Assembly: GCA_963705255.1 (NCBI GenBank)
Contig: OY970061.1
Coordinates: 1,376,001 to 1,440,000 of the forward strand
Source: an uncultured Methanoregulaceae archaeon
Lineage (GTDB): Archaea; Halobacteriota; Methanomicrobia; Methanomicrobiales; Methanospirillaceae
Length of the DNA: 64,000 nt
Direction of reading: 5' to 3'
Shown here: in pieces, positions 1 to 64,000 of the stretch
How the letters are laid out: each line of letters starts with the position of its first letter
Position numbering within the stretch: the stretch's first letter is position 1
Position numbers and translations under genes: made by a program
The notes under the pieces: generated by a model
The model's input: the letters and a program-made list of their open reading frames with translations, nothing else
Told to the model about the DNA's origin: nothing
The model's database searches: none

Positions 1-256
1 TTGTTACCAGGGTACTCAGGTTTTCTGCTTTCACGAGTGCCATGCAACAGAATCCTCCCTCTTTTTCAAGGGTGAACAATGCAAGTTTATCCCCCGGCCG
101 TATACCTGCTTTCTCCCTCAGATCTTTGGGAAGTACCATCTGGCCGCGTTCGTCGACACTCAGTAACGCCTCCATTTTGTAAACCGATCCGACATCACAT
201 CCGCAGGATATATCTCCGGAAATTCCGGGGGGAACAACATCTTTTTTCTTCGTCAT
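1..256 (-). CDS. AbrB/MazE/SpoVT-type DNA-binding protein, resembling HgcAB-associated HgcC (runs off left edge)
   Basis: Not in ORF track. Manual translation from ATG 256: MTKKKDVVPPGISGDISCGCDVGSVYKMEALLSVDERGQMVLPKDLREKAGIRPGDKLALFTLEKEGGFCCMALVKAENL...; AbrB core VDERGQMVLPKDLR..GIRPGD plus CxC and CC motifs. Confidence 0.8.
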   Translation of the reverse strand, partial: MTKKKDVVPPGISGDISCGCDVGSVYKMEALLSVDERGQMVLPKDLREKAGIRPGDKLALFTLEKEGGFCCMALVKAENLSTLVT

Positions 257-286
257 AGTCTCGTGCACTACTGATTATTTTATACC

Positions 287-488
287 TATTTAATTCTTCA
301 GAAAAATCAGAATAAAAAATACGGATGCCAGGTTTTTTCATGCCTAATTATCAACCCGTAAAAAAGCCAGAATAAGCGGCGTCTGGACTACAACCGGAAC
401 TGCATCGCATTTTTTGTCCACAACGCTGTCCATATACAATATTTTCAGCACAGTCTTACGAATCTGATTAATCTGATAAATTTAAATA
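287..488. promoter_or_regulatory. Divergent promoters, each with TCTGA-N4-TCTGA just upstream of a TTAAATA TATA-like box
   Basis: Plus strand: TCTGA 463-467 and 472-476, TTTAAATA 481-488. Minus strand: TCAGA 307-311 and 298-302, TATTTAA 287-293. Confidence 0.55.
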
Positions 489-562
489 TGCTGAAAGCTC
501 ACATCAATTTTGTGATTTGGATATGACCGGAAAAATTGGATATCCGAATCCGGGGATGTATC

Positions 563-1433
563 ATGAAAACGAAACCCACGAGTGAAAAAACAATCAAGGA
601 TGAGATCAGGAACAGCTACGGGACTATTGCACGGACCGGCGGATCGTGCTGCGGCCCTGCACCTTCATGCGGGGATTCTGCCGCTTCCGACGCTTCCCGG
701 AAAGTCGGCTATTCCGATGATGAAATATCTGCAGCACCGGACGGCGCCAACCTTGGCCTGGGCTGCGGGAACCCTGTTGCCATCGCCTCGCTCCGGGATG
801 GGGAGATCGTTCTCGATCTTGGATCGGGCGGGGGCTTTGATGCCTTCCTTGCAGCAAAAAAAGTCGGCCCTGCCCGGCGGGGTAATCGGTATCGACATGA
901 CGCCGGAGATGATCGAACGGGCACGGTCCAATGCAAAGCGGGGCGGGTATTCCAATGTCGAATTCCGGCTTGGCGAGATTGAAAACCTGCCAGTCGATGA
1001 CAATTCCGTTGATGTCATCATCTCCAACTGCGTGATAAACCTGTCACCAGATAAGAGCAAGGTATTTTCAGAAGCATTCCGGGTCCTGAAACCCGGCGGC
1101 CGGTTCATGGTATCCGATACGGTGTTGACGCGGCATCTTCCCGAAGCGATCCAGAAATCCGTTGCCGCATATATGGGCTGTATCTCCGGGGCACTTATGA
1201 AAGAAGAGTACCAGTCCAGGCTCCTGGCTGCCGGCTTTGCAAGGGCCGATATTGTAAAGGATTCCCCTATTGACTTCACTTCCGCGATACGGGATCTGGG
1301 ATTTAAGGTAGATATCGAACCGGCAGAACTGGCCAAGATCGTTGCAATACTTGACAAAAGCGTTACGAGCATAACCGTTTCAGCGGCCAAGAGAGATACT
1401 GGTAGGGAGAAGGCTCATCGGGCATATCCTTGA
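563..1433 (+). CDS. arsM: Arsenite S-adenosylmethionine methyltransferase (one frameshift near 870-880)
   Basis: SCCG N-terminus, [18 protein letters not shown] in ORF 536..982; [25 protein letters not shown] in ORF 582..1433. Confidence 0.88.
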
Positions 1434-1484
1434 ACAGGCAGGCTGACCGGGAATGACGGTGAAAGCAGTGACAGGAGAACTGGA

Positions 1485-2270
1485 ATGAAAGCGAATATCT
1501 ATTATTTTTCCGGGACCGGAAACTCGCTAGCCGTTGCCCGGGACCTTGCGAAAGATTTGGATGATGCGGATCTTATTCCCATCCCACAGGTAATGCACCA
1601 GCAGGAGATTACGGATAATGCTGAAGTAATCGGGATTGTTTTCCCGGTCAATTTCTACGATATGCCTCGGTATGTAAAGGAGTTTGTGAAAAAACTCAGT
1701 TTTTCAGGAAGACCATATATTTTCGGTATTGCAACCTGTGGACAGAACCCCGGTCATTCCCTCTTCACACTCAAATCTCTCCTTGAGGAGAAGGGAACAA
1801 CTCTTGCAGCCGGGTTCGTGCTGGTCATGCCGGAAAATTATATCGCTCCCCTTGACCTGATAGAGCCCGCATCAATCCAGCAGCAGAAAAACAAGGATAT
1901 CAAGGAGAAAATTCCCGCACTTGCAGCTGCCATTACACAACGACAGGTTTCTGTACCTGAAGGGACCGATTCCCTTGTATGGCGCATTCTCGTGGGTATA
2001 TTCTCGATTTATGTAACATCCGTGATCCGGATCCCAAAAAAGATCCATGCTACAGATGCCTGCAACCGGTGCGGAGTGTGCGGGCGTATCTGCCCCACGA
2101 ATAATATAACCGTCACCAAAAATGCTGTGATCTGGAATGGACGCTGTACCCAATGCTACGCCTGCATCCACTGGTGTCCCCAAGGAGCAATTGAGATTGG
2201 CAGCTATACGGCGGGCAAGCCCCGCTATCATCACCCGGATATAATTCTTAAGGATATGATCCTGCGGTGA
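1485..2270 (+). CDS. EFR1-family ferrodoxin (flavodoxin domain plus 2x[4Fe-4S])
   Basis: YYFSGTGNS flavodoxin start; CNRCGVCGRICP and CTQCYACIHWCP. Confidence 0.85.
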   Translation: MKANIYYFSGTGNSLAVARDLAKDLDDADLIPIPQVMHQQEITDNAEVIGIVFPVNFYDMPRYVKEFVKKLSFSGRPYIFGIATCGQNPGHSLFTLKSLLEEKGTTLAAGFVLVMPENYIAPLDLIEPASIQQQKNKDIKEKIPALAAAITQRQVSVPEGTDSLVWRILVGIFSIYVTSVIRIPKKIHATDACNRCGVCGRICPTNNITVTKNAVIWNGRCTQCYACIHWCPQGAIEIGSYTAGKPRYHHPDIILKDMILR

Positions 2271-2277
2271 GGATACC

Positions 2278-2856
2278 ATGAACGTTGTTGCATTCAACGG
2301 CAGTGCCCGTAATGACGGCAATACCGCCATTCTTGTCAATGCGGTATTTGCGGAACTGAAAAAAGAAGGTATCAGGACCGAGCTTGTCCAGCTGGCAGGA
2401 ACGGAGATCCGGGGTTGTAATGCCTGCGGCACGTGCTTCGCGAACCAGGACAAGCGGTGCGGAATAAAAGATGATATCCTCAACGACTGTATCGAAAAGA
2501 TGCTGGATGCCGACGGGATCATCCTCGCCTCGCCTGTGTATTTTGCTGATGTGTCCACCGGGATGAAGGCACTCATCGACCGGGCCGGCCTTGTGGCAAA
2601 GGCAAACCAGGACATGTTCCGGCGCAAGGTCGGGGCATCGGTGGTTGCTGTCCGCCGTGCCGGGGCCATCCACGCGTTTGACACGATGAACCATTTCTTC
2701 TTCATCAGCCAGATGGTAGTCCCCGGCTCATGGTACTGGAATATCGGCCTTGGGGGACTTGGCCCTGAGGATGTAAAAGGCGATGAGGAAGGGTTGATGA
2801 CCATGCGGACGCTTGGCGCCAATATGGCGTGGCTGCTGAAGAAGATCAACGACTAA
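2278..2856 (+). CDS. Iron-sulfur flavoprotein / NADPH-dependent FMN reductase family
   Basis: NGSAR..GNT, CNACGTC...C, ASPVYF, RRAGA motifs. Confidence 0.85.
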   Translation: MNVVAFNGSARNDGNTAILVNAVFAELKKEGIRTELVQLAGTEIRGCNACGTCFANQDKRCGIKDDILNDCIEKMLDADGIILASPVYFADVSTGMKALIDRAGLVAKANQDMFRRKVGASVVAVRRAGAIHAFDTMNHFFFISQMVVPGSWYWNIGLGGLGPEDVKGDEEGLMTMRTLGANMAWLLKKIND

Positions 2857-2964
2857 TTTTTTTCAGATAGCCACGGTCAGGTCATCGGTTGCCACGATGA
2901 GCCCGGTACTGAGCTCAATGTTCTCATCATGGCAGTTGCCCCGGCACCGGCGCCTGTCCCTGAT

Positions 2965-3672
2965 TTACCACGCCCTGCCGTACGTGTTGTGGTACGTAAA
3001 CGATGCACGGTCCCTGCGCACCCTCAGGTAGCCCGGTTGCGCGGCGGGGTACCCCAGCCTGACGGCAAACGATACCGCCATATTCTCCGGTACCTCCAAG
3101 ATCTTCTTTACATCCTTCTGGACGGGACCGCTGAATGCGCTCATGATCTGGAACCCGATACCCAGCTCCTGGGCCGTGAGCCACATGTTCTCCATCAGGC
3201 AGCCGAGGCTCAGGATCCCGAGCACGTCTCCCTCCGATGCCGGCGCCCGCTTCCGGGTATCGTACACCACGACGAGGAGGGCCGGGCTCCCCTTGATCGT
3301 CTCGTCAAGGGTCCCCGGGGTCCTGTCCTTCATCGCGGCTTCGAGCTGTGCCTTGTCCCGCCATGCCGGCGGGAACCCCAGCCCCAGAATCCCGACCTTC
3401 TTCTTCAGCAACTCCTCCTCCGACACCGAGAGCTGCTCGAAATTTTCCCGGATAAAGTCCGGTGACGGGTAGGTCGGTATCTTCCCGAGCCGGTCCAGGA
3501 CTTTTCTGTCATCGACAACGATGATCTCGAAGTTCTGCATGTTGTGGGCAGTCGGCGCCCACCGGCCCGCTTCCAGGATCTTTTTTATATCGCGTTCAGG
3601 CACCTGCCTGTGCGGATCAAAGAATGCCCGGGTCGAATGCCTCTCCTGTATAATCTTCATCAGATCGTCCAT
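2965..3672 (-). CDS. Nitroreductase family protein
   Basis: ERHSTRAF, AGRWAPTAHNMQ, ENMWLTAQELGIG, LGYP. Confidence 0.85.
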   Translation of the reverse strand: MDDLMKIIQERHSTRAFFDPHRQVPERDIKKILEAGRWAPTAHNMQNFEIIVVDDRKVLDRLGKIPTYPSPDFIRENFEQLSVSEEELLKKKVGILGLGFPPAWRDKAQLEAAMKDRTPGTLDETIKGSPALLVVVYDTRKRAPASEGDVLGILSLGCLMENMWLTAQELGIGFQIMSAFSGPVQKDVKKILEVPENMAVSFAVRLGYPAAQPGYLRVRRDRASFTYHNTYGRAW

Positions 3673-3790
3673 GGTTCCTGCCTCTTGCAGCAGCTGAACT
3701 GCACGTTTGCATTGAACGATATATACCTATAAAATTTACTCAGGTACAGGTTCCGATGCGTTGCCGGTGCCGGGCGATTTTAAAGAATAG

Positions 3791-3817
3791 TGGCAGGGGG
3801 ATCGCCCCCCCCTGCCA
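3791..3817. terminator. GC-rich hairpin downstream of small ORF
   Basis: TGGCAGGGGG ... CCCCCTGCCA 10-bp inverted repeat. Confidence 0.4.
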
Positions 3818-3827
3818 TCGTGTGGTT

Positions 3828-3971
3828 TTACGGTTTCGGGCTCTGCCCTCCGTCTGATTCCATGTGATCGAGGACCCTGTCCCACATGACGAGGAGTCCC
3901 GGGATGATCACGTAGGCGAGCAGTCCGGCTCCTGAGAACCCGGCGGTGATCAACACTTCGTTGTCGACCAT
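3828..3971 (-). CDS. Small 47-aa single-TM membrane protein
   Basis: Manual translation MVDNEVLITAGFSGAGLLAYVIIPGLLVMWDRVLDHMESDGGQSPKP*; GGTGA RBS between upstream TAA and ATG. Confidence 0.6.
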   Translation of the reverse strand: MVDNEVLITAGFSGAGLLAYVIIPGLLVMWDRVLDHMESDGGQSPKP

Positions 3972-3986
3972 GTCAGTCACCACGGA

Positions 3987-4490
3987 TTACGAGAGCGCCG
4001 GGATGCTGTCGGCCCAGGTCTCGACCTTGCTGCGGATCGCTTCATCGCTGTACAAAGTGAGAGTCGCCTGCGAACGGCTGAAGTTGACGTAGTAGATCTC
4101 GCCGTTTGCATCGTGGCACCTCAGCGTCACCGCGAAGGTCTCGTGGGCGGCGTCGCGGACCGCGGTCCCCCCAAGGGAGGTTGCGATCGCCGTGTCAGCC
4201 TCGATATGGTTTGCCACGGCCGTGAAGGCTGCGACCGACTCTGCCCGGATGCTGATGAGCCCGACGGTGTTTGCATCAGAGTCCTGGTAGAGGACCCGTG
4301 CGGTGTAACCCTGCCGGCCGCGTTCAACCGGGGGGTGGTTCACTCCTTGTGCGTTGTAGGAAACGCACTGGAAGGGGTTGTTCGTTATGACGCCCTGGAC
4401 AATAGTCTCGAAGGCAGTCACGTCTGGGAGCGGTGTCGCGAACTTTCGGACAGCGCTCTTCGTGGTAGTTCCTAATACGAAATCTGCCAT
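3987..4490 (-). CDS. Conserved hypothetical protein (MADFV... type, recalled from Methanomicrobiales)
   Basis: 167-aa ORF with host-like codon usage and GGAGA upstream. Confidence 0.75.
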   Translation of the reverse strand: MADFVLGTTTKSAVRKFATPLPDVTAFETIVQGVITNNPFQCVSYNAQGVNHPPVERGRQGYTARVLYQDSDANTVGLISIRAESVAAFTAVANHIEADTAIATSLGGTAVRDAAHETFAVTLRCHDANGEIYYVNFSRSQATLTLYSDEAIRSKVETWADSIPALS

Positions 4491-4508
4491 GTTTTTTTCT
4501 CTCCGAAG

Positions 4509-4642
4509 AGGTTCAGTATGAACCTTGAGGATGAGAAGAACTCATCAGAGTTCTTCGAATTCCGAAGAATTCCGTATAACCTCGATGGGGTAAAGGGAGG
4601 CAACCTGCCTTCCCTTAACTTCTGTGGGTTCGTCCTGAACCT
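4509..4642. mobile_element. MITE/REP-like element, locus A of hairpin repeat family
   Basis: Imperfect 16-bp terminal inverted repeats AGGTTCAGTATGAACC (4509-4524) vs reverse complement of 4627-4642 AGGTTCAGGACGAACC (14/16); core hairpin GAAGAACTC-ATCA-GAGTTCTTC 4535-4556. Confidence 0.55.
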
Positions 4643-4813
4643 AGGTTTTTCTTGCGTCTCGGGGCGCCCTTTGACATACCATCATTGGTTTTTGGAATAT
4701 ATCGGGTAATTTGTGGGGGAGCAATCCGGGGGCATACAAGGCCGTAATTGCCGTTTCGGGCAGTTTGGAGTGGATCGACATTGAACGGGGCCCGAAATAA
4801 AAAAAAGAGTGGA

Positions 4814-5373
4814 TTATTTCAGGGATGCCGGAAAGTCGAGGTCATACCTCAGACCTCCCGGGTAGACCAGGTAATATCTCCAGCCGCAGGCCGGGGAGTA
4901 GACCCAGATCATGATCCGGTCAAGGATCTTCTTTGCCAGCTCGCGGAGGCTGTCCACTTTACCGGTATAGAGCTCGCGCAGTTTTGCCGCGTTCGGCACC
5001 GGCAGGCGCGAGCGGAGGGCGAGCACCAGCACCGAGCCGGCTTTGTTGAGCCCGATGAGATTGATCGGGATTGAGGGTTCGCTCAGGCGGACCGGAAGAT
5101 AGCCGTAACGTACCTGAGAAGATCCATCGCCTCATAAACGAGCGGATTGCTCCGCGTCCGGCCCGGACGGGCTACTGTAGCCGTCACATCGATGGGAGAA
5201 TGGACGATGACCTCGGTCCCGGTCCTCTCCGGATCCGGTACGGCGTGTTTCCGGCATTTCACCTGATTTGCAGATTTCTGTCCGCAAGTCTTTCCTCTGG
5301 CGGGAGATTTTCCTCCCTTCCCCGCCCGGGAGATACTATGTGGCCTCCCGGTCGTTTTCTCTTTTGTATTCAT
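4814..5373 (-). CDS. Hypothetical protein with Hjc/PD-(D/E)XK-like fold, catalytic residues apparently degenerate; frameshift near 5110
   Basis: ORF 5083..5373 (..VYEAMDLLR) joins the frame of ORF 4814..5032, which is open back to ~5131 (YGYLPVRLSEPSIPINLIGLNKAGSVLVLALRSR...). Confidence 0.5.
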
Positions 5374-5879
5374 TCAATCACTCCTTTTTCAGCATCACAT
5401 CCTGTTCTCCTGCGATTCTTTGGCACCGGGATATTCCTTCCCGGATCTGTCACGAACGCCGGTCCAAACCGGAGGTCCCCTAGGAGTATTACCTACGGGA
5501 ACGACCGGTGGCTACCGCACCGTCATTCAGAGACGCACACTACGATCCGGGGGCAGACGAGACCCAAAACGGGAACTCACCTGAAGGATCGCAGCGCGAT
5601 AGTTGCATTCCCACAATGCCTTGAGAGGTACAGCAAGTACACCGGTCACTGCCGCAATGAACACCAGGCCAGGGACTAGGAGGCAGGTAATCCACTCCGT
5701 CGTATGCAGAGGGACCCCGGGCCCCGTGATCGATGCCTGTGTCAGTGTACAGTCTTCGTGTGGCATTTGTGATTATCTAAGGAAAAGATAAAATCACATA
5801 TATATTAGGTGGATGATGCAGGTTATATGGAAAATATTTGGGCCTGTGTACGGGAACCGGGGCCGGATTTGTATGACCC

Positions 5880-6057
5880 GGAGGTGCCATCGATTGAACT
5901 GCAGAACACCCTCAGTAAATATTCCCCAATGAATGCATCGCAGATCAGCGCACTATCTCATGCAGACCTGCCCTATAGAGCATCAAAAGATAATGAACCC
6001 ATAAAATACGAACTCGTTTTTTATCGCGATCCGCAAATGTTCGTGAGCCAAAACTGA
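5880..6057 (+). pseudogene. C-terminal remnant of Panacea/SocA-like (DUF4065) antitoxin
   Basis: KYSPMNASQISALSHADLPYRASKDNEPIKYELVFYR matches the DUF4065 C-terminal SH..PW / I.YELVFYR pattern; N-terminus missing. Confidence 0.6.
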
Positions 6058-6206
6058 TGAGGGGGGACACAAGTACGAACGGAGGCCGCTCACGACTTTT
6101 CAATAAAGAGCGATCTCTTTGCTACCAAAATCTCCCAAAATGTTTCTGAGTAGTAATTCATCAGGAGATCATATCCTTTATAATACGCCGGAATCCCAAA
6201 TACTAA

Positions 6207-6237
6207 TAAATACTAAAATCTACAAGATTAGTATTTA
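6207..6237. promoter_or_regulatory. Inverted-repeat operator upstream of fic
   Basis: TAAATACTAA-N11-TTAGTATTTA, with an extra AAATACTAA at 6198-6206. Confidence 0.5.
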
Positions 6238-6250
6238 GTAGGACGGCTCC

Positions 6251-7618
6251 ATGACGCAACTTCCTGAAAAACCACCGGACTGGACGAAACACCTCACAGG
6301 GGGACTGGTAAACTATTTGATCAATGCGGAGTTCGCAAAATCTGTGGCGGAATATAATCGTCGTTACCTCTTCTGGGACGAACTGAAGTACCGGCTGCCA
6401 GATGAAGAGCAGCGGAGGACGGCGTGGGCTGTCATGAAGTTTTACCGGTCGATGCGACAGGAGATTCCTTATTCCTCACTCAGACTCACCTACTCGATCA
6501 TTCCTGAGATAGTAAAAAGCCTCCACGCGATCGACAGCTACCTCACCGGGAACATCCGCATCCACAACAAGACCATCCGGCTCGAACAGTCCTACATCAT
6601 CAACTCGTTCATGGAGGAAGCGATCGCATCAAGCATTCTCGAAGGTGCAGCAACGACACGGAAAGCTGCAAAGGAGATGCTCCGGAAAGGCAGGAAGCCG
6701 AAGAACAGTTCCGAGCAGATGGTTGTCAACAACTACGAGGCTATGAACTTTATCCTTGAACACAAGGACGACCCGCTCACTCCTGATCTCATCCTTGAGA
6801 TCCACCGGCTGGTAACAAAAGGAACCATCGATGAAGACTCGGTCGGGCAGTTCCGGACCAACAATGATATCGTCGTCGCAAATCCAGCCACCGGCGTGGT
6901 CTTTCATACGCCACCTGATTATCGAGAGATAGAACACTCCGTAGCTGAACTCTGCGATTTTACCAACCGCGTTGAACAGGATTCCGGAAAGGGAGATGCG
7001 GATTACATTCACCCGGTCATCATGGGGATTATCCTGCACTTCCTCATCGGGTATATCCACCCGTTCAATGACGGGAACGGGAGGACTGCCCGCAACCTCT
7101 TCTACTGGTACGTCCTCTCACGCGGCTACTGGCTGTTTGAGTACATGCCCATCTCGCGGATCATTCTCCGGTCGAAAAAGAAGTATTCGCTTGCATACCT
7201 CTTTACCGAATACGATGAGATGGATCTCACCTATTTTATCCTTTATAACCTGTCCTGCGTTGATGAAGCCCGGAGAGATCTCCTGAAATACCTGGAGGGG
7301 AAGCAGACCGAACAGAATGCAACAAAAGCTATCATTAAAAAGATCCGGGATATCAACCAGCGTGAAGGGGATATTCTCCGGCACATGATGGAGCACAGTG
7401 ACGAGTATTTCACAATCCGGGAGATCATGCAGATGTATACTACCGTATATGAAACTGCCCGGACCGATCTCCTTCATCTTGCAGATCTCGGATACCTGAA
7501 CAAGGAAAAGCGGGGACGGGAATTCATCTTCATCTTCAATGAAAGCAGCGAACTGTGGAAACACAATGCAAAGAAAGATGCTACCGTCAAACCTCATCCA
7601 CGTCAGGAGGAATCCTGA
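6251..7618 (+). CDS. Fic family protein (class II, autoinhibited) with C-terminal winged helix
   Basis: HPFNDGNGRTAR canonical Fic motif; SSILEG inhibitory (S/T)xxxE(G/N); C-terminal TARTDLLHLADLGYL wHTH. Confidence 0.92.
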   Translation: MTQLPEKPPDWTKHLTGGLVNYLINAEFAKSVAEYNRRYLFWDELKYRLPDEEQRRTAWAVMKFYRSMRQEIPYSSLRLTYSIIPEIVKSLHAIDSYLTGNIRIHNKTIRLEQSYIINSFMEEAIASSILEGAATTRKAAKEMLRKGRKPKNSSEQMVVNNYEAMNFILEHKDDPLTPDLILEIHRLVTKGTIDEDSVGQFRTNNDIVVANPATGVVFHTPPDYREIEHSVAELCDFTNRVEQDSGKGDADYIHPVIMGIILHFLIGYIHPFNDGNGRTARNLFYWYVLSRGYWLFEYMPISRIILRSKKKYSLAYLFTEYDEMDLTYFILYNLSCVDEARRDLLKYLEGKQTEQNATKAIIKKIRDINQREGDILRHMMEHSDEYFTIREIMQMYTTVYETARTDLLHLADLGYLNKEKRGREFIFIFNESSELWKHNAKKDATVKPHPRQEES

Positions 7619-7837
7619 CCACATTCAGTCGTTCCCGCAGCCGGGTTTCCCGGGTTGGGGAGTCGTGAGGGTTTCATCACCGGATTTCACATAAGGTTTG
7701 TCAGGCCGAATTTGGGAGAGGGGGGGATGGGGGCGAGGGGTAGGAATGTTGCCAAGTATATTTCCGATGGAGTATTACAAAATTTTGAATTAGTGGAAGG
7801 TGGGTAAGTATATAACAGAAAAGAAGATTGTGGGAAA

Positions 7838-8775
7838 TTAGCTTAGCCTGTTAGGAAGACGATGATGTCCTACCTTGTCATGCGATTGTAGACTTTTTAA
7901 AATGGTATTCATTTCATCCATTTCTTCTTTTGAAAAATTATCACTGTCCATTACTTTATTCCCGTAATTGTTTAGTTTTTCAAATAATCCTAGTTTTTTA
8001 TCTGGAAAATTCCGAGAGGATTGTCCGGTAACCCACTTAAACTGCGAATCCGAAAATTGTTTGAAAGGCCCATTCATACATGCTGAAACAAGACGGTCTC
8101 TCTTAGTAGGATCTTTCGATGCTAATATGATATTCATGATTCTCGTTTCTGATAGGCTGAAAATTGGATCATCAGGATTCAAACTTTTTTTCCAGTCATA
8201 AAAAAATACAGCATAATCAAATATGCGTTTACCATAACCATATTGCCCTCTGCCCCATTGTTCAAGAGCTTGCGTAATTTTTTCGAGGGAGACATCACGA
8301 TTATCATCTAAAAATTGTCGAATGCGTTTTCCCGATTCCCAAAATTCGGATGTTGTTGTTATTTTTTGCTTTCTGATCTCCCCACATATGTTTTTATTGT
8401 ATCTTTGAACTTCAGCTTTTGAAAAAGCTCGGATTTTTTCTTCAAGTTTGCTTTTTTCTTGCATCAATGAAGTACTAATACTTTTTAATCCAGATTGTGT
8501 TTTATTGCTAGTTGCTGTATCCCCAGCAATGTACTTTTTAGTACCATTATTAAAAGTTAAAATCAGCCCTTTCGGTCTTGCAATTATTCTGACTTTTAAG
8601 CCTACATTTTTTTTAACGTCGGCCCAGTTGATCTCATTATTCGTATTTACATTGATTGGTTTTCCTGGAGGCCCCCTGCAAGAACTTCTCTAGCCCAAGC
8701 TTGTGCTTCATCTGCTGTCCATCGTAACCCTCTTTCTGGGATAGTTATAACGATATTTGCAGGATTATATTCCAT
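7838..8775 (-). CDS. Hypothetical ~312-aa protein with DUF1016(YhcG)-N-terminal-like domain; frameshift in G-run near 8672
   Basis: ATG 8775 (MEYNPANIVITIPERGLRW...VLAG) joins the frame of ORF 7838..8467, which is open upstream to the G-run; FWESGKRI..YGYGKRIFDYAVFFY..LSETRI..D...RD pattern. Confidence 0.65.
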
Positions 8776-8779
8776 GATA

Positions 8780-10831
8780 TCATTCCCGAGATGCAGCTCG
8801 TAATTTTTCACAGGAACGTAAAAATTTTTTTCTTAAAACGTCTACATTCTGAAAATGCTGTAATACTTGGTCTTTATCGAATTTTTCCTGAGGACTATTC
8901 TCCATGAAATCCTTGAGTCGTCGTTCTGCCATAACTTCAGCAATCATTTCATATAAAATCGAATCAGCGACTCGAGGTTGAGTTTCGTATACGAGACCGA
9001 TCCGAGCCCCTTTTGTATTAAACCAAATATCTCCATCAGACCAAATAGGCATAATCTCATTCTGAATTGGATCGAGCGAGTCATCTGTTATCGGTGATAA
9101 ATCCTGGATTGTACCTTTCCGTCCATCATCACCTTTATTTCCTCCTTTTGGAGGACTTCTGGAAATTATTTCTGGTTCTATTTCAATCCATATCGAATGT
9201 AACGCTCGCTCAAGTTCAATTGACTCAGTTGAAGAATCGGATCCCTTTTGTCTTGGCGGTTGATTTTGTAATATACACCGGATGTAATTTTTTCCTATTC
9301 CAAAATCATCAATGATCGGGATGTCTAATGTATAAACAATTCTTCCTTTTTTATCTGCAACAGCAGGGTCGATAATTGGAATATCATGATATTCCCATGC
9401 ATTCAATCGAGATAATCCTTTATCAAGAGCTTCTATTGTTAATTGTAGATATTTTTGATATTCCTTTGTGGGATTTAGAATGATAATTTCAATGTGGGCC
9501 TTATCCTCATAGTTGTAAAATTCCTTATCGAGTTTAATATCTGATATGAACGGATGTTCTGGAGATTCTTTTTTATTTCTTTTTCTCGTGATTTCATCAG
9601 TACCTGACCACGGATTAAAATCTGGTACTTCTGCAAATGCTCTTTGCAAAACGTCTAAATTTATTTGAGCTCGCTTTCTATCTTTTTCGGTCAAGCGAGG
9701 TTTAAATTTTCTTTTTTCATAAGGTATAATAAAATCTTCAACATTTTGCTGAAGCAAGTCCTGAACTTTTTTATAGTGGGGATGAGGAGTAAATCCACGG
9801 TGCCCTGGTTTTTCACATGCGCATAAGAAGCGTCCTTCGAAGTTACAATCGTAACTTGCCCAACCATAAATTCTATCCTGTAATTCTGTACTAATTTTTC
9901 GACCGAAATCTGTGTCACGTTCAATAACCTGTGTACCCTTTTTTATTAGCGCAATACCCCTTAACTCCCGGGGTAGTGGTTCTTCTGCTAAAAAAAACGC
10001 CACATTAGTTAATTCCCCAATTTTTTTCTTATTGTAGGTTACTGGGATTTTTGAGATTTTTTTCACTATTGGTTTTCCACTATCTGTTGCTGGAACAGGG
10101 AAGTGAGGCATTCCAATTTTTTGAAGGTCTTTATCAATATATCCAAATCTGATTTGAACACCTTTTTTTATTGCAGCACACCAAGTTTTTGAAATATCTT
10201 GAATGATTCTTTCGGCATCCAATAATTCATCATGAACCGGGTCAATCACACCTCGGATGATAATTTCTGATCCCTCAGGTTCATCAGATTTCATGAGATA
10301 GTCTTCAGATAAAACCCAAGTCCAATCATTTCCGGATCTCGTCCAATGAGACGCCATTGTATCTGTTTTATGGAAGGATTTGGGAGAGGCAATTTTTGTT
10401 CGTACGATTGTTTCAGTTCCAGCTACAATAAGTAAGGATTTACCCTGCCCTCTTGATCCAAGAGAATTTAATGGCTTACCTAACCCGCCCAAATAGTGAA
10501 AATTGCCCCAACTGCAGTGATCATCATGGCAATCTTCGGCACCTGAAATCCTACCCCAAAAACATTTTTTACAATGGGGCATCCCGGTAGTACCATAATC
10601 TCTTATAGACAGGATACGATTTTTGGGATCATATCTGATTATAATTTTTACATCCTTATAATCAGATTTTTTTGCGTCAATCGAATTTTGAATCGACTCT
10701 TGAAAAATACCTTTCGCATGTGACTCATAATCATCTTTATATGATTCCATTAACCGATGTGTATTTGCACTTAATTTATGACTCTCTTTAGCGTAGTCGG
10801 GAATTGTTGTTTTTAATGATTCTGTGGACAT
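8780..10831 (-). CDS. GHKL (HSP90/MutL/MORC-like) ATPase with long C-terminal region
   Basis: QESIQNSIDA N-box, RDYGTTGM G1, LGSRGQGKS G2; 683 aa; AT-rich. Confidence 0.85.
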   Translation of the reverse strand: MSTESLKTTIPDYAKESHKLSANTHRLMESYKDDYESHAKGIFQESIQNSIDAKKSDYKDVKIIIRYDPKNRILSIRDYGTTGMPHCKKCFWGRISGAEDCHDDHCSWGNFHYLGGLGKPLNSLGSRGQGKSLLIVAGTETIVRTKIASPKSFHKTDTMASHWTRSGNDWTWVLSEDYLMKSDEPEGSEIIIRGVIDPVHDELLDAERIIQDISKTWCAAIKKGVQIRFGYIDKDLQKIGMPHFPVPATDSGKPIVKKISKIPVTYNKKKIGELTNVAFFLAEEPLPRELRGIALIKKGTQVIERDTDFGRKISTELQDRIYGWASYDCNFEGRFLCACEKPGHRGFTPHPHYKKVQDLLQQNVEDFIIPYEKRKFKPRLTEKDRKRAQINLDVLQRAFAEVPDFNPWSGTDEITRKRNKKESPEHPFISDIKLDKEFYNYEDKAHIEIIILNPTKEYQKYLQLTIEALDKGLSRLNAWEYHDIPIIDPAVADKKGRIVYTLDIPIIDDFGIGKNYIRCILQNQPPRQKGSDSSTESIELERALHSIWIEIEPEIISRSPPKGGNKGDDGRKGTIQDLSPITDDSLDPIQNEIMPIWSDGDIWFNTKGARIGLVYETQPRVADSILYEMIAEVMAERRLKDFMENSPQEKFDKDQVLQHFQNVDVLRKKFLRSCEKLRAASRE

Positions 10832-10837
10832 AAAAAA

Positions 10838-11101
10838 TTACGGAAGGGAGATTTCTTTCTCTACCTTTCCTTGGAATGCGTTTTCAACAGTTCTAACAGA
10901 TTCCTTCAGAGTTCGGAGAATGTATTTTACTTGGGCATCAGTATACTCATATCTGTTCTTGTCCGCTAATGGAGCAATAAGTTCGATGGTGTGTACTGCT
11001 TTCTCTAATCGGGCTTCCCCAAGTTTCCGAAATTTCTGTGCTTTGGGGCTTTCAACCTGAGTTTTTTCTTCCATATTTTGTTCCTCAAAACGATTATACA
11101 C
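10838..11101 (-). CDS. Small helical protein of a family often seen in RM/defence loci
   Basis: KFRKLGEARLEKAVHTIELIAPLADKNRYEYTDAQV..L pattern; probable start at 11074 (MEEK). Confidence 0.7.
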   Translation of the reverse strand: MYNRFEEQNMEEKTQVESPKAQKFRKLGEARLEKAVHTIELIAPLADKNRYEYTDAQVKYILRTLKESVRTVENAFQGKVEKEISLP

Positions 11102-11194
11102 ATACTAGAATCAATTGAATGATCCAGTATTTGAGCTCATAAATTATTTATATTTTTCTTAAAAATGAAAATTTTTCAATGCAATTATTGATTC

Positions 11195-12184
11195 TTATAT
11201 TGCTTCTACAGAAGCTACAGGCATTATAGTATTTAATGTAGAATCTTGAAAAAAATATTTTTTGGGGACCCTTTCTATTGCAAAACGAATCCTTTTAGAG
11301 GCGATATTGTAAGCTTTCTCATTCAGCTCAATGCCGACAGATTTACGACAGAGCTCCAAGGCACCTAGCATTGTGGTTCCGCTCCCTGCATGAGGATCGA
11401 GAACAAGATCATTTTGTTTTGATGACGCTAGAATAATCCATCGTATTAAATCCAGCGGTTTTTGAGTTGGATATTCAGAATTACTTATTATGGGGGGAAT
11501 TTCAAGGATACTTTTTGGATATCTTTTTCCAACATTCTTCATGGAATATGGTTCTTTTTTGAAAGAATCCTGAGTCGCGGGATGATTCTTTTTCCTATTA
11601 CGAGTATATGGTTTGCCGTTTGTCATGACTTGTTTTGTGTAAAATTTTGTATTATCGATTCGAGCTCCTTTTTTACAGAAAACGAATATATTTTCATGAA
11701 TCGGTAGCGGTTTGAAATTGGAAGACCAGGGTATATTATTGCGGTTCCAGATTATCTCAAATCTGAAATCAAAATATTTTCTGAAACTATTATAGACATC
11801 AATCAATGAGGGTTGCTTTCCAAAAATATAGACAAGGCCATTATCATTTAACACGTTATGATAAAGATCAGCCAAAACATCCCAATCTGGAGCTTCGTCC
11901 CATGGAAGCTTAGTAATACCATAGGGAGGATCGTCAATGATAAGATCCACAGAACTTGGAGATAATGTTTTAAGATGTTCCTCGCAATAGTCTTGCACTA
12001 ATGTTGGCTGATAAAATGAAGGAGGATCACGCCCAAATGATGTAATATGTCTAAATTTATTCTTATCACCTTGTCGATAATATTCGACCAAGTAATAGTA
12101 ATTTCCATTTACCCCTTTTGATTTTTTTATGTAATAACGTGACAGTCTGTGTTCATCGACTTGATCTAAGGAAAGAGGAGACAT
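11195..12184 (-). CDS. Beta-class N6-adenine/N4-cytosine DNA methyltransferase with N-terminal extension
   Basis: DDPPY motif IV before YPTQKP and LDPHAGSGTT motif I, GIEL. Confidence 0.92.
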   Translation of the reverse strand: MSPLSLDQVDEHRLSRYYIKKSKGVNGNYYYLVEYYRQGDKNKFRHITSFGRDPPSFYQPTLVQDYCEEHLKTLSPSSVDLIIDDPPYGITKLPWDEAPDWDVLADLYHNVLNDNGLVYIFGKQPSLIDVYNSFRKYFDFRFEIIWNRNNIPWSSNFKPLPIHENIFVFCKKGARIDNTKFYTKQVMTNGKPYTRNRKKNHPATQDSFKKEPYSMKNVGKRYPKSILEIPPIISNSEYPTQKPLDLIRWIILASSKQNDLVLDPHAGSGTTMLGALELCRKSVGIELNEKAYNIASKRIRFAIERVPKKYFFQDSTLNTIMPVASVEAI

Positions 12185-12390
12185 CAGTGATCAAGGCCTC
12201 CCATTTTTTCTTTGGATTTTGACTCATTTGGCTCAGTTTTTCCTCCGACCCGCTTGAATTCAAAAACCATTCTTCTTATTGCATCTCTAGCTGCTTCTGC
12301 TTCATTGAGATAATAGGTGCCAACAATTTTTTCGAATTCTTTTGATAGTTCGTCAGGTAGATCGGTATGACATTTCTTTGTTTTTGCCAC
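12184..12390 (-). CDS. Ribbon-helix-helix (CopG-like) controller protein
   Basis: CHTDLPDELSKEFEKIV..YYLNEAEAARDAIRRMV; stop overlaps MTase start (TGATG). Confidence 0.7.
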   Translation of the reverse strand: MAKTKKCHTDLPDELSKEFEKIVGTYYLNEAEAARDAIRRMVFEFKRVGGKTEPNESKSKEKMGGLDH

Positions 12391-12394
12391 AAAG

Positions 12395-12441
12395 TTACTC
12401 TAGAGTAATTATGTAAATACTTTGCGATTACTTTGTAGTAA
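12395..12441. promoter_or_regulatory. Tandem palindromic operators flanking a TATA-like box of the RHH-MTase operon
   Basis: TTACT-CTAG-AGTAA 12395-12408 and TTACT-TTGT-AGTAA 12428-12441, 33 bp apart; TATTTACATA on minus strand between them. Confidence 0.6.
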
Positions 12442-12680
12442 CTAATGAATATCTTTTTATCTTCATTCTTAATCCGTGGTCTCATCCATTTCCTATCCTA
12501 TGTGAAATTATTCCACACAAGTCTCATCGCGAAGAATGGGGCCAGAAGATTACCCGAAACGCTCCCACAAACATTTCCATTCATGAGCAGGTTATACGAC
12601 GGTATCGTGCTTCAGAAAGATGCCGCACGAGAACATTGACCCCTAGGTAACCCAAACATCCGCGAACTATCCCCACCCCT

Positions 12681-12999
12681 TCCCAAAACCTTCCGGCCCA
12701 ACTCAGTACCTCCCAAAAATAATTTTGCCTCAGGTCCGATCGCGCCAAAATTTTTTTTGGCGCAACTCAGTACGAGCCAGAAAAATATCTGGGACCCCCT
12801 CCCAAAAATGACCGTTCACGCCTAAACACCAGTTGTCTGACACGGCCCGGTCGCGCCAAAAAAATATTTGTCCCAACTCAGATCGGCCCAAAAAAATTTT
12901 TGGCGCAACTCAGTACGAGCCAAAAAAATATTTGCCTCGCACTGGATCGAGCCGGAAAAATATCCGGCGCGATCGGGACCGGGCCGGAAAATCTTCCGG
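12681..12999. repeat. Array of nine 16-bp quasi-palindromic boxes with exact 32-bp period, in two blocks
   Basis: Boxes start at 12681 (degenerate), 12713, 12745, 12777, then 12856, 12888, 12920, 12952, 12984; e.g. CCAAAATTTTTTTTGG, CCAGAAAAATATCTGG, CCGGAAAAATATCCGG; 16-bp linker CGCAACTCAGTACGAG occurs twice identically. Confidence 0.9.
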
Positions 13000-13111
13000 A
13001 CCGCACAACCCAATCAACTGACCAACCCCTCTCTTCCGGTCCGCAACGGGAAAAAGAACTCCATGCAAGATCCGCAAGGATATTCACCACAGGTAATAAA
13101 ATACGTGCAGG

Positions 13112-13480
13112 ATGCTGAAGACCAGCTACTTCGCGAGGAGTGCCAAAGAGCCCGGTGCGGTCTCGATAGCCCGCTTCCCGCCGCGATGGTATTCCGGCAG
13201 GAGATACTTCAGGCTCGCCCCGACACCTGAGATGCTGAAACTCGAGGACTGGGAAGAATACCAGAGAAGGTACCGGGAGGAGATCCTCTCGGGCCTCGAT
13301 CCCGATGAGATCCTCCGGGACCTGGACGTTGCGGGGGCAGGTCATGATGTCATCCTGCTCTGCTTCGAGAAGGAACGGACGCACTGCCACCGCGGGCTGG
13401 TCGCAGAATGGTTTTCTGAAACAATAGGGCTCGAAGTCCCCGAAGTCGGATCCCCGTCCACGATCCAGGCGACACTCTAG
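13112..13480 (+). CDS. DUF488 family protein
   Basis: TSYFA..VSIAR..P..LAPT..L, YREEIL, LLCFEK....CHR.LVAEW. Confidence 0.8.
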   Translation: MLKTSYFARSAKEPGAVSIARFPPRWYSGRRYFRLAPTPEMLKLEDWEEYQRRYREEILSGLDPDEILRDLDVAGAGHDVILLCFEKERTHCHRGLVAEWFSETIGLEVPEVGSPSTIQATL

Positions 13481-13687
13481 AACCTGTGGTTGGCAGTCGC
13501 GAGCCTAGCGAGGGGGATACGGGACCGGCAGGAACGGGGAATGACAGCCAACCTGCCGGAAAACCAACCTATATATTTCCGTCCCGCAATTAACAATTGT
13601 GAATTATTCTCCGGCAGAAGCCCCATCCCCGAAAAGAGCCAACGGACACCGGAGACAGAATCCCTGAATTCCTGAGAGAGGTTGCCT

Positions 13688-14671
13688 ATGAAAATCCACG
13701 ACAATATCACCAAAACCATCGGCAATACCCCGCTCGTCCGGCTGAACCGGGTGACAAAAGGCCTGGACGCAACCGTGCTTGCCAAAGTCGAGTCCTTCAA
13801 CCCGATGGGCAGCGTGAAGGACCGGATCGGGGTTGCCATGATCGAGGCTGCCGAGACCGCAGACCTGATAACGCCGGATACCATCATCCTCGAGCCGACA
13901 AGCGGCAATACCGGTATCGCCCTTGCCATGGTGGCCGCTGCCCGGGGTACAGGATCACGCTGGTCATGCCGGAGACGATGAGCATCGAGCGGCGCAAGCT
14001 CCTCAAAGCCTTCGGCGCCGAGCTCATCCTCACGCCCGGCAAAGAGGGGATGAAGGGAGCGATAGGAAAGGCCGAGGCCCTCCTAGCAGAGAACCCCCGG
14101 TATTTCTACATCCCCCAGCAGTTCCGGAACCCGGCAAATCCCGCCATCCACCGGAAGACAACGGCAGAGGAGATCTGGCGGGACACGGACGGGAAGGTGG
14201 ATGCCGTTGTCTCCGGTGTGGGGACCGGCGGGACAATCACGGGAATAGCCGAAGTGATCAAGCCCCGCAGGCCCTCGTTCAGGGCCATCGCCGTAGAACC
14301 CGATGCATCCCCCGTCCTCTCGGGAGGCCAGCCCGGCCCGCACAAGATCCAGGGCATCGGTGCGGGTTTTGTTCCCGACGTGCTCAGGAAGGATCTCCTG
14401 GACGAGGTGATCCGCGTGACATACGAGGATGCTGTTGCCGCCGCACGGAAGATGGCCAGAGAGGAGGGCATCCTCATCGGCATCTCCGGCGGGGCAGCGA
14501 TATGGGCAGCGCTCCAGTCTTGCGGCACGGAAGGAGTACGCAGGCAAGACCATCGTGGTCATCCTGCCGGATACCGGGGAGCGGTACCTGAGTACGGAAC
14601 TCTTCGAAGTCCGGGATGTTAACCAGGACCCCGGAGAGGAGAAGGATCGTCAGTATCCTCCGGCCGGGTAA
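13688..14671 (+). CDS. cysK: Cysteine synthase A (frameshifts near 13945 and 14520)
   Basis: [48 protein letters not shown] spread over three frames. Confidence 0.92.
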
Positions 14672-14683
14672 CGGGGCAGGATC

Positions 14684-15646
14684 ATGGTCTTCGACCGCCT
14701 CCGGGAAGAGATCCGGGCAATCTTTTCCAAGGATCCCGCCGCCCGCTCAACCCTCGAGATCCTCTGCTGTTACCCCGGGCTCCATGCCCTCTGGTTCCAC
14801 CGCCGGACGCACTGGCTCTGGACCCATAACTGGAAATTCTGGGCCCGGTTCGTCTCCCATATCAGCCGGTTCCTGACCGGCATCGAGATCCATCCCGGGG
14901 CGCAGATCGGGCGCCGCGTGGTCATCGACCACGGCATGGGGGTCGTCATCGGCGAGACTGCCGAGGTCGGCAACGATGTCCTCATCTACATGGGCGTAGT
15001 GCTCGGGGGCACTGCCCTTGAGAATGTCAAGCGCCACCCGACGGTCGAAGACAACGTGATCATCGGTTCCGGTGCGATAATTCTCGGCCCGGTACGTATC
15101 GGGGCGGGCGCGAAGGTGGGGGCGGGGTCCGTGGTGGTCCGCTCCGTACCCCCGGGCGCCACGGTCGTCGGGGTCCCGGGAAGGATCGCCGGACCGGAAT
15201 GCGGGACACGACCGGAAGACGAGGAGGCCATGCCCGACCCGATGCTCAGGGTGGTCAGCCGGCTCCTCGACCGGCAGAACCAGCTCGAGGAGAGGCTCCG
15301 CGCCCTGCAGCAGTCGCTCCCCCCCGCCCCGGGCGAGGACCGCAGGGCAGAACAGGTCTGCGAATCGGAGATACGGCAGGTGCTCAGGGAGGTGATCGAT
15401 CCCGAGGTGGGGATCGATATCGTGGACCTCGGCCTCATCAAGGAGATCCGCGTGACCGCGAACCATGTAGAGATCGACATGATCCTGACCAGCAAGGCCT
15501 GCCCGCTCGTGGACCACCTCTCAGAGCAGGTGAAACGGAAGGTGCTGGGCGTGTGCGGGATCGAGGAAGTCGACGTGAAGGTCCTCGACGAGCCCTGGAA
15601 CTGGGACCGGTTCGTGCACCAGCGGGGAGCGCTCAAGAAGATCTGA
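14684..15646 (+). CDS. cysE: Serine O-acetyltransferase fused to C-terminal DUF59 (SufT/MIP18) domain
   Basis: [30 protein letters not shown]; C-terminal [25 protein letters not shown]. Confidence 0.9.
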
Positions 15647-15880
15647 AAACCCGGATGACCACGACAGCCCGGAAGACGCGGGCTTGAGATCCGGTGGCCG
15701 CCCGGTCTCTCTCATTCAGGGAAACCGTCAGGCTCCAGAGGGACAAAAGGAGACCGGGTTTTCCACCTTCTCATTCAGCATGGCCGGTATCGTGCGGGAT
15801 AGGAACTGACTCCATAAAAACGATACATCTGCTCTCACCGGGTTTCTTTTATTTCACTCCGGTTTCATCCTCTGACGGAT

Positions 15881-16948
15881 TTAGTGCGAATGCGCAGGCA
15901 GCCCGTCATGGTCGTGCTCCGCAATATCGTGATAGTCAGGCCCCGAGGCAGTCGACGGGTCGACATGGATGGTGGCATCCGAAAGATACCGAAGATGGTG
16001 AAGGAGTTCGTGCCGGAACTCTTTCGCAATCGCATGGCCTTGTTCCACGGAAAGGGATGAACCGACCGTGATGTTGACCTCCGCATGGAGCCGGTGGCCC
16101 AGCCAGCGGACCTTTACATCGGTGATCTCCACCACTCCTTCAACGTACTCAGCAGTATGGCGGATCTCGTCGGTGATTGACGGGTCGACGCCATCGAGCA
16201 GCCGGGTGAAGATCGTTTTTCCCGACTCCCAGACAATCCAGAATATGATGATCGTGATGATGAGACCGATGACCGGGTCGGCAATCGGGAACCCGAGATA
16301 GACCCCGGCCGCACCGATCAGGACTGCAAGGCTCGCAAGCCCGTCTGTCCGTGCGTGCTGGCCATCTGCAACGAGCGCTGCACTGCCGATCTCGTTTCCT
16401 ACCCGGATGCGGAGCCGGGCCACGGCTTCATTCCCGGTAAACCCGACAAGTGCTGCCGCTGCTACCGCCCAGAGGAACGTCACCTGCTGCGGGTGAAGGA
16501 GGCGGTCTATGGAGACGTACCCGGCAACAACAGCCGATACCAGAATCATCAGAACCACGAACACGCCCGCAAGGTCCTCGACCCGCCCATACCCGTAGGT
16601 GAACCGTTTCGTCGGCTTCCACCGGGCCAGCAGAAACGCGAACAGGAGCGGGATCGCGGTGAACGCATCGCCGAAGTTATGGATGGTGTCGGCGAGCAAT
16701 GCGATGCTGCCGGAATAATAGACGATGATTATCTGGAACAGTGCGGTGATGAAAAGGCCGGCAAACGACCACTTGACCGCCCGGATCCCCCGTTCGGTGG
16801 TGAGAATGGATGGATCGACAATACCATGCGTGTGGGCATGGCCGTGGTGATGGTCGTCACGGTCATCCCCGCGATCATGCCCGGGGAGATGGCCATGATC
16901 AAGTCCGTTATCTTCCCGGGATTCATGGTCTTCAGTAGTGAGGATCAT
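15881..16948 (-). CDS. Cation diffusion facilitator transporter with His-rich termini
   Basis: SIALLADTIHNFGD, FTYGYGRVE, ADGQHARTD, IHVDP. Confidence 0.9.
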   Translation of the reverse strand: MILTTEDHESREDNGLDHGHLPGHDRGDDRDDHHHGHAHTHGIVDPSILTTERGIRAVKWSFAGLFITALFQIIIVYYSGSIALLADTIHNFGDAFTAIPLLFAFLLARWKPTKRFTYGYGRVEDLAGVFVVLMILVSAVVAGYVSIDRLLHPQQVTFLWAVAAAALVGFTGNEAVARLRIRVGNEIGSAALVADGQHARTDGLASLAVLIGAAGVYLGFPIADPVIGLIITIIIFWIVWESGKTIFTRLLDGVDPSITDEIRHTAEYVEGVVEITDVKVRWLGHRLHAEVNITVGSSLSVEQGHAIAKEFRHELLHHLRYLSDATIHVDPSTASGPDYHDIAEHDHDGLPAHSH

Positions 16949-16966
16949 GCTCTTTCACCTCCTCAT

Positions 16967-18154
16967 TCACCCGGCCGGGTCTGGGGAAGGGTTCGTAGTG
17001 TCCAGGGAGACCACCGCGATGGTATTGCCGCTCTCCCGGCAGTACGTCCCGACCCGCCGGAAAACATGCGGCACCATCGACCCCGGGGTCAGGAGGAGCG
17101 AGGATTCCCCGACGAGTGCCCGCAGGATACTTTTGTCTATCACGCCGTACGTGAAATCGAGCGATATCGATTCACGCTCGGCCAGATTCTTCGCCCTGGT
17201 CCCCATTGCCCCGCACCTGTACGACGGGTGGTCTGCTATCCACGCCAGGATCTCACCGGCACCGCTCTTATCCACGTCGCAGACCGTGATGGTCCCAAGG
17301 GCCCTGCCCGCGTGTGGTTTACTGAAGCTCTGTTCGAGCGAGCTGACCAGCTGGAGGACGGACTTCGGCGACTCCGTCTTCTCCATCATCTGCCGCGAGA
17401 CGAGCTCCGTGTAGACTTCCAGCACCGCAGGCATCCGGAGATTGGCAGCAGCAATGAGTGCCGTGCTGGTGAAGACCTCCTCGGGAGAGCCGGCATGGAT
17501 CACGGTCCCCCTGTTCATGAGGATGATATGGTCCGCCCAGAGGTACGCGAGCTCCACGTCATGGGTCGAGATGATGATCGTCGTCCCCCTCGCATTGAGT
17601 TCGTCGAGCAGCTCCATGAGGTCCGCGGCCCCGGCCGGGTCGAGCGAGCTGGTGGGTTCGTCGAAGATGAGGACCTCCGGCTCCATTGCAAGGGTACCGG
17701 CGATTGCGGCCCGCTTCTTCTCGCCACCGCTCAGCTGGTGGGGCGGCCGCTTCTCGTACCCGGTAAGGCCCACGGCCGCAAGCGATCGGGCAACCGCCGC
17801 CTGGATCTCGTCCGGCGTCATGCCGAGGTTGAGGGGGCCGAACGCCACGTCCTGGTACACCGTCGGGGCAAAGAGCTGGGTATCCGAGTTCTGGAATACC
17901 AGCCCCACCTTCTTCCGCACCTCACGCAGCGAGCGGCTGTCGTACCGGAGCGGTTCACTGTTGAAAAGCACCCGTCCCTTTGAGGGTTCAAGAACTCCGT
18001 TGCACATCAGGAGCAGGGTGGTCTTCCCGGCCCCGTTGGGGCCGACCAGTGCAACCTTGGCTCCTTTTTTTATCGAGAATGTTACCCCGGAAAGCGATTC
18101 ACGGCAGTTCGGGTAGGCATAATGAATATTGTCAAATTCGAGCAGGGTTGTCAT
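16967..18154 (-). CDS. cbiO: ECF cobalt transporter ATPase with C-terminal extension
   Basis: GPNGAGKTT, LSGGEKKR, DEPT, STHD; in cbiMNQO order. Confidence 0.9.
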   Translation of the reverse strand: MTTLLEFDNIHYAYPNCRESLSGVTFSIKKGAKVALVGPNGAGKTTLLLMCNGVLEPSKGRVLFNSEPLRYDSRSLREVRKKVGLVFQNSDTQLFAPTVYQDVAFGPLNLGMTPDEIQAAVARSLAAVGLTGYEKRPPHQLSGGEKKRAAIAGTLAMEPEVLIFDEPTSSLDPAGAADLMELLDELNARGTTIIISTHDVELAYLWADHIILMNRGTVIHAGSPEEVFTSTALIAAANLRMPAVLEVYTELVSRQMMEKTESPKSVLQLVSSLEQSFSKPHAGRALGTITVCDVDKSGAGEILAWIADHPSYRCGAMGTRAKNLAERESISLDFTYGVIDKSILRALVGESSLLLTPGSMVPHVFRRVGTYCRESGNTIAVVSLDTTNPSPDPAG

Positions 18155-18157
18155 AGG

Positions 18158-18953
18158 TCACCGGAAAGGCACTATCGTGCTTGTCATGATCGCAACCGTG
18201 ATGCAGAGGCCCAGATAGACAGCGATTGACACAATTGCCGCTGGTTTCGGGGGATTCTGCTGACCGAGTAATTCCAATTTACCATCATAGCATCGCGAAT
18301 CCATTGCAATGACCAGGTCCTCGGCCTCTTTCCATGCCCTGATAAAGAGCATAGCGCCGAGCATGGCCATTGAATTGAGAGAGCGTTTGAATGTGGTATA
18401 TCCTTGCCGGATGGTCTGGGCATTGTGGATAGCGATTGTCTGGGCGATAAAGACGAAGATAAAATGGTAGATCAGCATGGAAAGATCGACCACAACGGGA
18501 GGAACCCGCAGTTTGTGCATGACAGAAAAGATCTCGATCATGGGAGTTGTCAGGGCAATGAAGAAGAGCCCGCACATCCCGCCAAAGGTCCGGACAAGTA
18601 CCGAGGGATGCAAGGTTCGCGGAGCCGGTCGTCACGGTCAGAGGGACATTGGCGAGGGTAAACGTCAGGATGGGTTGCCCGCCCCCGCTTAAAAACAATA
18701 TCACAATCACTGAACAAAACGCAAATATCAACGGTATGTGGAGGAGTTCGATATAGACCCGTACCGGTATTTTTGCAAACAGAAGGGTGATTGCAGAGAG
18801 TGTAATGAGGATAAAAAGCGGGGCCAGTGGGGCCGGAGAAGCAACACAGATGAAGATGGCACCCATACCGAGGATAAGTTTAAGATAGCAGTTTACGTCC
18901 CGTAAGGCATTTGCCTGGGCATAGTAATCCAGATTCTCTTCCATAAACGTCAT
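18158..18953 (-). CDS. cbiQ: ECF cobalt transporter T component (frameshift near 18610)
   Basis: Hydrophobic N-terminal ORF 18285..18953 joined to 18158..18613 with AQTIRQGY and AMDSRCYDG. Confidence 0.85.
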
Positions 18954-19005
18954 AATGATTACCTATACTCTGACGTCTTAAACGTCGGAAAATTGAAAAG
19001 ATGGA

Positions 19006-19332
19006 TTATGTAGGTTTTGCACTATCGCGTTTACCCCGGTAAAATCCGAAGAAGTATCCGATTACGAACGCTCCAAGACCTGACTGGATGCTGAAGAGCA
19101 GGGACTCGACTTCAGTGCTGGGCGGCGTCCAGATAGGCTGTATCCACGGAGTATATCCCGTGACCTCGATTGCAGCGCTGCCCATATCATCCGATCCCTG
19201 CCAGGTCTCCTGCCCGGGTTTGGCGGTTGCCTGGATAGTGGCATTATTTATGAGGAAGACCGCTGCAAAGATGACGATGAAGACCGCAAAGAGGATTTCA
19301 AGTCTGAACTTCATGAGTGTCTTGAAGTTCAT
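19006..19332 (-). CDS. cbiN: Cobalt transport protein CbiN
   Basis: WQGSDD, YTPWIQPIWTPPSTEVESLLFSIQ. Confidence 0.9.
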   Translation of the reverse strand: MNFKTLMKFRLEILFAVFIVIFAAVFLINNATIQATAKPGQETWQGSDDMGSAAIEVTGYTPWIQPIWTPPSTEVESLLFSIQSGLGAFVIGYFFGFYRGKRDSAKPT

Positions 19333-20027
19333 GCGAAATCCCCCATAATTTTCGAAACCTGCTCTTGTGTAAGCACCCTGAGTTTGACGAGAATATCGCC
19401 CCGGCTCTGGACGATGTATTTGAACACCATTGCGATAAGCAGGCCTTCAACGATCGCAAGAGGAACCTGCGTAACCGCATAAATTGCAAAGAAAGTCTCA
19501 AAGGAGATCAGGAACCCCCCGTGCGTTGCCGGGAATGCCGCTGCGAGCTCAATCGCCGTGATAACATAGGTAAAGAGATCCGCGACAAATGCGACGAGGA
19601 AGATATTTACGAATATGTTCAGGTTCACTGCCTTTGCCACCCGGTACACCGCATACCCGAGAAGCGGTCCCGCAATCCCCATCGAGAAAAGGTTGGCGCC
19701 AAGCGTAGTGATCCCTCCGTGGGCCATGAAAAGTGCCTGGAATATCAGCACGATCACGCTGAGAACAACGGTGATAAAAGGACCAAACAGGACAGTCGAT
19801 AACCCGGTCCCCGTGGGATGGGAACAGCTTCCCACGACAGGAGACGGCATCTTCAATGAGGATAAAAGGAAGATAAAGGCTCCTGACACTGCAAGCAGTG
19901 AGAGTGTGTCACGGTTTTCCTTAACCTGGCGATTCAGGAGATAAATCCCATAGACAAGGAACGGAGCTGATACGAGGTACCAGAAGACGCACCATTGCCA
20001 GGGCAGAAATCCTTCCATTATGTGCAT
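19329..20027 (-). CDS. cbiM: Cobalt ECF S component CbiM
   Basis: MHIMEGFLP N-terminus, SCSHPTG, AHGGITTLGAN. Confidence 0.95.
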   Translation of the reverse strand: MHIMEGFLPWQWCVFWYLVSAPFLVYGIYLLNRQVKENRDTLSLLAVSGAFIFLLSSLKMPSPVVGSCSHPTGTGLSTVLFGPFITVVLSVIVLIFQALFMAHGGITTLGANLFSMGIAGPLLGYAVYRVAKAVNLNIFVNIFLVAFVADLFTYVITAIELAAAFPATHGGFLISFETFFAIYAVTQVPLAIVEGLLIAMVFKYIVQSRGDILVKLRVLTQEQVSKIMGDFA

Positions 20028-20303
20028 AGTAATACAGGATCAACTTTACTTGCACTAACTAAATAAAACTTGCTTGTCGGGTGCGTGATCCTTTTTAAAG
20101 ACCGGTCCGGACCGGAGGTGCCACCCGCAGGAAGGCGCGTTCAGCGCGTCCTGTCGGATCCCCGCACGCTATTTCATTGCATGCCAATCTGATCACCATG
20201 AAGCTGACCGGGCCCGGACAGAAAAAAACCGGCATGACCCCTAAGAAACTTCAGAACACTCTTCCAGCGGGTTCCACCGAGCCGAAGAAATCATAACGCC
20301 GGC

Positions 20304-21248
20304 TTAACCGGAGATCCCCGCACCGTAATGGTGCGGTCCCGGGTGGACGACCTCAATCAGCGACCGTTCGAAGATCTCTTCTTCCCTGACGGGCCGCGAA
20401 ATGTACCCGAGCGATTGCAGGGTCTGTACAAATTTCATCGTGGATACGATGTATTCCGGTGGCAGGGCAGCGCAGTACTTCGGCGAGATATGGTAAGTCT
20501 CCAGCACAAAATCCGGGTCGACCATGCCGGTGGTTTCTGCGACGATACGGGCGGCAGCAGGTGATTCATTCCGGATCATCCCGCACGCGGCCTCGTGGGC
20601 TGACAGGAACCCAAAGAGCAGGTCCCGGTTCTCCAGCATCCGGCGCATGACCACGATCCCGTAGCTCGGGTTGAACGGCCAGAGACGGTCCGGGGGCACG
20701 ACGAGGCGTGCGCTGCCGTACCTGCGGGCGGTCACCGCGAGGGCGGGAGTACCAGCCGCAGCTGCAATCTCCCCCTGCTGGATGGCATCGGACAGAAAAT
20801 CGGCCCAGGGATAGTTCTTCACGGTGACATCATGAAACCCGTGCTCCCGCAGCAGCTCGTTCACGATGACATCGTGGATGGACCCTTTTGGCGGAGTGCC
20901 GATCGCTTTGCCTGAGAACTGGGAGAGAAAATCCGGCATGCCAGAGCACTCACCAAGCGTGCGAATCCCGGCGCCGGCTATCATGACCGTCCCTTCCACA
21001 TGCCCTCCCGCGATACAGGCGAGGGAGAGGCCGCGGTCGATCCCGATGATCACCGGTGGAAGCCCGATATACCCGAGATCGATAGTCCCGTTCTGCATCG
21101 CGTTGATGATATCCGGCCCGGACGGGAAGAGCGCCCACGTGGCCGCAAGACCCTGGCGTTCCAGCAGGTCCGTTCCGCGAAGCAGGAATGCGGTATGGTA
21201 CATCGTCGAGAGGTGGCCAATTCTGATCTTTGCGGGTTCCTGTGGCAT
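20304..21248 (-). CDS. SsuA/NMT1(THI5)-like substrate-binding-fold protein without signal peptide
   Basis: IRIGHL, FPSGPDIINAM..G.IDLGYIG.PP, GKAIGTPPKGSIHD. Confidence 0.8.
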   Translation of the reverse strand: MPQEPAKIRIGHLSTMYHTAFLLRGTDLLERQGLAATWALFPSGPDIINAMQNGTIDLGYIGLPPVIIGIDRGLSLACIAGGHVEGTVMIAGAGIRTLGECSGMPDFLSQFSGKAIGTPPKGSIHDVIVNELLREHGFHDVTVKNYPWADFLSDAIQQGEIAAAAGTPALAVTARRYGSARLVVPPDRLWPFNPSYGIVVMRRMLENRDLLFGFLSAHEAACGMIRNESPAAARIVAETTGMVDPDFVLETYHISPKYCAALPPEYIVSTMKFVQTLQSLGYISRPVREEEIFERSLIEVVHPGPHHYGAGISG

Positions 21249-21251
21249 GGT

Positions 21252-21740
21252 TCACCCTATCTTTTTCGCGACCGTGGTGATCGCTTCGCTGACCACGGAG
21301 AGTTCCGGGCGGAGCATCCCGACGGGGATATCCACGATCTTCTCGACAATGGAAGCGAGGATAGGTGCGCAGACGATCCCGGATGCCCCGTCTTTTTCCG
21401 CACGGGCCGCCGCGATGATGCACTCCTCAAGGGAATTTGCGGAATATCCCCGGATCCTGAAGCTCTTCCCGTTGACGTCCGTCTCGCGGACTTCAAGGTT
21501 GTCGAGCAGGAACCGGGCGGCGATGATCGCGATGAACCGGTCGTGCCCGGGTTCGAGGACCGAGACAATTTTTTTTATCGTCGAGAGGCGCGGGTCCCGT
21601 TCGCCAGCCGTAACCTTGTAGAGCGTCGAGGCAGGGATGCCGGTCAGCTCTGCAAGGTCCCTGACGGTCAGGTTCTTCCGCTCCAGCTCCTCGTTCAGCG
21701 CTGTGGTAAAGTCGGTCTCGAAAATCCTCTTTGACAGCAT
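21252..21740 (-). CDS. XRE-family HTH transcriptional regulator with C-terminal effector-like domain
   Basis: LTVRDLAELTGIPASTLYKV..GERDPRLST. Confidence 0.85.
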   Translation of the reverse strand: MLSKRIFETDFTTALNEELERKNLTVRDLAELTGIPASTLYKVTAGERDPRLSTIKKIVSVLEPGHDRFIAIIAARFLLDNLEVRETDVNGKSFRIRGYSANSLEECIIAAARAEKDGASGIVCAPILASIVEKIVDIPVGMLRPELSVVSEAITTVAKKIG

Positions 21741-21843
21741 ATTAACCCTTAAGTGATACTCTGAAGATTATAATTGTTACTATAAGGATAATTATTTTGC
21801 CAAATTGGAAAATTATATCAGCACGGGTACAATCATACTGAGT

Positions 21844-22647
21844 ATGCAGAGCGTTCAGTTTTCCGAACTTACGATCCTTCCCGGCGCCGACCGTTGCGGG
21901 GAGAAAGAGGGGTTTGATCGGATAACCCTCCGCCCGGGGGACACGGTCTCCATCGTAGGGTCGACCGGTTCGGGAAAATCGGCATTCATCAACGATATCG
22001 AAGTGCTTGCCCAGAAAGATACCGTCACCGGCCGTTCCATCCTGATCAATGGCGCTCCCCCGGCCGATGACATGGTCCGCGATCCCGCAAAAAAACCCAT
22101 CGCCCTCATCACCCAGAATACCCGCGTGATTGCCGACCTGACGGTAGAACGGTTCCTCGCACTTCACATACGGGCACGGGATTCCGACGCCCAGGAGCTC
22201 ATCACCCGTACGGTTGCGCTTGCCAATGAATTTACCGGGGAGAAGATTGACAAGGCCATGCGGATGACATCCATCTCCGGCGGCCAGACCCGCTCACTCC
22301 TCATCGCTGACGCCATCATGATCGGCCAGACCCCCATCCTGCTCCTCGATGAAGTGGAAAACGCCGGCATCTTCAAGGAGAAAGTCATCCGCTGCCTGAA
22401 ACATTACAACAAGGCGGTTATTTTTGTCACCCACGATCCCCTGCTCTCCCTGATCACCGACCGGAGGATCGTCATGAAACGCGGGGCAGTCGTGAGCGTC
22501 CTCGAACCAAAGGACGCTGAAAGGGAGATGATCACCCATATCTCCGGCATCGATGCATTCCTCGTGGATCTCCGCGAAAAGATACGGGCCGGGGAACTGA
22601 TCAGCGAAGATATCCTGGCACGGGACATGACGGTCATCCCTGCATGA
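21844..22647 (+). CDS. ABC-type ATPase without adjacent permease
   Basis: GSTGSGKS, ISGGQ, LLDEVEN, VTHDP. Confidence 0.85.
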   Translation: MQSVQFSELTILPGADRCGEKEGFDRITLRPGDTVSIVGSTGSGKSAFINDIEVLAQKDTVTGRSILINGAPPADDMVRDPAKKPIALITQNTRVIADLTVERFLALHIRARDSDAQELITRTVALANEFTGEKIDKAMRMTSISGGQTRSLLIADAIMIGQTPILLLDEVENAGIFKEKVIRCLKHYNKAVIFVTHDPLLSLITDRRIVMKRGAVVSVLEPKDAEREMITHISGIDAFLVDLREKIRAGELISEDILARDMTVIPA

Positions 22648-23351
22648 AACTCGTCATCGTTGCCGGACCGCCGAGTGCGGGGAAGACCGCGGTGATCCGG
22701 CAGATCGTCCGGGAATTTTTAACGACACGGAACCCGGTATTCCTGAAGATCGATGTTGTCCGGGCATTCGAGGACGACGAACTCAGGGAGGAGTTCGGTA
22801 TCCCGGCACGGAAAGTCTACTCCGGCGATCTCTGTCCCGACCATATGGGCATCATGATCATGCGGGACGCGATAAGCTGGGCAGAGGGCCTCAATGCCGG
22901 TATCCTCATCATTGAAAGTGCCGGGCTCTGCCTCCGCTGTACCCCCTACACGACCCAAGCATTCGGCATTGCCGTGCTCTCAGCGATCTCCGGCAGCAAT
23001 TCCCCCCTTAAGATGGCCCCCATGATCGCCCTTGCCGATGTGGCGGTGGTGACCAAGACAGACCTCGTCTCCCAGGCGGAGAAGGAAGTGTTCCGGGAGT
23101 GCATCAGGATGGTCACGCCAGGCATCGATATCATCGAGACCAACGCAATCCAGGGAACAGGTATGCGGTACCTGATGCGGGCTGTCGCGGCATATCCGGA
23201 TATTGCCGATGCAGCCACGATCACCCTGAGAGGGACCCCGCCCCTCGGGGTCTGCACGATCTGTATCGGGAAAAAAGAGATCGGGTGGCAGCACCACTTC
23301 GGCGTGATCCGGCCGCTGGAAGAGGCTGACAATATCTACCGGGGTGACTGA
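22644..23351 (+). CDS. HypB/UreG (G3E)-like GTPase
   Basis: GPPSAGKT, LCPDH, IESAGLCLRC, TKTD; ATGA overlap with upstream gene. Confidence 0.85.
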   Translation: MKLVIVAGPPSAGKTAVIRQIVREFLTTRNPVFLKIDVVRAFEDDELREEFGIPARKVYSGDLCPDHMGIMIMRDAISWAEGLNAGILIIESAGLCLRCTPYTTQAFGIAVLSAISGSNSPLKMAPMIALADVAVVTKTDLVSQAEKEVFRECIRMVTPGIDIIETNAIQGTGMRYLMRAVAAYPDIADAATITLRGTPPLGVCTICIGKKEIGWQHHFGVIRPLEEADNIYRGD

Positions 23352-23353
23352 CC

Positions 23354-23968
23354 ATGGCATGGGTCCCCCCGGGCAGGGACTGCGGGGCCTGCGGCCTGCC
23401 GAGCTGTGACGAGTTTGTCAGGGCGGTCAGGGAGAAGAACAAGACCAACGAGGACTGCACGTTTTACACGATCTGCCAGGGTGCACATGGTGAAAAGACG
23501 ACCTATACCGGAACCGATGTAACCGGCGCAAAATATGACTTCGTCCTCCGGGCTTTTCCCGGTGAACCTTCGGCACGCAAATTTATCGTCCCGTTCCGGG
23601 CGGATCTTGTGGAGAGATGGGACATTCAGAAGGGTGACCTCGTAACCGGCCGTCCTGCCGGACCCGGCTGCCCGGTCTATCACGCGCTCAGGGTACTCTC
23701 TGCCAACCCGGTCACGGGAGTCCTGGAGTGCCATACGGTCGGCCCGCTGGAAGCGCGGAAGGAAAAACCTCACGACGTGCAGGCCTACCATGTCCACGCG
23801 TTCGAGGGGATTGCCGAGACGATCGTCCGTCCGCCGACCCTCGGCCTCCGCCAGCGGTTCCTTCCCGGCTACTGCATGATGGACCTCTCCCATACCGCCG
23901 TGGTAAACATGGTATTGAAGAAGGAGGAGGGCACGCATGTCCGCCTTGAAGATATCAGGATCCTGTGA
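23354..23968 (+). CDS. Fe-S cluster-binding protein
   Basis: PPGRDCGACGLPSC...C N-terminal motif; GCPVYH, YCMM..H. Confidence 0.8.
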   Translation: MAWVPPGRDCGACGLPSCDEFVRAVREKNKTNEDCTFYTICQGAHGEKTTYTGTDVTGAKYDFVLRAFPGEPSARKFIVPFRADLVERWDIQKGDLVTGRPAGPGCPVYHALRVLSANPVTGVLECHTVGPLEARKEKPHDVQAYHVHAFEGIAETIVRPPTLGLRQRFLPGYCMMDLSHTAVVNMVLKKEEGTHVRLEDIRIL

Positions 23969-23977
23969 GCACGTTCC

Positions 23978-25252
23978 ATGATACCCAAGTACCGGGTCAG
24001 GTGCGTTGCCGGGAACGAGATCGTGGATGACATCTCCCTCCTCTCCTGCCCGCACCGGCATGATTCGCTGCTCCGGACCGAGTACAGCACCCGGAAACTC
24101 CGGCTCGCACCCCACAAAGGCATGTACCGCTACCTGGCATGGCTGCCGGTCAGCGCCCCGCTCCTCCCGTCGGGTGGGCCGGTCACGTTCACGGACCCGG
24201 GACTCTCCCGCGAGCTCGGGCTCCCGGGCCTCTCCATCTCGTTCTCCGGTTATTTCCCCGAGCGTGGGGCGGACCTCACGACCGGTTCCTTCAAGGAACT
24301 TGAGGCATCGCCCACCATGCAGCGGCTGCAGGAACTGGGCGGTAAGATCCCGGTGATCGCCTCGGCCGGCAATACCGGCAGGGCCTTTGCGGAACTCTCG
24401 GCACGGTGCAGGCGGCCGGTCGTCATTGTGATCCCGGAGAAAGCGGTTTCCCGGCTCTGGACCACGGAGCCGGCGCAGGATATCTTCCTTGTCGCTGTGA
24501 GAGGAGACTATTCGGATGCGATCGCGGTCAGCACAACCCTCGCCGCAGTCCCCGGGTGCATACCGGAAGGCGGGGCGAAGAACGTGGCCCGGCGGGACGG
24601 GATGGGCACGGTGATGCTCGATGCCGCCGCGACCACCGGCAGGATCCCTGGTCACTATTTCCAGGCGGTGGGGAGCGGTACCGGGGCGATCGCCGCGTGG
24701 GAAGCCGCGATACGGCTCATCCGCGACGGCTCATACGGGCAGCAGCTGCCCCGGCTCCACCTGGCCCAGAACGAGCCCTTTACACCGATGGTCTCGGCCT
24801 GGGCGGCACACCGGCGCGAGATCGTCCCCGCGGAGGATATGCCCGACGCGGCGGAGAGTATCGGGAAGGTCATGTCCGATGTGCTGACGAACCGGAACCC
24901 GCCGTACGGTGTCCGCGGTGGTCTCTTTGACGCTCTGCAGGAGACGCGTGGACGTATGTACGGCGTCACGAATGAGGAGGGGGCGGATGCGGAGAAGCTG
25001 ATCCGGGAGACCGTGGGGATCGATCCCGATCCCGCGGCTGCCATCGCCACCGCAGCGCTCGTACAGGCAGTGGAAAAAGATATCATCGGCCCCGGCGACC
25101 ATATTCTCCTGAACCTGACGGGCGGCGGATACGAGCGGATCCGGGAAGATTTTACGCTCTACCCGATCAGCCCTTCCGCCACGGTCTTTCCGGGTGAATC
25201 GCGGGACGAACTCGTGGCCGGGCTCAGGGAGTGGATCTCACGCTATGGATGA
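23978..25252 (+). CDS. Cysteate synthase (threonine synthase-like, coenzyme M pathway)
   Basis: TGSFKELEA PLP lysine, ASAGNTGRAFA, EGGAKNVARRDGMG, QAVGSGTG; directly upstream of comDE. Confidence 0.9.
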   Translation: MIPKYRVRCVAGNEIVDDISLLSCPHRHDSLLRTEYSTRKLRLAPHKGMYRYLAWLPVSAPLLPSGGPVTFTDPGLSRELGLPGLSISFSGYFPERGADLTTGSFKELEASPTMQRLQELGGKIPVIASAGNTGRAFAELSARCRRPVVIVIPEKAVSRLWTTEPAQDIFLVAVRGDYSDAIAVSTTLAAVPGCIPEGGAKNVARRDGMGTVMLDAAATTGRIPGHYFQAVGSGTGAIAAWEAAIRLIRDGSYGQQLPRLHLAQNEPFTPMVSAWAAHRREIVPAEDMPDAAESIGKVMSDVLTNRNPPYGVRGGLFDALQETRGRMYGVTNEEGADAEKLIRETVGIDPDPAAAIATAALVQAVEKDIIGPGDHILLNLTGGGYERIREDFTLYPISPSATVFPGESRDELVAGLREWISRYG

Positions 25253-26387
25253 AGGCCAGGTCATCGCCGAATTAAAAAGCCGGAGGATCGATCTCGTCTC
25301 TGCAATCCCCTGCGACAAGGCACGGGGACTCTTCTTCCGGCTCCCGGAAGAATTCCGGCACATCGGCCTCACCCGGGAAGAAGATGGCGTGGGGATCTCC
25401 GCAGGGGCATTCCTCGCGGGGGCCCGCCCCCTGATCGCACTCCAGAGTTCCGGCCTCGGGAACATGCTGAACGCGATCCTCTCCCTCACGACCACGTACG
25501 GCCTCCCGCTCCCGATCCTCGCCAGCTGGCGGGGAGGGGAGGGCGAGACCATCCCGGCACAGGTCCCGTTCAACCGCCCACTCCCCCGCATCCTCTCGGC
25601 CGCAGGGATCCCCTTCACCATCCTTTCGGGCCCGGACAATCCCCGGGAGATTGGTGATGCCATCTCCTCCGCCTATGAAAAACGGTCGCCCCACGTGATC
25701 CTTGTCCCGCCCGGATGCATCGGGGAGAACACCTGTACTGCGGGTTGTGCAGTTCCCCGGGGCCCCCGACCATCGAAGGTCTGCTATGAAAGGAACTGGC
25801 GGGCACCGCTGATGACCAGGTTCGATGCCATCCGGACGATCGCTTCACGCATGGAGGAAGAGGTGCTGGTCTCCAATATCGGTGTGCCCTCAAAAGAGTT
25901 GTATGCCGCACGGGACCGGCCCGGAAATTTCTACATGCTGGGAAGTTACACCCAGGCTTCGGCAATCGGGCTTGGCATTGCCACGGTCAGGCCGGAGAAG
26001 CGGGTTATTGTGCTGGACGGCGACGGGAGCCTGCTTGGTTCCTCCATCCTTCCGGTGATCGGGGCAGCCGCACCGGAAAATCTCACGATCGTCGGCCTTG
26101 ACAACGGGGTCTTCGGCAGTACCGGCAACCAGCCGCGCCCGGGGTGCGACACGGTTGACCTCGCCCTCATGGCAACTGCCGCAGGTTTCAACCAGAGCAT
26201 CACTGTCCACGAACCCCGGGAACTGGAAGCGGCCATCGGGTCTTCTGCCCGGGGCGGGCCTTCCTTTATCCATGCCCGGATACAGCCCGGGAACCGCGAT
26301 GTGCCGAATATCCCGCTCAGCCCGGAACGGATCCGGGACCGGTTCATGACAGCACTTGAGACAGCCCACGGTCATACGAACCAGTGA
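25245..26387 (+). CDS. comDE: Sulfopyruvate decarboxylase, fused alpha/beta
   Basis: TREEDGVGISAG, QSSGLGNMLNA; VSNIGVPSKEL, NFYMLGS, DGDGSLL...LDNG TPP motif. Confidence 0.9.
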   Translation: MDEGQVIAELKSRRIDLVSAIPCDKARGLFFRLPEEFRHIGLTREEDGVGISAGAFLAGARPLIALQSSGLGNMLNAILSLTTTYGLPLPILASWRGGEGETIPAQVPFNRPLPRILSAAGIPFTILSGPDNPREIGDAISSAYEKRSPHVILVPPGCIGENTCTAGCAVPRGPRPSKVCYERNWRAPLMTRFDAIRTIASRMEEEVLVSNIGVPSKELYAARDRPGNFYMLGSYTQASAIGLGIATVRPEKRVIVLDGDGSLLGSSILPVIGAAAPENLTIVGLDNGVFGSTGNQPRPGCDTVDLALMATAAGFNQSITVHEPRELEAAIGSSARGGPSFIHARIQPGNRDVPNIPLSPERIRDRFMTALETAHGHTNQ

Positions 26388-26659
26388 TGGTATCCGGCCA
26401 GAGCCCTGGCAGGGAAAATTTCGGCGATATCAGCATCTGTCCCCTGAAAAATTCCGCGCGGTCACACGTTTTTATATAAACAATAGCTGGAAGTACTTTT
26501 CCACCCTGAGAGATTTTTTCGTCATATTTTTCTGTTTCATCAGATCCCCGGGACCACCATGGTTTTCAATGGGCATAAATACTCAAAACCAGCACGCTGG
26601 TAATGCGAATGCTCCGTACTCCAGGGTCAGGGGCATATCTCCAGAAAGGCGGTCACGTT

Positions 26660-29094
26660 ATGACCACAGGCACCATTCAGTCCATGATCAGAAAGCAGAT
26701 CAAACCGGCAATCGTCATTTTTTTGCTCCTCACGCTTGTCACGGGTATCGTATATCCCCTGTTTGTCACCGGCATCGCACAAGTGATCTTTCCTGTACAG
26801 GCCAACGGGAACCTGATCCAGCATAACGGCAATGTCGCAGGTTCTGCGCTGGTAGGCCAGCCCTTCAGTTCCCCGGAATACTTCTGGGGCCGCCCCTCGG
26901 CAACGTCACCATTCCCCTACAATGCCGGAGCATCGACAGGCTCGAATCTCGGGCCGAACAACCCTGCACTCATCGATGCCGTGAAGGCCCGCGTCGATGC
27001 CCTCCACGCCGCAGATCCGGGGAATACGCAGGCGATTCCCGTGGACCTGGTCACGGCATCCGCAAGCGGCCTTGACCCGGACATATCTATCGCTGCCGCC
27101 GAGTACCAGGTTCCCCGCATCGCACGGGAACGGAACCTGAGCGAACAGGATGTCCATGCGCTGGTCGCGCAGCAGATCGAACCCCGTCAGTTCGGTATCT
27201 TCGGGGAGCCACGGGTCAACGTCCTCTCCCTGAACCTTGCGCTCGACGACCTCAGTGCAGGGCGCATCACAGTCTCATCGCAGCCATTGTCATGGTCCAC
27301 CCAGCTCCAGATATATTTCCAGACCCCGATGCTCGGCATGCGCATGTCAGACTGGCTCCAGCTGATCCTCTTCATCGTCATCATCGCTTTCTGCGTTGTC
27401 CCCCTTGGGGTCTGGATGGCGAAGGTATTTACCGGCAAGCCCAATTTCCTGACACCGTTGAGCGGCTTTGTCGAACAGAAATTCCTTGCACTGGGAGGTG
27501 TGGACGGGACTGAGGAGATGGACTGGAAGGAGTTTGCCATTGCCCTCATGGTCTTTACGGTCCCCTGCATTCTTGTCGTATTTCTCCTCCAGATCTTCCA
27601 GCAGTTCCTGCCGCTCAATCCTGCCGGGCTCGGGCCGGTGCCCTGGGACATCTCCCTGAACACCGCAGTCAGTTTTACCACCAACACAAACTGGCAGGCC
27701 TATGTGCCGGAAGTCACGGTCAGTTACCTCACCCAGATGGCCGGGCTCGCCGTCCAGAACTTCATATCGGCAGCAAAAGGCATCGCCGTGCTGATAGCAC
27801 TCATCTTTGCTTTCTCCCGGCGTTCGGGCACCACCATCGGCAACTTCTGGGTACTCCTCATCCGGAGCGTCATGATCCTGCTGCCAATCTGCCTCGCGAT
27901 CGCACTCGTGCTGGTCTGGCAGGGCGTCCCCCAGACCTTCAGCGGCCCGGTCACGGTCCCGCTCCTCGACCCGGTGAACGACAGTAACGGGGTTCTTGTC
28001 ACCACGCAGACGATCCCGCTCGGGCCTGTGGCATCCCAGATCGCGATCAAGCAGCTGGGCACGAACGGGGGAGGTTTCTACAACGCCAACTCCGCCCACC
28101 CGCTTGAGAATCCCACGCCGTTCTCGAACTTCCTCGAAACCCTCGCTATCCTCTTCATCCCTACGGCGCTCTGTTACACGTTCGGGAAGATGATCGGTTC
28201 GGGGCGCAAAGGGGTAGCCCTGCTGATGGCAATGACCATCATCTTCCTGCCGCTTGCCGGTATCGCGATCGCGTCCGAGCTGGGCGGGAACCCGGCATTC
28301 AGTGCACTGGGAATCGACCAGGACCCCGGGCATGCGCAGCCGGGAGGGAACATGGAGGGCAAGGAAGTGCGGTTCGGGATCGTCCCGTCGGCATTCTTCT
28401 CCGTGGTAACAACGGTCACTTCCTGCGGGGCGGTCGACTCGATGCATGATTCCTATATGCCGCTTGGCGGGTTGGTCCAGCTCTTCGATATCCAGCTGGG
28501 AGAGGTGGTATTCGGCGGCGTGGGTTCGGGACTTTACGGCATGCTCGTCTTTGCCATCATCGCCATGTTCATTGCCGGCCTGATGGTCGGCCGGACCCGG
28601 AACTCTATGGCAAGAAGATCGAACAGAACGAGATGAAGCTCTCCACCATCATCATCCTGGTCCCGATCTTCCTGATCCTCACTTTCACAGCTATTGCAGT
28701 AATGACGGCCGCGGGCCAGGCCGGGGCGTTCAACCCGGGACCGCACGGGTTCTCAGAAATCCTGTACGCCTTCTCCTCCACATCCCAGAACAATGGCAGC
28801 GCTTTTGCCGGGATCAATGCCGACAGCCTCTTCTATAACCTCGCAGGGGCATTCGCCATGTTCGTGGGACGGTACCTCGTGATCATCCTGACCCTTGCCC
28901 TTGCCGGTGCGCTCGTCACCAAGAAGATCGTTCCGGTCAGCGGAGGCACCCTGCGGGATCACCGCCCGCTCTTCATCATCTGGCTGGTGTTTGTCATCCT
29001 CATTATCGGGGGCCTGAGTTTCCTGCCCGCCCTTTCCCTTGGGCCTGTTGCAGAATTCCTGAATATGGCCGCGGGAGGAATGATCCATGTCTGA
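26660..29094 (+). CDS. kdpA: KdpC-KdpA fusion, K+-transporting ATPase (frameshift near 28600)
   Basis: KdpC ([29 protein letters not shown]) in frame with KdpA ([32 protein letters not shown]). Confidence 0.9.
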
Positions 29095-31189
29095 ACATGG
29101 AAAGACCCGAAATGTCTATGATACCCCGGGTCTCTACCGGAGGGCGGTCATCGACGCATTCATCAAACTGGATCCCCGCACCCTGATCCGGAACCCGGTG
29201 ATGTTCACCGTGGAAGTCGGCAGCGTGATCACGACCCTGCTCTGGCTCCAGGCTCTTACCGGAGCGGGGGAAGCCCCGGCCGGGTTCATCGGAGCAGTCT
29301 CGGCCTGGCTCTGGTTCACCGTACTGTTTGCGAACTTTGCCGAAGCCCTTGCTGAAGGCAGGGGAAAGGCACAGGCCGACTCCCTGCGTAAAATGCGGCA
29401 GGACACAGCAGCAAAAAAACTGCATCCCGGCCACGTGATCACCAAGGGGAGGGAGCCATCATCCCTCGATTATATTGAAGTCTCATCCTCCACGCTGCGC
29501 AAGTCCGATCTCTTCTATGTAAGGGCAGGCGACACGATACCGGTCGACGGGGAGATCATCGAAGGGATCGCATCCGTCAACGAGAGCGCCATCACCGGGG
29601 AGAGCGCGCCGGTCATCCGGGAATCCGGCGGGGATCGCAGTGCGGTCACCGGAGGGACCGCGATCCTGTCCGACTGGCTCGTTGTCAGGGTCAGCGCAAA
29701 CCCCGGCGAAGGGTTCCTCGATCACATGATCAGCCTTATCGAGGGAGCAAAAAGGCAGAAGACCCCGAACGAGATCGCCCTCAATATCCTGCTCATCGGC
29801 CTGACCGCGGTCTTTATCCTTGTCTCCGCCAGCCTCTATGCCTTCTCGAAATACAGTGTCGGGGCTGCCGGTGCGGGCACTACCGTGACGATCACGGTCC
29901 TCGTCGCCCTTTTTGTCTGCCTCGCACCGACAACTATCGGCGGGTTGCTCAGCGCGATCGGCATAGCGGGGATGGACCGCCTGATCCAGCGCAATGTGAT
30001 CACGACTTCAGGCCGGGCCATCGAGGCTGCCGGTGACGTGGATGTCCTCCTGCTGGACAAGACCGGGACCATCACGCTCGGCAACCGCCAGGCCGTGGAA
30101 CTGATCCCGGTAGACAACAGCGACATCATGGATCTGGCCGAAACCACGCAGCTTGCCTCCCTTGCCGATGAGACGCCCGAGGGCCGGAGTATCGTTGTGC
30201 TCGTCAAGGAAAAATATAATCTCCGCGGCCGGTCGGTCGCTTCCACCGATGCCGGTACTGATACCCGGTTCATCCCGTTCACGAGCCAGACACGGATGAG
30301 CGGGGTTGATCAGGGAGAACTCCGCATCCGCAAGGGTGCGGCAGACGTCGTGTTCCGGTACATTGAATCACAGGGCCACACCGTCTCCGACAATCTTCGC
30401 CAGGAAGTGGACACGATCTCCCGTGCCGGGGGTACGCCCCTCGTCGTGACGCGGAACGGACAGGCACTGGGCGTGATCCATCTCAAGGATATTGTCAAGG
30501 GGGGCATCAAGGAGCGGTTTGCCCAGCTCCGGAAGATGGGGATCAAGACCGTAATGATCACCGGCGACAACCGGCTCACCGCGGCAACCATCGCGGCAGA
30601 AGCCGGGGTGGACGATTTCCTTGCAGAGGTCACGCCCGAAAGCAAGCTCAAACTCATACGGGAGTACCAGACCGGCGGGAGGATGGTCGCGATGACCGGG
30701 GACGGCACCAACGATGCCCCTGCGCTCGCCCAGGCGGATGTTGCGGTTGCGATGAATACCGGCACCCAGCCGGCCCGGGAAGCGGCAAATATGGTCGACC
30801 TGGACTCCAATCCCACGAAACTGATCGAGATCGTGGAGATCGGAAAGCAGCTCCTGATGACCCGGGGGTCACTGACCACGTTCTCTATTGCCAACGATGT
30901 AGCGAAGTATTTCGCCATCATCCCGGTCGCATTCGCCTCTACCTATCCCTCCCTTGCCACCCTCAATGTGCTCGGGCTGCACAACGGTATCCTCTCGGCG
31001 GTGATCTTCAACGCCATTATCATCGTCCTCCTCATCCCGCTTGCCCTTCGGGGCGTAAAATACCGGGCCATGTCGGCTGAAGAGGCGCTGCGCAACAACA
31101 TCCTCATCTATGGTGTCGGAGGGCTTATTGCCCCGTTCATTGGAATAAAGATCATTGATATGCTTCTGATACTGCTGGGAGTACATTGA
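29087..31189 (+). CDS. kdpB: K+-transporting P-type ATPase B subunit
   Basis: [25 protein letters not shown]. Confidence 0.96.
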
Positions 31190-31225
31190 TGCTGCTGATG
31201 CTGCCCGGAGTGTGACGCGCTACCC

Positions 31226-33193
31226 ATGGCCGTCCCCTTAGAATGCCGCCCCGACCCGGACACCCTCCTCGCCCACGTCCAGGGCGAGGAGCGGCAGAAG
31301 CACCGGGGCAGCCTCAAGATTTTCCTGGGATACATCGCTGGCGTTGGCAAGACCTACGAGATGCTGAAAGCAGCGCACCTCCGGAAAAACGAAGGGATTG
31401 ATGTAAAGATCGGCTATGTCGAAACTCATGGCAGGCCGGAGACCGAAGCGCTGGTAGAAGACCTCCAGGCAGTTCCCCGGAAGGAGGTGGAATACCGGGG
31501 CGTGAGGATTCCGGAGATGGACCTCGACGCGATACTTCAGTGCCATCCGGGGCTCGTGCTCGTGGACGAGCTCGCCCATACCAATGCCCCGGGGTCACGC
31601 CACCCCAAACGCTACCAGGATGTCGAGGAACTGCTCGACGCGGGGATCGATGTCTATACGACCCTGAATGTCCAGCATGTCGAGAGCCTCAATGACGTGG
31701 TCGCCCAGATCTCCGGGATCATCGTCCGGGAGACCATTCCCGACCGGGTGATCGACGAGGCTGCCGAGATCGAGCTCGTTGACCTCGCCCCACCGGAACT
31801 GCTCCAGCGGCTCAGGGAAGGTAAAGTGTATGTCCCTGACATGGCACAGCGGGCGATCGAGCAGTTCTTCAACGAGGGAAACCTCTATGCCCTCCGGGAA
31901 CTGGCCCTCCGGCGCGCCGCGGAACGGGTCGATAACCAGATGCTCGCCTACATGCAGACACGGGCAATACCCGGCCCATGGGCCGCGAGCGAACACCTGC
32001 TGGTCTGCATCGGACCAGGGCCGCTGTCGGAGAGGCTTGTCAGGACCGCACGCCGCCAGGCTGACCGCACGAATGCATCGTGGAGCGCGATCTATATAGA
32101 AACACCATCCCACCACCGCCTGTCCAAGGAAGGAAAGGAACAACTCTGGCGCACCCTCCAGCTCGCGGAGAAACTCGGCGCCACGACTGCCACCGTCTTC
32201 GGGCTCAACGTAGCGTCCACGGCCCTTGACTATGCCCGCAGGCACAATGTGACCAGGATCATTATCGGCAAGACCCTGCGGGCGCGGTGGAAGGAGTATC
32301 TCTATGGTTCAGTTGTCGACCAGCTCATCCACAACAGCGGCCCCATTGACGTTTACGTGATCAGCAGCGGCAAGGACGTACAGGAAGAGCCGGTGGAGAT
32401 GGAGCCGCTTCTCCCGGCAACCCCGCCAAAAGACTACATGGCAAGCTTTTTCCTGGTCGTAGGTGTCACCATCATCGGTTGGCTGATCCACTGGGTTATA
32501 TCACCGACGAACCTTGCGATGCTTTACCTTCTGGCTGTCGTGGCGGTCGCGTGGCGGAGGGGTCTCCGCCCCGCCATCTTCACCAGTATCATCGGGGTCC
32601 TCGCATTTGATTTCTTCTTCACCTCCCCCCACCTGGAATTCAGGATCTCGGACACTGAATACCTGATCACGTTTGCCGGGATGATTATTGTCGGCGCCGT
32701 GGTCAGCCTTCTCGTTGCACGGGCCCGCGAACACGCTGATGCTGCCCAGATCCGGGAAAAAGAGACCGGCACGCTCTATGCCCTTTCCCAGGACCTCGCG
32801 GTGGCTGTCACGACCGACGCGATAATCAACGCGGTCCGGAAACATATCACCGAGATCTTCCAGTGGGATTCGGTCTTTCTTCTCCCCCGGGAGAACCGCC
32901 TGATAGTACATTCTGCCAGCGAGAGGCTGGTCCTCGACGGGGATGATATCGCCGTTGCGACATGGGCGTACCAGCACGGGGCCATTGCCGGTTACGATAC
33001 CGACACCCTCCATGGATCGCGGCTGCGGTACATCCCTCTCCAGGGCACCCAAGGGGTCGTCGGCATCATGGGCGTCAAACCCACCGAAGTGAACGGTGTC
33101 ATTACTCCTGAGCAGTCAAGGATCCTGACCGCCTTTGCCAACCAGACGGCTCTTGCCCTTGAGCGGGTGAACCTGACCATCACGAGGAGGTAG
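31226..33193 (+). CDS. kdpD: KdpD sensor (N-terminal, Usp, 4TM, GAF) lacking histidine kinase domains
   Basis: GVGKTYEML, LVDELAHTN, KRYQDV; ends ..QTALALER..TRR* with no H-box. Confidence 0.88.
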   Translation: MAVPLECRPDPDTLLAHVQGEERQKHRGSLKIFLGYIAGVGKTYEMLKAAHLRKNEGIDVKIGYVETHGRPETEALVEDLQAVPRKEVEYRGVRIPEMDLDAILQCHPGLVLVDELAHTNAPGSRHPKRYQDVEELLDAGIDVYTTLNVQHVESLNDVVAQISGIIVRETIPDRVIDEAAEIELVDLAPPELLQRLREGKVYVPDMAQRAIEQFFNEGNLYALRELALRRAAERVDNQMLAYMQTRAIPGPWAASEHLLVCIGPGPLSERLVRTARRQADRTNASWSAIYIETPSHHRLSKEGKEQLWRTLQLAEKLGATTATVFGLNVASTALDYARRHNVTRIIIGKTLRARWKEYLYGSVVDQLIHNSGPIDVYVISSGKDVQEEPVEMEPLLPATPPKDYMASFFLVVGVTIIGWLIHWVISPTNLAMLYLLAVVAVAWRRGLRPAIFTSIIGVLAFDFFFTSPHLEFRISDTEYLITFAGMIIVGAVVSLLVARAREHADAAQIREKETGTLYALSQDLAVAVTTDAIINAVRKHITEIFQWDSVFLLPRENRLIVHSASERLVLDGDDIAVATWAYQHGAIAGYDTDTLHGSRLRYIPLQGTQGVVGIMGVKPTEVNGVITPEQSRILTAFANQTALALERVNLTITRR

Positions 33194-33339
33194 GAAAGCG
33201 GGGAAGTGGTGCATTCCACAGATCTTGTCTCAGGTTTCGATTTTTTTAAACGATGAAAAGGTTCGGCTCTTTAGAAATAATGAGGAACGAAATTTGAACC
33301 TGAATAATGAAAGTTACTGAAAAGATCGATATTTGCGAC

Positions 33340-33560
33340 GGCTCCCCGCCTCAGGGCCCCTACGGGGACCGACGAAGGCGGTCGAGAAGAACTCGTCAGA
33401 GGTTCTTCGAGTCACGGCGGGGCAAGGAGTTTTTTCAGTCACTGATCCGCCGCGGGGAGTCAATCGTCGCATCAGCGAGGATTGGCTGAAGAAGAACTCA
33501 TCAGAGTTCTTCGATTGCGGCGGCGTTCATCCCAAAGGATTACGGAGGAACTCTAAATCG
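33340..33560. repeat. Hairpin repeat family, locus B
   Basis: Cores at 33386-33408 and 33491-33512; 33449-33518 is an inverted homolog of 41431-41500. Confidence 0.8.
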
Positions 33561-33575
33561 AAAAAACACGATGAT

Positions 33576-33998
33576 CTACTCACTCTTTCCTGAATCCTGC
33601 GGGTGTTCACCGGGCACCCAGCGGTCCCCGTCCCTGCGGAGCTCTTTTTTCCAGATGGGAACTCCCTTTTTTATCTCCTCGATGATGTAGCGTGAACCCG
33701 CATACGCTTCCGGGCGGTGGCCGGCACTGACGACAATGATCAGGATGTTCTCTCCTACCGAAAGCCGGCCAATCCGGTGAATGATATCGACGTGGAAAAG
33801 GTCATGGAGCCTCGTTGCATCCTCCGCAATCTTCTCGAGTTCCCGGCGTGCGACCTCCTCGTACGCCTCGAGCTCCATCTCACGGATATCATCGTCACGG
33901 ACGACCCCGTCAAACACGACAACGGCCCCGGTACCCGCCCGCTTCGCGTCGTTGATCAGCCTGCCGATATCGACATCTTCGTGCTGGATGGCAATCAT
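33576..33998 (-). CDS. moaE: Molybdopterin synthase catalytic subunit
   Basis: GAVVVFDGVVR, IHRIGRL, SAGHR, PIWKKE. Confidence 0.92.
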   Translation of the reverse strand: MIAIQHEDVDIGRLINDAKRAGTGAVVVFDGVVRDDDIREMELEAYEEVARRELEKIAEDATRLHDLFHVDIIHRIGRLSVGENILIIVVSAGHRPEAYAGSRYIIEEIKKGVPIWKKELRRDGDRWVPGEHPQDSGKSE

Positions 33999-34012
33999 GA
34001 TACCCCGGTTAT

Positions 34013-34291
34013 TCATCCCCCGGCGACAGGGGGGAATACCGCAATCTCGTCGCCATCTGTCACCGTAAGCGTGACTGCATCGGACGCCTCAAGCCGCTTC
34101 CCGTTCCGCATCAGGATGACGAACTCCCGGAAATTGCCGTTCCCGTCAAAGATGGCATCATATCCTTCGCTGTTCTTCTTTGCAATGTCCTTTACCAGAC
34201 TCGCAAAGACTGTCCCCCTCTCTGGTTCTGCAAGAATATCCGTCCCGAGCAGTTCCCGGAACCGGGCAAAAAACCGTACCTTGACTGTCAT
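34013..34291 (-). CDS. moaD: MoaD/SAMP1 ubiquitin-like sulfur carrier
   Basis: VKVRFFARFRE...GDEIAVFPPVAGG C-terminal diglycine. Confidence 0.88.
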   Translation of the reverse strand: MTVKVRFFARFRELLGTDILAEPERGTVFASLVKDIAKKNSEGYDAIFDGNGNFREFVILMRNGKRLEASDAVTLTVTDGDEIAVFPPVAGG

Positions 34292-35046
34292 CTCTTTCTC
34301 CCCGTTGTTGTCTTTCTGGTATTCTTCCCGCCGCATACCGGGCAGGCCGGGTTTCTCTCAACGCAGATCTCCTCCGCACGTGCTTCCAGGCCGTCCCAGA
34401 GGAAGAGCCGGTCTGTCAGGAGCCTGCCTTCGCGGGTGAGATATTTCAGTACTTCTGTTGCCTGCACCATCCCGATGAGCCCGGGGGTCACCCCTACCAC
34501 CGGGAAGACTTCCTTTGGTGGAGCGCTCGGGAAGATGCACCTGAGACACGGAGTCACCCCCGGGAGGATGGTCGTTGCCTGCCCGTATAACCCGCGTATC
34601 GCGCCATGGAAGAGCGGGATGTTCTTTGTTACTGCCGCTTCGTTGAGGAGGTAACGGGTGGGGAAATTGTCCATCGCGTCCACGATGCCATCGGCACTGC
34701 CGGCAAGACTGAGGACATTCGTTTCGTCGATTGTGGTATCGATGACCTTCACCCGGATATCCGGGTTGATCTCACGAAGTTTCTCTCCTGCAGAAGAGGT
34801 CTTCTTCTTCCCGATGTCCCGGTCATAGTGCAGGATCTGGCGGTTGAGATTGGTCTGGTCCACGACATCCATATCGGCAAGAGTGATCGTCCCGACGCCT
34901 GCAACCGCGAGGTAGATGGATATGGGACAGCCCAGTCCGCCGGCGCCAGCGATAAATATCTTTGATTTTTTCAGCTTTTCCTGCCCTTCTTCACCGAAGA
35001 GCAGGATCTGTCGTTTATACCGATCAAGTTCGCGTTGGGATAACAT
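34288..35046 (-). CDS. moeB: MoeB/ThiF/UbaA E1-like activating enzyme
   Basis: RYKRQI, GAGGLG, NLNRQ, CLRC, CPVC. Confidence 0.88.
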   Translation of the reverse strand: MLSQRELDRYKRQILLFGEEGQEKLKKSKIFIAGAGGLGCPISIYLAVAGVGTITLADMDVVDQTNLNRQILHYDRDIGKKKTSSAGEKLREINPDIRVKVIDTTIDETNVLSLAGSADGIVDAMDNFPTRYLLNEAAVTKNIPLFHGAIRGLYGQATTILPGVTPCLRCIFPSAPPKEVFPVVGVTPGLIGMVQATEVLKYLTREGRLLTDRLFLWDGLEARAEEICVERNPACPVCGGKNTRKTTTGRKR

Positions 35047-35258
35047 GTTTCACCTGACTTCAGCCGGGATGTCCGAAATTATTCCGGACGGGGCGTCCGG
35101 GTCAGTTTCCAGAGATCTTTGTTTCATCATTGCCGGGAGGATTATTTATTGAATTTCGTTTCGGCAAATTTTTCCTGGTCTTCGGCTTCACGATGATATG
35201 CTGCAAAATACCCTTCGGACGACGCAGGTGTATCACTCCACGGGAAACGATCCGGCAG

Positions 35259-35693
35259 CTAATGCTGGCAGGTCAGGTCTTCCTCGTGGTCGTGGGAATG
35301 CGGGTTCTTCTCCTCCCATTCGGGCAGCCCGTGTCTCTTCCGGTAATCGTTGATCGCCTTGTGGATGCCTTCCTCCGCAAGCACCGAACAGTGCATCTTG
35401 ATCGGCGGGAGTCCCTCGAGGGCTTCTGCCACCGCCTTGTTGGACACCTCCCATGCTTCCTCCAGGGTCTTTCCCCGGACCAGTTCGGTTGCCATGCTGC
35501 TGGACGCAATTGCAGCACCACACCCGAAGGTCTTGAATTTTGCGTCGGTGATGATATTATTCTCGATCTTCAGAAAGATCTTCATGATGTCCCCGCAGAC
35601 CGGGTTCCCGACTTCCCCGACTCCGTCAGGGTTCTCTATCTCGCCCACGTTGCGGGGGTTCTTGAAATGGTCCATGACCTTGTCACTGTACAT
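35259..35693 (-). CDS. iscU: Fe-S cluster scaffold IscU/NifU
   Basis: GNPVCGD, FGCGAAIASSS, LPPIKMHCS. Confidence 0.95.
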   Translation of the reverse strand: MYSDKVMDHFKNPRNVGEIENPDGVGEVGNPVCGDIMKIFLKIENNIITDAKFKTFGCGAAIASSSMATELVRGKTLEEAWEVSNKAVAEALEGLPPIKMHCSVLAEEGIHKAINDYRKRHGLPEWEEKNPHSHDHEEDLTCQH

Positions 35694-36882
35694 TGCAGCC
35701 TCCTTCCTTCCCGCTCTTCTGGTACAAGGGAGACATGTCCCTCAAACGGGATACAACCTTCGGAAGCACATCCAGCACGAAATCCACGTCTGCCTCCGTG
35801 TTCACGTTCCCGAGGGTAAGACGGAGAGACCCGTGGGATATCTCTAGCGGGAGACCGGTCGCCAGCAGGACGTGCGAGGGTTCGAGGGATCCTGACGTGC
35901 AGGCGCTGCCGGTCGAGGCACAGATCCCCTCGTCGTCCAGCCAGAGGAGCATCGACTCGCCTTCGATGAACTCGAAACTGATGTTGATATTCCCGGGCAA
36001 CCGTTTTTCCGGGTGGCCGTTGAGATAGGCATGAGGTATCTTTTCCATGATCCCCTTGAGGAGACGATCCCGCATTGCCCGGATCCGCCGGTTATGTCCC
36101 TCGATATCGGCCGTCGCAAGCTCGATGGCTCTTCCAAGCCCGACGATGCCGGCAATGTTTTCCGTACCGGCACGACGCCGGCGCTCCTGCCCGCCACCAT
36201 GGATCAGGTTGTCGATCCTCACCCCTTTCCGGATATAGAGGGACCCCACCCCTTTCGGGCCGTAGAACTTGTGGGCGGAGAGCGAGAGCAGGTCGATATT
36301 CTGGGCCCTGACGTCGACCGGAAGATTCCCGATGACCTGAACGGCATCGGTATGGAAATACACCTTGTGCCTGCGGGCAATTGCCACCAGTTCGGCGATG
36401 GGTTCGATGGTGCCGATCTCGTTGTTGGCATACATGATCGTGATGAGGATAGTCTTATCCGTGATGGCTTTTTCAAGTTCCGCAGGGTCGACAAGCCCGT
36501 ATTTGTCTACCGGCAGATAGGTAACGGCAAAACCTTCCTTTTCCAGGTACTCGCAGGTATGGAGAACAGCATGGTGTTCAATCTTGGTGGTGATGATATG
36601 GTTGCCCTTCTTCCGGTTGGCAAAGGCAATACCCTTGATGGCCCAGTTGTCGGATTCACTCCCGCAGGAGGTGAAGTAGATCTCGTCCGGGTCTGCGCCA
36701 AGCGCCTTTGCGACCTGCGCACGGGCAATGTCAATCGCATTTTTGGAAGCGCGTGCGATGCTGTAAATGGAGGAGGGATTGCCAAAGTTTTCCGCATGAT
36801 AGGGGATCATTGCGTCCAGTACTTCCTTCCGGGTGTACGTGGTCGCGGAGTGATCCATATAGACGAGGCGTTTTTCTCCCAT
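35683..36882 (-). CDS. iscS: Cysteine desulfurase IscS/NifS
   Basis: YMDHSATT, SAHKFYGPKG, STGSACTS; start taken at MGEKRLVY. Confidence 0.95.
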   Translation of the reverse strand: MGEKRLVYMDHSATTYTRKEVLDAMIPYHAENFGNPSSIYSIARASKNAIDIARAQVAKALGADPDEIYFTSCGSESDNWAIKGIAFANRKKGNHIITTKIEHHAVLHTCEYLEKEGFAVTYLPVDKYGLVDPAELEKAITDKTILITIMYANNEIGTIEPIAELVAIARRHKVYFHTDAVQVIGNLPVDVRAQNIDLLSLSAHKFYGPKGVGSLYIRKGVRIDNLIHGGGQERRRRAGTENIAGIVGLGRAIELATADIEGHNRRIRAMRDRLLKGIMEKIPHAYLNGHPEKRLPGNINISFEFIEGESMLLWLDDEGICASTGSACTSGSLEPSHVLLATGLPLEISHGSLRLTLGNVNTEADVDFVLDVLPKVVSRLRDMSPLYQKSGKEGGCNVQ

Positions 36883-37030
36883 TCTCTTCTCCGTATACCT
36901 GATTATGTGCGCCGTTCGCGGAATTATTCTTTCCCTACACGCTGGCGCCGTGACCAGCCACCTTTCCGGCCGCTGCCTTGCGGGGACTCCCGGGGAATGC
37001 AATCCCCACCGGACGGAAATAAAGGGCAGG

Positions 37031-37112
37031 ATTTATCTGCTGTCAGGATAAATTCACAATTGTGAATACAATCTATTATGTCGGGATTGTAACAACATAA
37101 AGGTTGTGTTGT
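37031..37112. promoter_or_regulatory. Nested palindromes in iscS / HTH divergent promoter region
   Basis: Perfect ATTCACAATTGTGAAT 37052-37067; ATTTATC..GATAAAT 37031-37053; TACAATC..GATTGTA 37067-37091. Confidence 0.55.
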
Positions 37113-37113
37113 A

Positions 37114-37461
37114 ATGGAATCTCCTTGCCAGAAGATCGTTTGGGATGTCCTGCCCGCAATCCGGGCGGCAATCGCTGTGGAGCTTGTCAAGTGTGGCGTC
37201 TCCCAAGTGGAAGCGGCGCGGATGCTCGAGATTGCACCCTCCGCGGTGTCGCAGTACCTGTCGGGGAAACGCGGGTACCGGATCGAATTTGAGAATGAGG
37301 TGAAAAAGTCCATCGAGCAATTGGCGCAGGACCTCAGGGACGGCAGGAACGTGAACCTCGTCCAGCGCACCTGTGACATCTGCCACCAGTTGCGGGAAGG
37401 CGAGGAGAGCCAGTGCGGCAGCTCCTCAGAGGCACCATCCAGAGAACGGTGCGGTTCATAA
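37114..37461 (+). CDS. Archaeal HTH transcriptional regulator (COG2522-like) with Cys motifs
   Basis: PCQ..LPAIRA, SQVEAARMLEIAPSAVSQYLSGKRG, CDICH. Confidence 0.8.
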   Translation: MESPCQKIVWDVLPAIRAAIAVELVKCGVSQVEAARMLEIAPSAVSQYLSGKRGYRIEFENEVKKSIEQLAQDLRDGRNVNLVQRTCDICHQLREGEESQCGSSSEAPSRERCGS

Positions 37462-37505
37462 ATCCACTCTTTCCTCCCATCCGTTTTGCCGCGTGTGATG
37501 ACACC

Positions 37506-38306
37506 ATGAGCGTTTCAGAAAAAAAGCAGGTTCTCCTCGGGAATATCCGTAAACAGGGCTCGATGCTCGTAGCCTTTTCCGGGGGCGTCGACAGCACCCT
37601 CCTGGCAGCCCTTGCACAGCTGGTACTGGGAGAGCGAGCCCGTTGCGTGCTCCTCGACAGTCCCGTGGTTCCCCGGTCAGCGGTGGAACAGGCACAAAAG
37701 ATTGCCGGAGAACTGGGACTCGCGCTCGATATCATCCGCGTCCCGCAGCTGGATGATGAAGAATTCTGTAAAAATTCATCAGACCGGTGCTATTACTGTA
37801 AAAAAATCTCAGCTGAGTACCTGAAGAAACGGGCAGGAGAACTGGGCCTTGCATGTATTGCGGACGGGATCAATGTCTCTGACATGGGCGAGCACCGCCC
37901 GGGCCTCACCGCGTCTACCGAGGAGGGGATCCTCCACCCGTTCATAGAGTCGGGGATAACCAAACAGGATATCCGAGCCATCGCAAAAGCGTGCAGCCTC
38001 CCGGTCTGGCAGAAACCGTCGGCTGCCTGCTTATCGTCGCGTATTCCCTACGGGGACCTGATAACCCCGGAAAAACTCCGCAGGATCGAAGAGGCAGAAG
38101 CCTTTCTGGCAGGACTGGGGATTGGTCAGCTGAGGGTCCGCATGCACGGGAACATTGCCCGGATAGAAGTACATAAAGAGGATATGGGAAAAATACTGGA
38201 TCTGCAGAGCACCATTGCAGGAAAACTCCGGGCTATCGGGTTTTCCTACGTCACACTCGACCTCGAGGGTTATCGCAGCGGCAGCATGGATGAAGTCCTG
38301 AAATAA
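37506..38306 (+). CDS. larE: LarE-type ATP-dependent sulfur transferase
   Basis: AFSGGVDS PP-loop, RCYYCK, HRPG, KPSAACLSSRIPYG, GYRSGSM. Confidence 0.9.
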   Translation: MSVSEKKQVLLGNIRKQGSMLVAFSGGVDSTLLAALAQLVLGERARCVLLDSPVVPRSAVEQAQKIAGELGLALDIIRVPQLDDEEFCKNSSDRCYYCKKISAEYLKKRAGELGLACIADGINVSDMGEHRPGLTASTEEGILHPFIESGITKQDIRAIAKACSLPVWQKPSAACLSSRIPYGDLITPEKLRRIEEAEAFLAGLGIGQLRVRMHGNIARIEVHKEDMGKILDLQSTIAGKLRAIGFSYVTLDLEGYRSGSMDEVLK

Positions 38307-38352
38307 TGTACTGCTGATGCATTCCCCGGAGGATTACCTTACGGAATATATC

Positions 38353-39126
38353 ATGTTCAGACGATTGCCCTGTATCCGGGTCGATGGCGAAAAAGCCAAA
38401 AAAGGCTTCCACGAAGTGATCGAGGAGGTACCCATCGCCCTGTTCGTCAACGGGCGGCATGCGATGACCGCGATGATGAGCCCTGTTCAGCTCGAGGACT
38501 TTGTGACCGGCTACCTCTTCACCGAGCAGATCATCAAAGGCGTGGACGAGATCGAGTCGATCAAGATCGAGAAGAACCGGATGAGCGTCATCACGAAGAA
38601 TCTCTTCAAGGTGCTCGGCCCCAAGAAGACAATCCTCTCCGGCTGCGGCGGGAGCACGTCCTATATCGACACCGAAAAACTCCCGAAGATCCATTCCGGT
38701 TATACGATCAGCACTGCCGATATCTGGAACTCCGTCAAGGCGGTCCTGAACTCCGAGCTCCACGTCACCACGGGAGGGATACACATCGTTGCGCTGCTGG
38801 ACCGGGAGAAGATCCTTGCGGTCTCCGAGGACATCGGGCGGCACAATGCGCTCGACCGCGTCATTGGTTACGCCCTCCGGAATGGCATTGACCTCTCACG
38901 GACATACGTGATCGTATCAGGAAGGATTTCGTCCGAGATGGTGCGGAAATGTCTTGTCGCCGGCATCCCGATCATCGTCTCACGGGGTGCGACAACAACC
39001 CTCGCCGTGGAGACGGCAGAGAAGACCGGGCTGACCGTGGTGGGGTTTGCCCGGGGAGGGAAGATGGTGATCTACACGCACACGTACCGCATTGAAGGGA
39101 CAGAACCAGACCCGTCAGCCCAGTGA
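38353..39126 (+). CDS. fdhD: Formate dehydrogenase accessory sulfurtransferase
   Basis: SGCG, TGGIH, EDIGRHNALD, SGRISSEMV. Confidence 0.92.
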   Translation: MFRRLPCIRVDGEKAKKGFHEVIEEVPIALFVNGRHAMTAMMSPVQLEDFVTGYLFTEQIIKGVDEIESIKIEKNRMSVITKNLFKVLGPKKTILSGCGGSTSYIDTEKLPKIHSGYTISTADIWNSVKAVLNSELHVTTGGIHIVALLDREKILAVSEDIGRHNALDRVIGYALRNGIDLSRTYVIVSGRISSEMVRKCLVAGIPIIVSRGATTTLAVETAEKTGLTVVGFARGGKMVIYTHTYRIEGTEPDPSAQ

Positions 39127-40048
39127 TTGCCGGAGCTGGCAAAACTGGCAGATCTCGCCGCTGCAGGGCTCACCGCATTCCCGGCAGGAACGGATCGGTC
39201 CGGCCGGGGTTTCTTCACCGCAATACCCTTCGATCTTTCGTTTGCTCTCCATGAGGTGCAGCATGGTTCCCGGGTACTGGTATTCCAGCGTAGAGAGCAT
39301 AGCCCTCACCTCCCTCCTCAGGGCATGGAGGGTATACGGGCACTCGGGGAGATCCACCCATGCACCCTGGAGCATGAGATAGGTTGCAATCTCTTTTTCC
39401 GATACGAGGCCCAGGGGTTTTATCCTTGGAATGAACTGCCCGGAAGAATGATGGCTGCTGTCACGTACCAGGCGTGGCAGGTCGCCGCGGAGCAGGTTCA
39501 TCAGGACGGACTGCGCCTCGTCATCAAGGTTATGACCGGTCGCCAGTCTGGTTGCCCCCGCTCTCCGGGCTGCGACGATGAGCGCCTTCCTCCGCAGGAT
39601 ACCACAAACACTGCACGCCCCGGATTCGCCGGTCTTTGAGGATCTCATCAAGCGAACCGCCGAAAAGATCCGCAAATGAGATGCGGATATGATCGAGTCC
39701 GTACTTCCCGACCAGCCGTTCGGCCGAGCGGATGGTATCCTCGCGGTACCCGAGGATACCTTCATCGATGGTGAGGGCAGTGAGCCGGACATCATCCCAG
39801 GCCGGGAGGAGCCTGCAGAGGATCATCAGGAGTGCCGTGCTGTCCTTACCCCCGCTTAAGGCAACTGCCACCCGGTCCCCGGGCAGGATCATCTTCCGGG
39901 ACCGGATTGTCTCTGCCACCCTCTGTTCCAGATCGCTCATGAAATGGTTCCCGCAGAGGTGGCGGCCGGTTATTCTGTCCTGAAACACGGCCGGCTCTTT
40001 GCAGATCGAACACGGAGGAGTTTTTCCGGGCAGGGGATCGCGGGTCAA
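39115..40048 (-). CDS. ncsA: TIGR00269/NcsA(TtuA/Ncs6) tRNA 2-thiolation enzyme (frameshift near 39620)
   Basis: CSIC..HLC..H, ALSGGKDS, CSVCGILRR, TGHNLDDE, CPY, C-terminal Zn finger. Confidence 0.85.
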
Positions 40049-40051
40049 TCC

Positions 40052-40246
40052 TCACCCCCCGTGGGCAATCCGGATGACCCGGATCTCGTCACCGTTCTCC
40101 ACGATGGCATCTGCCGTCACAAGCGTCCCGTTCCGTAAGACAAGAACCTCAAGGGAGTTGATCCCGAGGTCCTGCAGGAACACGTCGACCGTCACCGGGG
40201 TGATTTCGGTCACCCTGCTTGTCTTATCCGGAAAAATGATCTTCAT
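40052..40246 (-). CDS. ThiS/SAMP2-like sulfur carrier
   Basis: 64 aa ending GDEIRVIRIAHGG, directly upstream of ncsA. Confidence 0.85.
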   Translation of the reverse strand: MKIIFPDKTSRVTEITPVTVDVFLQDLGINSLEVLVLRNGTLVTADAIVENGDEIRVIRIAHGG

Positions 40247-40377
40247 ACGCTTAACCAGGTACTGGGCAGGCTCATCGGATAAATATCCGGTCTGTTCAAC
40301 GAACTAGCCGGATCCCCACCGGCAGCGACGCTTTGATTAAAAAGGAGCGATGAATAGGATACAGGAGTTTTGAAAGC

Positions 40378-41288
40378 GTGCAGGACAGGACTGACATCAG
40401 GGAAGAGATCCTCCGGCTCAGGGAGGAGCGGCGCGCGATCATTCTTGCGCACAACTACCAGCCTCCTGAAGTTCAGGATATCGCTGACCTGACCGGTGAC
40501 TCCCTTGAACTTTCCCGCGCTGCCGCCGTGATGGAAGGGGAGGTCATCGTCTTCTGCGGCGTGGACTTCATGGCCGAAACTGCTGCAATTCTCTCACCGG
40601 AAAAGACCGTACTGCTTTCCGCGGAGGACGCCTGCTGCCCGATGGCACAGATGATCACGGCTGAAGAGCTCAGGCTCGTGAAATCCCGGTACCGGACGCT
40701 GGCGTCGTCTGCTACGTGAACACGACCGCGGAGGTGAAGGCTGAGAGCGATATCTGCTGCACCTCGTCGAATGCCATCAGGGTTGTCAATTCAGTGGATC
40801 AGGACCAGATCATATTTGTTCCGGACAAGAACCTCGCGCGCTATGCCCAGCGGTTCACCAAAAAAGAGATCCTGCCCTGGGAAGGATTCTGTATCGTTCA
40901 CGACCGGATCACGCCGGAGATGGTACGGAAAGCACGCGATGCCCACCCGGGCGCAGTCCTTCTGGTGCATCCCGAGTGCCGCCCGGAGGTCATCGATCTG
41001 GCGGACCATGTCGCCAGCACCTCAGGCATTGTCCGGCAGGTCTGCAGTTCGGAAGAACACGAGTTCATCATCGGGACCGAGGTCGGGATCCTGCACCGGC
41101 TTGCCCGGGAGTGCAAAGACAAACGCTGCTACCCCCTCTCCCCGGAAGCACTCTGCCGCAACATGAAAAAAACCGATCTGGTAAAAGTCCGGGACGCGCT
41201 TGCCACCCTCCAGCCCCGCATCATCGTGCCGGAAGAGATCGCCAGCCGTGCCCTGGGCGCCATCGAGCGGATGCTGGCGATCCCGTAA
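40378..41288 (+). CDS. nadA: Quinolinate synthase (frameshift near 40695)
   Basis: [29 protein letters not shown]; CTSSNA, HPEC, CRNMK. Confidence 0.92.
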
Positions 41289-41319
41289 ATTCGTCTTTGG
41301 TAACATGCCCATTTTTTTC

Positions 41320-41760
41320 TGAAAGAATCATCAGAAAACTCTCCTAACGCTATTGGGGGAGACTGCTTTTCCCGAAGGGAAGAGCTGGCTGGAGAAGAAC
41401 CCGCAGGGTTCTTCGAACGGTATAGCCCTTGCAGTCGAAGAATTCTGGCGAATTCTTCTCCAATTAATCCTCGCTGATGCGACGATTAATTCCCCGCCGC
41501 TGCGGCAACCCCCATAATGCGATAGTCCCTCAGAAGGTTGGTGAAAAATCTCTGAAAAATAGGGAGAAGTAAAAAATCGGGGGTCAAGGGGATACTCCCC
41601 TTGCATTGCCTCCCCCTCCGGGGAGACTGCTGTTCCCGAAAGGAAGAGCTGGCTGGAGAATGTCTCGAACGTCATCAGACTTGAGACGGGAGAAGACCGT
41701 AGGTCTTCGATCGAACTTGTCAGAGTTCTTCGACTTGAAAGAGGGGGTCACCCTCATAAC
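41320..41760. repeat. Hairpin repeat family, locus C (composite)
   Basis: Cores at 41394-41414, 41437-41458, 41692-41708, 41713-41728; internal direct repeat GGGGAGACTGCT.TTCCCGAA.GGAAGAGCTGGCTGGAGAA at ~41356 and ~41620. Confidence 0.85.
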
Positions 41761-41900
41761 TGACAAATAATATACGAATTACAGGATGAAATAGGATTTT
41801 TAACGAGCCCGAAAATTATACTATCTGGCAATATTTACGAGACTCCTCCACCTCAGGGCCACTCCGGAATGAGGCGGGATAGAAAAAGTATACCCAAATC

Positions 41901-42149
41901 CTATTTCTGCGCCTTCGCATTCTTCCGCGCCATGATCCTGTTGTACATCTCTTCCCCTACGCACTCCTTCGCATGCCTGCACCACTGGACGCAGGACTCG
42001 ATATCGTTGTAGACCACAAAACCGCAGGTGCTGCACTTCACCGATATGTCGTTTGAGAAGATTTCGACTTCCCCGCCACACTGGGGGCACTTCTTGATTG
42101 AGAGCATAGGCGTGCGCAGGTTGGCAGCCCCGGGACAGTGATCGAGCAT
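41901..42149 (-). CDS. Small Cys-rich (zinc-ribbon-like) protein
   Basis: CPG, CPQCG, CSTCG, CVQWC..A..C; GGAG RBS. Confidence 0.75.
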   Translation of the reverse strand: MLDHCPGAANLRTPMLSIKKCPQCGGEVEIFSNDISVKCSTCGFVVYNDIESCVQWCRHAKECVGEEMYNRIMARKNAKAQK

Positions 42150-42152
42150 CGG

Positions 42153-42330
42153 TTACTCCGCCAACAATGTCTGCGTGCCGCCAGAAGAACCCAACGGTCG
42201 TACCATCCGTTCGTCATCTGCATTGGTTGAATTGACCAGCGGGGAGACGCGAACCATGGCCATCTCTTCGGCCGGGTACGGAACGGGAAGTTCTCCGGAT
42301 TCACCGGGTTGCAGGGACCCTGAAAGTCCA
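42153..42330 (-). pseudogene. C-terminal remnant of SOS-response-associated peptidase (SRAP/YedK/HMCES)
   Basis: PYPAEEMAMVRVSPLVNSTNADDERMVRPL matches the SRAP C-terminus; no MCGR N-terminus. Confidence 0.55.
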
Positions 42331-42431
42331 GCGGTTCCTTCGACGTTCTTCTCAAGCCTGTAACGGCCCTTCCGGCCGTTACAGTCTTCCCAAAGATGTA
42401 ATATCGTCCGTGGCCAAGTAACCGGCAGGCA

Positions 42432-43934
42432 ATGAACAAGAAAAAGGTCCTCTCGACCGTACGATATGTGGCGAGCACAAAACCGGTTTTTTTCCTGTCG
42501 GAGATTACAGCGTATTTTGATGACCCAATGACCGTCAGCCGGATATATGGCATCATCAGACCGGAACTTACAAGACTCGGTCTTACGGCAAAAGAGAACG
42601 CCGGTGATGTCGAGATCTCGCGGATAGTTCTGCCGCAACCGTACCTCCTGAACAGGGAAGAGCAGGAACGGACGGAAGCATTTTTTACAGCACGGTCAAT
42701 CCCTGCAGCCCTTGATCGGGGCATCGGGTGCTACCTGTCAAAAAAAGTGGGAAAAGACTGGACGGATCCGGCCATTCTTGAGCGGCTCCGGAGGGCGATC
42801 GTTGCGCAGAAGGACGATTACTGGAAGGCATCCCACAAACGTTCCCTGAAGTACACCAAAGGCTACAGCGTCCTCGGCTACCTTGCATACCATTTCCCGG
42901 TCTATTTCATGCAGACCGAACGTCTCCTCGCCAAGCTCGCACGGGATGGCATGCTGAAAAATACCATGACCATCCTCGATGCCGGGACCGGGCCCGGGGT
43001 CGTCCCGCTCGCCATCGCTGATTTCTACTCACGGCTCGATAGTGCCCGGGCAACCGTCTGGTCGGTAGAGCGTTCGGAAGAACATCTCGAAGCGTTCACG
43101 TTTCTGGCCCGAGAATTTGTAAAAAAAAGCGCCGGCGTTGAGATCATGCCGCCGATAAAAGCGGATCTCAGGGACGTGAATATCTCTCACGTCCCTGAAA
43201 AGATCGATCTCCTGATCTTTTCCAATGTCCTCAATGAATTACCGGATTCGACCCTTGACACGCGGGCCGGCATTGTTGCACGGCTTGCAGAACGGCTGGC
43301 ACCTGATGGTTCTGTCCTCATCATCGAGCCTGCTGACGAGGAGAACGCCACACGGATGCGATCCCTTACGATCGCGCTGGCAACATACGGCCTTTCCATC
43401 CACGCCCCGTGCTCATTCATCTGGGGCACTCCCTGCACTGCCCCCCGCTGCTGGAGTTTTGAGTCCGCTCCGGCCATCAGGATGACAACCGTGATGGAGG
43501 CGCTTGCCCGCTGCGAGGACTCGTACCGGTACGTGAATACGGACATCAAGTACAGTTATGCAGTCCTGCGCAAGGACGGGCAGCGGCGGAGTACCTACCG
43601 GATCTCCCCGGGATCAAAATTCCTGCGGTTGTCCAGAATCCATCTGCACGTGGGAAAACGGGTCAATGTTGCCGGGTTGAAGATGAGCGGGGAACTCGGC
43701 GATGCCCGGAACCATGTATTCAAGATCTGCGACGGGACGGCAAGGACACCGGTGTACGCTGTGCTGCCTTCGTACCACATTACACCAAAAAACGACCTGA
43801 TCACCTCCGCCCCCTATGGAACGGTCCTCGAACTGCGGAACGTGCTGGTACGGTATAACAAGGGACACGATGCGTACAACCTGCTCGTGAGCAGGAATAC
43901 GGAGATACGGATACCGGATTCTGGCAACCGGTAA
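42432..43934 (+). CDS. Class I SAM-dependent methyltransferase (Rsm22-like)
   Basis: YLAYHFP, ILDAGTGPG, FSNVLNEL, IIEPA, APC..C..CW, YSYAVLR. Confidence 0.75.
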   Translation: MNKKKVLSTVRYVASTKPVFFLSEITAYFDDPMTVSRIYGIIRPELTRLGLTAKENAGDVEISRIVLPQPYLLNREEQERTEAFFTARSIPAALDRGIGCYLSKKVGKDWTDPAILERLRRAIVAQKDDYWKASHKRSLKYTKGYSVLGYLAYHFPVYFMQTERLLAKLARDGMLKNTMTILDAGTGPGVVPLAIADFYSRLDSARATVWSVERSEEHLEAFTFLAREFVKKSAGVEIMPPIKADLRDVNISHVPEKIDLLIFSNVLNELPDSTLDTRAGIVARLAERLAPDGSVLIIEPADEENATRMRSLTIALATYGLSIHAPCSFIWGTPCTAPRCWSFESAPAIRMTTVMEALARCEDSYRYVNTDIKYSYAVLRKDGQRRSTYRISPGSKFLRLSRIHLHVGKRVNVAGLKMSGELGDARNHVFKICDGTARTPVYAVLPSYHITPKNDLITSAPYGTVLELRNVLVRYNKGHDAYNLLVSRNTEIRIPDSGNR

Positions 43935-44026
43935 CGGGCGCCGGTCCGGTTGATTCCGTCAGGAACCTGTAGGGATTATTATGAGGGAGACATACAGTAA
44001 CTACAGATATACACCTGTGTGGTCCT

Positions 44027-45025
44027 ATGGATAACCTGAACCTGGGCAGCGATGAGTCCGTCATTCACACAACCCAGAAACTCATTATCAGCGGTGTCGG
44101 TTACATGGCAACCTTCACCGGCAGCCGGCTCATCCTTGTGGAAAGTGATTCAGGAAATCCCGCGGAGAGTATCCCCTATGCAACTATCGTGCTCGCTGTT
44201 GCCGGAACGAACAGGCTGCGTGAACCGGTCATACAACTCACGGTCGGTTCAGGGGAAAGGAGAACACGCGAGACTGAACTCATTTTTATTCATCTGGCTA
44301 CCGGCATGGATCTTCAGAACCGTGACAAATGCATCGCGATCCTCAGGGATCACGGGGTTCCGGTCAGGCTGGAACTGCATCGTGCCGCCTTTCCTTTACT
44401 TAGCAGGAAGGAGAGTATGGACGCTGGGACACGGGAGGTTGACAAACCTTCGGGCCGCCCTGAAGTCCCGGAATGGAGAATCTATGGCATAGCCCGGAAC
44501 ACCAAAAATCCTCTTCCGGAAGAACCGCCACCGGTTTCGCCGCTTCTTACGATCGTTGCTCTGATCCTTATCTTCGGAATCTGTATCGGGGGCATGATCA
44601 TGCTGATACCGGGACCGGTTGAAAAGCCGTCCCTCCCCCACCAGGCGATTACGAAACCTACGACCACCACGATACCGGCTCCCACAACGATCGCGACTCT
44701 CCAGCCTGTGGCAACTACCACACCAGCCGTGCTCTCCCTCCCGGCCCAGTACATTATTCCCAAAACCGGCGTCTGGGTGCGGGTCGATTACCCGGGGAAT
44801 TTTACCGGTCAGATCGCCGCGAACGGGATGGTCCGGGAAGTGAACAGTTCGGGTGATCAGTTCTACCAGATGTACATGAGCAGCGGAACGATCGACGGGT
44901 TCATCGAAAAAGGGGATGGATCCGTCAGGAACATGAGTATCCAGATCTATAAGGGCGGGACACTGGTCACCTACAGCAATACATCCACACCTCGGGGCAT
45001 AGCGGAGATCCATACGACGGTATAA
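44027..45025 (+). CDS. Membrane-anchored hypothetical protein (PH-like N-terminus, TM, Thr/Pro linker, extracellular beta domain)
   Basis: TM LLTIVALILIFGICIGGMIMLI; PT-rich linker; GVWVRVDYPGNFTG. Confidence 0.7.
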   Translation: MDNLNLGSDESVIHTTQKLIISGVGYMATFTGSRLILVESDSGNPAESIPYATIVLAVAGTNRLREPVIQLTVGSGERRTRETELIFIHLATGMDLQNRDKCIAILRDHGVPVRLELHRAAFPLLSRKESMDAGTREVDKPSGRPEVPEWRIYGIARNTKNPLPEEPPPVSPLLTIVALILIFGICIGGMIMLIPGPVEKPSLPHQAITKPTTTTIPAPTTIATLQPVATTTPAVLSLPAQYIIPKTGVWVRVDYPGNFTGQIAANGMVREVNSSGDQFYQMYMSSGTIDGFIEKGDGSVRNMSIQIYKGGTLVTYSNTSTPRGIAEIHTTV

Positions 45026-45307
45026 GCGGAGTGTTTGTACCTGTTCAGACATGCATGGCGTTCCATCATCCTTTTTACCGCGATTTTGCACGAGAGGCTG
45101 CTTTTCCAATCGCGAGGGATTATTCGAAAGCCCCTTTAATAGCCCGTCATTCTGGCACATGGCCCGGAGAGTGTCAGAATAAGATTAATGTTCCAGATTA
45201 TTTCAGGAAAAATCAGGTGTTAATAGGGTAATTTACCCGGAGGTGTAGTGATTGACTGCTGAAGTCTTCTCTCTGGTGTCCGCTCATCACTCGGCCACTA
45301 TCCGGGA

Positions 45308-48082
45308 TCAATAGTACTTGAGGATGACGATCCCCTGGTAGCCGGCGCCACCGTTGGTGCCTGTCGTTCCGCTACCGCCACCGCCAGATCCATATCCCGT
45401 GGCAGACGATCCTGCCGCTTGAAGACCACCAGCACCGGCACCGGTGCAACCGGCACCGCCGGCTGTCCGCCCACCGCCAGAGGCTGCACCGCCACCGCCA
45501 CCACAGGAATACGTTATCGATGAGCCTGATATGGAAGATGCGGTTCCCGTGCCTCCTCCACCGCCGGCAGTAGTAGCAGCAGCAGTACCAGTAGCACCGG
45601 CGCCACCGCCACCGCCGCCAAGATAACTGCCTCCATTACTATTTCCGGCTCCACCATTGTTTCCACCCGTTGTGCCCGTTCCGCCAGCGTTTCCTGACCT
45701 TACGCCACCACCACCGGAACCTCCATTTGCTCCGGTATAATAAGTAGCATAATTACTGCCGCCACCGCCACCACCGGTTGCGGTAATCGTTCCAAATACC
45801 GAGTTGCCCCCATTGGTACCTCGAGTATTTATAGCTCGATGACCCGGCTCCACCGCCACCAACAGTTATCGTATAAGAACTGGATAAACCGGTTAATGTG
45901 CCGGTTAAGACTGCGCCAGCGCCTCCGCCGCCACCGTAGCGCCCTCCGCCACCGCCTCCTGCTACCACGAGGTAATCAACCTTAGTGGCGCCTGAGGGCA
46001 CGGTCGATGGACCCGATGAAGTGAACGTCTGGACGGTATAATAATCGTATTGGTCGCCAGATCCAGTTACGGATGTGCCGTTGGGGGTGGTGACGGTGAT
46101 GTCAACGATTCCGGCTGAACCGCCGGGGAGGTTGTTGTGAGAGTTGTACCGGTGTTTGTCAGGATGGGGGCCGTTGCGGTGCCAAACTTAACTGCAGTCG
46201 CCCCAATAAGGTTCGTCCCGGTGATCGTTACGGGTGTGCCTCCGGCTGACGGACCGGTTGTCGGTGAGATGCTGGTGACGGCCGGGACGGGATTGAATGT
46301 TGCCGAGATGGTATGGGCCGTTATCACGTTGGTGAAGGTATATGTGGCGATGATACCCTGCGATACGCCGTCTACAACGACATTGGCTATAGTATAGCCG
46401 GGGTTGCCGGTGGTCGGGAGTATCGAGTATGCCTGGTTCTGACCATAGACAACGCTTGTTGCACCCAAGGGGGAGATCGTACCGCCGGTTCCTGCCGAAG
46501 ACATGATGACCGGGTTCAATAAAAATGTTGCCGATATCGTGTGGTTCACCGTGACATTGAAGAACGTGTAACTGGTCGCGGTGCCGGTCGGCGATCCAAC
46601 GGGACTGCCGTCTACAAGGATAGTTGCAACATAATAACCGGTATTATTGGTGATGGTATACACCTGGTTGGCACCATAGTTTACGTTCACGACACCGGAT
46701 GGCGAGATCGTTCCGTTGGGGGTGGAGGCGGGGGCCGTTATCGTTAACGTGTTGATCGTAAACTGTGCATTTATCGCATGGCTCGCCGTCACCGGCGGGA
46801 AGGTGTAACTGTTCCCGGAAGGCGTGACATTCGACCCGTCGACGGTTACAAAACTGAGCTGGTAATTGGCATCCGGGGTGAAGGTAAATGACGGGGTGGC
46901 ACTGTAATTTACTGTTTGGATTATGCCGGGGCTTATCGCCCCATTGGCTCCTGCCGAGGGGGTTATCGTATACGTCAGACCCGCAAATGTTGCCGAGATC
47001 GTATGGTTTGCCTGCACGTTGGTAAATGTATAACCTGAAATGGAACCGTTCGGTACACCGTCCACGAGGACATTGGAGATAGAATAGCCGGTGGTATTGG
47101 TTATCGTGAAGCTCTGGTTGGCACCGGAGTTTACATTCACCATACCGGATGGCGAGATCGCTCCGTTGGAGCCGGCTGTGGCATTTATCGTATAGGTTTG
47201 GATCGCGAACCTTGCCGATATCGTATGGTTCGCTGTCACCGGCGGGAAGGTGTAACTGTTCCCGGAAGGTGTGACATTCGACCCGTCGACAGTTACAAAA
47301 CTGAGCTGGTAATTGGCATTCGGGGTGAAGGTAAATGACGGGGTGGCATTGTAATTCACCGTTTGTAGCGTGTTGGGGCTTATCGCCCCGTTGCCTATAG
47401 CCGACGGGGTTATCGTATACTGGTTAATCGCAAATGCTGCCGAGATCGAATGATCTGATGTGACACTCGGGAATGTGTAGGCTGGCACGGCCCCTACCGA
47501 ACTGCCGTCAACTGCCACATCCACAATATGATAACCGGTATTGGGGGTGATAGTGAATTGCTGGCTGTCACCGTAAATTACACCAACTGTGCCGTAGGGG
47601 GAGATCGTTCCTCCGGTCCCGGCTGTTGCCGTTATGGTACGGGATGCAAGGGGCATACCATTCTGCCCAAAATACGCAGAGGCTAATATGGCAGGCGAAG
47701 AAGCCCCGGTATACACGATCTGTACGCTTTTCGCTCCATTCGGGTTCGGGTCAACATAGGTCAGCGTCTCGCCGATGGACCAGGACTGCCATGAAGAATC
47801 CGTCCCTTTCTGAAATGGTTCCACAGTTCCATCGACAAGGATCTGTATGGCTGAACTCTGCAATGTATCCCCCCCGTTATGGTAGATTTGGATCGTGTGC
47901 CCGACGCTGGAGATGATTGCATCCAGAGCAGGGATGTTCACAGGAGTGGGCTGAGACAGCACCGCAACACCGATGACTGCTGCAGCAGTAACCCCGATCG
48001 AGATGAGCAGGACGGCGCCGATAACCTCTGACACGCCGGATTCACGGGTACTGGTCTTTTTCGATTGCTGCACGCGGTACAT
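45308..48082 (-). CDS. Giant pilin-like adhesin: class III signal/DUF1628 pilin, Ig-like repeats, IPT/TIG, Gly-rich domain (frameshifts near 46120 and 45830)
   Basis: RESG/VSEVIGAVLLI, HNGGD; repeats TIT....NG.ISP...YTF..V..NHTISA.F; PAVTSISPTTGP..GGT.VTITG; YLVVAGGGGGG...GIVILKY. Confidence 0.8.
46788..47355. repeat. Near-identical intragenic duplication (~120 bp) in adhesin, offset 447 bp
   Basis: GTCACCGGCGGGAAGGTGTAACTGTTCCCGGAAGG... starts at both 46788 and 47235. Confidence 0.8.
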
Positions 48083-48276
48083 CTCCCCGGATAACCGTTA
48101 TGCTATGTAAGGCATCCCGCTATCTTTAGTTTTTCTTTGGTTCTGATGCCGGTCGGGAGAGCGGAATATTCGGTAGGAGAAAACCTGCCACGTTGATGTA
48201 TCGGTACATTGTAGTATGAGCAGCACGAACCCGCCTTTCGGTGAGCCGTTGAATAAGGGGTGACCGGAAGAGGAGG

Positions 48277-48702
48277 TCACGGAGGTGTCGTGGTGGGGGG
48301 AACTCTCAGTAACTGGACAACGTCTCTGGAGGACCCGCTCGTATATACAACCTCGATGGAGCTCGGCAAAGCCTGGCCTTCTGGCACCTGGTACATGAGC
48401 ATGTCCCCGACTGCCCAGCCGGACCAGTTGCCTCCATTCATCAGGCTGAATGAATTCGTAAGATCGGTCCCGTCCACCAGGATCGACATCCCGGTTCTCT
48501 GAAGCGTATCACCTCCGGTATGGGTGATCAGTATCGTGCGGTTGACGAGGGTGATATCCGCTGTCAGCGAGGGGATAGTCTCCGGTGTCGGCTGTGAGAG
48601 GATCGCAATACCGACGAGTGCTACTGCGCCCCCTACAACAGCGATCAAAAGCATTGCGCCAAAGACATCGGATAACCCGTATTCGTATTCGGTCCGGTTC
48701 AC
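48277..48702 (-). CDS. Archaeal type IV pilin (DUF1628)
   Basis: YG/LSDVFGAMLLIAV, HTGGD, WAVGD. Confidence 0.85.
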   Translation of the reverse strand: MNRTEYEYGLSDVFGAMLLIAVVGGAVALVGIAILSQPTPETIPSLTADITLVNRTILITHTGGDTLQRTGMSILVDGTDLTNSFSLMNGGNWSGWAVGDMLMYQVPEGQALPSSIEVVYTSGSSRDVVQLLRVPPTTTPP

Positions 48703-48705
48703 CGG

Positions 48706-50244
48706 CTATCCACCCACGCCATAAACCGCTGCGGTATAGGTGGCATTCGATGCAATCACGTTGATGCCATAGGTGTCTGTACCAAAGCCGGAGATGTTGA
48801 TAAAACTCTCGGTCGTGGTATTCCCGATGACCGTGCTGGAAGGCAGATCGGCGACCAGGGCGGAATAACTAAAATAATTTGTCCACATCGCCCGTGCCTG
48901 GTCATCGGTGGTATTGATGCCGATCCGGATCCATCTCGTGTTGGCTGTTCCTGTCGCATACGGGAAGATGTAAACAGAGTCGAGGGTTGTCTTGATCTGG
49001 ACAGGGCTGTTGCCTCCGACGGCACTGCCGCCATACGGGTCGGTAATGCTGACTGCATTGATATTCACAGTGATGATCTTATGCGCAGGATTCGACTCGT
49101 CGGTGGAGAATGAGATTTCCGGGGGTAGTTTATAGGTGTTGTTCCCCTGCAGCTGGGAGAGGAAGACACCCCCCATCTGGTAATAATAATTCTGGGAGAT
49201 CCAGTAATTGTTCTGTGCCTGGTATTCAATTGCCCCGAGGGGGATTGGGGTGATCGTATATGGTTCTTCAATAAAGTTGTAGGTGATATTACCGTTCCCG
49301 GTCACCGGGGACAAGGGGTGATCAACCGTGAGATTGATGAAGTCGAGAGCTGACGTCACCGAATTAAGGCCGTACGTGCTGTCCATCAGGTCAACAGAAT
49401 AGGTATTGCCGGGGACGACATTTTGGTACACGGGATAGTTTGTCATCGTAATGATGTTGCCCTTGGTGATACTGATGGTAAGATCCGTGCCGGTGTAGTT
49501 GTATTCGTTTATCGGTACGAGACACACGGGGTAAAAATTAAGAGATTGAACACTATTGATTGGAGTTCCATTCTGGTTTGCATTCGGTACGTCGCCACAA
49601 GGGTTATTGTAATTACAATTATTGGGACAACCGGAGTCGAGAATACTTACGTAGTCCTTATAGAGTGTCGATTGGGGCGTAAGATTTACGGTGGCAACCC
49701 ACCGGGTGGTATTCACGGTCATGCCGAAATTGTCAGTACGGTTAAGAACGAATGACGAGGGGATTGAGATATTGGCATACACGTGGTCCGGCGTGTAATT
49801 GGCCTGCGCCGGGAGACCGACTGAAGTACGTGCTGAAAGATTCAGGGGGTTCAGGATGAGCGACTGGGATGTGATATCCAGGGTCTCGGGATACGTGGTC
49901 CTCAGGTCGACCGAAAGAATACCCGTGGATTTTACAGGACTCATAATCGGGATAACGCTCATCGTCCCCTGGGTATACCCTCCCTCGGTCCCGAGGGTGA
50001 AGGAATTGCTCACGGTTGTCCCCACCTTATTATTGGTGAACAGAGAGTCAAGTCCGATTTTATAATCGACAAACTGGTCATTCACGGCATTCATCTGGAC
50101 GATCTCGTTCTCCCGTCCCTGGGCCGGGACACCATAGGTCAGATAGAGTGAGAACGCTGCTATGATAATTGCGATGATCAGGACAAACCCGATCACTTCA
50201 GACAGAGCATAATCCCCGTTTTGCCCTGCAGCACCATCTCTCAT
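48706..50244 (-). CDS. Large pilin-like protein with class III signal peptide
   Basis: YA/LSEVIGFVLIIAII, NNYWI.Q.YYYQMGGVFL.Q. Confidence 0.75.
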   Translation of the reverse strand: MRDGAAGQNGDYALSEVIGFVLIIAIIIAAFSLYLTYGVPAQGRENEIVQMNAVNDQFVDYKIGLDSLFTNNKVGTTVSNSFTLGTEGGYTQGTMSVIPIMSPVKSTGILSVDLRTTYPETLDITSQSLILNPLNLSARTSVGLPAQANYTPDHVYANISIPSSFVLNRTDNFGMTVNTTRWVATVNLTPQSTLYKDYVSILDSGCPNNCNYNNPCGDVPNANQNGTPINSVQSLNFYPVCLVPINEYNYTGTDLTISITKGNIITMTNYPVYQNVVPGNTYSVDLMDSTYGLNSVTSALDFINLTVDHPLSPVTGNGNITYNFIEEPYTITPIPLGAIEYQAQNNYWISQNYYYQMGGVFLSQLQGNNTYKLPPEISFSTDESNPAHKIITVNINAVSITDPYGGSAVGGNSPVQIKTTLDSVYIFPYATGTANTRWIRIGINTTDDQARAMWTNYFSYSALVADLPSSTVIGNTTTESFINISGFGTDTYGINVIASNATYTAAVYGVGG

Positions 50245-50419
50245 AATCTATTAACTCGTGTATTGTTTAGGTTATAAAGATGTTAGTACATAATCCATCG
50301 GATATTCGGGTAGACACTCTGCCGGCAGGATATACTGCTGGGTCTGGTCCCATTCTAACTACGAAGGATCTCGCGTCTGTTGGATGCAACTTGCTCACTC
50401 AGATGCCCCGGGGGAATTC

Positions 50420-50560
50420 GGCATGTTGAATCTCGAAGAGATGAGACATGAGAAGAACCCGCAGGGTTCTTCGAACAAAGGCTCCGCGGTCGAAGAATTC
50501 TGATGAATTATTTTTAGGCACGTTTATCTACAGAGCGGCAGCCGGGCCTAAGAAGAGTTT
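50420..50560. repeat. Hairpin repeat family, locus D
   Basis: Cores at 50452-50472 and 50492-50513; direct homolog of 41392-41460. Confidence 0.8.
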
Positions 50561-50625
50561 TGAATTACGGACACCTAATAGTAAGATTACTTTTCAGGAC
50601 CGACCGCCTTCCGGTCCGGAAACAG

Positions 50626-51627
50626 GTGCAAACCGTGACGCTGTCAAAAGGCTGCATTCTCTGCCACCAGGGCGCGAAGATGGTACTCTTTGTTACGGGA
50701 CGCTGCCACCGTTCCTGCTGGTACTGCCCGCTCTCCTCTGAGAGAAAAGGGACCGACACGGTGTATGCAAATGAGCACCCGGTCGACATTCCGTCACAGA
50801 TACTTGAGGAGGCAGAGAACATGAGTGCTCTCGGGACCGGCGTCACGGGCGGCGAACCGCTCCTTTGCCTCGACAGGGTGACGGAGTACTGCCGGATGCT
50901 CAAAGGTCATTTCGGCCCGGAACACCAGATCCATCTGTATACCGCAAAAGCTCCCACGGACGACGAGCTCGGCCAGATGACAGGGCTCGTCGATGAGATC
51001 CGGCTCCACCCGCCCCGCGAGTGCTGGGAAACGATCCTCGAGTCAGACTTCATCCGATCTGCACAGCGGGCAAAGGAGATAGGATTCGATATCGGGATCG
51101 AAGTCCCGTCACTTCCCGGGCTTGAGCTGCTCATCCCCGCACTCCCGTTCCTTGACTTTCTCAATGTCAATGAGCTGGAATGGGGCGAGACCAACGCATG
51201 CCAGATGCGGGAGCGGGGCTACGAGCTTGCCGACGAGCTGCACAATGCCATTGACGGAGCGAAGGGCTGGGCAGTGGAGCTGTCCCGGCACGGGAAGGTG
51301 CACTGGTGCTCATCCGCGTTTAAGGATTCGGTGCAGCTGAGGGAGCGGCTGAAACGGGTAGCGGATAACACCGCAAGGCCGTTTGATGAGATCACCGATG
51401 ACGGCACCATCGTGTACGGGGTCCTTGAGCCCCTGCCGGAACTTCACCAGGCATCGGTTCAGTTCTGCCGGGAAAAGATGGAGCCGGATAGTTTCGAGGA
51501 CTGTGGTGAACGGATTGAGATGGCATGGTGGCTGCTTGAGAAATATGCAGACGATGTTCCCGGAAAAAAATACGTTCTCGAGCGATATCCCAACGGAGGG
51601 ATGATCGTGGAGGTGACGCCCGTATGA
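50626..51627 (+). CDS. Radical SAM protein (conserved archaeal, COG2108-like)
   Basis: GCILC..GAKMVLFVTG.CHRSCWYCP, TGGEP, DEIRLHP. Confidence 0.88.
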   Translation: MQTVTLSKGCILCHQGAKMVLFVTGRCHRSCWYCPLSSERKGTDTVYANEHPVDIPSQILEEAENMSALGTGVTGGEPLLCLDRVTEYCRMLKGHFGPEHQIHLYTAKAPTDDELGQMTGLVDEIRLHPPRECWETILESDFIRSAQRAKEIGFDIGIEVPSLPGLELLIPALPFLDFLNVNELEWGETNACQMRERGYELADELHNAIDGAKGWAVELSRHGKVHWCSSAFKDSVQLRERLKRVADNTARPFDEITDDGTIVYGVLEPLPELHQASVQFCREKMEPDSFEDCGERIEMAWWLLEKYADDVPGKKYVLERYPNGGMIVEVTPV

Positions 51628-52391
51628 TCTTCCGCAATCTCCTCGAACCCGTGTACGAGCGCTACCTTCGCATCCAGTGCAGGCATGTACCCAATCATAT
51701 CGCCATCATCCAGGACGGCAACCGCAGGTACGCAAAACTCCTTGGCATCGATGCGGCGGGGGGGCACCGGGCCGGCGCTGACAGGACAGAAGAGATGCTT
51801 GACTGGGCCCATGAACTGGGTATCAGGCACATCACCCTCTATACGTTCTCAACGGAAAATTTTTCCCGGACGAAAGAGGAGATCGATCATCTTTTCAGCC
51901 TGTTCCGGGAGAAATTCACCAGCGTGGTCACCGATGAACGTGTGAAAAGGTACCGGATCCGGGTGCAGATGGTCGGCGACCGGTCGATGCTTCCCGATGA
52001 CCTCAGATCTGCAATTGACGCAGCGGAAGAGGCCACGAGAGACCATGACGGCTTCTATCTCAATATCGCCCTTGCGTACGGCGGAAGAAATGAGATCGTG
52101 CTCGCTGCCCGGCAGATCCTCAAAGAGGTTGCGGAGATGCAGATCAGCCCTGAGGCAATCGATGTCCAGATGGTCGAGCGCCACCTCCATGGTGGAAAAT
52201 GGATACCACCTGTCGACCTTATTATCAGGACGGGGAACGAATACCGCACCTCGAATTTCCTGCCCTGGCTTGCAAACGGCCATGAATCGGCAGTGTATTT
52301 CTGTGCCCCGTACTGGCCGCTGTTCAGGAAGATCGATCTTCTCCGGGCCATCCGTATCTATGACCAGCGCGTCTCGGAAAAACCCTGCTGA
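51624..52391 (+). CDS. uppS: cis-prenyltransferase (polyprenyl diphosphate synthase)
   Basis: HIAIIQDGNRRYA, FSTENF, YGGR.EI, IRTG...RTSNFL. Confidence 0.93.
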   Translation: MIFRNLLEPVYERYLRIQCRHVPNHIAIIQDGNRRYAKLLGIDAAGGHRAGADRTEEMLDWAHELGIRHITLYTFSTENFSRTKEEIDHLFSLFREKFTSVVTDERVKRYRIRVQMVGDRSMLPDDLRSAIDAAEEATRDHDGFYLNIALAYGGRNEIVLAARQILKEVAEMQISPEAIDVQMVERHLHGGKWIPPVDLIIRTGNEYRTSNFLPWLANGHESAVYFCAPYWPLFRKIDLLRAIRIYDQRVSEKPC

Positions 52392-52458
52392 ATACGCAGC
52401 GGGTCTTCCCGCACGATAGGATCGCGTACTATATTTCTTTTGACGGACAGATCAAGAG

Positions 52459-53157
52459 ATGGTGGGCCATGACGGGAAAAAAGGAACGGGTGCAGGATGG
52501 CGCCATGTTACCGTAGCCGTGAGGGAGGATATTTTCCTCCCGGCGAATGAAGCCGGTCTCGATATCTCTGATATATGCAACCGTGCACTGGCTGATCTGG
52601 TCGGCGTCGATTACTGCCAGCAGCAGATCAGTAGACAACCGGTCCCGCCGCCGGTCATCATCGCTGCGGAGAGCCCCGTTGCAGGAACGCGGGGTGATGC
52701 TCCGAAAATCACGCCGGTATCCCGGGCTCCGGTCATAAACGCTGACGACCCGTCCGCAGTGACAAAGGCGATGCGATCAAAACGTCAGCCGACAGTTAAA
52801 CCTGCACCGGAAGTACCCGTGCCGCCTGTGCCGGATGCCGGAAAAGATGCCCGGCAGTTGTCCGCGTTGCCAGGTCAGGGTTCGCTGAAAAAAAGTCAGA
52901 AAGGGGTCCCGAAAAAGCGTGAAGCCGGCGGGGCGCTGAAAAAATTTGTCGCCGCAAAAATAGCACGTATCGAGGCTGATGATGCCATCATCTCCAAGGA
53001 TGAATTGTACCAGACGTTCGGCCGCTGGTGCCGTGAGCAGAAGATAACACCGGTCCCTGACCGGAAGGTGGTTTCGGTTGCGCTGAAAAACCAGTTTGCA
53101 CTTCAGGAGAGAACCGCAGACGGTGTCCCGTCCTGGGTGAATATCCGTCTGAAATAA
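52459..53157 (+). CDS. Hypothetical protein: CcdA/RHH-like N-terminus, Pro-rich linker, C-terminal winged helix
   Basis: VTVAVREDIF..A.EAGLDISDICNRAL; ISKDELYQTF.RWC...W.NIRL. Confidence 0.6.
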   Translation: MVGHDGKKGTGAGWRHVTVAVREDIFLPANEAGLDISDICNRALADLVGVDYCQQQISRQPVPPPVIIAAESPVAGTRGDAPKITPVSRAPVINADDPSAVTKAMRSKRQPTVKPAPEVPVPPVPDAGKDARQLSALPGQGSLKKSQKGVPKKREAGGALKKFVAAKIARIEADDAIISKDELYQTFGRWCREQKITPVPDRKVVSVALKNQFALQERTADGVPSWVNIRLK

Positions 53158-53217
53158 TATCGTTTTTAACTCTGTAGAAACCTTGTTTTATCGTGTGATT
53201 CGTTTATATCTTTGATG

Positions 53218-53510
53218 GTTATGAGTGTGACCCCTCTCTCAAGTTGAAGAACCCTCCTGGTTCTGAGCGGTTCATCAGAACCTCTAAGACGAGAAGAGTT
53301 CATCAGAACTCTTAGAACTCTTCTCCAGCCTGTTCTTCCCTTCGGGAACCTGAAAGGTTCATCAGAATGTCGAAGGTCGAGCCTTTGCCTCCCTTCTCAT
53401 TCTCGGGATTTGTTAACCCCTCGAACCTTGAAGGAGAGAAGAATTCGTCAGAATTCTTCGAACAGCAGTCTCCCCCAAGAGCACCCATGAGGAAAGCCGA
53501 TGATTTCTCC
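53218..53510. repeat. Hairpin repeat family, locus E (composite)
   Basis: Core at 53438-53459; 53218-53253 is an inverted homolog of ~41724-41760; ~53317-53348 is an inverted homolog of ~41369-41400; 53423-53462 matches 4520-4559 at 34/40. Confidence 0.85.
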
Positions 53511-53522
53511 AGCGCCTCGTTT

Positions 53523-54149
53523 TTATCTTCCGAAGCGGCGTATCCGCGCCTGATAGTCCCGCAGGATCCGCAGGAAATCCACTTTCCGGAAAAATTTCCA
53601 GTTAACATCGGAGAAGAAGAGCTCGGAGTACACCGACTGCCAGATCAGAAAATCGGTCAGGTGATCCCCCCCGCTCTTGATGACAACATCGGGGGTGTAC
53701 TGGAAGGTCAGGCAGGACTCGATGAGCCTTTCGTTGACAGAATCCGGAGGGACATGATCCTTTGCCATTTTCCTGATGCACCCGGTAATCTCTTCCCTGC
53801 CGCTTTTACCAGCGGCAACAACAACTTCCATGCCTGTTCCGGTAATCTCCTCCCTGTCACCGACATGCACGGCGAGATGTGCTATTGTACCGATTTTGCG
53901 GATTTCCTCCAGATACTCAAGGTTTTCAGGAGTGGTTGTAGCAATATGGAAGACAAGGCTGTGGATCCCCGGACAGGGCGGCGAAGTGCACCGGGATACG
54001 TATGACGAAATCTCGTTGCACCACGACGTGACTTTGTAGAGGTTCCCTGGTGCATCGGCCATGTCCTGCCCGCTGATCATGAAGCATACATGCCCGGGGA
54101 GTTCCGTTATCCGTCGCATGAGCATGCGCTCGTAGAGCCAGTAAATCAT
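53523..54149 (-). CDS. Non-catalytic cis-prenyltransferase-like (Nus1-like) subunit
   Basis: KSGREEI, PDVVIKSGGDHLTDFLIWQSVYSEL, RRFGR C-terminus; lacks DGNRR. Confidence 0.8.
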   Translation of the reverse strand: MIYWLYERMLMRRITELPGHVCFMISGQDMADAPGNLYKVTSWCNEISSYVSRCTSPPCPGIHSLVFHIATTTPENLEYLEEIRKIGTIAHLAVHVGDREEITGTGMEVVVAAGKSGREEITGCIRKMAKDHVPPDSVNERLIESCLTFQYTPDVVIKSGGDHLTDFLIWQSVYSELFFSDVNWKFFRKVDFLRILRDYQARIRRFGR

Positions 54150-54426
54150 CTCTACCCACCTATTGACGGTCAAAGGTAAATATCCTTGAGGGTCGGGATA
54201 CCGGCCCGCGCTAGGCCCATCACCCAAACCATAAACGTCATGTCCGGAGGCAGGCAGTGTCCGCTGCATTCGTCTGCCATTGTCCTCGTCCTGTCTGTTT
54301 CCTGCGTATCCCCAAGAACGGCCATTTTCCGGCAACCGGGGGCGAAAATCGCCCATTTTTACCCCGGTTCCCCTGGCCGGTAAATAGGAGCCATTATAAA
54401 CCTTCTGACGAAATAATCACCAGCAA

Positions 54427-55134
54427 ATGTACTCTTATAAGACGGGAATCGCACTCATAGACGAGGTGAGCGGAGGCTTCGACGCAGGGATCAATGTCCT
54501 CATCCTTGCACCAGCTATGAGCTATGCCGATCAACTCGCCTACGCCCTTGCGAAACCGTTGCAGGGTGAGTACGCTATCGTTCTCTCCACCAACGAACGT
54601 GCTGCTGAAGTGATCGACGCGTTCAAGCTCGCCGGTGCAGACAAGAGGTTCACCGGCGTCATTGACGCCATCACAAAAAGCTCGACCCCGGGCATCATGG
54701 ATACCCAGAGAATGATGTTCGTATCAAGTCCTACGGACCTCACGGGGATTGGCATCAAATTTTCCAACATGATCGAGACTATTTTCGAGGGGGATTTTTC
54801 CGAGGGCGAAACGGGCCTCTTTCCTCCGCCAATCAGGTTATGCGTAAATTCAATTTCAACATTACTGATGTACCGCAGGCTTGAGGTCCTGTACCAGTTC
54901 CTTCATGTCCTCATCGCCAAGCTGAAAAAGATCGAGGGGGTCGGCATCTACCTGCTCAACAGCGAATCGTTCGATGACAAGACGCTCTCCCTGATCAAAC
55001 AGCTGATGAACTGCGTCATTGAAGTCAAGCTCGAACATAACATCAGCTACCTGCGGATCCAGGGGATACGCGGCGTCAACGGGGAATGGCGGAAGTTCAC
55101 CATTACCAAAGGCCAGGTGACTCTCCTGGAATGA
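54427..55134 (+). CDS. Degenerate KaiC/RAD55-like ATPase domain protein
   Basis: TGIALIDE..GG, SPTDLTGIGI, NSISTLLMY; Walker A degenerate. Confidence 0.75.
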   Translation: MYSYKTGIALIDEVSGGFDAGINVLILAPAMSYADQLAYALAKPLQGEYAIVLSTNERAAEVIDAFKLAGADKRFTGVIDAITKSSTPGIMDTQRMMFVSSPTDLTGIGIKFSNMIETIFEGDFSEGETGLFPPPIRLCVNSISTLLMYRRLEVLYQFLHVLIAKLKKIEGVGIYLLNSESFDDKTLSLIKQLMNCVIEVKLEHNISYLRIQGIRGVNGEWRKFTITKGQVTLLE

Positions 55135-56291
55135 TCTCGACCGGAATAAACGGCCTTGACGAGATGGTCGGTGGAGGAATTCCCAAGAACGGCAGGGTGC
55201 TCTACAGTCTTGACCCGGGTGTCGACGGCCGGCTTTTCATGATCTCGGCACTCTCGTCCGCACTTGCACAAGGGGCGTCCTGCCTCGTGATCCTCCCCCA
55301 CACAACGGTTGAGGCGTTCGGGAATGATGCGGCCCGGATGCATGGCACAGGACTGGACTGTGCGCCAAAACAACCCGTGTTTCTTGATACCTTTGACAGG
55401 GAAAGAATCCAGAGAATCTTCCCTTCGCAGGAGGCAAGAAAACGTGAATGGGTGAGACGAATACAAAAAGTCTGCAGGGACAACCGGGTGGAGGTCATCT
55501 TCGCCTACTTCGACCTCCTCTATGAGGATTTCGGCCTTGAAACCGGCCTGGAAATCCTTGAGTCGGCAAAGGACTCAGGAACGTCAACATTTATTCTCGA
55601 ACTCCTGAATTTTGAGGGTGCGCCGCTTCTGGAACGGTTTGTACGCGAGTTTTCATTTGACCTTGTACTCCGGGCCAGATCGTCGCTCCACCCGCCTCCA
55701 CAGTTCACCTTCTTCACCCTTGTCCATACGTCCTGGTCCCCGCACTATTGCCGTTCCGTCCCGTTCACTATTTCAGAGGGCCGTGTCGTCCCGTACGTCC
55801 CGAAGATCCTGGTGACCGGGCCCCCCGGTTCCGGTAAATCCACGTTTGTCACCAGTGCATGCAGGAACGAAGGACAGGAAGATACCGGAGTAACCTGCAG
55901 GAATGGGAAGAACCAGGAGATCGATTTTTGCTGGCTCCACTGGAATGACTTTGGTATTACCCTATACGGGACACCGGGGCATACCGCGTTTGATCCTCGT
56001 ATCCTGCCTTCGCTCAGGCATGCCATGGGAGTAGTCCTTGTTATCGATGCCACAAGAGCGGGCCTGCTTCCGTGCGCCCGGCAACTCATCGAGAAGCTAG
56101 CGTGCCGGAGGATTCCGTTCGTGGTTGCCGCCAACAAGAGGGATCTGCCCGGCAGCATGGACGAGCAGGAGATCAGGAAGTCCTTCGGGATCCCGACGGA
56201 TATCCCGGTATTTGCGATCTCCGCGATACGAAAACCGGATGTCCGGTTCGTCCTCGAATCGCTTGTGGATTCTATCGCGCAGGTATCCTAG
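55131..56291 (+). CDS. Degenerate KaiC/RAD55 domain fused to MglA-like small GTPase
   Basis: STGINGLDEMVGGGIP; KILVTGPPGSGKST, LYGTPG, ANKRD, ISA. Confidence 0.8.
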   Translation: MISTGINGLDEMVGGGIPKNGRVLYSLDPGVDGRLFMISALSSALAQGASCLVILPHTTVEAFGNDAARMHGTGLDCAPKQPVFLDTFDRERIQRIFPSQEARKREWVRRIQKVCRDNRVEVIFAYFDLLYEDFGLETGLEILESAKDSGTSTFILELLNFEGAPLLERFVREFSFDLVLRARSSLHPPPQFTFFTLVHTSWSPHYCRSVPFTISEGRVVPYVPKILVTGPPGSGKSTFVTSACRNEGQEDTGVTCRNGKNQEIDFCWLHWNDFGITLYGTPGHTAFDPRILPSLRHAMGVVLVIDATRAGLLPCARQLIEKLACRRIPFVVAANKRDLPGSMDEQEIRKSFGIPTDIPVFAISAIRKPDVRFVLESLVDSIAQVS

Positions 56292-56344
56292 AAAAACGGG
56301 GATTGTAGGGGACAAGGGGTGTATCCTGAAATCATGGAGAGGCC

Positions 56345-57095
56345 ATGCTGACCTTCATCGGGCTCGGACTGTACGATAAGAAAGATATCTCGGAAAAAGG
56401 GCTGAACTGCATCAGGAATGCAGACTACGTCTACCTTGAATGCTACACCTCACGGCTCATGGGTTCATCGCGTGAAGATCTCGAACAGTACTGATGGAAA
56501 ACCGGTCCACCCGCTCTATCGTGAGGACGTGGAGCAGCACCCCGATGCGATCCTTGAGCAGTCAGGGAACGGGAACGTGGCGTTTCTCTGTGCCGGGGAC
56601 CCGATGGTATCGACCACCCATGCAGACCTCCGGATCCGGGCTGCAGAGCGGGGGATAAAGACCGGGATCGTACATGCTTCCTCCATCTCCAGTGCGGTCT
56701 GCGACCTCACCGGGCTCCAGAACTACCGGTTCGGCAAGTCCTGCTCCGTCCCGTTCCCGCAGAAGAACTGGTCCCCGACAACAGCAATCGACGTGATCCT
56801 GCAGAACCGGGCGCTCCGGCTGCACACGCTCGTGTACCTCGATATCCAGGATGACCGGTACATGACAGTGCCCGATGCCGTCTCGCTTCTGGAGAGGATG
56901 GCAGAGGAAAAAGAGCTCATGATTCCCCTGTACGTGGGCATTGCACGGGCCGGTTCGGATGAACCGGTCGTCAGGGCCGGACCGGCAGATACGATAACCG
57001 CGACAGATTTTGGCCCGCCGCTCCATATCCTGGTCGTCCCGGGGGACCTGCATGACATGGAACGGGAATACCTTGAGAGGTTTGCAGGGCTATGA
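56345..57095 (+). CDS. dph5: Diphthine synthase (frameshift near 56492)
   Basis: [11 protein letters not shown]...YLECYTS from ATG 56345; [34 protein letters not shown]. Confidence 0.92.
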
Positions 57096-57671
57096 AGTCT
57101 CCGGGAATGCCAGGCTCTCCTCTCACGCTCTCTTTCCGTTGCCCGCATCCTCGTCCCTGATGAGAGTTCAATCGGGCGGACTGCAGCGTCCATCCTGATG
57201 ATGGCGGAAGCCTATAAGAGCGACGGGAAAACATTCTTCGACTCCGGTGATCCGGTCAATGCCCTCGCCAGCTACTGGTACGGGTTCGGCTGGCTGCACT
57301 TCGGCGTGGCATACGGGCTGCTGGCTGCCGGTCCGGGAAAAGCGGATTGCCCGTTCTCCGAAGCCTGCGAGATCCTTCCCGCAACACAGGGCGACCGGCT
57401 GAGGGAGAAGACCCTGCGCTACCAGCGACTGCTTGAGACTGCAAGGATATCGGTCCGATGCGCCCCGGACCCTTCAGCCCCGGTATACGAATTTGCCGTA
57501 CGGATCCTCTTTATCGCTGCAGTGTATGCCCACCAGGGTGACGGGTTCCTGCGGAAGGGGCTGCCTGAAGATGCCCTTGCCTGTTTCAGTTACGGCCACG
57601 GCTGGATCGATGCCGCTGTCAGGGCCGGGCTCTTCTCCATCATTGCGGAACGGGAACTCTTCACGATCTGA
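57092..57671 (+). CDS. Tandem DUF357 domain protein (probable frameshift near 57100)
   Basis: [11 protein letters not shown]...[16 protein letters not shown] and [21 protein letters not shown]. Confidence 0.75.
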
Positions 57672-58256
57672 CCCGGAATTTCCGGAGACGGTTTTCATGA
57701 CCGGACATTGGTATAAACGCGTTTAAAATTCAGTCAACTGTTCCAAATTCCGGTCCTGTTTCCGGACAAAAAAATGTACATTAAACGGTAAAATGGGCAT
57801 TCTTTTCAATTGGCCCTCCTGGTCCTGCTGCGTTGGCGGTTGACGGGATAACTTTAACAGGCTGAAAAAATCAGTCATCAACCGCAGACGTAGCAGGACC
57901 GTTGCTGAGTTGTTGATACGCAACAACCCGGGTAGCTTCATCTGAGGATTTCACCAAAGCCCAAATTCAGTTAATCTGAATTAAAGAAAAGGGCCAGAGG
58001 AAGACCGGGTGGAGAACGCGGAAAAGGAACACCGGGGAGGGAACCGGATTTTCCAGGTCAACGTATCAGTCTTTACCTGGCATGAAGAGACGTTTAATCT
58101 CTCTCAGGGATCAACGCTTATCATACCAGGATATACTGTGAACACCAGGGCATTCGGGTTCGGCAGCCGTCCCTTACGGATCATTGGTTTGATAGGTGAC
58201 CCGCCCCGTCTCCTCAGGAATGGGGGCGGCGAAAGCTTTTCCGGGAGAGAATCTTC

Positions 58257-59375
58257 ATGAGCAAACAGTCCCGGTATTTTTTCTACGGCATCGTTTTTAT
58301 CCTTGTTTTCGCAGCATCATCCCTATATTTCGGGGGTCTTCTCGGTCCAAAAGACCTGGTTATCACTCCGCATATCGATCCCGTTGCCCAGACATCCCCC
58401 CAGCTCGTGGCAAACCATTCCTTTCCCTTCGAAGGTGCCACGCTCGTGGTCACGGTCCCGATCAACAACTCGGTCTACGAGGGAGCCCGACAGGCTGACC
58501 AGAAAATAACTGTGTACGGGAATGTTTCAGAGAACACCTGGCTTGCCGACAGTTATCGTGCCATGATAACTGACCCTGCACAGGATGATTTCTACCGTGA
58601 CCTCACCGGGGAGCTCAACAAGATCCGGGTGAATAACGGTCTCTCCGATGATGAATACCTTGAACTGATGGCAGTCTACGTCCAGTCTCTGCAGTATGAG
58701 GTAAATACGGATACTCCCGCCAGGTACCCCATCGAGACGGTCATGGACGGTGCCGGTGACTGCGAGGATAAGACCTCCTTCTCGCCGCCCTGCTCTCACA
58801 CGAAGGCTACCGGGTCGCTCTCTTCTCGTTTGGTCCGGAGGATCACATGGCCGTAGGTGTCGGGTCGGACAGACTCCCTCTACAAGAACACCGGGTACGC
58901 GTTCGTCGAGACGACCGTCTACTCTTATGTAGGCGTCCCGACAACAACCCTTGCAGGAGGAGTGGTACTCCGGTCCGATCCACTCGTGATACCCATCGGT
59001 GATGGCACAAAAGAGTACACGAGTGGAAACGAGACCAGATTTCTTGAAGACTCTGTAACCCTCACTGAGAAACGGATCGAAGAGCTGGAGCCGCAGTTGA
59101 ATGCCAGCGCACAGGACCTCAATGCAAAACAAGCGAGGATCGGCAGCCTTGAGGCCCAGATGACATCGATGAGAAATGGCGGAGACCTCCGGGGATATAA
59201 TTCACAGGTATCGGCCCACGACGCGCTTGTGACAGCCTACAACACAGAACTTGCCGGCTACCGGCAGACCCTTGCCCTGTACCAAAACTATGTGCAGATC
59301 CACAACTATATCGTATTGAATGCCTTCGACCGAAAGGGGGTGTACCAGTACGCGAAACAGAATCTGGTAACGTAA
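58257..59375 (+). CDS. Membrane-anchored transglutaminase-like protein with coiled-coil tail (frameshifts near 58775 and 58865)
   Basis: YVQSLQY, YPIET..DG.GDCEDK, HMAVGV, YAFVETT across three frames. Confidence 0.75.
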
Positions 59376-59687
59376 ATTTCCCGGCCTTGGAGATGCAGAT
59401 TATCCGAAGACATATGCCTGCAGAATGAGGAATCACAGGATTCATGCTCCTTTTTCATGCCTGTTCTTCAATGTGAATAAAGAAACAGGTATGCTGGACC
59501 GCCCGGGCCGGTTGCCGATGTGAAACAGAACGGGAGGACGATCGGCCTTTTTCGCCCAACACCTCAGGACCGATCCGGGCTATCAGGTGTTCATGGTTCC
59601 GGTTAAAGGTCAATACCGGTTCTGCAAAGCCAAAAGGTTCATGAACTTCTATAGAAAAATTTTCTCATTAGTGCTAAAGGGTAATCC

Positions 59688-60587
59688 ATGAAAAAACTTA
59701 TTGCAAGTGCCATTATCTTCATGCTGTTCTGTGTCACTGCCGCGTGGGCCGCCCCTGTCGGCATGGCGGCAGGAGGTAGTTACCTGCAGGATAACCAGCA
59801 GGGACACGGAATCATGGCTGATGTTCATGATGTGGTTGTTCCTTCTGATACCATCCGGGAACAACGCCATGATATTCGTGAAAACCTGACGATGGGACAT
59901 GAAGGTGTCCAGGATCAGCGGCAGGCTCTGCAGCAGGATCTCCAGGAGAATCGTGAGGCTTTCAGAAACAATGATACAACGATGAATGAGGCGCGGGAGA
60001 ACCTGTACGAAAACCTGACCGCCGGCTATGAGGCCATACAGCAGGAGCACCAGGGCATGCTGGCATACGTCCACCAGAGCGGGATCGCGATCGCCGACAA
60101 TGTGACGGCCCTGAGAGCGCAGATCCAGGCCGAACGTCAGACCGATCAGGCGCAGATTGCCAATCTTACGGCTGTGCAGAGGGAGCATCTCATGAACGGG
60201 TATGATGTCCAGATCGCCGCTCATTCACTGATGGCAATGGAGAACCTTACCGGGGAGATCGGCCCGCGGGTTGTCGGGATCGCGGAGGAGATCAATGCAT
60301 CGGAGAGTAACATCACGCCTCTCGAACAGCGGATTGAGAACGGAAATTCCCTTTTCCGGTTTATGTTTGGTGGCGACAAGGCGGCCGCGAACCAGATTGA
60401 TGATCAGGTTGCACTAAACCAGCAGAGGATCCAGACTCTCGAACAGCTGATGCAGAATTCCACCCTGCAACCCGATGTCGAGCAGGCAATGCAGGAACAG
60501 ATCACGGTGCTGCAGCAGGAGCAGGACCGGCTTGCAAATCTTACTGCCACAGAACGAAATACCACCGGGTTGTTCTGGTGGATTTGA
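59688..60587 (+). CDS. Secreted Gln-rich coiled-coil hypothetical protein
   Basis: Signal peptide MKKLIASAIIFMLFCVTAAWA; RFMFGGD, GLFWWI end. Confidence 0.75.
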   Translation: MKKLIASAIIFMLFCVTAAWAAPVGMAAGGSYLQDNQQGHGIMADVHDVVVPSDTIREQRHDIRENLTMGHEGVQDQRQALQQDLQENREAFRNNDTTMNEARENLYENLTAGYEAIQQEHQGMLAYVHQSGIAIADNVTALRAQIQAERQTDQAQIANLTAVQREHLMNGYDVQIAAHSLMAMENLTGEIGPRVVGIAEEINASESNITPLEQRIENGNSLFRFMFGGDKAAANQIDDQVALNQQRIQTLEQLMQNSTLQPDVEQAMQEQITVLQQEQDRLANLTATERNTTGLFWWI

Positions 60588-60888
60588 GGATACATTTAAT
60601 TTTTTGGGTTCAGTTCCTGTCTGTTACCATAGCTTCGTGAATTGGTCCATAGCGAAGTATCTTTTCCAAAGTCCCGTCATCGTATCAGAACCATGTGCGG
60701 GGTTCCGGTGCATCGTTAAGGACTCTCATATCGTCTTCCAAAATAGTTCCTGAAGAACCCCGTCCGTTCTGAAACCCCGGGCAGCAGGTTCTCAGGGTTC
60801 CGTGCCATGCCACGACAACGCACCTGAATCGCATATACCAAGGTTATTCATTGTTAAAAAAATAAAATTACACGATAACAGGATTGCT

Positions 60889-61970
60889 ATGATCTCCGTA
60901 TTATACGTAGATGACGATACTGCTCTCCTCATAAGTTGCAAACTTTTCCTTGAGCGGCGGGGTGAATTTTCGGTAAGTACAGAATCCTCACCCGGAAAAG
61001 CGCTGGATACTTTAAGGAGTGGAGGTTATGATGCGGTTGTCTCCGATTACCAGATGCCGGAGATGGACGGCATCGAATTCTTACAACGGCTCCGGAAAGA
61101 ACACCCGGCGCTCCCGTTCATCATTTTCACGGGGAAAGGACGGGAAGAGATCGCAATTGCGGCATTTGAGAACGGTGCTGATTTCTATATCCAGAAAGGC
61201 GGCGATCCGGTTGCCCGGTTCGCCGAACTCTCCCATAAAATCCGGAAATCCGTAGAACAACGTAAGGCCATGGAGGATGAATTCCGGAAGAAGAACGCCG
61301 AAGAGGCGCTCCGGATGACGAACAGGAAGCTGCACTCCTCTTCAGTATCACCCGTCACGATATCCGGAACCAGGTTCTTGCGCTCCGGAGTGCTCTCGAT
61401 CTCATCGATACCGATCCCTTGGATCTGGATACGCGGAAATTAATCGGTATCGCTTTAAAAGCCGCGGAAACGATCGATGGTCAGATCGGGTTTACGAAGG
61501 AGTACGAGCGCCTTGGCGTCAAAGAACCCCGATGGCAGAACATCAGAGAGGTCTTCCGGCATGCGACGCACAACTTCCTGATGTGCGATATTTCCCTTGA
61601 TCTGCCGGCAGACGGGTACGAAATATTTGCGGATCCGCTCCTTGAGAAAGTATTCTACAACCTGCTTGACAATGCACTCCGGCATGGCGGCGATGTGACC
61701 CGCATCAGCCTGTCCTGCCGTGAGATGGATGGCGGTCTCAAGATCTTCATGCAGGATAACGGCCAGGGTGTACCAGATGAGAATAAACTGCTTATCTTCG
61801 AACAGAACTTCGGCAGGAATACCGGGCTCGGGCTCTTCCTCTCCCGGGAAATCCTCTCAATAACAGGGATCTCCATTGCGGAAACGGGCAGATTCGGGGA
61901 CGGGGCACAGTTCGAGTTCACCGTGCCGAAAGGAACCTATAAATTTACCGGTTCTGGCGCACCTTCGTAG
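60889..61970 (+). CDS. Hybrid response regulator / histidine kinase (frameshift near 61340)
   Basis: YVDDD, SDYQMPEMDG; ITRHDIRNQ in shifted frame; YNLLDNALRHG, DNGQG, TGLGLF. Confidence 0.85.
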
Positions 61971-62391
61971 TGTTACCGCATATTCTCCATCGCAGACTCC
62001 ATCACAACGTCACGACAACACACAAGAACAGTTCTCCCCGTTTCAAACAGTGACATTGGAAAGATCCCCCCTCTGGCATAAAAAAGCGATATAAGGCCAG
62101 ACAAAAACCCGCAAAACGTACCACAAAGACAAATGGTCGTATCAAAAAAAGAGAATGAACCGGACGATACCACAAGACTCCGGGAGAAATGCCCGAAGAT
62201 CACATTCACAGGAATTGTTTCCACTATCCGAAATACCTGATGAGAGCAAGAACCGCTATCACGAGTATGATCGGTGAATGGGCGGTGGCATCAGTGAAAT
62301 GAAATGCCAGTGGGGCGACGCCTGCCGTCAGGTCTGCGGTGAATAAGGCGACCAGAAGTGAGGGGAAAAATTCCCGGATCCGGTTGTACCT

Positions 62392-63409
62392 CTAACCAGC
62401 GACATAGATATAATTGTTCGCGTTCACCGAAATACCACCGGTATTCTCGAACTGGCCGTTGCCAATACCTCCGGCACCCCACTGCGTCACATACGTTCCG
62501 TCCGGTGTGAACACCTGGACCCGGTTGTTTCCCCAGTCAGCGACATAGACATTGCCGTCAGCGTCCACGGATATGCCCCCGGGATTTTCGAACTGGCCAT
62601 TGCCGGTACCCCCGGCACCCCACTGCGTCACATACGTTCCGTCCGGTGTGAACACCTGGACCCGGTTGTTTCCCCAGTCAACGACATAGACAGAGCCGCT
62701 CGCGTTCACCGCTATTCCATCAGGATACCAGAACCGGCCGTTGGCAGTACCGCCAGAACCCCACTGCGTCACATACGTTCCGTCTGGCGTGAACACCTGG
62801 ACCCGGTGATTAAAGGTATCAGCGACATAGACAGAGCCGCTCGCGTTCACCCCTATGCCCTGAGGATACAGGAACTGGCCGTTGCCAATACCTCCGGCAC
62901 CCCACTGCGTCACATACGTCCCGTCTGGTGTGAACACCTGGACCCGGTGATTGTAGGTATCAGCGACATAGACAGAGCCGCTTGCATTCACCGCTATCCC
63001 ATCAGGATACAGGAACTGGTTGTTGCCAATACCGCCCGCACCCCATTGCGTCACGTACGTCCCGTTTGACATGAACTCCCCGATCCGGTTATTCCCGGTG
63101 TCAACGACATAGACAGAGCCACTTGCATTCACCGCAATGCCCTCAGGATACTGGAACCGGCCTTTGCCAACACCGACACCGCCCCACTGCGTCACGTACG
63201 TCCCGTCTGGCGTGAACTTCCATACACTGTTGGTGTACCCGTCCGTTGCATAGACAAAGCCTGCGCTGTCCACGGCAACAGAGGTGGGGTGCACCCCGGA
63301 CAGGGAGGGAATCGCCGGCTGGGATGCAGGTGACATGTCTGCTGATACGAACCCGCCCACTAGGGCGGATGCAAGCAGGAAGCTGAAAAAGGGTAAGGAG
63401 GCCTTTCAT
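62392..63409 (-). CDS. Secreted NHL-repeat beta-propeller protein (frameshift in signal peptide; degenerate C-terminus)
   Basis: 47-aa repeats GQFLYPxGIAVNASGSVYVADT.NHRVQVFTPDGTYVTQWG; restoring the frame gives MKASLPFFSFLLASALVGGFVSA. Confidence 0.8.
62450..63230. repeat. 141-bp tandem repeats encoding the NHL blades
   Basis: CCCCACTGCGTCACATACGT.CCGTC.GG.GTGAACACCTGGACCCGG recurs at 141-bp spacing. Confidence 0.85.
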
Positions 63410-63776
63410 CAGATCAGCAATCCGGAAAACTATTCATCGACCCATTCATTTTTCCTGGTAATATAGCTGACTGAACGGGAAACTGCCCGGTCTGTTGTTT
63501 GAAGTTATGGATTTGATCACGTTTCCTGCCGGTGCGCATCCCGGGAAAGTTACCGGGACACTTCTCGCACAGAATAAATCCCTGAACTCGATCCGATAAA
63601 AAAGGGGGCATCCCGACTGTGCTGATTGTTCGGAAAATGGCGCAGGTTAGTGATATGCGGAAACGGATCCGCAATCAAGGCAGTCCCGATTGCAGGTAGA
63701 ATGCTGAACAGACCCGCGCAACCGGGAACGGGGATGGTAATGGGATACAGCAGATTGTGAGATCCTTTAAAATACC

Positions 63777-64000
63777 TCACGCAACCCGGACGATTGCGCC
63801 GTGGTTGCTGGCCGTGGTGAGAAGGGTTGTTCCGTCGCAGGCCTGCTCTGCCATGAATGTCCGTGCTGCCCGCTCGAGGTCCTGCATTCCCGTATCCCCG
63901 ATGGCGTAGACCGCAGGGCCGAACGAGCTCATACCTGCCCCGGCGGCGCCGCCCTCGCGCAGGGTGGAGAGAAGGGCGGTGACAAGAGGCGACTGAAAGC
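63777..64000 (-). CDS. Beta-RFAP synthase (GHMP family, methanopterin synthesis), C-terminal part
   Basis: Manual translation ..QSPLVTALLSTLREGGAAGAGMSSFGPAVYAIG..TTASNHGAIVRVA*. Confidence 0.75.
   Translation of the reverse strand, partial: FQSPLVTALLSTLREGGAAGAGMSSFGPAVYAIGDTGMQDLERAARTFMAEQACDGTTLLTTASNHGAIVRVA

Follow-up and report, generated by a model that had tools for sequence, protein, structure and literature searches.

Overall organization of the locus

The five-gene cassette in the window (the whole 64,000-nucleotide stretch of DNA analyzed here) represents a type of paraMORC restriction-modification-like operon that has not been described before and in which a nuclease is lacking. 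Its conserved core is two genes, encoding a GHKL ATPase (B) and its partner protein (C), and the five-gene order is specific to one clade. Relatives of the core adjoin DNA methyltransferases (MTases) of several classes, and the cassette is therefore likely a restriction-like defence module. Both the defence role and its dependence on methylation are inferences.

An earlier note on this DNA described five co-directional genes in an AT-rich block, proposed that they had been acquired horizontally, and postulated a novel effector. All five genes in 7838-12441 are indeed on the minus strand (Table 1). The GC content of this region is 0.361, compared to 0.546 for the genome, which places it in the lowest 0.85% of 5193 genomic segments of 4.6 kb each. 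The low-GC island is missing upstream of the cysK-like gene in the five congeners compared, which have only the cysK-like flank in common with the window. The ATPase is found in 0 of 227 family genomes, a patchy distribution that supports horizontal acquisition.

Table 1. Features of the cassette and its surroundings in the window.
Feature	Position	Strand	Evidence
Low-GC island holding the cassette	7800..12500	.	GC profile; missing 5′ of cysK-like gene in 5 congeners
C (gene 5), 312 aa	7838..8775	-	Intact in P0039 and P0249; AlphaFold pLDDT 87.5
B, paraMORC2-like GHKL ATPase, 683 aa	8780..10831	-	ATP motifs; E340xxxH344; AlphaFold pLDDT 81.5
S, small protein, 78 aa	10838..11074	-	Directly 5′ of GHKL ATPases; no named family
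A/T-rich gap, possible internal promoter for S-B-C	11075..11194	-	120 bp; TATA-like stretch by eye
MTase, 329 aa, β-class amino (N6A/N4C)	11195..12184	-	PF01555, E 9.6e-33; PADLOC MTase_II
Probable RHH regulator, 68 aa, GTG start	12184..12390	-	Weak NCBIfam matches; overlaps MTase start

The tight coupling of the genes is confirmed in part. The RHH and MTase genes share a TGATG overlap at 12184, and the gaps are 6 bp between S and B and 4 bp between B and C, but the MTase and S genes are 120 bp apart. As this gap is A/T-rich and appears TATA-like by eye, there may be two transcription units. A sigma-70 promoter scan, which is ill-suited to archaea, gives matches at chance level only.

The GHKL ATPase

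B contains a GHKL domain with a four-Cys insert, an S5-like domain with an ExxxH motif, an all-β domain, and a small C-terminal α/β domain. The ATP motifs are complete (E45-N49-D52, D78xG80xxG83, G125xR127G128xG130, and G187). The N-box, DxGxG motif, G-rich lid and G/T motif are thus all present, in support of the GHKL identity proposed earlier. Glu45, Asn49 and Asp78 are kept in all 24 close members of the B family, with weak matches to PF02518 in 12 and to PF13589 in 11 of the 24. The E340xxxH344 motif is invariant in the same 24 proteins, and in a wider set of 144 sequences the His and Glu residues of the motif are conserved at 1.00 and 0.90, respectively. Residues 256-401 of the AlphaFold model read as an α+β domain with an S5-like order of strands and helices.

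The motif of MORC proper, GhXhhpXXRhl, is absent from B by pattern search, and no nuclease is recognized by sequence, with no match to DUF3684 or NOV_C/PD-(D/E)xK. Searches of PDB sequences with B, C and gene A (see below) give nothing usable. Arrestin matches over residues 416-462 of B (E 0.013-1) were set aside as a hint of a β-sandwich at most. A family of 775-residue GHKL proteins found beside gene A was also rejected as close kin of B (hhalign E 0.5, profile E 0.06-3.3); with no detectable closeness to B, these proteins are assigned to a subfamily of their own.

The partner protein C

Gene 5 had been described as a 209-residue open reading frame at 7838-8467. The protein is instead 312 residues long and starts at the ATG at 8775. 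In the window its reading frame is one base short (938 nt, compared to 939 for 312 residues) within GGGGGCC at 8670-8676, and an identical, intact protein is encoded in two other assemblies (P0039, on a 101-kb contig, and P0249, on a 10-kb contig). A third assembly has a short C of 208 residues (P0248), similar to that of the window, on a contig that also has a truncated ATPase. No short-read contig spans 8670-8676. A G is also lacking from the window at 13943, within the neighboring cysK-like gene, when compared to contigs of two of four runs, which indicates that the window assembly loses homopolymer bases.

C has an N-terminal α/β domain, a linker, and an all-helical domain, and is predicted to be an HTH protein of ParB/Noc- and DUF1016_N-like type. 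Residues 142-234 are collinear with DUF1016_N (hhalign probability 46%, E 2e-4; controls E 0.08 and 0.27). This supports the earlier DUF1016_N-like assignment as a remote likeness: the match to DUF1016_N (PF17761) is under the Pfam gathering score, the intact protein P0039 has no Pfam match, and a PF17761 search of the genome recovers three other copies and not the cassette locus. Foldseek finds no match for C at E≤0.001; ParB ranks at the top and Noc tenth. No nuclease family or fold is matched by C, and neither C nor the C-terminal part of B has a conserved acidic motif of the nuclease type.

The regulator, the methyltransferase and the small protein

The 68-residue protein is probably a ribbon-helix-helix (RHH) regulator, as first noted. 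It has weak matches to CdrS/NikR in NCBIfam (E 0.009-0.013), and a Pfam search finds none. Related contigs start within the MTase gene, so that the RHH region lies outside them.

The cassette has a single amino-MTase, as first noted (PF01555, E ~1e-32). Its motifs are intact, with DPPY preceding DPHAGSG, and its matches in the PDB are CcrM, MboIIA and DpnA. It carries an extra N-terminal segment of ~55 residues, and a Pfam search with the first 60 residues gives no match. An MTase 87% identical to that of the window is located at the equivalent position in a related locus (L003). Palindrome avoidance yields no recognition site for the enzyme, CTAG being the sole strong depletion. There are at least about seven MTase-like loci in the whole host genome.

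S belongs to no Pfam, NCBIfam or PHROG family. It is present at the equivalent position in two related loci (L003 and L009), and a homolog with 24% identity in another genome (G283) precedes a different GHKL ATPase and a convergent MTase.

Conservation of the neighborhood

C follows B in all 13 loci whose sequence extends beyond B. In 12 of them C was recognized with a profile in which several are themselves included, and in one (L022) by reading. In the nine loci with a complete C and downstream DNA, which represent about six independent lineages, the next gene after C is always an MTase. Its spacing from C is -23 to +91 bp in eight loci, and the two overlap in L022. Seven of these MTases are convergent and two co-directional, and they are of the Eco57I/TaqI-like, N6_N4 and D12 types; one distant B has a C5 MTase and an HhH-GPD glycosylase alongside. 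The co-occurrence with a methyltransferase expected in the earlier note is therefore conserved. The five genes it took as the system are not: the ATPase and its partner alone are constant, the MTase shifts in class and position, and a different gene lies upstream in 12 of 23 loci.

The usual upstream gene (gene A) encodes an RHH-wHTH protein. It has been lost in the clade of the window, which has the β-class MTase upstream instead, and it is not found elsewhere in the host genome (89.5% complete) or in viral contigs. In the tree this clade is nested among loci that have both gene A and, downstream, a γ-class MTase, to which the upstream β-class MTase is unrelated. An MTase therefore appears to have been regained upon loss of the usual one. 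No nuclease or helicase is conserved among the neighbors scanned from the 23 loci.

Proposed function

The chances are about even that the cassette is a restriction-modification-like defence system, in which the MTase would mark host DNA and the B-C pair would seize unmarked incoming DNA. C would read the site via its HTH domain, and B would dimerize on ATP as a clamp to loop or trap the DNA. Replication or transcription of the trapped DNA could then be blocked, or the DNA passed to a nuclease encoded elsewhere. S may assist or regulate the ATPase as one of its subunits, and the RHH protein may control MTase expression. The constant B-C pair, the adjacent MTase in nine of nine loci, the regain of an MTase, the patchy spread, and the invariant ExxxH motif are consistent with this function; the 120-bp separation of the MTase from S-B-C in the window counts against it. 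A killing step is missing, as there is no conserved nuclease or helicase and no nuclease-type acidic motif. A fixed recognition site is also difficult to reconcile with the shift in MTase class while B-C stays. Moreover, a genome-wide MTase baseline understates chance adjacency, as defence islands are rich in MTases.

It is unlikely that B-C, together with S or gene A, acts in defence or conflict independently of methylation (as a module for abortive infection or DNA sensing, for instance), with the MTases as island cargo or backbone. The variable class, orientation and position of the MTase, the gap that sets off the RHH-MTase pair, and the presence of an MTase as the next gene in only three of eight gene-A loci with other GHKL ATPases would fit such a module, but not the MTase placed right after C in all nine complete loci, often with overlapping ends, or its regain in the clade of the window. 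A selfish maintenance module, in which the ParB-like HTH protein and the ATPase clamp anchor, condense or silence the DNA of their own element while the MTase protects or regulates it, is quite improbable. C does resemble the ParB/Noc DNA-binding domains, a nuclease is lacking, and integrases or recombinases are close to three loci (L002, L008 and L022). However, the island has no integrase, replication gene or tRNA, searches of viral contigs, plasmids and phages give no relative of B (nor any distant member in plasmids), and the neighbors are mostly of defence type (Fic, DndB, SIR2, GmrSD and Mrr).

Improbable to a similar degree is a guard, or modification-dependent, arm that fires on methylated foreign DNA or on MTase inhibition rather than on unmethylated DNA. 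It would explain the tolerance of any MTase class, and eukaryotic MORCs are reported to act at methylated loci (PMC4268658). It nevertheless needs an extra rule to allow self-methylation beside a methyl-targeting arm, and a methyl-reader domain is recognized in neither B nor C. Decay of the locus in this strain, with a real frameshift in C and only an orphan MTase active, is very improbable: the 208-209-residue C occurs in the window and one other assembly and its frameshift site is spanned by no contig, but two assemblies share the intact protein, and the break sits in a homopolymer, the same type of error as in the nearby gene.

A further proposal is rather doubtful: nuclease-free, methylation-gated immunity, in which a MORC-like clamp and a ParB-like HTH loader trap and silence unmethylated foreign DNA without cutting it. 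If true, this would be the prokaryotic analog of MORC-based silencing in eukaryotes, with components that can be exchanged: gene A or S, an ATPase of one of several subfamilies, and an MTase of any class. As a minimal paraMORC-type operon, in which an ATPase is joined by a single HTH partner and a single MTase, the cassette is suited to testing nuclease-free defence by a MORC-like ATPase and its gating by a methyl mark. Such a test is relevant to how MORC silencing arose in eukaryotes, and for methanogens the cassette is a further candidate defence system.

Comparison with known systems

The earlier note regarded the cassette as a candidate undescribed system. PADLOC (2023 library, E≤0.1) has no match for B, C or the RHH protein, just mad1 (E 0.027) for S, and generic matches for the MTase. 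A literature search among papers open without subscription finds no description of this gene combination. The class itself is not new, as paraMORC ATPases in restriction-modification operons were predicted in 2008 by Iyer, Abhiman and Aravind (PMC2292703).

B was compared to paraMORC2 by its motifs and the published description, in which this family is defined by an ExxxH motif that is strongly conserved toward the C-terminal end of the S5 domain (PMC2292703). B resembles paraMORC2 (and MORC/paraMORC1-5) in its architecture, a GHKL domain with an S5-like domain, in its intact ATP motifs, and in the ExxxH of the S5-like region. The absence of the MORC motif, the sporadic spread, and the linkage to DNA methylases are also common to paraMORC2 and the cassette. 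Unlike the paraMORC operons, the cassette lacks an SFII helicase and any Vsr, HNH or RE-fold nuclease. As a helicase, Vsr or RE-fold nuclease is not conserved, B is classified as paraMORC2-like and is not counted among the members of such operons. The MORC neighborhoods described have mostly cytosine methylases (PMC2292703), whereas the close B family adjoins amino (adenine or N4C) MTases. In further contrast to paraMORC2, the HTH partner is constant, the close subfamily has the four-Cys insert, and the named hosts are archaeal.

The Tiamat and Tiamat-like GHL ATPase-nucleases also lie near adenine methyltransferases, with a proposed restriction-modification-like action (bioRxiv 10.64898/2026.09.30.754977). 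For prokaryotic MORC/paraMORC operons this 2026 preprint still presents the mechanism as a proposal based on gene neighbors. In comparison, B has 683 residues and lacks the DUF3684 and NOV_C/PD-(D/E)xK nuclease matches. As in Type II restriction-modification systems, the MTase adjoins a partner unit, often convergently, and a small regulator is coupled to it; the partner is an ATPase and an HTH protein and not an endonuclease. The YhcG/DUF1016 proteins resemble C over residues 142-234, at the sub-threshold level given above. Their C-terminal DUF1016 domain is of the PD-(D/E)XK type. C is without this nuclease-like domain and has instead a distinct N-terminal α/β domain of its own.

Organization and base composition of the locus

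The five genes of the cassette, for a probable RHH protein, a beta-class MTase, the small protein S, the GHKL ATPase B and its partner C, are all on the minus strand. Their GC content is 36.1%, as compared to 54.6% for the host genome (a single contig of 2.6 Mb), within the lowest 0.85% among 5193 windows. The host is likely a methanogen resembling Methanoregula, judging by the genes of relatives and by the source given for one gene A homolog. These values confirm the AT-rich block of five same-strand genes described in the earlier note, and this observation is real. The tight coupling claimed for most of the genes holds for the TGATG overlap of the RHH and MTase genes and for the S-B (6 bp) and B-C (4 bp) gaps; the MTase and S genes are 120 bp apart.

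The Fic gene downstream of C is convergent with the cassette. The degenerate 32-bp repeat array, perhaps the mark of a mobile hotspot, is matched by five or more similar copies at other places in the genome, of which two lie beside low-GC genes; one copy also lies near the gene A-GHKL locus L041. The MTase carries an N-terminal extension of about 55 residues, aromatic and basic and kept in L003, which has no Pfam match and is possibly an extra DNA-binding module.

Coordinates of features in the window and in other loci (L numbers)
Feature	Locus	Position	Observation
167-aa ORF	window	3987-4490	No Pfam family; three partial paralogs in genome; homologs near gene A-GHKL loci L040, L041, L042, L044
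Fic-domain protein	window	6251-7618	C-terminal wHTH; Fic genes also flank L041, L043, L044
MTase N-terminal extension	window	12005-12184	
32-bp repeat array	window	12713-12998	
DUF488-N3a protein	window	13112-13480	Other flank of cassette
cysK-like gene	window	13682-14622	Split
Gene A (example)	L040	6677-7690	
Small Cys-rich ORF	L017	1488-1679	
Small Cys-rich ORF	L020	510-695	
Small Cys-rich ORF	L024	450-635	
Small Cys-rich ORF	L016	461-673	
Partial tandem duplicate of C	L008	13090-13686	Between C and MTase
ATPase	L002	2815-4835	Frameshifted
S homolog	L029 (viral contig)	7662-8216	34% over 61 aa; no GHKL neighbor

Structure and motifs of the ATPase

Searches of Pfam, NCBIfam, PHROG and PADLOC gave no match for B itself. 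Its close database proteins number 28 (one being its own entry), and it has relatives in 244 clusters at E ≤ 0.001, 26 of them at E ≤ 1e-30. HATPase_c is matched weakly by 12 of the 24 aligned members, and Atlas groups B with clusters of PF13589 (0.97). Each of the four GHKL motifs is intact.

The predicted model (pLDDT 81.5, pTM 0.60) contains GHKL, alpha+beta and all-beta (residues 428-549) domains, followed by a small C-terminal domain whose last elements are long helices. The C-terminal part showed no conserved acidic cluster of the nuclease type. Four cysteines, C87, C90, C101 and C106, are invariant in the close subfamily, absent from the distant member L049, and form a probable zinc site. 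The motif E340xxxH344 is invariant in 24/24 members, with H344 present in all 144 sequences of a wide set. According to Iyer et al. 2008 (PMC2292703), ExxxH is the mark of paraMORC2, an ATPase group in predicted RM operons; the MORC motif that they define is absent from B.

Reading frame and fold of the partner protein

C starts at 8775; the window lacks one base at 8670-8676, so that the gene falls into ORFs of 54 and 209 residues. Two database copies from other assemblies (P0039 and P0249) are identical to each other and intact, and a third (P0248) is a short call. The cysK-like gene is split because the window lacks a G at 13943, which short-read Logan contigs of two of four runs supply (these cover 13943, not 8670-8676); this split is an assembly error. 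Given the intact copies and the base missing at 13943, the split of C is likely one also.

In the predicted model of C (pLDDT 87.5, pTM 0.80), a disordered linker joins an alpha/beta domain at the N-terminus to a helical domain. When 16 DUF1016 proteins from 23 loci were compared by hhalign, residues 142-234 of C aligned with DUF1016_N proteins (E 2e-4 at a probability of 46%, against E 0.08 and 0.27 for the controls). Atlas places C in a DUF1016/ParB-HTH cluster at 0.91, a lead only. Foldseek gave no match at E ≤ 0.001; among the weaker hits ParB (6sdk) ranks first and Noc (7ng0) tenth (probability 0.89, 108 columns), with repeated hits to SopB, P1 ParB and the DNA-binding domain of Noc. C is thus likely to bind DNA through an HTH of the ParB type and to have no nuclease.

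C diverges faster than B (identities to the window of 0.48/0.60, 0.43/0.54 and 0.22-0.26/0.29-0.31 for C/B). Groups with different MTases also differ in the putative recognition helix of C, a difference confounded by kinship.

Distribution and gene neighborhoods

A search of 227 family genomes found no B, and a distant form is present in 1 of 400 genomes of the phylum. Among 400 genomes of the phylum of L002, no B was found besides that of L002. The named matches are archaeal (Thermoplasmata, Bathyarchaeota, Haloarcula), and the Atlas look-alike clusters are mostly bacterial. One sequencing run that contains half of the sequence words searched for comes from a freshwater sediment metagenome, perhaps related to the source.

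Within the set of 23 loci, C follows B wherever DNA extends past B (13/13), and an MTase is the next gene in all nine loci with a complete C and further DNA, which represent about six lineages, not nine. This MTase is Eco57I/TaqI-like in L005, L007, L008, L017 and L002 (in L002 a fragment without a Pfam match, 46% identical to that of L008), N6_N4 in L011, L012 and L022, and D12 in L014. In the distant L049 the partner is 219 aa long and resembles C by eye only (profile E 0.36); this locus also carries a glycosylase and a C5 MTase.

Upstream of B, gene A is found in 12 of the 23 loci and MTase plus S, as in the window, in two (L003 and L009); the other nine have neither, or no DNA there. In a tree of 15 sequences, with L002 and short fragments left out, the window's clade is nested within loci with gene A and a gamma-MTase (support 0.98-1.00), so its gene order is derived.

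Gene A encodes about 338 residues, RHH-like at the start and winged-helix-like at the end (by eye), and belongs to no family, in Pfam or otherwise. A search of the host genome did not find it. Of 227 other family genomes, nine carry it, in eight of them directly upstream of another GHKL-like ATPase, with an MTase next in 3/8. Gene A has 50 database proteins and precedes at least three different GHKL subfamilies (L040-L047); it may be a regulator or DNA-binding subunit that they share. In one clade, gene A and the ATPase are separated by a small Cys-rich ORF of 61-70 aa. The sole S homolog among the family genomes is upstream of a GHKL ATPase of 903 aa and of an N6_N4 MTase in convergent orientation. 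These loci thus follow one grammar: A or S, then a GHKL ATPase and an optional HTH partner, with an MTase alongside.

Possible mechanism

RM-like defence is the role that we favor for the cassette, at about even odds. Everything past the gene content is a step that we infer: the MTase would mark self DNA, C would bind unmarked sites, and B would clamp and then loop or trap the DNA, the lethal step being either a physical block or a nuclease that acts in trans. Against such a role, the nuclease is missing, the class of the MTase changes among loci, and islands are generally rich in MTases.

Comparison with known systems

The earlier note had proposed the cassette as a candidate undescribed system. 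It matches no PADLOC system beyond the generic MTase. The cassette is not Tiamat, as described in the part of that preprint considered here (bioRxiv 10.64898/2026.09.30.754977). No description of this gene combination was found in the literature searched, though the supplement of Iyer et al. may list such operons. The cassette would work like the paraMORC RM operons and has the paraMORC2 motif, but it lacks their helicase/nuclease context, and so we name it paraMORC2-like. It is an undescribed variant of the previously predicted paraMORC-type RM-like operons.

Follow-up and report, generated by a model that had tools for sequence, protein, structure and literature searches.

What is the role of an array of A/T-rich boxes placed at exact 32-bp intervals between a DNA methylase gene and a DUF488 gene in an uncultured Methanoregulaceae archaeon? 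The window is the whole analysed stretch of 64,000 nucleotides. Positions written out in full without a comma refer to it, and those in kilobases (k) to the chromosome. The parts of the array and its two neighbours are as follows.

11195..12184, - strand: N6/N4 DNA methyltransferase gene (PF01555, E 9.6e-33; PADLOC MTase_II), the first gene of an A+T-rich island (GC 35-38%) left of the array
12652..12680, + strand: C-rich left leader, an approximate left end; most aligned copies have a similar C-rich run ahead of the first box
12681..12792, + strand: left arm, four 16-bp semi-palindromic boxes (consensus CCRRAAAWWWWTYYGS) in 32-bp steps with three 16-bp linkers
12793..12855, + strand: central core of 63 bp, which yields a 79-bp box-to-box step
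12815..12826, + strand: core motif, consensus TTCA-CGTC-TGAA, second subtype TTTC-CGTC-GAAA; the CGTC is common to sister families
12856..12999, + strand: right arm, five boxes in 32-bp steps with four 16-bp linkers
13000..13025, + strand: right terminal module, beginning CCGCACAACCC, found in many copies; it is not an inverted repeat of the left end
13112..13480, + strand: DUF488 gene (N3 subclade), right of the array

The first-pass annotation described nine boxes in two blocks, uniform 16-bp linkers and a non-coding location between these genes, and all of this is correct. The boxes start at 12681, 12713, 12745 and 12777 and at 12856, 12888, 12920, 12952 and 12984; the steps are 32 bp, and the middle one (12777 to 12856) is 79 bp. 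Within the arms, seven of seven linkers are 16 bp long, and the linker sequence CAACTCAG (repeat family D2) is present four times. Tandem Repeats Finder reports a period of 32 with a score of 109. The 79-bp offset noted between the blocks is real, and the gap is more than an offset, as it holds a conserved core. Palindromic symmetry, also claimed, is found in most boxes and fails in the first (12681), which pairs at three of eight positions and scores 7.3 bits against 17-24 for the others. The left arm has one unit fewer than most copies in this genome, and the core motif differs from the family consensus at two positions.

Contigs from two public runs, one of which may be the source sample, span 12669-12879 and 12788-13535 with one difference each. 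Because these contigs cover the array and homologues occur in other genomes, the array is not an assembly artefact, a danger raised at the outset. In a genome-wide lag scan (128-bp windows), nine loci reach at least 50% self-identity at lag 32 and none does at lags 26, 28, 29, 31 or 34. A Fourier scan of the A/T content of the genome gives nothing above the chosen threshold at any period.

The window array is one copy of a dispersed family (family I), not a unique local site. The genome contains six full copies, at 690.4k, 1014.8k, 1231.7k, 1388.7k (the window), 1479.9k and 1875.0k, and four partial copies, at 806.1k, 827.5k, 1480.9k and 2080.5k; in the profile search the E-values of the six seed copies are circular. 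In a full copy, a C-rich leader is followed by the left arm, the core (about 63 bp) and the right arm, and often by a short module on the right. All copies show the same position-specific linker types, which means that the element was copied as a whole. Within this genome, identity between copies over the core region is 69-87%. A tree of copies groups them by chromosomal site (6 label changes against 11.0 after shuffling, with none of 200 as low), and for three of the six sites the copies make up one side of a branch.

A two-box pattern matched 12 loci in 185,579 species genomes, 10 of them in Methanoregula or Methanoregulaceae; the other two (Planctomycetota and Bacteroidales) are unrelated. 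With one mismatch allowed, it is found in 11 of 71 other Methanoregula genomes and in none of 202 other Methanomicrobiales, and a reversed control pattern has no match in the same set. The metagenome loci (n=27) include six further full copies. Counts from the BLAST of relatives are lower bounds, as 3-17 candidates were scored per genome. Viral contigs have no match for this pattern or for that of family III, a sister family described below; two shorter patterns give 41 and 8 single matches there, none with phased boxes. Plasmids have no array match. Since family I is patchy within the genus and missing at several sites of a sister genome, no single copy is essential. A literature search at listing level, which covered few subscription papers, found no account of such elements in Methanoregula.

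These copies bear on the suggestion that the array is an iteron-type origin, centromere, transfer or packaging site of an adjoining integrated element. Phased repeats are typical of such sites, and the array does lie at the edge of an A+T-rich island. However, the six full copies have no common flanking genes of that kind: no rep, cdc6/orc, par or recognisable recombinase gene lies beside any of them, and two lie between ordinary metabolic genes. The arrays are missing from the viral contigs and plasmids searched, and the same island position holds another element in the sister genome. This proposal is largely refuted and has only a very slight chance of being correct. A CRISPR array was also considered and rejected; the linkers recur within and between copies, and the CRISPR of this genome, at 505k, has another repeat.

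Comparison with genome G089, the closest relative found, shows how the elements come and go. Flanks are 94-98% identical in the two genomes. G089 is without the family I copies at 1231.7k and 1479.9k. At the 690.4k site it has an array of family III instead, with the box CAAT-W8-ATTG, a 32-bp period, two arms and a CGTCGGA core; the two genes flanking this site are also found in 11 more distant genomes, where no array separates them. The junctions at 1479.9k and 690.4k are replacements, not clean insertions. There is a clean empty site in G089 for the family III copy at 1572k, and it allows two readings, insertion of the element into an A/T run and collapse of an array between its outer boxes. 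Collapsed copies that lack the core include one with a 143-bp deletion and a remnant in G089. Partial copies are likewise without the core rather than ending in it. Terminal inverted repeats were not found: between the 120-bp flanks of the six full copies the best inverted score is 6-9, no better than the direct score. A MITE is rejected on this ground. In 11 of 21 family I copies, the array strand has a motif of TGCACCA type at a distance of 130-450 bp from the core; its genome-wide background is 0.23 per kb on both strands, and two relatives have it at their empty 690k-type site too.

Spacing is the most constant property of the family. Counting steps of 30-34 bp in 21 full copies, 121 of 148 arm steps are exactly 32 bp; the core step is 79 bp in 16 of the 21 and 76-81 bp in the other five. 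A simple minisatellite in decay, with a period not conserved between homologues, had been named as the finding that could overturn the first-pass annotation. The period is kept in homologous arrays, and the geometric part of that annotation holds. With a helical pitch assumed to be 10.5 bp per turn, 32 bp is about three turns and 79 bp about 7.5.

These observations suggest what the element works like. The reading that we prefer, tentatively and at somewhat less than an even chance, is that it is a dispersed modular non-coding element of Methanoregula whose arms likely act as phased putative docking sites; the DNA-binding protein that docks there would be oligomeric and would wrap the arms. 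This reading is consistent with spacing that is kept despite sequence drift and with a box length that holds while the A/T interior varies freely (21 copies): 21 of 27 pattern matches within arrays have length 16, and outside arrays 7 of 148 do. Unit-sized indels in 11 orthologous pairs, which are not independent of each other, are exactly 32 bp in eight of eight cases. Sister arrays with different letters in the boxes (family III) also keep 32 bp and have a core step near a half-turn value, about 9.5 turns.

The same data can be read without any protein. The element may be a neutral or selfish mosaic repeat which has been copied around the genome and has minisatellite-like arms, the 32-bp period being kept by slippage and unequal exchange; unequal exchange between tandem units can hold a period by itself. 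Whole units are gained and lost, copies collapse, the distribution is patchy, the genome is full of other non-coding repeat families, and periods differ between the families of arrays. Small indels are not rarer in arrays (31 per 485 substitutions) than in flanks (48 per 707; p 0.91). These counts give no support to selection on spacing. Compensation of indels is a trend only (11 of 31 in arrays against 8 of 48 in flanks, p 0.065), and several uncompensated small indels sit at array edges or in the core. Against a neutral repeat, copies group by site and keep position-specific linkers, and units are thus not being homogenised. The homopolymer-rich boxes hold their length of 16 while their interiors vary, and different families keep 32 bp and near half-turn core steps. 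On balance the neutral account is rather unlikely, and it is a serious competitor.

The sister families show what is general in this plan and what is not. Family III has at least five loci in this genome. Its period is 32 bp, and its core step measures 99-100 bp, with whole units added in some cases; the step of 99-100 bp is two helical turns longer than that of family I. Family II has units of about 31 bp and a core step near 108 bp, and is found in at least six other Methanoregula genomes. Genome G058 has a family with 25-bp arms and the same core motif. A copy at 328k in this genome has the exact 12-bp family I core motif and other arms. In G089, what lies upstream of the DUF488 gene at the window site is a different two-armed element, G+C-rich and with the same core motif. 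As sister arrays with different arms hold the same core motif, the plan of two arms and a core is common to several families. The other periods (about 31, 25 and 27 bp) and the core step of family II mean that three turns and a half-turn offset are not universal, and this counts against protein docking as the reason for the geometry.

Further arrays of related type were seen. A G+C-rich two-armed element has GGGTACCC palindromes, often 27 bp apart, and a CGTCGGA core, and is sometimes in tandem; its loci are as follows.

G000:C1 (this genome): 71.5k, 1016.6k, 1233.3k, 1236.0k, 1795.6k and 2365.8k
other loci: L212, L213 and L243

Another 32-bp family has two alternating linkers, which gives a 64-bp higher-order repeat, and the same core motif (L223, L226, L219 (G004)). 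An A/T array of 25-bp period at 1303.8k-1304.3k has arms like those of G058; the pattern detects no core motif in it.

The boxes themselves were thought to be A-tracts with ends that covary to keep symmetry. In the window copy the ends do match in eight of nine boxes. In the family as a whole they match in 61 of 152, and 61.0 are expected by shuffling (Fisher p 0.66); the linkers show no covariation either. Half-boxes switch independently between CCAA and CCGG types. The two ends of a box thus vary independently, as expected for half-sites in duplex DNA rather than for hairpin stems, and this fits a docking site. The description as rigid A-tracts fails for many boxes: of the 152, 49 are pure AnTm and 79 contain a TpA step. 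Given the known behaviour of A-tracts, the TpA in about half of the boxes would suit a bendable protein site better than a rigid one.

This variation also bears on the idea that the array acts as structured RNA or single-stranded DNA, a chain of hairpins with A/U loops around a core hairpin with a CGTC loop, similar to REP/BIME elements. Folding z-scores are strong (-7.1 as RNA, -6.5 as DNA), the two core subtypes differ by two paired changes in a small stem (TTCA/TGAA against TTTC/GAAA), and one subtype has a longer outer stem. However, good folding is to be expected of any palindrome array. The box stems show no covariation, and both polarities of mismatch are frequent in them (AA/CC 28, GG/TT 24); neither strand is rescued by G-U pairs, and hairpins are therefore not what is conserved. 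One of five flanking pairs reaches p 0.03, uncorrected, an Rfam search over the array (three loci, E up to 1) gave no match, and the arrays have mixed orientation to neighbouring genes. A nucleic acid fold is improbable as the explanation.

A histone-positioning or histone-excluding signal had also been proposed. The genome has two histone genes, MC1 was not found in it, and an archaeal histone dimer covers about 30 bp. However, the A/T period is 32 bp and not 10 bp, and such a signal leaves both the conserved core and the spread as a unit unexplained. It seems most improbable.

Genes of toxin-antitoxin, Fic or methylase type are frequent beside the copies. Of the nine independent family I loci of this genome, six have a Fic/Doc, HicB, MqsA-type, DUF488 or methylase gene within 700 bp; among 20 intergenic gaps of 350-1500 bp chosen at random as a control, the number is 2, or 3 at most (p 0.004 to 0.01). 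Of the 40 genes called in the control, 36 were scanned, the other four being one long gene and three short, doubtful calls. Of the loci, 2080.5k and two full copies are misses, and 1480.9k was merged with 1479.9k. At the window site the left-hand defence genes differ in all four sequences compared (this genome, G089 and two metagenome contigs). The association may come from a role in exchange, or simply from a location that is permissive to both.

Several genes near the window array are of interest in themselves. At the thresholds used, neither Pfam nor PADLOC gives a match for three genes of the methylase operon (7838-11101, - strand; 209, 683 and 87 aa), and the A+T-rich operon is possibly an undescribed defence system. 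The 683-aa protein, judged by eye from its motifs, we take to be similar to a GHKL ATPase. A SoFic-like Fic protein is encoded at 6251-7618 (+ strand; PADLOC E 1.8e-46). Fic genes also adjoin arrays in G009, G049, G075 and at 1479k, and the Fic gene in L026 is split by frameshifts. The cysteine synthase gene (13682-14622) is apparently split by a frameshift near 13943-13981 as well, and the contig of one run has an extra G at 13943.

Exchange of such genes is what would be expected if the array were a recombination site with accessory arms, similar to NIME/dRS3 or att sites, at which an enzyme cuts the core and swaps neighbouring toxin-antitoxin, Fic and restriction-modification genes. The gene association and the variable defence genes at the window site agree with this. 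So do a core subtype with inverted arms around a variable 8-bp spacer, the presence of different families at one site, and the occurrence of one core with different arms at 328k. However, a shared preference for permissive regions would give the same association, which is weaker for family III loci. Copies differ in their spacers, and exchange between unlike spacers would be blocked if the enzyme were a tyrosine recombinase. No half-sites with the break at the core were seen. In this genome, which is 89.5% complete, one tyrosine recombinase is encoded at 2,540k, and there are one reverse transcriptase, two DDE transposase matches, both weak, and no PF01797 match for a Y1 (RAYT/TnpA) transposase; none of these genes, nor the histone genes or the one Lrp/AsnC match (PF01037, 1,972.7k), adjoins a family I copy. 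The reverse transcriptase match is at 316.7k-317.2k (- strand), in a 533-codon frame in an A+T-rich stretch among accessory genes. We consider a recombination site unlikely. An att site or an integron attC in the strict sense was rejected, as there is no cognate recombinase nearby and partial copies lack the core instead of ending in it.

The preferred reading, in which the arms are docking sites, has its closest parallel in archaeal Lrp/AsnC (FFRP) operators such as those of Ss-LrpB and FL11. Lrp-type dimers bind 13-17-bp imperfect inverted repeats with an A/T-rich centre, placed two or three turns apart, and the DNA is wrapped (PMC2995911). The array has the same box length, A/T centre and spacing, and like these operators it has imperfect repeats three turns apart in clusters that could be wrapped. 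In those operators the sites are degenerate and confined to promoters, and they do not spread as a unit (PMC2995911), whereas the array has 9-11 boxes, two arms and a core, and no Lrp gene nearby. Its boxes are even 16-mers, and the single AsnC/Lrp match of the genome lies beside no array, both of which weigh against a protein of this type. Identity with an Lrp operator is not claimed.

By analogy, each 16-bp box, with its A/T-rich centre and G/C half-sites, would take one protein dimer. Four to five boxes placed three turns apart on one face of the DNA would allow each arm to be wrapped, and this number would suit an octamer of four dimers. With the half-turn offset, the wrapped arms would then lie to either side of the CGTC core, opposite each other, and the core would stay exposed. 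On weaker grounds, the element may have spread as a whole unit through an enzyme acting at the CGTC core, and may afterwards have been inherited site by site, gathering where accessory genes turn over. A broader version joins these ideas: arms of 32, 31, 27 or 25 bp would be interchangeable around a shared CGTC core, a host protein would wrap them, and an enzyme at the core would both mobilise the element and swap the adjacent toxin-antitoxin, Fic and restriction genes, making the element an archaeal cassette-exchange site without an integrase gene. We regard this as a speculative extension with a small chance of being right.

As to class, the first-pass annotation held that the array fits no standard feature. 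It does resemble a known one, the modular dispersed intergenic repeats: there are multiple non-coding copies with shared modules and variable unit number, present or absent between close relatives. We place it with the repeats of BOX and NIME type. The BOX elements of pneumococci (boxA-boxB(n)-boxC) are likewise dispersed, non-coding and modular, with variable internal units; they are gained and lost between relatives and clustered with other repeat families (PMC3049150). They differ in having many more copies and terminal inverted repeats likened to ISSpn2 (PMC3049150). The array has two sets of boxes around a central core, no terminal inverted repeat and a helical-phase period. Neisseria NIME (dRS3 plus RS units) share with it syntenic positions, a variable unit number and a regular G+C wave, and they adjoin variable genes and are proposed recombinase targets; dRS3 has inverted arms around 8 free bases, as in one core subtype of the array (PMC1797815). 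RS units are 19 to 214 bp long with no fixed period, and dRS3 has a known phage recombinase (PMC1797815), whereas the array has a fixed period, its special motif once in the middle, and no known enzyme. REP/BIME and CGTC repeats also have palindromic units with linkers, the CGTC tetranucleotide and, for CGTC repeats, no known dedicated transposase (PMC3733652). As described there, CGTC REPs are single G+C hairpins from five bacterial phyla with CGTC at one end (PMC3733652). The array has CGTC once, in the core, and A/T-centred units without covariation. A REP/BIME with RAYT was rejected, as there is neither a Y1 transposase match in the 89.5% complete genome nor a set of tagged hairpin units with stem covariation.

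Other multicopy sequences occur in the window. A gene for a 167-aa protein (3987-4490, - strand) lies with a small membrane gene (3831-3971, - strand) and belongs to no Pfam or PADLOC family. It has eight matches in this genome, is found in 98 of 107 other Methanoregula genomes with 871 homologues, has no match in viral contigs, and looks like a mobile multicopy gene. Its predicted structure is a confident alpha/beta fold (pLDDT 92) for which Foldseek gives no convincing match (best TM 0.25-0.34). A palindromic repeat of about 57 bp lies upstream of it (4502-4560); this repeat has more than 25 matches in G089 and is part of the largest repeat cluster of the genome (143 segments). A family of proteins of about 120 aa has 16 members (G000:C1 829.8k, 2058.5k, 2468.2k, 2595.6k and 12 more), some of them upstream of the 167-aa gene. 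The one member tested has no Pfam match, and the family may be nuclease-like. A near-identical block containing a small-protein gene, a repeat tract and a 167-aa gene is duplicated at 2058k-2060k and 2468k-2470k. Links between the arrays and these genes were rejected: an array lies upstream of the 167-aa gene at 3 of 30 loci only, all of family II, and most copies of the 16-member family are tens of kilobases from arrays.

Modular dispersed repeats have been described from bacteria. In the Methanoregula elements spacing is kept while the letters turn over, and unrelated-looking families occupy the same seat; they thus offer a clean test of geometry as a conserved trait. Should a protein wrap the arms, an array probe would identify it as a new factor of chromatin or recombination, and the methanogens concerned are a widespread group. 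Should the core be a recombination site, this would explain how defence genes are reshuffled in these archaea, here in a genome with few recognisable transposases.
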